A stretch of DNA of 32,000 nt, taken from NCBI GenBank assembly GCA_026387835.1, contig JAPLKZ010000013.1:90001-122000 (forward strand), given 5' to 3'. Every line of letters starts with the position of its first letter. Position 1 is the first letter of the stretch. The position numbers and the translations under genes were made by a program. Origin of the DNA: Candidatus Saganbacteria bacterium (GTDB taxonomy: Bacteria; Margulisbacteria; WOR-1; JAKLHX01). The notes under the pieces were generated by a model. The model was not told the DNA's origin. It did not search any database and worked only from the letters and a program-made list of their open reading frames with translations. Positions 1 to 32,000 of this stretch are shown here, one piece after another.

Positions 1-1
1 C

Positions 2-1024
2 AAAAAGCAGATAAAAGAATTTAAACCAAAGCATGCTATTGTCAACGATGAGAAAGGATTGATAAAAATTGCTACAGATCCCGGCACGGATATCGTAGTG
101 ATGTCGATCGTCGGGACAGCGGGACTTCCGGCAACCATAGCCGCAATAAAAAAAGGAAAGACGATCCTTCTTGCAAGCAAAGAAATACTTGTTGCTGCCG
201 GGGATATTGTGATGCCTCTGGCAAAGAAGTACAGAGCTAAGATTCTTCCTCTGGATAGCGAGCACAGCGCGGTATTTCAGTGTCTTGGAGGAAAATCCGA
301 AATCCGAAGCACGAAATCCCCCTCGACTTCGCTCGGGGCAAGCGAAAAAAATTCAAAATTCAAAATTCAAAACAACAGAATAAAAAAAATAATCCTCACT
401 GCATCAGGCGGGCCGTTCAGGGCATATTCAAAAGCCCAACTGAAAAAAGTGACCGCAAAACAGGCCCTGGCGCATCCTACATGGAAGATGGGGCCGAAAA
501 TAACGATAGATTCTGCTACGCTGATGAACAAAGGACTTGAGGTCATTGAAGCGCATCATCTTTTCGGGGTTCCTTATGACAAGATCGAGGTCGTCGTTCA
601 TCCGCAGAGCATAATCCATTCGATGGTGGAATTCACCGACGGCTCTATTCTTGCTCAGATGGGAGCCCCTGATATGAGGACTCCGATACAGTATGCGCTT
701 CATTATCCTGACAGGGCACCGAAGAGCTTTGAGACCATCGATATTTCAAAAGCCGGCCAATTAACATTTGAAAAACCGGACGCGGATAGGTTTCCGTGTC
801 TAAAGATTGCATATCAAGCGGGAAAAACAGGCGGGACCATGCCGGCCGTGATGTCCGCGGCGAACGATACTGCGGTCGAGATGTTCCTTAAAGGCAAGAT
901 CAGGTTCACGGATATTCCGAAGATAGTTTTATCGGTAATGAAAAAGCATGAGTTTATCAGAAAACCTTCACTTGCTCAGATACTCAAAGCGGAGAAATGG
1001 GCGAGAACTGAAGCGGGTGTATAA
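2..1024 (+). CDS. dxr: 1-deoxy-D-xylulose-5-phosphate reductoisomerase (5' end outside window)
   Basis: The frame of nt 2 is open from the window edge to TAA 1022-1024; the TTG at 59 in the ORF track is internal. DXR hallmarks: LPLDSEHSAVFQCL, IILTASGGPFR, HPTWKMGPKITIDSATLMNKGLEVIEAHHLF, VVVHPQSIIHSMVEF. Confidence 0.95.
   Translation, partial: KKQIKEFKPKHAIVNDEKGLIKIATDPGTDIVVMSIVGTAGLPATIAAIKKGKTILLASKEILVAAGDIVMPLAKKYRAKILPLDSEHSAVFQCLGGKSEIRSTKSPSTSLGASEKNSKFKIQNNRIKKIILTASGGPFRAYSKAQLKKVTAKQALAHPTWKMGPKITIDSATLMNKGLEVIEAHHLFGVPYDKIEVVVHPQSIIHSMVEFTDGSILAQMGAPDMRTPIQYALHYPDRAPKSFETIDISKAGQLTFEKPDADRFPCLKIAYQAGKTGGTMPAVMSAANDTAVEMFLKGKIRFTDIPKIVLSVMKKHEFIRKPSLAQILKAEKWARTEAGV
291..370 (+). 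repeat. In-frame repeat-built insert inside dxr: GAAATCC x3, GC-rich core, AAAATTC x3
   Basis: GAAAATCC 291-298; GAAATCC 299-305 and 313-319; CCCCCTCGACTTCGCTCGGGGCAAGCGA 318-345; tandem AAAATTC 348-354, 355-361, 362-368. It encodes SEIRSTKSPSTSLGASEKNSKFKIQN between two conserved DXR blocks. Confidence 0.8.
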
Positions 1025-1025
1025 T
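1020..1025 (+). promoter_or_regulatory. Candidate -10 box for thrS, spanning the dxr stop codon
   Basis: TATAAT at 1020-1025 lies 6 nt before the thrS ATG at 1032, with no Shine-Dalgarno between them. Confidence 0.4.
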
Positions 1026-1031
1026 ATACCT

Positions 1032-2732
1032 ATGGACAAAGGACAATTAGAAGTATTGCGCCATTCCACCTCCCACATAATGGCGATGGCGGTAAAGGAA
1101 CTTTTTCCGGAAGCAAAGCTGGCTATAGGCCCCGCGATAGAAGAAGGTTTTTATTATGATTTTGAGATCCCCAGCGTACTTACACCGGAAGACCTCAAGA
1201 AGATCGAAGACAAGATGAAAGAAATAATCAAAAGGGACATTAAATTCGAGCGGATCGAGATGGACAAGGGAAAAGCGATAAAAGAGATGGAAAAACTCGG
1301 GGAAAAATATAAAGTAGAGCTTTTAAAAGAAATTGAAGGTGACAAGGTTACTTTTTATAGGAATGCGGGCTTTACAGATCTTTGCAGAGGGCCGCATATC
1401 GAATCTACGGGAAAAGCAAAAGCTTTCAAGCTGCTCAAACTTGCAGGAGCATACTGGAGAGGAAGCGAAAAGAATAAAATGCTCCAGAGGATTTACGGGA
1501 CATCTTTTGACACGGAAAAAGAACTTGAAGATCATATTAAAAGGATGGAAGAAGCCGAGAAAAGAGACCACAGGCGTCTCGGAAAAGAGCTTGATCTTTT
1601 TAATATCTACCATGAAGAAGCGGGAGCCGGACTTGTGTTTTATCATCCGAAAGGCGCAGTCTTAAGGGGGGTGATAGAGGATTACCTGAAAGCAGAGCAC
1701 AGAAAACGCGGCTACCAGACGGTCATCATCCCTCATATTGCGAAAATGGATCTCTGGCAGACATCAGGCCACGCGGATTATTACAAAGACAACATGTATT
1801 TCATGGATATCGACGAACAAAAGTATGTGCTGAAACCGATGAACTGCCCGGGACATATTTTGATATACAAAAGGAAACTGAACAGCTACCGTGACCTGCC
1901 GGTAAGGTTTTTCGAACTTGGGACAGTATACAGGCATGAAAGGTCCGGCGTGCTCCACGGACTTCTAAGGGTCCGCGGTTTCACGCAGGATGACGCGCAT
2001 ATCTTCTGCAGGCCGGACCAGCTGCAGGATGAGATCAAAAAAGTGATCGACTTTGCTTTTGACATGCTTAGGAAGTTCGGTTTCGAGGAGTTCGAAGTCT
2101 ATCTTTCCACAAGGCCGGAAGGATCGGTCGGTTCCGACGACAACTGGAACCACGCGACTGCCGCCCTTGAAGAAGCGTTGAAAAGCAAAAAAATAAAGTA
2201 TGAGGTCGATCCCGGTGCTGGAGTTTTTTACGGACCGAAGATCGATGTTAAGCTGAAAGACGCGATAGGCCGCGCGTGGCAGGGGCCGACCATCCAGGTG
2301 GACTTCAACCTTCCCGAAAGGTTCGACCTTTCATATATAGGCGAGGACGGGGCAAAACACCGGCCGGTCATGATCCATAGAGTAGTGTTAGGTAGCATGG
2401 AACGCTTTATCGGGGCTTTGACCGAACATTATGCCGGAGCATTCCCGTTCTGGCTAGCTCCGGTCCAAGTCATCATTCTCCCGATATCGGACAGGCATAT
2501 CAATTATGCTGAAGAGGTTATCAGGAAATTAGGCGATCAGGATATCAGGGCTGAACTTGACGCTAGAAGAGAGAAGATAGGACTAAAAATCAGAGAAGCC
2601 CAGCTACAGAAGGTCCCGTACATGCTCGTGATAGGCGACAAGGAAGTCGAAGCAAAGACTGTTGCTGTCCGCTCCAGGGAAAAAGGCGACCTGGGCGCAA
2701 AACCCCTGGAAGAGTTCATCCGCTCGATATAA
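1032..2732 (+). CDS. thrS: Threonyl-tRNA synthetase, short form lacking the N-terminal TGS domain
   Basis: Starts MDKGQLEVLRHSTSHIMAMAVKELFP (editing-domain HxxxH) and continues through class II catalytic and anticodon-binding regions (KPMNCPGHILIY, FTQDDAHIFC, HRPVMIHRVVLGSMERF). ATG 1032 was chosen over the track start at 948, which overlaps dxr by 77 nt and adds 28 non-homologous residues. Confidence 0.93.
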   Translation: MDKGQLEVLRHSTSHIMAMAVKELFPEAKLAIGPAIEEGFYYDFEIPSVLTPEDLKKIEDKMKEIIKRDIKFERIEMDKGKAIKEMEKLGEKYKVELLKEIEGDKVTFYRNAGFTDLCRGPHIESTGKAKAFKLLKLAGAYWRGSEKNKMLQRIYGTSFDTEKELEDHIKRMEEAEKRDHRRLGKELDLFNIYHEEAGAGLVFYHPKGAVLRGVIEDYLKAEHRKRGYQTVIIPHIAKMDLWQTSGHADYYKDNMYFMDIDEQKYVLKPMNCPGHILIYKRKLNSYRDLPVRFFELGTVYRHERSGVLHGLLRVRGFTQDDAHIFCRPDQLQDEIKKVIDFAFDMLRKFGFEEFEVYLSTRPEGSVGSDDNWNHATAALEEALKSKKIKYEVDPGAGVFYGPKIDVKLKDAIGRAWQGPTIQVDFNLPERFDLSYIGEDGAKHRPVMIHRVVLGSMERFIGALTEHYAGAFPFWLAPVQVIILPISDRHINYAEEVIRKLGDQDIRAELDARREKIGLKIREAQLQKVPYMLVIGDKEVEAKTVAVRSREKGDLGAKPLEEFIRSI

Positions 2733-2830
2733 TTTACTGCCGGAACAATTCATTTTCAGTTATTTTCAAAATAAGTGAAATTTATCCATGAAATCTACGA
2801 TACTCTAATAGAACGACTTAAGGAGAAAAA

Positions 2831-3469
2831 ATGACACAACAAATGAGGATCGAACGCAGTTTAATACTTCGCCCGATCGCGATGACGCTGACAAGGATGA
2901 TAATGGGACAGCCCAAAACGCTCGGTAGGAAATGGTTCGAAGGTGTCGGTGAGGGTCATGTGGCGACAGGCACCACAGGCGGCCGCACTACTTTTGATCT
3001 TCCGTTGCTGTTCAAGCCCGATACACCCTTAAAAGATGTAAAACCGGCAGTCTCAGGACTGTGCTTTGACCAGGCATCAAAACTTCTGAACAGAGGAAGA
3101 GCTGTTTTTACCGCGAGAGGAAATTACACGCAGGCAGCAATGGATACATACAGGGCGGAGTTCCTTGCACTTCCGCATGAGGGATCTGACGAAAGGCTTT
3201 TTGCGCTGTTCATGATGATGGCCGCATTCCCGTTCACACTAGATAATATGATTGCAGAAACAGGTTCTAATGTCATGATCGGAACGATAAGACCACTGGA
3301 AGGCCCGAGGGTAGTTCTTGATTTTGAAAGGCACAAAGGGAAAGTCGATGTGCAATCCGTTGCAAACATGTTCCTTGCGCACTTGAATATCATCTCAGGC
3401 ATCGAGCCTAAACTCGTAGAAAGAACGGATGGCGATCCTTTGCTTAGACTTGTTTTTCCGAAAGAATAG
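2831..3469 (+). CDS. Hypothetical protein (212 aa)
   Basis: Long ORF preceded by AAGGAG (2820-2825) 5 nt upstream of the ATG. I recognise no family motif. Confidence 0.6.
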   Translation: MTQQMRIERSLILRPIAMTLTRMIMGQPKTLGRKWFEGVGEGHVATGTTGGRTTFDLPLLFKPDTPLKDVKPAVSGLCFDQASKLLNRGRAVFTARGNYTQAAMDTYRAEFLALPHEGSDERLFALFMMMAAFPFTLDNMIAETGSNVMIGTIRPLEGPRVVLDFERHKGKVDVQSVANMFLAHLNIISGIEPKLVERTDGDPLLRLVFPKE

Positions 3470-3477
3470 GGCAGAGC

Positions 3478-3588
3478 TACTGTTTTATTACGATATTAAT
3501 TAATCTTCTGTTTGCAAAGATTATCTTTACGATCTCTTTGTTTTCAATGTTCTGTTTGATTTTTTCCGACATGAGGGCTTTTTTTACT
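3478..3588 (-). pseudogene. Relic copy of the leuS 3' terminus
   Basis: The reverse strand reads ..[35 protein letters not shown] (stop = rc of 3478-3480). The genuine LeuRS C-terminus is ..[34 protein letters not shown] at 4417-4524. The nucleotide alignment is collinear over about 105 bp with scattered mismatches. An in-frame stop lies just upstream, at about 3598. Confidence 0.8.
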
Positions 3589-3632
3589 GAAATTCTCCAT
3601 TATTTTAACGATATATAAATAGAGGGCAAAAA

Positions 3633-4415
3633 ATGGGCGAGATCAACAGAACAGAGACTAAACAAAACGTTGCAGCGCAGGCAGGAAAAACAAACGAAAG
3701 AACAATTAACCTGCCCGATGAAAAAAGCAGGAGTTCGATGTCCGGGCCGGTCATCGATGACGGACTGGACAGGTTCGACCGCGACATCTGGAGTAAGGCC
3801 CACGGCTGGGCAAACGGAGCCCCGTTCAATAACGGGTGGAGATCGGACCATGTGGCGTTCGAGAACGGCAGGATGGTTCTGACGCTCGACAACACCGCGA
3901 GTTCAGGAAAACCGTACACTTCCGGTGAATACAGGACAAAAGACTTTTACGGATACGGCACGCTTGAGGCAAGCATCAAAGCGGCTGCGGGCGAAGGCAT
4001 AATGGGGGGGTCATTGTTCTTCTGCACCGGCCCTTACGACAATAACCCGTGGGACGAGATAGACATCGAGATCATCAAAGGGAAAATGCAGGTCAATTAT
4101 ATTACTAACGGTAACGGGAACAACGAAAGAACGATCGAGCTTGGATTTGATCCTTCAAAAGCTTTTCACACGTATAAAATAGAATGGCGGCCTGACATGA
4201 TCATCTGGTCGGTCGACGAAAAAGAGGTGCACAGAGAGAACGGTTCCCGCAGTCCTCTTCCGAAGACCCCCGGAAGGATCATCGCTAATTTGTGGACAGG
4301 TAAAGATGTTGACGGTTGGCTGGGGAAGTTTGAATACAGATCCCCGTTGAGAGCCGAATATGACTGGATAAAATACACGCCTTTTAAAGACAAGACGTCC
4401 GGCTGCAATAAATAG
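3633..4415 (+). CDS. Glycoside hydrolase family 16 (beta-glucanase/laminarinase-like)
   Basis: Contains the GH16 catalytic signature E-x-D-x-x-E as WDEIDIEI, plus typical flanking blocks (TSGEYRTK, HTYKIEWRPDMIIWSVD, ANLW). AGAGGG lies 6 nt upstream of the ATG. No signal peptide is obvious. Confidence 0.85.
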   Translation: MGEINRTETKQNVAAQAGKTNERTINLPDEKSRSSMSGPVIDDGLDRFDRDIWSKAHGWANGAPFNNGWRSDHVAFENGRMVLTLDNTASSGKPYTSGEYRTKDFYGYGTLEASIKAAAGEGIMGGSLFFCTGPYDNNPWDEIDIEIIKGKMQVNYITNGNGNNERTIELGFDPSKAFHTYKIEWRPDMIIWSVDEKEVHRENGSRSPLPKTPGRIIANLWTGKDVDGWLGKFEYRSPLRAEYDWIKYTPFKDKTSGCNK

Positions 4416-4416
4416 T

Positions 4417-6837
4417 TTATTTTACGACTATATTTATCAGTCTTCTGTTTGCGAAGATTATCTTCACGATCTCTTTATCCCCGATATTCTGTTTGATCTT
4501 TTCCAGTGCTAAGGCTTTTTCTCTTGCTTCTTTTTCGCTTATATCAGCCGGAACGGTCATCTTGTCGCGCAGCTTGCCGTTCACCTGAATCGGGATCTCG
4601 ATCTCTGTATCTTTGGCAAGAGTACTGTCAAAAGACGGCCATGCCTGATCAGATATGCTGCCTTTTCCCCCTGCAACACTCCAGAGCTCTTCGGCGATAT
4701 GAGGAGCGAAAGGGGAAAGAAGAAGGATCAGTTTCTGTGCAGCCTCCGGGCTAAGTTCCTGTCCCTGTAAAGTATTTGACAGCTCCATTATCTTTGCGAT
4801 CGCGGTGTTGAACGAGAATTTCTCTATGTCTTCGGTCACGCATTTGATGGTTTTATGGAGTTTTTGGACAGCTTCTTTGTCTGCTGCCGGCAGGACATTT
4901 CCTGCATTCTTGTTTTGCACAAGTTTCCAGATCCTGTTAAGGAACCTGTAGCAGCCTTCCACCCCGGCGTCGCTCCATTCAAGTTCCCTTTCAGGCGGTG
5001 AAGCAAATAATATGAATAGTCTTGCCGTGTCGGCCCCGTATCTTTCGATTATATAGTCAGGGTCTATTACGTTGCCTTTTGACTTGCTCATCTTTGCTCC
5101 GTCTTTTACGACCATGCCTTGAGTCAGAAGATTTTTGAACGGTTCATCTACCGGTACGAGTTTCAGGTCAAACAGGACTTTAGTAAAGAACCGTGAATAG
5201 AGAAGATGCAGTATCGCGTGTTCTATTCCACCGATATATTGATCGACAGGGAACCAGTATTTCAGGTCATCAGAGTTGAAAGGCTTGCCGGTCTCTTTCG
5301 GGTTCACGTACCTGAAGAAATACCATGAGGAGCAGTTGAAAGTGTCCAGAGTGTCCGTTTCTCTTTTTCCCGGTCCGCCGCACTTCGGGCATTTTGTGTT
5401 GACAAAATCTTTGACTTTAGAAAGAGGGGATCCTCCTTCACCTGTGAATTTAACTTCGTACGGAAGTTTAACCGGCAAGTCTTTCTCGGGAACAGGGACT
5501 GCTCCGCATTTTTTGCAATATACAATTGGTATCGGGGCTCCCCAATACCTCTGCCGTGAAATCAGCCAGTCCCGCATCTTGAAGTTGACTTCCCTTTTTC
5601 CGCTGCCATTATCTATAAGCCAGTCGGTTATTGCTTTTATCGCATCGTTGCTTTTTAGCCCGTTGAACCGGTCGGAATTTACCATGATGCCTTCATCAAC
5701 AAAAGCGCATTCCATATCGTTAAAGGGCGCACGACCGTGCGCCCCTACAGGGGCAATTACTTCTTTAATTGGCAGGTTGAATGTTTTTGCGAACTCAAAA
5801 TCTCTCTGATCATGTGCGGGCACCGCCATCACTGCTCCTGTCCCGTACTCCATCAGAACATAATCTGATGTCCATACGGGGATCTTTTCCCCTGTCGCCG
5901 GATTGACCGCGTATGCACCGGTGAACTCCCCTGTCTTTTCCGTGGCTTTTTCGCGTGACGAAGCGGACTCTTTCTTAACGCTATCTATATATGTAAGGAC
6001 GGCTTTTTCCTGCTTTGTCCCTTTTGAAAGCTCTTTTGTGTATGGATGTTCGGGAGCAAGAGTCATATATGTCACCCCGAACAGAGTGTCGGGCCTTGTG
6101 GTGAACACCTCCAACTCTTTGTCCGAGCCGTCGATCTTGAATTTGATGCTCATTCCTTCTGACCTGCCGATCCAGTTGCGCTGCATGATCTTGACGCTGT
6201 CAGGCCAGCCAGCAAGTTTTTCGATGTCATCGAGAAGCCTTTGAGCGTATGCTGTTATTTTGAAGAACCATTGCTCCAGGTCCTTTTCGCCGACAACGGA
6301 CTCACACCTCCAGCATTTGCCGTCCTTGACCTGCTCGTTGGCCAGTACGGTCTCGCATTTAGGGCACCAGTTGACGAGAGATTTCTTCTTGTAGGCGAGC
6401 CCCGCTTCGTAGAACTTGATGAATATCCACTGCGTCCATTTATAATAATCTTCTTTGCTGGTAGTGACCTCCCTGCTCCAGTCATAAGAAAGCCCGAGCC
6501 GCTTGAGCTGGGACTTCATCTGAATTATGCACTTTTCCGTCCAGTCCTTTGGATGCGAATTGTTCTTTATCGCGGCGTTCTCAGCGGGCATGCCGAAAGC
6601 ATCCCAGCCGATCGGGTGAAGCACGTTGAACCCTTTCATCTTTTTATAGCGCGCGATGATGTCGCCGATGGCATAATTGCGCACGTGGCCCATGTGGATC
6701 GCGCCGGAAGGATAGGGGAACATAACAAGGTCGTAAAATTTAGGTTTCCCTGACTTGTTCGGCACCTCGAATGATCTGTTCTTTTCCCAGAAGGACTGCC
6801 ATCTGGATTCGATATCTTTGTGGTTATAATCGGGCAT
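4417..6837 (-). CDS. leuS: Leucyl-tRNA synthetase
   Basis: 806 aa with class I motifs HMGHVRNY (HIGH) and KMSKSKGN (KMSKS) and a CP1 editing region. It is full length. Confidence 0.97.
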
Positions 6838-6844
6838 ATAAATA

Positions 6845-6850
6845 AGTATA
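6845..6850 (-). promoter_or_regulatory. Candidate -10 box for leuS
   Basis: The reverse strand reads TATACT followed by 7 nt (TATTTAT) and then the leuS ATG (rc of 6835-6837). No Shine-Dalgarno. Confidence 0.4.
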
Positions 6851-6858
6851 ATCCATCA

Positions 6859-6867
6859 TGATATAAT
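6859..6867 (+). promoter_or_regulatory. Candidate extended -10 box for trpB
   Basis: TGATATAAT at 6859-6867 lies 9 nt before the trpB ATG at 6877. No Shine-Dalgarno. Confidence 0.45.
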
Positions 6868-6876
6868 AATCAAAAT

Positions 6877-8052
6877 ATGTATAACTTGCCAGATAAAAAC
6901 GGATATTTCGGGAAATACGGAGGGACATTTGTACCTGAAACACTGATGCCGTGCGTCGAAGAACTCAAAGAAGCATATTACTCGTTAAAACATGACCAAA
7001 GCCTTAAAAAAGAAATAGGTCATTATCTCAGGGATTTTGCAGGCAGACCGACCCCTCTTTATCTTGCACAAAACCTTTCAAGAAAACACGGTTTCAAGAT
7101 CTATCTGAAAAGGGAAGACCTATGCCACACCGGAGCGCACAAGATAAATAATTGCATCGGGCAGATCCTTCTCGCAAGAAAAATGGGAAAGAAAAGGATA
7201 ATAGCAGAGACCGGGGCCGGCCAGCACGGCGTCGCGACAGCGACTGTTGCGGCTTTGTTCGGTCTGAAATGCATCGTCTATATGGGCTCTGAGGATATCA
7301 GGCGGCAGGCTTTGAACGTTTACAGGATGGAGCTTCTCGGCGCGGAGGTAAGGCCGGTAAAGACGGGCAGCAGGACTTTAAAAGAGGCGATAAACGAAGC
7401 GCTCCGCGACTGGATGGCGAACGTGAAAGACACTTATTATCTCATCGGTTCATGCGTCGGCCCGCATCCATATCCGATGATGGTCAGGGATTTCCAGAAA
7501 GTGATAGGGGAGGAAACAAAAAAACAGGTCAAAGCCGCGGAGGACAGACTACCTGATATCGCAGCCGCGTGCGTCGGCGGCGGCAGCAATTCCATCGGGA
7601 TGTTCTATCCGTTCATCGACGACGCTTCAGTCAGGCTGGTCGGACTTGAGGCCGGCGGCAGGAGCATGAAGATCGGCGAAAACGGGGCGGCACTCGCAAA
7701 AGGAAAGACCGGGATACTCCACGGGTCAAAAAGCTATGTCCTGCAGACGGCAGACGGTCAGATCGCGGGTACGCATTCTATCTCAGCGGGGCTGGACTAT
7801 CCGGGCGTCGGGCCCGAGCACGCGTATTTGAAAGACTGCGGAAGAGTGAAATATGAAAGTATCAGTGATAAAGAAGCCGCGGCCGCTTTTGAATATCTGG
7901 CAAAAGAAGAGGGAATAATCCCCGCGCTTGAATCCGCCCACGCGGTAGCTTACCTGAAAAAATTGTCCGGGAAACTATCAAAAGATAAGATAGTCGTGAT
8001 ATGCCTGTCGGGACGCGGCGATAAAGATATCGATATGACAAGGAAAAGATGA
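6877..8052 (+). CDS. trpB: Tryptophan synthase beta chain (TrpB1-type length)
   Basis: 391 aa with [13 protein letters not shown], the PLP-lysine block [19 protein letters not shown] and GGGSNSIG. Confidence 0.95.
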
Positions 8053-8062
8053 ATGCCGTCCT

Positions 8063-9514
8063 CTAAACGGTCCTTCTAAACTTATCCAGCCCCTGGATCT
8101 TAAGCAAATTGTTGACCATTCCCACGGCATCCTTTTTCAGGTCCGATACGGAAGATGCCAATTCGATGTAATCTTTTTTGTAGATCAGATCAGAGCCGGG
8201 GATGGAGGCAAAAACATTATAATAATCCTTGGTGACGGGGTTGTTCTTTACCGTTTCGGCGAAGTGTCTTATTGAAGCCGCGGAATCGCCCGCTTCATGG
8301 TACACTTCGCTGATCGCATACCTCGGCTCCTTGATCTCCATATTTATCATCACGCGCATACCGGGCACACAAACGCGGACAGCCGGGATGTCCAATTTGA
8401 GATGGGTCTTGTCGATGACAACGGTCTTGTATCCGGATTTTTCCAGTATCCCCATAATATAGAGTATCTCTTCCTTTATATCAGGCTTGCACGCGCTGGG
8501 GACCTCATCCATCGTGACGCTTTTTTTACTTTTCAGGAGCATCTCCGTGTTATATAAAGGAAGGAAACCCGTATGTTTTTTAGGCAGCGCGGACATGACC
8601 TCTTTCCAGTTGACATTCAGCTCTTCCTGAGAAACGCACATAAGGGAAAAACCCTCAAAATATTCTGCCAGGGCCCTGATCAGCGCTTTTTGCGGGTCCG
8701 TGCTAGCCCCCTGGCCGACCCCCTGATAAGTAAGTTTGTCTTTGTCCTGTTCGCGGATGCCGTAAGCTATGAAGGTCGGCACTTTGAAATCAAAAGAGAT
8801 GTCCTTTATTGTGAATTTGATCCCGTTCTTCTGAGAATTTTCCAGAACTCTTGTCACAAGAAGATTATTGATGCTTTCAAGCTTCAGGTCATTTCCCGGT
8901 TCCATGTCCATGAAAAGACGGCAGATGTTCTCCCTTTCTATGACCTCGCAAAGGGCCTGCAGTATAGCCTCTTCCATCGTGTTGCCGGCTGCGAGCCCGT
9001 TGGACCCGACCACCATGTTATGCCAGTTCACCGGATAATAGAACGGTTTCCGGTCGTTAAGGCACGTGCCCAGGACCCATTTAAGAGGTATGTCCTTTAT
9101 TTCCCTGAGCAGTTCATCGCGGTCTTTCAGGTCGATGAAATTGCAGAGGAAATATGATTCGTCAACTGTCTGGATATCCCCCTTTTTGATCTCGTTAAAG
9201 CTTTTCAGGCAATATCCCTCATAATGTTCATAATCAAAATGCAGCCACGAATACCGTTCCGCGAATTCCATGACCGCGCTGGCCTTTGATTGTTCCGGAG
9301 TGAGGCCCTTGCCGCTGGTCTTAAGTTTGTCGCTTATGCTTGAAAAAGAATAAGCGCCTTCAATGGCGTCTTTCCTGGGTTCGATCCTGAAACTTGACAG
9401 GTCAAGCATTGTTTCCAGATGTTTTAAGGCGTTTTCTATTGTCGAGGAAGGGTCCGTGACCTTGTCCTGGTCAAGCGTGTATTTTTTCGGGCAACTTTTA
9501 AGTTCGATCACCAT
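8063..9514 (-). CDS. ycaO: YcaO-domain protein (ATP-dependent amide-activating enzyme family), stand-alone
   Basis: YcaO signature blocks SGKGLTPEQSKASAVMEFAERYSW and SNGLAAGNTMEEAILQALCEVIERE, plus a later VRVCVPGM block. 483 aa. Confidence 0.85.
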   Translation of the reverse strand: MVIELKSCPKKYTLDQDKVTDPSSTIENALKHLETMLDLSSFRIEPRKDAIEGAYSFSSISDKLKTSGKGLTPEQSKASAVMEFAERYSWLHFDYEHYEGYCLKSFNEIKKGDIQTVDESYFLCNFIDLKDRDELLREIKDIPLKWVLGTCLNDRKPFYYPVNWHNMVVGSNGLAAGNTMEEAILQALCEVIERENICRLFMDMEPGNDLKLESINNLLVTRVLENSQKNGIKFTIKDISFDFKVPTFIAYGIREQDKDKLTYQGVGQGASTDPQKALIRALAEYFEGFSLMCVSQEELNVNWKEVMSALPKKHTGFLPLYNTEMLLKSKKSVTMDEVPSACKPDIKEEILYIMGILEKSGYKTVVIDKTHLKLDIPAVRVCVPGMRVMINMEIKEPRYAISEVYHEAGDSAASIRHFAETVKNNPVTKDYYNVFASIPGSDLIYKKDYIELASSVSDLKKDAVGMVNNLLKIQGLDKFRRTV

Positions 9515-9558
9515 AGGTCATTTCAATTATATATGTTCGCTGTCTTTATTCAAGAGGA

Positions 9559-10263
9559 TCAAACGGTCCCGGATAGATAAGCTTTCCTTGTCTTTTCAGG
9601 GAACTTTTCTATCGCGTACCTCAGCATGGTTCGAGGCATCTTCTTGTAATGCCCCTTTAAAAAATCCTCTTCTGTCTTTTGTGAGCATCTTTTTCCCGTC
9701 TCACGAAGCATCCAGCCGACGGCTTTGTGTATGAGGTCGTGCCCGTCATTTAAAAGGACCTTTGCGACCTTCAGGGTTTCTTTCGGATCGCCTCTTTTAA
9801 TATAGTTAAAGGTCGATAATATCGAGATCCTTCTTTCCCAGAGAGAGCTTGATCGCGCAAATTTATACAGGAGGCTTTTATCCTTGTCAGAAAGATATTC
9901 ACCTACTATCTGTTCCGCAGTAAGGTCTATCAGGTCCCAGTTGTTGATGAACCTCGTGTTATTAATGTATATATTAAATATCTTCTGCTTTTCGGCCTTG
10001 TCTGCCTTGCTATACTTCAAAACCAATATCAAAAGAGTGGTTAACCTTTCCTCATGATATTTGGAATGAAGAAGCTTTATGCAGTCGGGCAACGTGATAT
10101 CTCTGAACTTTTTTACAATGTTTCTGACATCCGGCACAACGATACCAAGGAAAACGTCTCCTTCCCCGTACTGCCCGGGCCCGGTCTTGAAGAACCCTGC
10201 CAGTATCTTTGCCTTTTGCGGGGAAGCGCAGTCGCGAAGGTCTTTTTTCAGTTTTGAAAGCAT
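9559..10263 (-). CDS. DNA alkylation repair protein (AlkC/AlkD-like HEAT-repeat family)
   Basis: 234 aa from ATG (rc of 10261-10263): MLSKLKKDLRDCASPQKAKILAGFFKTGPGQYGEGDVFLGI..WERRISILSTF..HDLIHKAVGWMLRE, a typical family pattern. The longer track ORF (to 10635) runs through a tRNA gene and was trimmed. Confidence 0.8.
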   Translation of the reverse strand: MLSKLKKDLRDCASPQKAKILAGFFKTGPGQYGEGDVFLGIVVPDVRNIVKKFRDITLPDCIKLLHSKYHEERLTTLLILVLKYSKADKAEKQKIFNIYINNTRFINNWDLIDLTAEQIVGEYLSDKDKSLLYKFARSSSLWERRISILSTFNYIKRGDPKETLKVAKVLLNDGHDLIHKAVGWMLRETGKRCSQKTEEDFLKGHYKKMPRTMLRYAIEKFPEKTRKAYLSGTV

Positions 10264-10283
10264 GATGAAATTATTGTTAAAAT

Positions 10284-10370
10284 CGGAAGGAGCAGGATTT
10301 GAACCTGCGGTGCGCTTGCACGCACAGTAGTTTTCAAGACTACCGCCATAAACCACTCGGCCATCCTTCC
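10284..10370 (-). tRNA. tRNA-Ser (anticodon UGA)
   Basis: 87 nt on the reverse strand: GGAAGGA acceptor pairs with TCCTTCC plus discriminator G; anticodon arm GTAGT-CTTGAAA-ACTAC; long variable arm TGTGCGTGCAAGCGCACCGC; T arm GCAGG-TTCAAAT-CCTGC. No encoded CCA. Confidence 0.93.
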
Positions 10371-10379
10371 ATGTCCCGC

Positions 10380-10406
10380 TCGCTTGCCCCGAGCCTGTCG
10401 AGGGGG
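10380..10406 (-). repeat. GC-rich motif copy 2, in the tRNA-Ser 5' leader
   Basis: The reverse strand reads CCCCCTCGACAGGCTCGGGGCAAGCGA. This matches dxr 318-345 except for the central 3-4 nt (AGG versus TTCG). It ends 9 nt before the mature tRNA-Ser 5' end. Confidence 0.8.
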
Positions 10407-10423
10407 CCACCTCTCCGTAAAAT

Positions 10424-10432
10424 ATTGTATCA
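10424..10432 (-). promoter_or_regulatory. Candidate extended -10 box for tRNA-Ser (and downstream alkylation-repair gene)
   Basis: The reverse strand reads TGATACAAT. This predicts a leader of roughly 45-50 nt containing the GC-rich motif. Confidence 0.4.
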
Positions 10433-10694
10433 CGGCTGTAGGTGCGTAGGATATCAGCACGACCTCCGGCAAATGACCAAATAATCCCGTTCCCGCGACA
10501 TTTTTTGGAAAAATCAAAATTGAGTGAAATTTCAAAAAATACCTGTCGAGAAGAATATGGCAAGAAATAACAGGCATGTAAAAAATACATCGCCGGTGAA
10601 CAAAGAAAAAACTGAAAGGAGGACTGGAAATACAAAAAAATTGAAGTTTCATAAATGTCCGGGGGCGAAAATATTTAAAGTAAGGAGATAACAG

Positions 10695-11768
10695 ATGATA
10701 GCAGTAAAAGGTTCCACAACAGTCCCGAAATTAGGATTACTGACCGTTCCCCTGCATTTTAAAGAATGCAAGCCAAGGCTCACCGGTATTCAAGATGCGG
10801 CAAGATTTGCAAAGAGCGCGGGATACGATACCCTTCAGGTAGCGATGTTCCCGACAGTAAGCAAAGACGGTACCATAAGGGATTTTTCCGCTATGACAGC
10901 TGATCCCAAGTTCCTTTTGGACAAAGCGAATGCTGCCGAGATCACGGAAGGATTAGCTGCAATAAAGGCTGAAACAGGAGTAGGCATCGATTCTGTATGC
11001 TTCTGCGCCAACCCGCTTGGCAACCTTGAAGACAGAGAACATTTAAAGGCGGTTATCGATGCAGGTGCAGTTCTGGGAGCAAGGTCCGTGGTTACTTTCA
11101 TAGGTAATCCGTTCCCATTAGCCGGCAAACCTCTTTCCGGTGCAGATCTGAGAAAGTTCTTTGTTGATAAGCTGGCGACCGACTATGCGCCGCTGGTCAA
11201 TCAGACAACGCAACTCGGTCTCGAGTTCGACGTTGAAGACTGCCCGATGTACTTCACGATGTCACCCAACGGATCGACACCGATCACGAACATGTTCTTC
11301 ACTCCCGCACTGAAAAGATTAGTTCTAAGTGTATTGCCGGACATAAAGATCCACTTTGATGGGTCGCACACAAGGAATTACCGCGGTGCGAGGGAAGAGA
11401 ACCCGGCTGCTTCAAGGACAATAGCCGAGATCATTGCAGAATTCGGCGATGCTTTCGGGCAATCGATCCACCTGAAGGACGGAGTTGATGATCCTAAGGG
11501 AATGGCTGATCATCTGGGAGCCGGCGACATGTTCGAGCCGAACACTCACACACAGGGATTATGGATCGCAAGAGCACCGGGCAGGGGAGCAATCGACTGG
11601 CTGCACTTTGAAATGGCAATGAAAGCATTTGCCCCACGGTCAACGGCAAGGATAGTAGAGCTGGAAGATACAAGCGCGTCTTCAAGGGCGGACAACGAAC
11701 AGTTGTTCATCGGTGTCGCACAGTTCTACAGAAATATATTTGAACAGGTTTACGGGTCCAAAGGCTGA
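10695..11768 (+). CDS. Putative sugar-phosphate isomerase/epimerase (xylose-isomerase-like TIM barrel)
   Basis: 357 aa with AAGGAG 6 nt upstream. Loose family resemblance only (GARSVVTFIG, SIHLKDG, IVELED) and the usual pairing with a Gfo/Idh/MocA gene. Confidence 0.5.
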   Translation: MIAVKGSTTVPKLGLLTVPLHFKECKPRLTGIQDAARFAKSAGYDTLQVAMFPTVSKDGTIRDFSAMTADPKFLLDKANAAEITEGLAAIKAETGVGIDSVCFCANPLGNLEDREHLKAVIDAGAVLGARSVVTFIGNPFPLAGKPLSGADLRKFFVDKLATDYAPLVNQTTQLGLEFDVEDCPMYFTMSPNGSTPITNMFFTPALKRLVLSVLPDIKIHFDGSHTRNYRGAREENPAASRTIAEIIAEFGDAFGQSIHLKDGVDDPKGMADHLGAGDMFEPNTHTQGLWIARAPGRGAIDWLHFEMAMKAFAPRSTARIVELEDTSASSRADNEQLFIGVAQFYRNIFEQVYGSKG

Positions 11769-11779
11769 TCTGACAATCA

Positions 11780-11803
11780 GGGCGGTCGCCTCGGCGACCG
11801 CCC
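11780..11803 (+). other. Perfect 11-bp inverted repeat between two operon genes
   Basis: GGGCGGTCGCC-TC-GGCGACCGCCC starts 12 nt after the upstream stop codon. No U-tract follows, so it is not a canonical terminator. Confidence 0.6.
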
Positions 11804-11836
11804 AGGTTCCGGAATAAGAAGAAAGGAGAAAAGAAG

Positions 11837-13027
11837 ATGCCAATAAGTACGACCGAAGTAGCAAACAGCAATTACAGAGTTAGAGTCGGGATAGTCGGCG
11901 GAGGAAGGGGTTTTATCGGTGGAGCTCATAAGGTTGCGATAGGCATGGGCAATAGAGAACTTGTCGCAGGAGCATTGCACCAGAACCCCACAATAGCCGA
12001 ATCAGAAGCTAAGGTTTGGGGTCTTAAGCGCGGATATCCTAATTATGAACAGATGATCAGGGAAGAAGCTTTGCTTCCCGCGGAGCAAAAGATCCAATAT
12101 CTTACGATAGTTACCCCTAACGTCACACACTTTGGAATAGCAAAAATGGCCCTTGAGAACGGGATCCCGGTGTTCTGCGAGAAGCCGCTGACGTTCGACC
12201 TCGCGCAGGCAATCGCACTTCAAAGGCTCGCGAAAGAAAAGAACCTTCCTTTTGGCGTGGCATACACGTACACGGGTTTCTGGGCGACAATGAAGGCAAG
12301 GGACCTGGTTATGAGCGGAGCTCTCGGTAACATAACAAGTGCCGACAGCTGGTACAATCAGGGCTGGCTGGACAAGGCGCTTGAATCAGCAGAGATGGCC
12401 AATGTCGGCGGTCATCAGCAGGCTGAATGGCGCACTGACCCGGCAAGAGCAGGCATTTCATGCTGCGGCGGTGATATCGGCACCCATGCGTTTCAGAATA
12501 TCCGTTTCATAACAGGGCTTGAAGCTCTGAGCGTATACGGATTCCTGAGAAAAGTCGTTCCGGGCCGAAAGCTGGACGATGAATTCCTGGCAGTAGCAAA
12601 TCTCAGTAACGGCGTACAGGCGACAGTCAGAGCATCGCAGATAAGGAGCGGAAAACAGAACGATGTGGGTTTTATGATCAGCGGCACAAAAGGCACGCTC
12701 ACTTGGGACATGCAGAGTTTCACGGAGCTCAGCCTTGAGGGCCAGGGGCCTAAACAGATATTCAGACAGGGGGATGAAGTGTCTGCAGCGCAGGCGCCTT
12801 TTGTCGGTCTTCCCGGTGCACACTGGCATGCACACTATGATGCGTTCGCGGCTCTCCATACAACAATGGAAGCACGCGTAAGGGCTCTCAATGGAGAGGC
12901 AGCGTCGATCTATCCGCACCCAACGGTCGCGGACGGAGTGGCAGGGATGGCGTTCATCAAGGCAACGGTCGAAAGCAACGAGAGAGGTCATATAGTTGCA
13001 CCTGTTGAACAGAACCCGACGAATTGA
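11837..13027 (+). CDS. Gfo/Idh/MocA family NAD(P)-dependent oxidoreductase
   Basis: N-terminal Rossmann block VGIVGGGRGFIGGAH, plus TPNVTHFGIAKMALENGIPVFCEKPLT, typical of the family. GGAG-containing RBS upstream. Confidence 0.85.
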   Translation: MPISTTEVANSNYRVRVGIVGGGRGFIGGAHKVAIGMGNRELVAGALHQNPTIAESEAKVWGLKRGYPNYEQMIREEALLPAEQKIQYLTIVTPNVTHFGIAKMALENGIPVFCEKPLTFDLAQAIALQRLAKEKNLPFGVAYTYTGFWATMKARDLVMSGALGNITSADSWYNQGWLDKALESAEMANVGGHQQAEWRTDPARAGISCCGGDIGTHAFQNIRFITGLEALSVYGFLRKVVPGRKLDDEFLAVANLSNGVQATVRASQIRSGKQNDVGFMISGTKGTLTWDMQSFTELSLEGQGPKQIFRQGDEVSAAQAPFVGLPGAHWHAHYDAFAALHTTMEARVRALNGEAASIYPHPTVADGVAGMAFIKATVESNERGHIVAPVEQNPTN

Positions 13028-13047
13028 TCGATAGTCCGATAATATTA

Positions 13048-13080
13048 GGCGGGCCGCAAGCGGCCCGCCTTTTCTTTTTC
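13048..13080 (+). terminator. Rho-independent terminator
   Basis: GGCGGGCCG-CAAG-CGGCCCGCC followed by TTTTCTTTTT. Confidence 0.85.
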
Positions 13081-13166
13081 ATAGGTCCGCCTTGCTTGAT
13101 TTGACCTGCCTTTTGCAATACAATAGAAATAAAGAAGCATTAATTATTCCGGAGGGGGTGAGTTTG

Positions 13167-13385
13167 ATGAAGAAAATGATAGCGATGATCGCCGTTTTGA
13201 TGTTCGTTGCGGTTGTTTATACCGGGTGCGCACCGTCAACAGAAAAAAAGACCGAGACAACAACAACGACAACAATGTCAACAACAGAAACTACAGTGGT
13301 AACAAAGGAAGCAGCAGCCAAACCGGCAGCAAAAACAGGAAAACATTTAAGGCACAAGAAACACAGCAAACACAGAATGAAATAA
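13167..13385 (+). CDS. Small putative lipoprotein, Thr-rich with a basic His/Lys tail
   Basis: MKKMIAMIAVLMFVAVVYTGC (signal peptide plus lipobox-like TGC), then TETTTTTTMSTTETT and KHLRHKKHSKHRMK. GGAGGGGG RBS upstream. ATG 13167 was chosen over the track TTG at 13092. Confidence 0.55.
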   Translation: MKKMIAMIAVLMFVAVVYTGCAPSTEKKTETTTTTTMSTTETTVVTKEAAAKPAAKTGKHLRHKKHSKHRMK

Positions 13386-13414
13386 TAATTTTTTACCAGA
13401 CTTAAAACAAGAAG

Positions 13415-13443
13415 CCGCTGGCAGAAACGTCAGCGGTTTTTTT
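13415..13443 (+). terminator. Rho-independent terminator
   Basis: CCGCTGGC-AGAAAC-GTCAGCGG followed by TTTTTTT. Confidence 0.8.
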
Positions 13444-13538
13444 GTTTTGTTAGATAAGTTATTCACTAGACCAAAAAACTGAACTATGTATATGTTCGAT
13501 ACTTGCTATTTCACATAAATAGATTAATATAGAAATAT

Positions 13539-15134
13539 ATGAACATATTACCCTTTTTAAAGAAACCCTCGACGGGTTCGGCATATGAAGACGAACGAAA
13601 TATCTATGTCGGCAACCTGAGCCTGGATGACCGGCCGGCAAGCGATCTGAAAGACCTGAGCGGCTTTTTCAAGAGAATACTTCACAAGAGGATAGACAGG
13701 TTCTGTCCCGACAAAAGAAAGGTCATCACCAGATTTCTCGAAATAAGTGACGCGGCCCATCTGGGATCCATCATTAAAAGGGCTCTCGATCTTGATAAGG
13801 GCCGGATATCGGCAAAACTCCGCGAGGTCATGGCCGAATTTTCCAAAAGGCATAGATCCATCGAGAATATATTTATGCGGAATTACCTGAAAGTCGCGGC
13901 TGCCGCCGAGTCCATATCACCCTCCCCGTCAAAAGAAAAAAAGCTTCTCATAGGATCCCTTTTCACTATGGAATATTCTTATGAATCAACAAGCCTGTTC
14001 AATCCTTCTGTTGTGCTGTATCCAAAGCAGAACGGCCTTAAAAAGGGGCAGGTCAGGGTCGTTTTCTGTTTCAGGGCCACAGGGGAGGGGCATATCTCAT
14101 CGATCATCTTCAGGAGCGCGGTGATAGATAAGAACAATGACATCTATCTTGAGCCGATAAGCCGCTTTGCCTCGACCCCCGCAGTTAACATGGACCCTAC
14201 ATACGAGAAGAAGATCTTCGCTGAAAAATTAAAAGACATAGGTTCGCTGGACGAAACAGCGGCGGCGATACTCGGCCGTCTCCCGGATAATTTTTCGTAT
14301 AACGAACTTATGAACGAGATAAAAGACTTTCTCCCTTCAGGATCAAATGACGTCGGCATGGCATCTAAGCTTTCTCCGGTCAAGATGAAGTGGCTTGCCG
14401 ACTGTAATTATGAGGTCTCATTTCCGCCTGATCAGCTGATATCCGAGAGAGTTTTATTCCCTGTCTCACCTACCGAAAGCAACGGAATGGAGGATGCCAG
14501 GTTCGTGCGTTTTACGCGGGACAGCGGAGATTTTATTTATTACGCGACGTATACGGCATATAACGGCATCTCTATTCTGCCGCAGATACTTGAGACAAAA
14601 GATTTTCATCATTTCAAGATGTCAACACTGAACGGGCCTTTTGCAAAAGACAAAGGCATGGCGCTTTTTCCCAGAAAAATAAACGGCAGATACGCGATGA
14701 TATCAAGGTCCGACGGTGAAAATCTTTTTCTGATGTATTCCGATAATCTGAATTTCTGGTACGAAGCAGTAAAGATGCAGGAACCGAGCCGGACATGGGA
14801 GATGGTCAAGATAGGCAACTGCGGCTCTCCGATAGAGACAAAGGAAGGCTGGCTGCTTTTGACGCATGGCATCGGTCCGATGAGAAAATACTGCATAGGG
14901 ATAGAACTTCTTGACCTGAACGACCCGTCAAAGGTGATCGCGAAGATGGAAGAGCCCCTTTTAAGCCCCACGGAAGAAGAGCGGGACGGTTACGTGCCGA
15001 ATGTCGTATATAGCTGCGGTTCTATCCTTATCCGCGATAAGCTGATCATCCCGTATGCCGAATCCGATTCGGTCTCAAGCATAGCGGTGATAAGGCTTAA
15101 TGAACTTCTTGATAAACTCTTGAAAAAGCGCTGA
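13539..15134 (+). CDS. GH130-family glycoside phosphorylase/hydrolase with a ~300-aa N-terminal extension
   Basis: The C-terminal ~230 aa show the GH130 pattern (NGMEDARFVRF, YYATYTAYNG, GMALFPRKINGRYAMISR, KIGNCGSPIETKEGWLLLTHG, YVPNVVYSCG). I could not assign the N-terminal half. Confidence 0.75.
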   Translation: MNILPFLKKPSTGSAYEDERNIYVGNLSLDDRPASDLKDLSGFFKRILHKRIDRFCPDKRKVITRFLEISDAAHLGSIIKRALDLDKGRISAKLREVMAEFSKRHRSIENIFMRNYLKVAAAAESISPSPSKEKKLLIGSLFTMEYSYESTSLFNPSVVLYPKQNGLKKGQVRVVFCFRATGEGHISSIIFRSAVIDKNNDIYLEPISRFASTPAVNMDPTYEKKIFAEKLKDIGSLDETAAAILGRLPDNFSYNELMNEIKDFLPSGSNDVGMASKLSPVKMKWLADCNYEVSFPPDQLISERVLFPVSPTESNGMEDARFVRFTRDSGDFIYYATYTAYNGISILPQILETKDFHHFKMSTLNGPFAKDKGMALFPRKINGRYAMISRSDGENLFLMYSDNLNFWYEAVKMQEPSRTWEMVKIGNCGSPIETKEGWLLLTHGIGPMRKYCIGIELLDLNDPSKVIAKMEEPLLSPTEEERDGYVPNVVYSCGSILIRDKLIIPYAESDSVSSIAVIRLNELLDKLLKKR

Positions 15135-15213
15135 CTGCTATTAACTTCCACGTTTCGCTATTGAACACCTTACTGGTGTTGAAAAAATCAACAGTATTGA
15201 TGGGATAAGTTGT

Positions 15214-15300
15214 CACGAATTGTCTCACGAATGAGTTTATCGCGAATAACGCCAATAAGAATTTTGCTAATTGTCGCGAATTATCACTAATCACACGAAT
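15214..15300 (+). repeat. Array of (C/G)ACGAAT-type heptamers upstream of the GxxExxY gene
   Basis: CACGAAT at 15214, 15226 and 15294; CGCGAAT at 15241 and 15275. Confidence 0.8.
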
Positions 15301-15346
15301 CGGGCGGGGAAATTGCTGGTAGGTCCATCATAGGAGGAAATTAATT

Positions 15347-15727
15347 ATGGGCGCAAAACTTATCCATGCCGAATTGAGCTATAAGTTGGTCGGGGTTCTT
15401 TACAAAGTATATAACGAGCTTGGCGGCGGGTATCAGGAAAAAATATATCAATCTGCGGTCAGAAAAGAGTTGAAAAAAAGCGGGATAAATTTTACCGAAC
15501 AATTGGGAATAGATCTGTTATATGACGACAAAAAAATAGGCAGATATTTTCTTGATTTTGTCATTGAGAACAAAATCGTGCTGGAGCTCAAGGTTGTCCC
15601 AAGATTTTCACCCCGCGACATAATGCAGGTGCTCGGTTATCTTAAACAGACCGGACTGGAGCTCGGCATTCTTGCCAGCATGAACAGAAATGGCATTATT
15701 ATGAAACGTATACTGAAAGGAAATTAG
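15347..15727 (+). CDS. GxxExxY protein (PD-(D/E)XK nuclease superfamily)
   Basis: 126 aa with GYQEKIY (GxxExxY) and DFVIENKIVLELKV (D..ExK). Strong RBS AGGAGG upstream. Confidence 0.85.
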   Translation: MGAKLIHAELSYKLVGVLYKVYNELGGGYQEKIYQSAVRKELKKSGINFTEQLGIDLLYDDKKIGRYFLDFVIENKIVLELKVVPRFSPRDIMQVLGYLKQTGLELGILASMNRNGIIMKRILKGN

Positions 15728-15731
15728 CGTT

Positions 15732-15809
15732 ATTCGTGTAAATTCGAGTTAATAAGTGAGATCTCTATTCGTGTGATTCGTGATACAGACAATTCGTGAA
15801 AGATTCGTG
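15732..15809 (+). repeat. Array of ATTCGTG heptamers downstream of the GxxExxY gene (reverse complement of the upstream array)
   Basis: ATTCGTG at 15732, 15767, 15776, 15792 and 15803; variant ATTCGAG at 15742. Confidence 0.8.
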
Positions 15810-15880
15810 ATAAATAGGCCTACACACAATTCTCATAATCTGCACTTAACTCATCCTCCATTGCGAAAGTGAGAAGAACT

Positions 15881-18124
15881 TTACTCCAAGTTCTCCAGCT
15901 CGTATTCTTCCATCATCGCAAGTAGTGCAAGAAGGAAAGATACCGTGCTCTCGGCTCCCTGGTTCATGCTGGCGCCGCCCTGCATAAGGCCGTCGGAGCA
16001 TCCTTTTGAGGCCATATCATACATGGGAACTCCCAGATCGTTCTCTCCAAGGAACCAGTCGAACGCCTGTTTCATCTTCTTCAGGTATCCGGTGTCATGC
16101 GTCACCCTGTAGGCCGATTGCAGCGCCATTACCATCGAAGCGGCATCTATGGACTGCTGGTCAAACTGGGCTTTTTTGCCGCCTTTGGTGAACCAGCCGT
16201 TACTTCCCACGACTGAAAGGATGCCGTCCTTAAAAACGATCTTTTCCAAAAAGGCCAGAGATTCTTTCGCGGTCTTCAGCAGTTTTTCGTCTTTAAGGAT
16301 ACTATAAGCATTAAACAGCGACATGGGCATGATCGCGTTATCATAGCAAAGGATATCCTCGAACCATTTCCACTGATCGCCCGCATGCTTCTGATATGCA
16401 CCCTCCAGGTCATTTATTATTTTTTTCAACAGCTCATATGCCTGTTCGTCCGAATTAAATATCCTCAGGTAGCACACTATCCCCAGGGCAGCAAAGGCTT
16501 TGCCTCTAAGATTAAGCTTAGGGATAATATTGAACGATTTCTTGATCATTTCCGCGGCAAAAGACCTGTAGGCCTCGTTCTTTGTCCTCCAGATAAGAAA
16601 CCCAAGCGACCAGATCGCCCTGCCGTTACTGTCGTCCGAGCCCTTTTCCTCCAGATGGTTCCTTTTATAATCTATAAAATTGGCAAAGCCGCCGTCTTCT
16701 TTCTGCATGTACTTGACAAAACTGCAATAGATGGAAAGCAGGTCCTCGGCTTCTTTGTCCTCCAGAAGAGATGCCGCCCACGCGGCAAGCATTATCGCTC
16801 TTGCGTTATCGTCAAGGCAGTAGCCGGTGCTCCTGTCAGGCACGAGATATTTTGCGTGCTGGATCATCCCCGTATCATCGGTCAGCCTTTTTATGTGGGT
16901 CAGGTCAAAGGCCGGCAATCCCATCACCGACGTTGACTTGGGGTAATGCGAAAAGACCGGTTTCTTTTCGGAGGAGACTTTTGAAAGGAGCTCCGCGTAT
17001 TTTGCTGATATCTTCTTCCATGTCATCTGCCTTCCGGACTCATAAGCTTTTTTTTGCAGGGCCTTGAGTTTTTTTTCGTTCATTAAGAGGTCCCTGAGTA
17101 TCTCCGAGAGTTTTTCTGAGTCGTTAAAATCAAACAAATATCCCCTGCCGCCTGACAGCATCTCTTCGGCGTACCAGTAGGGGGTGGAGATTATCGCATT
17201 GCCGGCGCCGATCGCGTACGAAAGAGTGCCGCTGACGACCTGAGCTTTGTTCATATAAGGAGTGATATAGATGTCAGATGCCGAAAGCCAAGCGTAAAGC
17301 TCTTCTATTGTCACGAACCTGTCATCGAAAATGACATAAGGCCTGAGGTTCAGCTTGCCGACAAGCTTGATAAGGCTTTCCCTGTATCTCTCTCCCTGTT
17401 CTTTTTGGACATGAGGATGGGTCTTTCCCAGTATCACGTAAGTGAGGTCGGGAAAATCTTTTATCACGGAAGGCAGTGACTTTATGACCGTCTCTATCCC
17501 CTTGTTGGGGGCTAAAAGGCCGAACGTCAGTATCATCTTTTTGCCTTCAAGCTTGAAGCGTTTTTTATAATGTGAGGAGTCAAGAGAAGTGAAATCCGGC
17601 GTCCCGTGAAGTATCAGCTCTATTTTTTCGCCCGGCGCGTTATAGACATCTTTCAGCAGTTCAATGCTTTTTCTGCTCATGACGACGATATTGTTGGAGC
17701 GCTGGATGATCTCCGACATTATCCTCTTCTGGTTGGCGTTGGGATTTTGAAGCACGGTATGAAGTGTCGTGATAAGCGGCACGTTAAGCCTTGACAGAAG
17801 AGAAAGTATATATATTCCATCCCATCCGCCGAATATGCCGAATTCATGCTGCAGGCAGACAACCTGGGCGTTGCTGGTGTTTATTATGTTGGCGGCATCA
17901 AGATAATCCTTCTGCCTGTTCTGGTTGATAGAAAAGATCACTTCTTTGGGATAATCGTAGATCCGGCCCTCGTCATTTAAAGCGATGGCAAAGATGCTTG
18001 ACTTATCGGACAGCCTTTCGGTGACGGCGTTGCACAGGTCGCTGGTGAAGGTGGCGATGCCGCATATGCGCGGAAGATAGTTCCCGATGAACGCGACATT
18101 AAGTTTTTTCTTGCAGTGGAACAT
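15881..18124 (-). CDS. Glycosyltransferase family 4 (N-terminal half) fused to a large helical C-terminal domain
   Basis: The N-terminal ~390 aa are GT-B/GT4-like (VAFIGNYLPRICGIATFTSDL, ILTFGLLAPNKGIE, acceptor/donor lobes). The C-terminal ~360 aa are Trp/Tyr-rich repeats suggesting an alpha/alpha toroid. ATG at rc 18122-18124 is preferred; the track uses a TTG at 18154. Confidence 0.75.
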   Translation of the reverse strand: MFHCKKKLNVAFIGNYLPRICGIATFTSDLCNAVTERLSDKSSIFAIALNDEGRIYDYPKEVIFSINQNRQKDYLDAANIINTSNAQVVCLQHEFGIFGGWDGIYILSLLSRLNVPLITTLHTVLQNPNANQKRIMSEIIQRSNNIVVMSRKSIELLKDVYNAPGEKIELILHGTPDFTSLDSSHYKKRFKLEGKKMILTFGLLAPNKGIETVIKSLPSVIKDFPDLTYVILGKTHPHVQKEQGERYRESLIKLVGKLNLRPYVIFDDRFVTIEELYAWLSASDIYITPYMNKAQVVSGTLSYAIGAGNAIISTPYWYAEEMLSGGRGYLFDFNDSEKLSEILRDLLMNEKKLKALQKKAYESGRQMTWKKISAKYAELLSKVSSEKKPVFSHYPKSTSVMGLPAFDLTHIKRLTDDTGMIQHAKYLVPDRSTGYCLDDNARAIMLAAWAASLLEDKEAEDLLSIYCSFVKYMQKEDGGFANFIDYKRNHLEEKGSDDSNGRAIWSLGFLIWRTKNEAYRSFAAEMIKKSFNIIPKLNLRGKAFAALGIVCYLRIFNSDEQAYELLKKIINDLEGAYQKHAGDQWKWFEDILCYDNAIMPMSLFNAYSILKDEKLLKTAKESLAFLEKIVFKDGILSVVGSNGWFTKGGKKAQFDQQSIDAASMVMALQSAYRVTHDTGYLKKMKQAFDWFLGENDLGVPMYDMASKGCSDGLMQGGASMNQGAESTVSFLLALLAMMEEYELENLE

Positions 18125-18202
18125 GATCTTGGCCTTTTGTATCCTTGAATCCAATTATATACTAATAATGGGAGGATAAACTCAAAACTCCGGTTTTGGC
18201 TA

Positions 18203-18211
18203 TGTTATAAT
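18203..18211 (+). promoter_or_regulatory. Candidate extended -10 box for the tRNA cluster
   Basis: TGTTATAAT ends 15 nt before tRNA-Lys. Confidence 0.45.
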
Positions 18212-18226
18212 TATTTTTGTATACCT

Positions 18227-18299
18227 GAGCCACTAGCTCATCTGGTAGAGCACTTGCCTTTTAAGCAAGTGGTGCCGCGTTCGAGTCGCGGGTGGCTCA
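18227..18299 (+). tRNA. tRNA-Lys (anticodon UUU)
   Basis: 73 nt; acceptor GAGCCAC/GTGGCTC; anticodon arm CTTGC-CTTTTAA-GCAAG; T loop GTTCGAGTC. Confidence 0.93.
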
Positions 18300-18305
18300 A
18301 ATTAT

Positions 18306-18381
18306 GGGCCCGTGGTGTAGCCTGGTCTAACACGCATGCCTGTCACGCATGAGATCGAGGGTTCAAATCCCTTCGGGCCCG
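18306..18381 (+). tRNA. tRNA-Asp (anticodon GUC)
   Basis: 76 nt; acceptor GGGCCCG/CGGGCCC; anticodon arm CATGC-CTGTCAC-GCATG; T loop GGTTCAAATCC. Confidence 0.92.
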
Positions 18382-18387
18382 TTTGTT

Positions 18388-18460
18388 GGCGGGTTAGCTC
18401 AGTTGGTAGAGCAGTAGCCTGAAAAGCTATGTGTCCTCAGTTCAATTCTGAGACCCGCCA
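18388..18460 (+). tRNA. tRNA-Phe (anticodon GAA)
   Basis: 73 nt; acceptor GGCGGGT/ACCCGCC; positions 34-36 are GAA in loop CTGAAAA. Confidence 0.92.
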
Positions 18461-18480
18461 AATTATCTTTTTTGCTGTGG

Positions 18481-18512
18481 GCTTGCGCCGAGCGAGTGAA
18501 GCGAGTCGAGGC
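18481..18512 (-). repeat. GC-rich motif copy 3 (diverged), in the tRNA-Phe/tRNA-Thr spacer
   Basis: The reverse strand reads ..GCCTCGACTCGCTTCACTCGCTCGGCGCAAGC. It shares the CCTCGAC ... CTCGG(G/C)GCAAGC frame with 318-345 and 10380-10406. Confidence 0.6.
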
Positions 18513-18585
18513 GCCGACGTAGCTCAGCTGGTAGAGCAGCTGTTTCGTAAACAGCAGGTCGTCAGTTCAATCCTGACCGTCGGCT
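18513..18585 (+). tRNA. tRNA-Thr (anticodon CGU)
   Basis: 73 nt; acceptor GCCGACG/CGTCGGC; loop TTCGTAA. Confidence 0.92.
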
Positions 18586-18598
18586 TTAATAAGTTTTA

Positions 18599-18607
18599 TG
18601 TTAGAAT
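18599..18607 (+). promoter_or_regulatory. Candidate extended -10 box for the receiver-domain gene
   Basis: TGTTAGAAT lies 22 nt before the ATG at 18630, and a GAAAGGAAG RBS lies between them. Confidence 0.4.
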
Positions 18608-18629
18608 ATGCTATCTGAAAGGAAGAAAT

Positions 18630-19004
18630 ATGTCAAAAAAAATACTTGTGATCGATGATGAAAATGATGTGGTGGAGATACTCAAGACGATCCTTGAGCA
18701 TGAAAAATATGAAGTGATAAGCAGTTACGGCGGTGAAGACGGGCTTAAAAAAGCGATAGCATCTAAGCCCGACCTCATAATCACGGACATAATGATGCCG
18801 GGGATGGACGGTTTCGAGTTCGTGCAAAAGCTTAAAGAGAACATGGAGACGTTCAATATCCCCGTGATCATGCTGACCGCAAAGGACCAGGGAGTTGACA
18901 GGGAAAAAGGCCTGGCGCTCGGCGTGATAGCTTACATAGTAAAACTGTTCGATCTTGAAGAGCTTATATCCACGGTAAAAGACGCAGTCGAAAAGAAAAA
19001 ATGA
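18630..19004 (+). CDS. Single-domain response regulator (CheY-like receiver)
   Basis: 124 aa: KILVIDDE, DLIITDIMMPGMDGFEF (phospho-acceptor Asp), PVIMLTA, and a conserved Lys in YIVKLF. The track ORF start at 18429 runs through tRNA genes and was trimmed. Confidence 0.9.
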   Translation: MSKKILVIDDENDVVEILKTILEHEKYEVISSYGGEDGLKKAIASKPDLIITDIMMPGMDGFEFVQKLKENMETFNIPVIMLTAKDQGVDREKGLALGVIAYIVKLFDLEELISTVKDAVEKKK

Positions 19005-19016
19005 ATGAGCCGAAGC

Positions 19017-19089
19017 GCTGGCGTAGCTCAGCTGGTAGAGCAGCGGTTTTGTAAACCGCAGGTCGTCAGTTCAATCCTGACCGCCAGCT
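19017..19089 (+). tRNA. tRNA-Thr (anticodon UGU)
   Basis: 73 nt; acceptor GCTGGCG/CGCCAGC; loop TTTGTAA; followed by TTTTTT. Confidence 0.92.
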
Positions 19090-19126
19090 TTTTTAAAGTC
19101 CAAGCTTAATCCTTACAGTTAAGAAT

Positions 19127-19780
19127 ATGAAAATCCATACCATTATTGTCGGCCCGATACAAACGAACTGCTCTATCATATTTGATGAAGGTTCAAAAGA
19201 GGGCATCATAATAGATCCCGGAGAAGAAGCCGAAAAAATACTGTCTTTTGTCAACGGCAATTCACTGAAGATCACATCGATAATCGCGACCCACGGCCAT
19301 TTCGACCATGTGACAGCCGTGTCGGAACTGAAAGAAAAGCTAAAGGCACCTTTCTCTGTACATAAAAAAGATGCGTTTTTATTGTCGGAAGCGGTTGCTC
19401 CTTTCGCGGCGATGCTGGGTTTTAAGGCCGGACGGGCAAAGATCGACAGGCTTTTGAAGGACCATGACTTGATAGAGTTCAAAAATAACCAGTTCGAGGT
19501 CATACACACTCCGGGCCATACGCAGGGTTCGGTCTGTTTCTATAATAGAAAGGGAAACGTCCTTTTTTCAGGCGACACGCTTTTCAAGGGAGATGTCGGA
19601 AGGACGGACCTTCCCGGAGGGTCTACCCGCCAGATAACGCAGTCCGTAAAGAAAAGGCTTTTCGTGTTGCCTGATGAAACGTTTGTAATACCGGGGCACG
19701 GTCAGACAACAAATATCTTGAGCGAGAAGAACGATCCTTATTTAAAAGGGCTGATATACGGAGAGAACAGTGGGCAGTAA
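19127..19780 (+). CDS. MBL-fold metallo-hydrolase (glyoxalase II-like)
   Basis: ATHGHFDH metal motif, then HTPGHTQGS and GDTLF. Confidence 0.85.
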   Translation: MKIHTIIVGPIQTNCSIIFDEGSKEGIIIDPGEEAEKILSFVNGNSLKITSIIATHGHFDHVTAVSELKEKLKAPFSVHKKDAFLLSEAVAPFAAMLGFKAGRAKIDRLLKDHDLIEFKNNQFEVIHTPGHTQGSVCFYNRKGNVLFSGDTLFKGDVGRTDLPGGSTRQITQSVKKRLFVLPDETFVIPGHGQTTNILSEKNDPYLKGLIYGENSGQ

Positions 19781-20726
19781 GAACATCTTCTTCTTTTACG
19801 GTGACGAAGATTATTTGATGGAAGAAGAGATCGACAGGCTGAAAAGCATGATGACAACAGAAACCGTCAACATAGCAGTGGAGCGCTTCACGCCGGACGA
19901 CTGTGATCCCATGAACCTTTTACAGGTCATATTTACTCCTTCGCTCTTTCAAAACGAACGTTTGATCGTGGTGTCGGGATACGGCGAAGAAGATTACCTG
20001 GAAATATTAAACGGCGCGGAAAACATCCCTTCGGGCATCATATTGGTCATCACAGAGAAAAAAACCGATAAAAGGACAAAGTTCTTCAAGGAAGTCCAGA
20101 AAAGAGCTGTAGTGAAAGAGTTCAAGGCTTTTGCGCAGTGGGAGACGGCAAAGATTATCTCCCGGATCATCTCAAGATCATCGGCTTCTAGCAAAAAGAT
20201 GGATGAAAAAACAGCTGCTTTGCTGAACGAGGTGTCAGGGCCTTCGCTCAGGCAGCTCGCTTCCGAGATCGAGAAACTCTCCACTTACGCCGGAGGAAGA
20301 GACAGTATAACTTCAGAGGACGTGAGGCGCCTCGCGGTATCGGGAGAGCTCGGGGCTTTTGCCGTAGAGAACGCGCTGGCTTCAAGAGATATCAAAGGCG
20401 CGTTAAGTGCTTTGACGGTCCTGATGAGGTCAAAAGAACGGGCCGAAGCGATACTGGGAAGGATCGCTTCAAGGATCAGGACCTATCTGATGATAAAAAG
20501 CCTGCAAAGCGCGGGAAGATCAAGGGACGAGATCATAAAGAGGATGGGGATGAACCCTTATTATTTTGAAAGATGCGAAGACGGCGCGTCGTCTTACTGC
20601 TTGGACGAACTTTGCGCGGCGGTCAACAAGCTGTCAAAAGCCGATCTCGACCTTAAGACCACAATGAAGCCCGCGGATGTCGTCATGCAGCTGCTGATCA
20701 CGGATATACTGGCAAAAGGGGACTGA
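19770..20726 (+). CDS. holA: DNA polymerase III delta subunit
   Basis: 318 aa with an IFFFYGDEDYLMEEEIDRLK-type N-terminus and a C-terminal helical domain. GTG start with GGAGAG 4 nt upstream; overlaps the upstream stop. Confidence 0.75.
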   Translation: MGSKNIFFFYGDEDYLMEEEIDRLKSMMTTETVNIAVERFTPDDCDPMNLLQVIFTPSLFQNERLIVVSGYGEEDYLEILNGAENIPSGIILVITEKKTDKRTKFFKEVQKRAVVKEFKAFAQWETAKIISRIISRSSASSKKMDEKTAALLNEVSGPSLRQLASEIEKLSTYAGGRDSITSEDVRRLAVSGELGAFAVENALASRDIKGALSALTVLMRSKERAEAILGRIASRIRTYLMIKSLQSAGRSRDEIIKRMGMNPYYFERCEDGASSYCLDELCAAVNKLSKADLDLKTTMKPADVVMQLLITDILAKGD

Positions 20727-20730
20727 ACAC

Positions 20731-22419
20731 ATGGAAAACAAAAGGGCCGTATATCTATTAATGGCATTTATCTTCTTTTTTCTCTGCATCGCGGCAAAAC
20801 TGTCGTACCTGCAGTTGTTCAGGCACGCCGATTTTGAAGAAATGTCGCTTGATCAGCACATGAGGATAATCGAACTGTCACCGGACAGGGGGGATATCTG
20901 CGACAGGAACGGAAATATCCTGGCCACATCGGTCGACAGGTGGTCGGTCTATGTAAGGCCGAAAGCGATAAAGGACAAGGGCGCCATAATAAGGCAATTG
21001 TCGGAGATATTTCCCGAAGAAAAAGCTTTGATATCGGCAAAGATGAACGGGACGGCCAATTTCTGGCTTAAAAGAAAAGCCGATAAAATATTTTCAGATA
21101 AAGTCCGGGCTTTAGGATGCACGGGGATAGACATAACGATGGAAAAGAAAAGGATCTATCCCAAAGGGAAGCTTGCCTCGCAGCTTATAGGGTTTGCCGG
21201 GCTCGACAATCAGGGATTATCCGGGATAGAGATAGGATTTGAAGACAGTCTGAAGGGAAAAGCGGGCAGGCTGCTTTTTGAAAAAGATATGGCGGGAAGG
21301 CAGATCGCTACCGGTAGTTTCAGACAGCTTGAGATGCCGGAAGAAGGCATGAACGTCTATCTCACGATCGATGAAGCGATCCAGCACATCGCGCAGGTGT
21401 CATTGAAAGAAGCCGTAACGGGCAGCGGGGCTGTTTCCGGTTCGATCATTGTTGTCGATGTCAGGACCGGGGAAATACTGGCGATAGCCGGTTATCCGGA
21501 TTTTGACCCGAACGATTATTCAAAATATCCGGACGAGAGCAGAAAACTGCCTCCCGTGACGAATATCTATGAACCGGGCTCTACTTTCAAGATAATAACG
21601 GCCTGCGCCGGAATAGAAGAAAATGTCGTAAGTCCGGATTCTGTCATCCCGACGCCGGCGCAGATAAAAGTCGAGGGAATAAAAGTGAACAATTCCCATC
21701 CCGTAAGATATTACGGAAAAAAATCCAAGACTTTTGCTGACGTGATCGCCGAATCCATCAACACCGGTACTTCATATGTCGGACTAAAGCTGGGGTTTGG
21801 CAGGTTCTATAAATACATAACCGCTTTTGGCTTCGGTACAAAGACCGGGATAGATTATCCCGGTGAAGTGAGAGGTTTTGTCAGATCACCGGAAAACCGG
21901 GAAAGCGGGGATGTCGTCACATACACTTTCGGGCAATCGATCGCCGTCACGCCTATCCAGCTCGTCTATGCTATCGCCGCGATAGCCAATGATGGTATCA
22001 GGGTAAAGCCAAAGATAATAAAGAGGATCGAAAGTCCCGATAAGAACGTGATCCGCTCGGACGTCCCGGAGGAATTAGGCAGGGTCATCTCAAAAGAGAC
22101 CGTAAAAAAAGTAAATGAACTTATGAAAGGCGTCGTTTACATGGACCACGGGACAGGGCACAAGGCAAAGATGGCGCAGTTTACGGTCGCCGCAAAGAGC
22201 GGCACCGCACAAATATCCGTCCCCGGGAAAGGATATCTCAAGGGCCGGTTCGTAGCTTCTTTCGTGGGATTCATCCCTGCGGACAGACCGAGGATCGCGA
22301 TGCTGATAATAATAAACAAGCCGAGCACGTCGAACTGGGGGGCGGTCGTCGCGGCGCCGGTATTTAAAGAAGTCGGAGAATTTGCCCTGAGATATTTGAA
22401 CGTAGCTCCTGACCTGTGA
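20731..22419 (+). CDS. Class B penicillin-binding protein (PBP2/FtsI-type transpeptidase)
   Basis: N-terminal TM helix, then STFK (SxxK), SIN (SxN) and KSG (KTG-type) motifs in the correct order. Confidence 0.9.
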   Translation: MENKRAVYLLMAFIFFFLCIAAKLSYLQLFRHADFEEMSLDQHMRIIELSPDRGDICDRNGNILATSVDRWSVYVRPKAIKDKGAIIRQLSEIFPEEKALISAKMNGTANFWLKRKADKIFSDKVRALGCTGIDITMEKKRIYPKGKLASQLIGFAGLDNQGLSGIEIGFEDSLKGKAGRLLFEKDMAGRQIATGSFRQLEMPEEGMNVYLTIDEAIQHIAQVSLKEAVTGSGAVSGSIIVVDVRTGEILAIAGYPDFDPNDYSKYPDESRKLPPVTNIYEPGSTFKIITACAGIEENVVSPDSVIPTPAQIKVEGIKVNNSHPVRYYGKKSKTFADVIAESINTGTSYVGLKLGFGRFYKYITAFGFGTKTGIDYPGEVRGFVRSPENRESGDVVTYTFGQSIAVTPIQLVYAIAAIANDGIRVKPKIIKRIESPDKNVIRSDVPEELGRVISKETVKKVNELMKGVVYMDHGTGHKAKMAQFTVAAKSGTAQISVPGKGYLKGRFVASFVGFIPADRPRIAMLIIINKPSTSNWGAVVAAPVFKEVGEFALRYLNVAPDL

Positions 22420-22425
22420 TATACT
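22417..22425 (+). promoter_or_regulatory. Candidate extended -10 box for trpS, overlapping the PBP stop codon
   Basis: TGATATACT lies 11 nt before the trpS ATG at 22437. No Shine-Dalgarno. Confidence 0.35.
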
Positions 22426-22436
22426 TTATTTGAAAA

Positions 22437-23414
22437 ATGTCCAGAATTTTATCGGGAATACAGCCTTCCGGAAAGCTCCATCTCGGGAACCTGATAGGAG
22501 CGCTTTCAAACTGGGTCAAACTTCAGCATGAGCACGAATCTTTTTTTGAGATAGCCGATCTCCACGCTCTGACGACCGGATATCTCGATATCTCGGAACT
22601 GAAGGACAATATAAAAGAGCTTGCGATCGACATGGTTTCTGCTGGACTTGACCCCAATGTCTGTTCAATATTCATCCAGTCAGAGATCCCGGAGCACAGC
22701 GAGCTCCATCTGCTCTTCTCGATGATAACTCCTATTTCCTGGCTTGAAAGGGTCCCGACGTATAAGAGCAAGATAGAGGAATTAAAAGGTGTTGACCTCG
22801 GAACGTACGGATTTTTGGGATATCCCGTGCTTCAGGCGGCGGACATCCTAATATATAAAGCCGACCTTGTACCTGTCGGCCAGGACCAGCTTCCTCATCT
22901 CGAGCTGACAAGGGAGATCGCAAGAAGGTTCAACAATCTTTACGGGAATGTTTTCCCTGAGCCGAAGGAACAGATGACGAATGTTCCTGTTATGCCCGGA
23001 CTTGACGGACTGAAAATGAGCAAAAGTTACGGGAACACGATAGCTATCTCCGACCCTCCTGAAACGATAAGGCGGAAAGTCAGCACGATGATAACAGATC
23101 CCGCCAGGATCAAAAAGGACGATCCGGGGCACCCGGAAGTCTGCGCGGTTTTTTCTTATCACAAGATCTATTCTCTGCCTGATGCGGCGTCGATCGCTTC
23201 ATCGTGCAAAAAAGGTTCGATAGGCTGCGTAGAATGCAAAAAGGCGCTCGCGGAGAAGATAATCAGCTCGCTGTCGCAGATACATAAAAAAAGAAAAGAA
23301 CTTGAATCCGACCCGAAAAAAATAGATGCTATCCTTGAAAAAGGACGCTTAAAAGCTTCAAAGGTCGCCAAGGCGACACTGGACGAGGCAAAACACGCGA
23401 TGGGGCTTAAGTGA
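22437..23414 (+). CDS. trpS: Tryptophanyl-tRNA synthetase
   Basis: SGIQPSGKLHLGNLIGA (HIGH-type), VPVGQDQLPHLELTREIA, KMSKS. Confidence 0.95.
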   Translation: MSRILSGIQPSGKLHLGNLIGALSNWVKLQHEHESFFEIADLHALTTGYLDISELKDNIKELAIDMVSAGLDPNVCSIFIQSEIPEHSELHLLFSMITPISWLERVPTYKSKIEELKGVDLGTYGFLGYPVLQAADILIYKADLVPVGQDQLPHLELTREIARRFNNLYGNVFPEPKEQMTNVPVMPGLDGLKMSKSYGNTIAISDPPETIRRKVSTMITDPARIKKDDPGHPEVCAVFSYHKIYSLPDAASIASSCKKGSIGCVECKKALAEKIISSLSQIHKKRKELESDPKKIDAILEKGRLKASKVAKATLDEAKHAMGLK

Positions 23415-24241
23415 TGGAAAACATAGATATCCAAAATATCCCTCCGGGGTTACAGACGGTCAAAATGCCGGATATCACAACGATACCGTCAGATATGCTT
23501 GAAGCGCATGAAGGCACCGGCGCTTTTACCGTGACGCTTCCGATCTTTGAAGGGCATTTTGACGCCCTTCTTGACATGTTAGAAAAAAAGAAGATGGATA
23601 TCTGCGATATCAGCCTGACCGATATCACGCGCCAGTACCTGGAATACCTTTCCCTGGCGCAGTCCCTCAACCTGTCTTTTGCTTCGGAGTTCCTGGTCAT
23701 TGCCGCATATCTGTTGGAACAAAAATCGAGGGCCGTGCTGCCGAAAGAGGAAGAAGAGCAGGAAGAAGAGGAAAAGATCGGGACATCTCTGGTGGACCAT
23801 CTGATGCAGTACAGGGTGTTCAAGAGCATCTCGCAATCGTTGAAAGAGAAAAAAGAACTGTTCTCCAGGATATTCCACCGTTCCAAGGGAGAGCAGGGTC
23901 CTTCGGGCGAGAGGAATTACGTTTTGAGGGACCTCGGAGTGGAAGACCTGGTCAGCGCTTTCAGGAAGATCTGGCTTGAAGTCAGGGAACGCGGCGAAGA
24001 ATTCGAAATAGCGGATGATGTGATGACCGTCGGTGACAAGATAAAGGAGATAACCGGACTTCTTTCGGCTGCGACAGAAGGGGTTGTCTTTGAAGCGCTG
24101 TTCAGGACAAAGACAAGGCTTGAAGTGATAATAACGTTCCTGGCGCTGCTTGAGATGATAAGATCAAAGGCCGTTATCATAAAGCAGGAAAAGATGTTCG
24201 GGCAGATAATGATAATACCGGCGGGAGTGGAGTCTTTATGA
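23414..24241 (+). CDS. scpA: Segregation and condensation protein A
   Basis: ScpA pattern (FEGHFDALLDMLEKKKMDICDISLTDITRQYLEYL, C-terminal winged helix). The ATG shares one base with the trpS TGA; an in-frame GTG at 23411 is an alternative start. Confidence 0.85.
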   Translation: MENIDIQNIPPGLQTVKMPDITTIPSDMLEAHEGTGAFTVTLPIFEGHFDALLDMLEKKKMDICDISLTDITRQYLEYLSLAQSLNLSFASEFLVIAAYLLEQKSRAVLPKEEEEQEEEEKIGTSLVDHLMQYRVFKSISQSLKEKKELFSRIFHRSKGEQGPSGERNYVLRDLGVEDLVSAFRKIWLEVRERGEEFEIADDVMTVGDKIKEITGLLSAATEGVVFEALFRTKTRLEVIITFLALLEMIRSKAVIIKQEKMFGQIMIIPAGVESL

Positions 24242-24798
24242 GCGGCGTAAACAGCCGGACAAAGGATATAATCGAATCCCTTCTGTTCATATCCAAAAGA
24301 CCGCTTTCCGCCGATGAGATGGACGAGATCTGCGGTCTCGGCAAAGAAGAGATAGAAAAAAACCTGGGCGAATTGACGGAGGAATACGCCTCAAGGGGCC
24401 TGCAGATAATAAAACTGGCGCACGGATATGTGCTTGCGACAAGACCAGAGTACAGCAGCTTCATCGAAAAATATCTTAACAGCCCTCTTTCGATAAGCCT
24501 GTCCCCCCAGGCGATCGAGGCGCTTTCGATAATCGCCTACAAGCAGCCGGTCACAAAGCTCGAGGTGGAAAATATCAGGGGTGTCATGTGTGACGCGGTG
24601 ATAAACACCCTGCTTGAAAAACGCCTGATAAAAGAAGCGGGAAGATCTGACCAGGTCGGGAGACCCATCCTTTACGTGACGACGATAGAGTTCCTGAAGC
24701 ATTTCGGGCTTCACGACCTCGGCGAGCTCCCGAAGGTCGATCTTGAAGAGATCGCGGCACAGACGCATATCATGTCCGACGCGCAGCCCGGACTTTAA
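24238..24798 (+). CDS. scpB: Segregation and condensation protein B
   Basis: IESLLFISKRPLS, LSPQAIEALSIIAYKQPVTKLEVENIRG, GRPILYVTT. ATGA overlap with scpA. Confidence 0.88.
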   Translation: MSGVNSRTKDIIESLLFISKRPLSADEMDEICGLGKEEIEKNLGELTEEYASRGLQIIKLAHGYVLATRPEYSSFIEKYLNSPLSISLSPQAIEALSIIAYKQPVTKLEVENIRGVMCDAVINTLLEKRLIKEAGRSDQVGRPILYVTTIEFLKHFGLHDLGELPKVDLEEIAAQTHIMSDAQPGL

Positions 24799-24815
24799 GC
24801 AGGACGGTAACGTAA

Positions 24816-25508
24816 ATGAAAGAAGAAAAAAACCGTATCGGCAGGGTATTAAAGAGCGCAAGGCTTGAAAAAGGCATCACGCTGGAAAAAGCCTCAAAGG
24901 ACACCAAGATAACCCAGAAATATCTGAAGTCGATCGAAGATGAACAGTTCTTGAATATTCCCGGAGAGGTGGTGCTGAAAGGTTTCCTGAGGATCTATGC
25001 GGATTACCTTAAGATAGATCCGGGCCCGTTGATAAGCGAGCTTTCGAAAAAGATCAAGAAAGAACCGAAGGCTGAGATAAAAGATCAGCCCGTACAAAAA
25101 AAAGCCGATATTATTCCTCTTCTGAAAAACGCCATGATAGTGCTGTCGGCGGTTGCCGCGGCAGTGGTCATTATAATGGTGCTGAGGTCTCTTATACTGG
25201 TATCGGTAAGAACAGCGGATATCCGGCCTGCAGATAAAACGGGGACTTCGGATATTTCAAAAAAGATCTCCGGTTCCGTGGAGATCGAAGCCCGGATAAT
25301 CGAAAAAACATGGATAATGGTCCTGTCAGACGGGAAAATGGTATTCAAGGATGTCGTCTTAAAAGGGCAGTCATTTTCGTGGAAAGCCAAGGATAGACTG
25401 CTGATAAAAATAGGCAATGCCGCAGGTGTTCACTTGTCGTCAAAAGGGAAAGTCGTCTTAGCGCCCGGGCCGAGGGGAAGCGTCATCACAAAAGAGTTCT
25501 CAAGATGA
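24816..25508 (+). CDS. rodZ: RodZ-like cytoskeleton protein (HTH, TM helix, DUF4115-like C-terminus)
   Basis: N-terminal XRE-type HTH (IGRVLKSARLEKGITLEKASKDTKITQKYLKSIE), one TM helix (MIVLSAVAAAVVIIMVL), and a beta-rich C-terminal domain. Confidence 0.72.
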   Translation: MKEEKNRIGRVLKSARLEKGITLEKASKDTKITQKYLKSIEDEQFLNIPGEVVLKGFLRIYADYLKIDPGPLISELSKKIKKEPKAEIKDQPVQKKADIIPLLKNAMIVLSAVAAAVVIIMVLRSLILVSVRTADIRPADKTGTSDISKKISGSVEIEARIIEKTWIMVLSDGKMVFKDVVLKGQSFSWKAKDRLLIKIGNAAGVHLSSKGKVVLAPGPRGSVITKEFSR

Positions 25509-26263
25509 GTATTTCAAGCGGTTATATTTCTTCGATATTCCAGAGCATACAGGGAGAAGGCGTCTATATCGGTGAAAGGCAGGTCTTTGTAAGGTTCTTA
25601 GGATGCAATCTATCATGCGCGTATTGCGATGAACAGGAAGCCCGGATCATAAATGACAAGGACGGCCGGCCGCGGAAATGCCAGATCAAAGCGGATAAAA
25701 AAACGGAACAAGCCGATAATCCCGTAACAGCGGACGCAGCGCTGCAGTTCATTGAAAATTTTCTTTCAAAAAAAAATCTCTTCCATTCGGTATGTCTTAC
25801 CGGAGGAGAACCCCTGCTGCAGGTTGATTTTCTAAAAGATCTTCTGCCTAAAATAAAGCACAAAAAATATCTTGAGACGAACGGCGTCCTTTTTGAGAAC
25901 CTCAGAGAGATGATCGGTCTTACGGACATTATAGCGATGGATTTCAAGCTGCCTTCCGCAACCAGGGCGGGGTCATATTTCGAGGACCACAGGCGGTTCA
26001 TCAGAGTAGCCAGGGCAAAGGAACTGTTCATCAAGGCGGTTTTTTCAAAAGAGACCACGGCCAAGGAGATCGACGATATCTCGCGCGTGATCTCAGAAGA
26101 AGGCAGTGATATTCCTCTCGTGCTGCAGCCTGTAACACCGAGCAGGGATTACAGGTCCCCGGCCTCAGCTGAACAGTGCCTGGCGTTCCAGGCCATAGCA
26201 AAAAGGAATTTGGACAAAGTACTCGTCATCCCGCAGACGCACAAGATCCTTGGACTTGATTAG
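25505..26263 (+). CDS. queE: QueE-like radical SAM enzyme (7-carboxy-7-deazaguanine synthase family)
   Basis: FQSIQGEGVYIGERQVFVRFLGCNLSCAYCD (CxxxCxxC cluster with the QueE-type SIQGEG lead-in). ATGA overlap with rodZ. Confidence 0.7.
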   Translation: MSISSGYISSIFQSIQGEGVYIGERQVFVRFLGCNLSCAYCDEQEARIINDKDGRPRKCQIKADKKTEQADNPVTADAALQFIENFLSKKNLFHSVCLTGGEPLLQVDFLKDLLPKIKHKKYLETNGVLFENLREMIGLTDIIAMDFKLPSATRAGSYFEDHRRFIRVARAKELFIKAVFSKETTAKEIDDISRVISEEGSDIPLVLQPVTPSRDYRSPASAEQCLAFQAIAKRNLDKVLVIPQTHKILGLD

Positions 26264-27675
26264 CGGGCAGTCCTTCTGCTCAGAGACGCGGTTATCGCCG
26301 AAAGGTGCTGAATGTCACGGTTCCTGTTGGGATCAAAGCTGATCTTCTGGAGAGATCTCAGCAGTTCAAGCTTGTATATCGCGGTATCAAGAGCCAGTTT
26401 CTCAAGCCCCGTCTCGATCCATTTTATCCCTTCTTTAGGTATATCGTAGCCCAGCGTGTTGGATTTTTTAGTTAGTCTTGATATTTCTTTTGAGGCGACA
26501 TCGAATTCGCGGGACGAGGTCGTAAGGATCCTGTTAAGATGGGACTGTTTGAGCATCGATATTATCTTAAGCCAGGCTATGCGGCGCGACTGCGTCCTGA
26601 TGTTGTCGATATTTTCTTTTTCCATTCCCCTGTCCTTCAGGGTGTTTTCGAGCCTCCGGACCGTTACTCTTTCAGGAACCGCTTTAAAAATGTTGTCTTC
26701 GAGGAAAAGTTTTGTATGAGAAGTGCGGAGGTCGCCGACAACTACTGAGATGTCTTTCATCTGCGGCAGGTCGAAAAGATGAAAATACATATCGGCATTT
26801 TCCAGCCGGTTGATATGCACATTATCGCCCAGGAACATTTTCATCATCGAATCGATGTCAAGATTGAGATGTTCCGCGAGCTGGGCGAGGTCCGAGATAT
26901 CAAGATTGTTCAGGATGACGGCCCTTTCGCTGAGCGAGATCGACTCTTTTTCGAGCGCGTTCAGGATATCGATGATAGATCTCGGATTTTTGGCATTGAT
27001 TATCCAGTCTGACATGTGCAGGGTGCCGCTTGCGGAGCTGAAAAATTTATCTTTGATCAGTTTAAGGAATCTTTCTTTGATCATATCGAGGGTCTTTTGG
27101 TCGAGGTATTCCAGGTCGATCCCGATCAATCCGCCTTTCATAAGCGCTTCTTTCACGGCTGCCAGGCGGATCGTAACATTGTCCAGCTCGTCCTTAGGCC
27201 GCTGCATTACCATCTTTGCGGTAAGCGCCACATAATCTTTAAGAAGGGTCTCCTCGATGATCTTCGCTTTTTCCGTAAAGCTGATGTATTCCGCCGCGGC
27301 GGAAAGGCCTCCCGTTTCTCCGGGTGCTTTCGTTTCGCTCTCCTCCTCTTTTTTCTCCCCTTCCTTTTTCGGCCTTTTTTTCTCGGCCTTCTTGACCACG
27401 GAATCAAGCCTGCGCTCCGAGATCTTTGCTAATTCCTGTTGGTAAAACATTTCTTCTTCATGGGGTTTTCTCTGGCGTTTTGAGTTCACCTCGGAGACGC
27501 CGTCCGAAGAGATCATCTCTATCAGCAGGTCTTTGAATTTGGCCTTCGGATCGTTGTCCGGAGGCACCGCGTTCGGTTCGGTCCTCGCTTTCCTGTCAAA
27601 TCCCGTGGAAAGTATACCGCCTGTCCCCGCGGCCGCGGCCTGCTGGTTGGAAGAAGGAAGCCCCTCTATTGGCAT
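26260..27675 (-). CDS. Hypothetical protein (471 aa) with a Lys/Glu-rich N-terminal third
   Basis: Long uninterrupted ORF with coding-like composition. No motif recognised. Its stop overlaps the queE stop by 3 nt (convergent). Confidence 0.6.
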   Translation of the reverse strand: MPIEGLPSSNQQAAAAGTGGILSTGFDRKARTEPNAVPPDNDPKAKFKDLLIEMISSDGVSEVNSKRQRKPHEEEMFYQQELAKISERRLDSVVKKAEKKRPKKEGEKKEEESETKAPGETGGLSAAAEYISFTEKAKIIEETLLKDYVALTAKMVMQRPKDELDNVTIRLAAVKEALMKGGLIGIDLEYLDQKTLDMIKERFLKLIKDKFFSSASGTLHMSDWIINAKNPRSIIDILNALEKESISLSERAVILNNLDISDLAQLAEHLNLDIDSMMKMFLGDNVHINRLENADMYFHLFDLPQMKDISVVVGDLRTSHTKLFLEDNIFKAVPERVTVRRLENTLKDRGMEKENIDNIRTQSRRIAWLKIISMLKQSHLNRILTTSSREFDVASKEISRLTKKSNTLGYDIPKEGIKWIETGLEKLALDTAIYKLELLRSLQKISFDPNRNRDIQHLSAITASLSRRTAR

Positions 27676-27760
27676 AAAAGATCCCCGTTTCGAAAATTAT
27701 ACACCATCAGGTGGAAATAGGGTATAGGGCGAAGAAATGACTAATTAATGGATTATATAA

Positions 27761-27773
27761 GCAGCAAGCAGTC
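27761..27773 (+). repeat. Junction motif copy A (GCAGCAAGCAGTC core)
   Basis: An exact 13-mer shared with 29657-29669 and 30397-30409. It is followed by a GC-rich imperfect palindrome to about 27800. Confidence 0.8.
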
Positions 27774-27949
27774 AGCCCGCCTGCAACGCTTTGCGTAGCA
27801 ATGCGGGCAGGCAGAACGCGGTACGTGCCGAGAGCATGTCAAGCATCCAAACATTATACCCCCCCCTCCCCACATAATAAAATTCAGTGAAATTCCCAAT
27901 ATTTCCATTCGATACATATATAGATGAAAATACCGAAAGGAGAAAAGTG

Positions 27950-28612
27950 ATGAATAATATTAGAGGGATCATGCGTGGATGGACAAACGAAGGAAGACCG
28001 GCAACATGGGCGAATGTAAGAAATGCAATAGCGAATCAGACCGCGTGTTCTGTGGTTGTATCATCAGGATTGGGGCCGATCTTATCGCTTACAAGGCGGA
28101 GGGTGGAAGAAGGCCCCGTACAAAAACTTGCGCGGACTGCAACCCCTGCTTTTGATGTGGCAAAGTTCATGGAAGCCCACAATTTTATCGATGTTCCCGA
28201 AAGACCTTTTAGAATAATGGCAGACGAGCTTTCGGTAGGGCTATTCAACCGATTTGTTAAAAGCACACAATACGAAATTATAGGCCATAATGCGGATTCT
28301 TTAAAAGGAGTTCTTGCCGGAACAGATCGACGCAGTATAGCAACATATTTAAGCTGGAATGACGGCACGGCTTATGCTAAATGGCTGAGCGCAGTAACTG
28401 GCAAAAGCATTATGCTTCCAACAGAGAAGAAATGGTTAGACGCCGTTGACAAAGTCCGAGATCAACTATCTGGGAACAATTGGGAATGGACGAAAACCCC
28501 ATATTCCAGCAACGCCTTTGTTCTCCATCACCTGAACAATTCGCTCCGTTTCAACTGCATCCCTGGGAATCGTTTTAACTTCAATGCGGTCCGTCTTGTT
28601 GAGGACAAATAA
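27950..28612 (+). CDS. DGR target-type protein with FGE-sulfatase / C-type-lectin fold
   Basis: 220 aa from ATG 27950 (AAAGGAG RBS). Contains FRIMADELSVGLFNRFV, SWNDGTAYAKWLS, MLPTEKKW and GNNWEWT, then the Asn-rich tail NAFVLHHLNNSLRFNCIPGNRFNFNAVRLVEDK. Confidence 0.8.
   Translation: MNNIRGIMRGWTNEGRPATWANVRNAIANQTACSVVVSSGLGPILSLTRRRVEEGPVQKLARTATPAFDVAKFMEAHNFIDVPERPFRIMADELSVGLFNRFVKSTQYEIIGHNADSLKGVLAGTDRRSIATYLSWNDGTAYAKWLSAVTGKSIMLPTEKKWLDAVDKVRDQLSGNNWEWTKTPYSSNAFVLHHLNNSLRFNCIPGNRFNFNAVRLVEDK
28475..28609 (+). other. Candidate DGR variable region (VR)
   Basis: These are the last ~45 codons of the target gene, starting at the GNNWEW block, with many AAC/AAT codons. Position and composition fit FGE-type VRs. 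No matching TR was found in the window, so the bounds are approximate. Confidence 0.5.
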
Positions 28613-28682
28613 ATTATCCTTTGCTCTTTTATTCTTTTACTCTTTGAGTGGGATGGGGTGGCCAGGAGTTTGAGGGAAATAA

Positions 28683-29021
28683 ATGGAAGGTCCAAAAGTT
28701 ATAACCTTGGCCTATGATTTCATAAAATGGGCCATTCCTCATATTGTGAAGTTTCCAAGAAATCAAAGATACACGCTTGGGGAACGGGTTGAAAACAAAC
28801 TATTCTTCCTTCTGGAACTTCTCATTGAAGCTCAGTATTCTAAAGACAAAGCTAATGTGCTTAAGAAAGCGAACATGGAAATTGAGCAGACACGATATTT
28901 ATTCCGTTTATGCCATGACTTGCGGCTGATCAATTTAAAAACCTACGAATTGTCTTCAAGGCAGTTGATGGGAATTGGGGCGCAGGTCGGGGGATGGATC
29001 AAGCAGCAAAATACCAAATGA
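28683..29021 (+). CDS. avd: Four-helix-bundle protein, DGR accessory variability determinant (Avd) type
   Basis: 112 aa, helical, with FPRNQRYTLGERVENKLFFLLELLIEA, typical of the four-helix-bundle / 23S-IVS protein family. Its stop overlaps the RT start (ATGA). Confidence 0.8.
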   Translation: MEGPKVITLAYDFIKWAIPHIVKFPRNQRYTLGERVENKLFFLLELLIEAQYSKDKANVLKKANMEIEQTRYLFRLCHDLRLINLKTYELSSRQLMGIGAQVGGWIKQQNTK

Positions 29022-29650
29022 AGCGCCACGGTTATTTATTCGATAAGATCACTTCTTTTGAAAATCTCTTAAAAGCCTCACGAAAAGCTCAGAGGGGTAA
29101 ACGCTTCAAGAATTCCACGGCCGAATTTAACTTAAAAATAGAGTCCGAACTGCTGGAACTGCAAAGAGAACTGCAAGAGGCAACTTATCGAATAGGCAGC
29201 TATAAACAATTCTACATTTATGACCCAAAGAAACGGTTAATCAACGCCTTGTCTTACAGAGACAGGGTTGCTCAGCATGCTTTATGCAATGTTATCGAGC
29301 CGATATTCGATAACGGATTAATTTATGATAGTTACGCCTGCAGGAAAGATAAAGGCAGCCATAGGGCTGTCAGCCGGTTTGCGATGTATTGCCGCAAGAA
29401 TAAATATGCCTTGAAGTGCGACATTAAAAGCTATTTTGCCTCAATAGATCACGGCCTCTTGTTTGACATGATCATGAAAAAAATTAAAGACCCGGATGTA
29501 ATACAGCTGATTAACTTGATCCTTGATTCAACCCCTTCTCCCGGAATTCCAATCGGGAATTTGGCCAGCCAAATATTCGCCAATCTTTATCTTAACGGAC
29601 TTGACCATTATTTAAAGCAACCTTCGAGATTGAAATCGACCCCCGCTTAG
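29018..29650 (+). pseudogene. DGR-type reverse transcriptase, 3'-truncated before the YxDD motif
   Basis: MKRHGYLFDKI.., KKRLINALSYRDRVAQHAL, SYACRKDKGSHRAV, LKCDIKSYFASIDH, IPIGNLASQIFANLYLNGLDHYLKQ (DGR IGxxxSQ signature). RT similarity ends at about 29620, and the frame stops at TAG 29648-29650 inside a junction repeat. The catalytic Y-x-D-D and thumb are absent. Confidence 0.85.
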
Positions 29651-29686
29651 CAGTCCGCAGCAAGCAGTCTGCAAGCTGCGGTCCAA
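29647..29686 (+). repeat. Junction motif copy B
   Basis: TTAGCAGTCCGCAGCAAGCAGTCTGCAAGCTGCGGTCCAA contains the 13-mer core (29657-29669) and a CCGCAGC...GCTGCGG inverted repeat. Confidence 0.8.
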
Positions 29687-29691
29687 CTCCC

Positions 29692-30291
29692 TCAAACAAA
29701 CCCAAACTTCCCCTTCGGTTTGCTTTCGTCTTTCAATATCTTGTTGATCGCGCTGAAGAGACTGATGATGTCCTGGTCGTGCCGCCCGATCTTGTGCTCT
29801 ATCTCTGACAGCTTCTGGATCAACTCTTTGTTGAATGTAAGCAACTGCCTAATTTTTACGAATGCTCTCATTATGGCTATATTGACCTGGATGGCCCGTT
29901 TGCTTGTAAGTACAGAGGAAAGCATGGCTATTCCTTGTCCTGTAAATGCGTATGGAAGGTATTTGATATGTCGTCCGCGCATGGAATTTGGGTCATGCTT
30001 GTGGTCGAATTTCTTTAAGGTTGCAAAATGCAACCTTAAACAATCCAATTCTTCCCATGTGAGTTGGAACATAAAATCTTTGGGAAATCTTGAAATATTT
30101 CTATTTACTTGCTGTTTTAATCTTTTGATGCTTTCCTCATATAATGGAGCCAGGTCGGCATCCAACATGACTTTCTGGCCTCTTAAAAGGAAGATACTGG
30201 ACTCTATTGATTCGGCGGAAATAATCATACTGTTGGATTTTTCAACATCTTGGTCTACGGATGCCTTTTTGTTACGCACACTTTTTGGCAT
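29692..30291 (-). CDS. ORF6N-domain (KilA-N-related) DNA-binding protein
   Basis: IESSIFLLRGQKVMLDADLAPLYEESIKRLKQQVNRNISRFPKDFMFQLTWEE matches the ORF6N domain pattern. GAGAGGA RBS upstream. Confidence 0.85.
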   Translation of the reverse strand: MPKSVRNKKASVDQDVEKSNSMIISAESIESSIFLLRGQKVMLDADLAPLYEESIKRLKQQVNRNISRFPKDFMFQLTWEELDCLRLHFATLKKFDHKHDPNSMRGRHIKYLPYAFTGQGIAMLSSVLTSKRAIQVNIAIMRAFVKIRQLLTFNKELIQKLSEIEHKIGRHDQDIISLFSAINKILKDESKPKGKFGFV

Positions 30292-30393
30292 AAATATCCT
30301 CTCTTTCCCGGATCAAGGCTTAAAGCCAGCAGCTTACAAATGGTCAATGAGCAATTTATCCGCCACGACAAAGGCTCTATCGCTAGGGTTCTA

Positions 30394-30426
30394 TTAGCAG
30401 CAAGCAGTCCGCAGACTGCGGAACTT
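30394..30426 (+). repeat. Junction motif copy C
   Basis: TTAGCAGCAAGCAGTCCGCAGACTGCGGAACTTG contains the 13-mer core (30397-30409) and a TCCGCAG-A-CTGCGGA palindrome. Confidence 0.8.
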
Positions 30427-30453
30427 GTTTCATCATAATTATTTTTTTCACCG

Positions 30454-30462
30454 TGATATAAT
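30454..30462 (+). promoter_or_regulatory. Candidate extended -10 box for carB
   Basis: TGATATAAT lies 8 nt before the carB ATG at 30471. No Shine-Dalgarno. Confidence 0.45.
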
Positions 30463-30470
30463 TAGTTGAA

Positions 30471-32000
30471 ATGCCGAAAAGAAACGACATAAAAAAAATA
30501 ATGCTCATCGGTTCCGGGCCGATCGTCATCGGCCAGGCGTGCGAGTTCGATTATTCGGGAACGCAGGCGTGCAAGGCCTTAAAAGAAGAAGGATACAAGA
30601 TCATCCTTGTGAACAGCAACCCGGCGACAATAATGACGGACCCGGAGTTCGCTGACAGGACCTATATCGAACCGATAACACCGGAGATAGTTGAAAAAAT
30701 AATAGCGATAGAAAGACCGGATGCTCTGCTTCCGACGATCGGGGGACAGACGGCCTTGAACACGACCGTGGCTTTAGGTGATTCAGGCGTCTTTAAAAAG
30801 TACGGAGTCGAACTTATAGGCGCCAGCCTCGACTCTATAAAAAAAGCGGAGGACAGGCATCTTTTCAAGGAGGCCATGAAAAACATCGGCCTTAACATGC
30901 CGAAAAGCTATTCTGTCTACAGTTCCGAAGAAGCGGTCAAGATTATCGGTGACATAGGGTTCCCGGCGATAATCAGGCCGGCTTTCACCCTGGGAGGCAC
31001 GGGCGGGGGGATCGCGTACAATATCGAAGAATTGAAAGAAAAAGTAGCTCAGGGTGTATTTCTGAGCAGGATCGGACAGGTCCTGATCGAGGAATCGGTC
31101 ATAGGATGGAAGGAATACGAGCTTGAGGTGATGCGCGACCTGAAGGATAATGTAGTCATAATCTGCTCGATAGAGAACTTCGATCCTATGGGCATCCACA
31201 CGGGAGACAGCATCACGGTCGCGCCCGCCCAGACGCTGACCGACAAGGAGTACCAAAGATTAAGGAATTATTCCATAGCCGTGATGAGGGAGATCGGAGT
31301 TGATACCGGCGGTTCTAACATCCAGTTCGCCGTAAATCCGGAGAACGGCAGGGTAGTAATAATAGAGATGAACCCGCGCGTCTCCAGAAGTTCGGCGCTC
31401 GCTTCAAAAGCGACAGGATTCCCGATAGCAAAGATCGCCGCCAAGCTTGCCGTGGGGTACACTTTGGACGAGATCCCTAACGACATCACAAAAAAGACCC
31501 CAGCCTCGTTCGAACCGACGATAGATTATGTAGTCACCAAGATCCCGCGGTTCGCTTTCGAGAAATTTCCCGGAGCCGACCAGACGCTCAATATACAGAT
31601 GAAATCAGTCGGAGAGGCAATGGCGATCGGAAGGACTTTTAAGGAATCGCTCCAGAAAGCTCTCAGATCGATCGAGACAGGCGCCTGCGGGCTTGATGAT
31701 ATCAAAGATGAAAAAGAAAAAAGCGTAAGCGGACACAGCGAAGATGAACAGTCGCTGCAATTATCGATCTATGACAGGCCTAAGACAGAGACCGGAGATA
31801 TACCGCTTGAAAAAATAAAAGAAAAGATCAGTATCCCCAATCCGGAAAGGCTGTTCTATATCAAAAAAGCATTTCAATCCGGCATTTCACTGGAAGACGT
31901 CTGCAAATTATCAAAGATCGACAAATGGTTCCTGGACAATATTTTGCAGATCGTCTCGATGGAGGAAAAGATCAAGAACGGGAAGTCCTCTGTAAAGATG
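30471..32000 (+). CDS. carB: Carbamoyl-phosphate synthase large subunit (3' end outside window)
   Basis: Not in the ORF track because no stop falls in the window. My translation from ATG 30471 is open to nt 32000: [107 protein letters not shown]. Confidence 0.95.

Follow-up and report, generated by a model that had tools for sequence, protein, structure and literature searches.

A probable remnant of a diversity-generating retroelement with a truncated reverse transcriptase in a Candidatus Saganbacteria genome

Introduction

Diversity-generating retroelements (DGRs) encode a reverse transcriptase (RT) and the Avd protein, which reverse-transcribe the RNA of a template repeat (TR) with errors at adenines, and the resulting cDNA replaces the variable region (VR) of a target gene. 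DGRs with remote targets are also known. In the prototype DGR of Bordetella phage BPP-1 (mtd-avd-TR-brt), the target has a C-type-lectin fold with a C-terminal VR and is accompanied by Avd and an RT with the IGxxxSQ motif. The Candidatus Saganbacteria locus described here shares all of these features, but its RT is truncated and its TR is absent. Moreover, the TR of BPP-1 is located between avd and brt, whereas in the clade to which this locus belongs the TR follows the RT gene.

This clade of DGRs is abundantly represented in Saganbacteria and Margulisiibacteriota. Its intact members have a target gene with the VR at its 3' end, followed by avd, the RT gene and a TR placed directly past the RT stop codon. 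In one of them (L005, ENA ERZ27248036, contig k141_6160057, RT P0002), the VR occupies positions 1287-1369 and the TR positions 2783-2866, with the RT stop at 2781, and the two repeats differ at 18 of the 29 TR adenines and at only one of the 59 other positions (p = 2e-10). This VR is identical in three assemblies (L005, L006 and L007), which probably represent one and the same sample. A second relative (L004, Logan SRR22388063, RT P0005) has the same layout, and in both intact relatives examined the TR begins 1-2 nt past the RT stop.

Inactivated DGRs are common: a previous survey dropped over half of its candidate elements because they were truncated, contained premature stops or had a TR and VR that matched poorly (Wu et al. 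2018, NAR 46:11, PMC5758913). The present locus is one such case, distinguished from those of the survey by a breakpoint that can be placed within ~12 nt and that lies beside a repeated core-plus-hairpin site.

Results

Gene content of the locus

All coordinates refer to the window, the 32-kb stretch of a metagenome-assembled genome (MAG) contig analyzed in this work. The original prediction of three co-oriented genes at 27950-29650 was borne out in all of the features described: this region carries the genes of the target protein, Avd and the 5' part of an RT. The target gene (27950-28612, plus strand) encodes a 220-aa protein from an ATG start codon (MCX5750005.1) or a 241-aa protein from an alternative GTG at 27887. 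The avd gene (28683-29021, plus strand) is intact, and its 112-aa product (MCX5750006.1), predicted to be of the Avd type, matches the Pfam bAvd profile (6.8e-18) and the NCBIfam equivalog NF033474 (103.4 bits against a cutoff of 80). The PGAP annotation of this protein in the NCBI Candidatus Saganbacteria MAG already reads DGR protein. The RT gene adjoins avd, its start codon overlapping the Avd TGA as ATGA, as had been noted, and what remains of it (29018-29650, plus strand) represents the 5' two-thirds. Its product counts 210 aa, one fewer than the 211 initially given, and residues 1-201 are homologous to other RTs.

The intact DGRs from Saganbacteria and Margulisiibacteriota have the same arrangement of target, 112-aa Avd and RT with an overlapping start. 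They share 83-84% RT protein sequence identity with the window locus, 82.6% nucleotide identity over 28586-29625 and the VR scaffold FVLxxL...AVRLVED. They differ in having a 334-aa RT with YMDD and a TR, both of which are lacking in the window, and the N-terminal two-thirds of their target genes are unrelated in DNA to the window target.

Target protein and variable region

The suggested FGE/C-type-lectin nature of the target was confirmed by profile searches. The 241-aa ORF matches Pfam FGE-sulfatase over residues 103-186 (1.4e-9), and a profile of the target family matches SUMF2 in the PDB (4.5e-7), the alignment keeping three segments in register, among them GNxWEWT...VLR. An AF2 model of the target has a pLDDT of 82.5 (>90 for residues 70-220), and its best Foldseek matches are EgtB, SenA, FGE and PvdO, all with a probability of 1.0. 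Based on this model, residues ~70-220 are predicted to adopt an FGE/EgtB-type C-type-lectin fold, preceded by ~70 N-terminal residues predicted to be disordered.

The C-terminal end of this fold corresponds to the former VR (28519-28606, plus strand), which covers approximately the last 30 codons of the target gene, encodes FVLHHLNNSLRFNCIPGNRFNFNAVRLVED and now has no TR. The VR aligns gaplessly to the TRs of L005 and L004, with the family consensus FVLRxLxxxxRxxxxPxxRxxxxAVRLVED. Thus, its expected position at the target C-terminus was correct, but the limits first proposed (28475-28609) are replaced by those that the TR/VR pairs of the relatives define. At positions where the TRs of L005 and L004 agree, the window VR shows mismatches at 13 of 28 adenines and at 9 of 44 other positions (one-sided Fisher p=0.02). 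This adenine bias is only modest because the element's own TR has been lost, and the VR is recognizable by homology alone.

Truncation of the reverse transcriptase

The RT fragment contains the sequence IPIGNLASQIFANLYL, and its motif 4 reads IPIGNLASQ, in accord with the DGR-type block IGxxxSQ recognized initially ([ILV]GxxxSQ). It belongs to the DGR clade of RTs, and P0002, to which it is 84% identical, is encoded in the validated TR/VR locus L005. Over 94% of its length it is 84% identical to RTs of 331-338 aa. Nucleotide homology to L005 stops at 29625, with a breakpoint window of 29622-29634, close to the position (about 29620) where RT similarity had been reported to end. Beyond RT residue 201 the reading frame continues for nine foreign codons (PSRLKSTPA) to a stop codon inside site B (see below). 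The frame had been described as ending in a junction repeat, and this repeat turns out to be a 13-mer that occurs three times without mismatch.

The RTs of the relatives continue past the break with ...LKETVKCKHYIRYMDD, and therefore YxDD and the thumb are missing from the window RT, as proposed. In total, it lacks ~133 of ~334 residues, including YMDD, which lies ten codons beyond the break in the relatives, so that motif 5 (YxDD), motifs 6-7 and the thumb of a catalytically complete RT are all absent. Comparison with a solved structure gives the same picture: residues 2-200 align to residues 3-202 of the 328-aa chain 8ub7_A (2.8e-47, the best PDB match), which we take to be the RT bRT of Bordetella phage BPP-1. 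Likewise, the fragment spans positions 8-143 of the 205 positions of the Pfam RVT_1 profile, leaving 144-205 unmatched.

An open reading frame with a clean stop might also encode a shorter RT-like protein that is complete and has its own function. This is extremely improbable, since the product matches residues 1-201 of the 334-aa RTs collinearly with 84% identity before an abrupt divergence, covers both RVT_1 and the solved RT only in part and has no catalytic aspartates. Among the RT homologues there is no conserved family of ~210 aa ending at the same point, and the short homologues are fragments at contig ends. The possibility that the product is a complete non-DGR RT-like domain, raised at the outset as a potential refutation, is thus contradicted by the RT alignment, which identifies a truncated DGR RT.

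The source of the window is a MAG and a repeat sits at the junction, a situation in which a chimeric join at a short repeat could arise during assembly; misassembly over 29600-29700 had been flagged for checking. However, the repeat core has only 13 nt, which is below typical assembly k-mers, and the junction is 100% identical in independent Logan assemblies of several runs (ERR15302170-224). Several contigs span 29600-29700, including L001 (28373-31663), L002 (27783-30548), L015 (29297-30482) and L016 (29573-30548), and these contigs from separate runs cross the junction at 100% identity. The VR and all remaining sequence are likewise 100% identical in the Logan contigs of these runs. Hence the junction is real, and an assembly artefact is highly improbable.

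Loss of the template repeat

No second copy of the VR was found in the window, where no 60-mer had six or fewer non-A mismatches. In an A-tolerant TR search on both strands of the 32 kb, the best ungapped match had 66 of 88 positions, which is within the range of shuffled VRs (63-67), in line with the earlier inspection by eye. Consequently, there is no TR/VR pair differing almost only at TR adenines within the 32 kb covered, which are part of a 165,873-nt contig in a MAG with further contigs. In the relatives the TR starts 1-2 nt past the RT stop, so that a single break took the TR along with the catalytic half of the RT. Having lost these, the element can no longer mutate its target gene. 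We conclude that the locus is most likely a non-functional remnant of a DGR from this widespread clade. The RT would have been cut after codon 201 with the loss of everything downstream, including the TR; no cDNA would be made locally, and the VR would now be fixed. Both the target and the Avd ORF have stayed intact, implying either that the loss was recent or that the target may remain useful as a putative fixed binding protein. The first of the two scenarios originally considered, in which a deletion or insertion inactivated the DGR and froze its VR, is therefore supported by the RT loss, the absence of a TR from the window and the reproduced junction.

The second scenario, in which the missing RT half and TR are located elsewhere in the genome, gained no support. 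A collection of 5.8 billion proteins contained no RT more than 84% identical to the fragment except the truncated form itself, and a search for an orphan C-terminal half with the C-terminus of P0002 as the query returned only contig-end fragments of other RTs. The lone Logan-only candidate for such a half (P0128) comes from an unrelated run (SRR12594517) and was rejected.

One form of this scenario is an orphan target, whose VR would be diversified in trans by an intact DGR with a compatible TR and IMH elsewhere in the genome. The intact target and Avd ORFs and the abundance of the clade in these lineages are compatible with it. Against it stands the lack of any recorded RT closer than 84%. 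In addition, the TRs of the 83-84%-identical relatives differ from the window VR at 16-18 of 59 non-A positions; only a much closer element, one not yet sampled, could thus supply a compatible TR. Furthermore, all Logan contigs crossing the VR are identical, which as a consensus says little on minor variants. Diversification in trans is therefore quite unlikely.

Core sites and the low-GC islet

The 13-bp core GCAGCAAGCAGTC occurs in three exact copies at 27761, 29657 and 30397, the sole copies in the 32 kb. Each copy sits beside a GC-rich hairpin, and the copies are found at module borders only. At site A (27750-27813, plus strand), the core (27761-27773) is followed by an imperfect GC-rich hairpin of 34 nt (27775-27808). 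At site B, which together with the junction covers 29626-29691, the core (29657-29669) is separated by 31 nt from the end of homology and lies within a GC-rich hairpin (29655-29681), in the gap where the RT stump and an ORF6N-domain gene converge; the RT stop codon is inside this site, and its minus-strand fold has a z of -4.07. At site C (30386-30422, plus strand), the core (30397-30409) has a short hairpin (30408-30422) and is located 50 nt upstream of carB (30471). The direct repeat of sites B and C scores 35, compared to a shuffle maximum of 26.

Sites A and C form the left and right edges of a 2.6-kb islet between a 471-aa gene and carB in housekeeping surroundings. It consists of two modules, the DGR stump (27774-29656) and the convergent ORF6N gene (29692-30291, minus strand; 199 aa, MCX5750008.1), whose product has an exact match in the NCBI Saganbacteria MAG and matches Pfam ORF6N (PF10543) with E = 4e-29 (101.2 bits against a cutoff of 27.8). 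The GC content of the islet is 0.429, compared to 0.475 in the rest of the window and 0.437 in the lowest 2.6-kb window elsewhere in it. In another genome (L019), an ORF6N homologue is also flanked by a direct repeat, of 49 nt. Elsewhere in the same window, a GH16 gene has a 101-nt duplication of the 3' end of leuS at its flanks.

The arms next to the cores are hybrid: the left arm of C matches that of A at 8 of 11 positions and its right arm matches that of B at 9 of 12, in contrast to the cross comparisons (2/11 and 3/12). Direct repeats with an identical core at module borders and hybrid arms are expected of integrated elements bounded by att sites. Comparable systems are the tandem accretion of integrative elements and cis-mobilisable elements that have att sites at their borders but no integrase (for example CIME/ICESt1 of Streptococcus thermophilus). 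The islet resembles such systems in its three same-core direct repeats bracketing two modules, hybrid arms, low GC content and lack of a recombinase of its own, but its modules are tiny (1.9 and 0.7 kb), and no integrase, empty site or excised form was found.

Other classes of repeats were considered and rejected. Sites A, B and C have no RYYYAAC...GTTRRRY pair on either strand and there is no IntI, as an integron attC would demand; in site C, GTT comes before AAC on both strands. The stump lacks the terminal inverted repeats of a transposon with a 13-bp target duplication. A search for fragments of ORF6N genes in the three sites (as in L019) gave tblastn noise only.

Database searches were negative. 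No recombinase or integrase was detected in Pfam scans of the larger ORFs of the window, and no Rfam match at E<=1 in 27000-31000. The core-plus-hairpin pattern GCAGCAAGCAGTCNGCANNCTGCGG has no matches in the GTDB representative genomes (a set without the source genome), and the flanking 471-aa protein, used to look for an empty site, has no relatives there. Three JGI metagenome matches to the A/C-type site pattern are all in unrelated coding sequence without a hairpin and are thus ascribed to chance. In IMG/VR, the 15-nt core pattern has 63 single matches, approximately the number expected by chance, none of which reaches into the arms. Overall, the genome, metagenome and viral collections searched contained no empty site and no further copy of the core site beyond chance.

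These results also bear on a split DGR, whose RT 3' half and TR would have been relocated, perhaps reversibly, to another core site by rearrangement at the 13-bp cores. The break is 31 nt from a repeated core site, and Logan contigs of many runs begin or stop inside the site A hairpin (at 27783 and 27804), which hints at more than one sequence context. On the other hand, the break and the core do not coincide, the collections contain no core-pattern matches beyond chance, and the C-terminal-half fragments retrieved either differ from the window over residues 150-201 or come from unrelated samples. Such a split is very unlikely.

Origin of the break

Within the preferred reading of a decayed DGR, the pattern of flanking arms suggests that the stump was inserted at a core site. 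Site C combines the left arm of A with the right arm of B. With lower confidence, we infer that the insertion probably took place at the left-hand core of a repeat pair flanking the ORF6N gene. Sites A and B would then have arisen together when a C-like site of the chromosome recombined with a site on a DNA segment already carrying the truncated DGR. The repeat-flanked ORF6N homologue of L019 and the duplication around the GH16 gene also speak for insertion. The truncation may have occurred before the insertion or within the same event. The predicted empty site would read ...GGATTATATAA-GCAGCAAGCAGTC-TGCAAGCTGCGG..., and the predicted circle junction ...CTTAGCAGTCC-GCAGCAAGCAGTC-AGCCCGCCTGCAACGC.... 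Counting against insertion are the absence of a recombinase from the window, of an empty site or another core-site copy from the collections, and of terminal inverted repeats from the stump.

More speculatively, rather than simply decaying, the DGR may have been cut out and moved in the form of a 1.9-kb cassette. The agent would be a site-specific system of Saganbacteria not described so far, which would recombine at the 13-bp core beside GC-rich hairpins and build small islets around ORF6N genes, themselves having a conserved, covarying DNA palindrome (31 bp in the window gene) inside the coding sequence. We consider this unlikely.

Discussion

For DGR biology, the locus represents one more inactivated element and adds little new, such inactivation being common (Wu et al. 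2018, PMC5758913). It cautions that "Avd plus RT-domain" annotations need not represent working DGRs, and its VR is a fixed snapshot that can be compared with live relatives. The genomic context is the more useful lead. The core-bounded modules, together with the duplication-flanked GH16 gene, suggest that these bacteria with small genomes gain single genes at short specific sites by an undescribed route, which, if confirmed, would outweigh the DGR itself.

Genes of the locus

The three co-oriented ORFs claimed in the original prediction are seen both in the ORF list and in the sequence, all on the forward strand. The target gene of the diversity-generating retroelement (DGR) occupies 27887/27950-28612 and encodes 220 aa from the NCBI-called ATG at 27950. 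A 70-nt spacer separates it from the avd ORF (28683-29021, 112 aa), whose TGA is overlapped as ATGA by the homologous start codon of the reverse transcriptase (RT) ORF (ATG 29018 to 29650, 210 aa). The Avd-type identity of the 112-aa protein was borne out by Pfam bAvd (6.8e-18) and by the NCBIfam Avd equivalog NF033474 (103.4 bits, cutoff 80). The match of the target to Pfam FGE-sulfatase (1.4e-9) is confined to aa 103-186, and that of the RT ORF to RVT_1 (2.2e-9) covers profile positions 8-143 of 205 only. Identical proteins are recorded at NCBI as MCX5750005.1-MCX5750008.1 in a Candidatus Saganbacteria MAG, where PGAP names them SUMF1/EgtB/PvdO family enzyme, diversity-generating retroelement protein Avd, reverse transcriptase domain-containing protein and ORF6N domain-containing protein. 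Apart from these, the window carries housekeeping genes (dxr, thrS, leuS, a tRNA cluster, holA, PBP, scpAB, queE-like and carB) and no integrase or transposase.

The tRNA cluster (18226-19089) has the order Lys-Asp-Phe-Thr(cgt), a 430-nt gap and Thr(tgt); the two tRNA-Thr genes with their flanks share 88% identity over 90 nt. The mechanically listed ORF 9559-10635 includes a tRNA-Ser (10283-10371) in its N-terminal extension, and the true start of this ORF is therefore downstream of the tRNA. A PDDEXK_3 gene (15347-15727, 126 aa, PD-(D/E)XK nuclease) lies within 19-nt inverted repeats (15282-15300 and 15767-15785; TATCACTAATCACACGAAT / ATTCGTGTGATTCGTGATA, 95% complementary) and may be another small self-contained module.

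Truncation of the reverse transcriptase and loss of the template repeat

The nearest RT relatives, from Saganbacteria and Margulisiibacteriota metagenomes, are 331-338 aa long and share 84% identity over 94% of the query only; the one entry above that identity is this truncated protein itself. At the nucleotide level, the intact metagenomic DGR locus L005 matches the window over 28586-29625 (82.6%), placing the breakpoint at 29622-29634 once ambiguity is allowed for. Relatives continue here as ...GLDHYLKE-TVKCKHYIRYMDDLIVF..., whereas the window reads ...GLDHYLKQ-PSRLKSTPA-stop. The YMDD of the relatives is expected ten codons further on and about 133 residues are gone, so the RT is indeed cut off before YxDD. 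A complete short RT-like domain is ruled out, because residues 2-200 align collinearly to only residues 3-202 of the 328-aa RT in PDB entry 8ub7 (E = 2.8e-47 against solved structures).

In L005, mismatches between the variable region (VR, 1287-1369) and the template repeat (TR, 2783-2866) fall on 18 of the 29 TR adenines and on one of the 59 other positions. Its TR starts two bases past the RT stop, and a second intact locus, L004, is arranged likewise; one break behind RT codon 201 therefore takes away the TR together with the catalytic half of the RT. In the window, no 60-mer with ≤6 non-A mismatches to the VR was found, and A-tolerant ungapped matching of the 88-nt VR over the 32 kb peaks at 66/88, within the range of shuffled VRs (63-67), in agreement with the earlier failure to find a second copy by eye. 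That the rest of the RT and the TR lie elsewhere in the genome is an unlikely alternative: a search with the C-terminus of the L005 RT (P0002) found no missing half. It gave few candidates and fragments only, those overlapping residues 150-201 differ from the window, and one leftover candidate for the C-terminal half derives from an unrelated run. An empty search of this kind does not amount to proof.

The junction itself is continuous in Logan contigs, assembled per sequencing run, from ERR15302170-ERR15302224, which match the window at 100% identity; several of them cross the junction (28373-31663, 27783-30548, 29297-30482 and 29573-30548). With a repeat core of just 13 nt, a chimeric join is unlikely. 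The VR is identical in every contig through it, which fits a frozen VR and carries little weight, because consensus contigs hide minor variants and the assemblies meant as a positive control for VR change (L005, L006 and L007) were one sequence. The RT break before YMDD and the lack of a TR in the window support the predicted decayed DGR with a frozen VR.

Target fold and variable region

A phmmer search of 1.84 billion cluster representatives returned about 700 target relatives, mostly of 170-260 aa and with ends in register with the query. Aligned, these relatives give the consensus ...LSGxNWTWTET......FVLRxLxxxxRxxxxPxxRxxxxAVRLVED, in which conservation breaks only at scattered positions matching AAY codons of the relatives' TRs. 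The target profile matches chains of SUMF2, FGE, EgtB and PvdO over three segments in collinear order, the final one covering GNxWEWT...VLR, and the AlphaFold2 model (pLDDT 82.5; >90 for residues 70-220) matches EgtB, SenA, FGE and PvdO structures with probability 1.0. Profile segments and model together place the C-terminus of the target inside the FGE-type C-type-lectin fold, as had been proposed; failure of this placement would have refuted the original prediction.

A gap-free alignment joins the window VR to the TRs of L004 and L005. At positions where the two TRs agree, it mismatches them at 13 of 28 adenines and nine of 44 other positions (one-sided p = 0.02). This pattern is consistent with past adenine mutagenesis but counts as weak evidence, since the lineages have diverged by about 17% and the TR of the element itself is gone.

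By Avd, the nearest DGR relative (L026, 136-1662; 91% identity, groundwater metagenome SRR1534154) carries an IS4-type DDE transposase directly upstream of its target gene. The two targets share no more than their final ~150 nt, at the VR end, and thus the N-terminal part has been swapped between close DGRs.

Core repeats and origin of the islet

The junction repeat of the original prediction is present, and proved to be one of exactly three copies of the 13-mer GCAGCAAGCAGTC in the 32 kb (27761, 29657 and 30397; sites A, B and C), each beside a GC-rich hairpin (27775-27808, 29655-29681 and 30408-30422). The copies delimit two modules, the DGR stump and a convergent ORF6N gene (29692-30291, minus strand; Pfam E = 4e-29), which sit between a 471-aa gene and carB. 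The GC content of this islet is 0.429, against 0.475 in the rest of the window and 0.437 in the lowest 2.6-kb window elsewhere.

Outside the core, the left arm of C resembles that of A (8/11 identical) and its right arm that of B (9/12), with cross comparisons giving 2/11 and 3/12; this is the pattern expected if A and B were reciprocal recombination products. The stump would then have entered the left-hand copy of a direct repeat present on both sides of ORF6N, by recombination of a C-like site with a site on stump-carrying DNA. Such a repeat-flanked starting state is plausible, given that an ORF6N homologue on L019, an unrelated contig, sits between 49-nt direct repeats (score 61, null maximum 28) and that, in the window, a GH16 glycosyl hydrolase gene (3633-4415) lies between two 101-nt copies of the leuS 3' end. 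Against insertion, there is no recombinase near the stump, no empty site or further site copy in any collection searched, no integron attC core sequence in the sites and no terminal inverted repeat on the stump. We regard insertion as possible rather than probable, the alternative being an in-situ deletion beside a pre-existing site.

Of the GH16 repeat copies (3483-3583 and 4420-4520, 78% identity), copy 2 is the true leuS 3' end (minus strand) and copy 1 a displaced duplicate, which is the signature of an insertion at the leuS 3' end that carried its own replacement end. At the islet border, Logan contigs from at least 10 runs stop at exactly 27804 from the left or begin at exactly 27783 rightward, bracketing the ~34-38-nt hairpin of site A. 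Such k=31 contig breaks are what a sequence in more than one context would produce, either a dispersed repeat or a structural polymorphism.

A palindrome within ORF6N genes

The ORF6N coding sequence contains a conserved DNA palindrome (30011-30043; arms of 11-15 bp, centre of 1-3 nt) on the codons of the family motif (N/S)LRSQ(I/F)(V/A)TS. The palindrome is present in 33/33 genes examined (24 distinct sequences), drawn from the window, the homologue loci L018, L019, L021, L027 and L028, and those viral loci among L029-L108 where the motif was located. In 24 of the 33 it exceeds in length almost every one of 300 synonymous-codon shuffles (p ≤ 0.013). The arms co-vary even across amino-acid changes (LRLHFATLK in the window, LISQNAMSS, EVITNCDNL): with segments centred on the best palindrome, 11 of 14 pairs co-vary, and paired cells reach 86.9%, where shuffles give 71% (0/500) and sliding gives 21-44%. 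The rarity of G-T pairs points to a putative DNA site rather than an RNA hairpin. The literature naming ORF6N, as searched, holds no mention of this palindrome.

The L019 repeat (JGI Ga0247854_1000018, 2867-2915 and 3563-3610, 86% identity) copies the ORF6N internal palindrome in its 3' half, which reads NLRSQIATSK and matches the internal segment of the L028 ORF6N at ~96% identity. L019, L027 and L028 have common flanks (beta-lactamase ... ORF6N ... 400-aa gene) with different inserted genes beside ORF6N, and these surroundings look like a variable hotspot.

Classification of the locus

The window locus shares the RT clade, Avd and target fold of a standard DGR, but lacks the complete RT and the TR/VR pair that make a DGR functional. 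It is a non-working fossil of a standard DGR and is therefore to be classed as a DGR remnant rather than a DGR. Wu et al. 2018 (PMC5758913) rejected over half of their candidate DGRs because of stops, truncations or a poor match between TR and VR, and they caution against reading function from such loci. The present case is ordinary in kind, and its parts were already annotated by PGAP; no paper linking DGRs with Saganbacteria was found in the literature searched. What is worth a further look is the islet context and the ORF6N palindrome.
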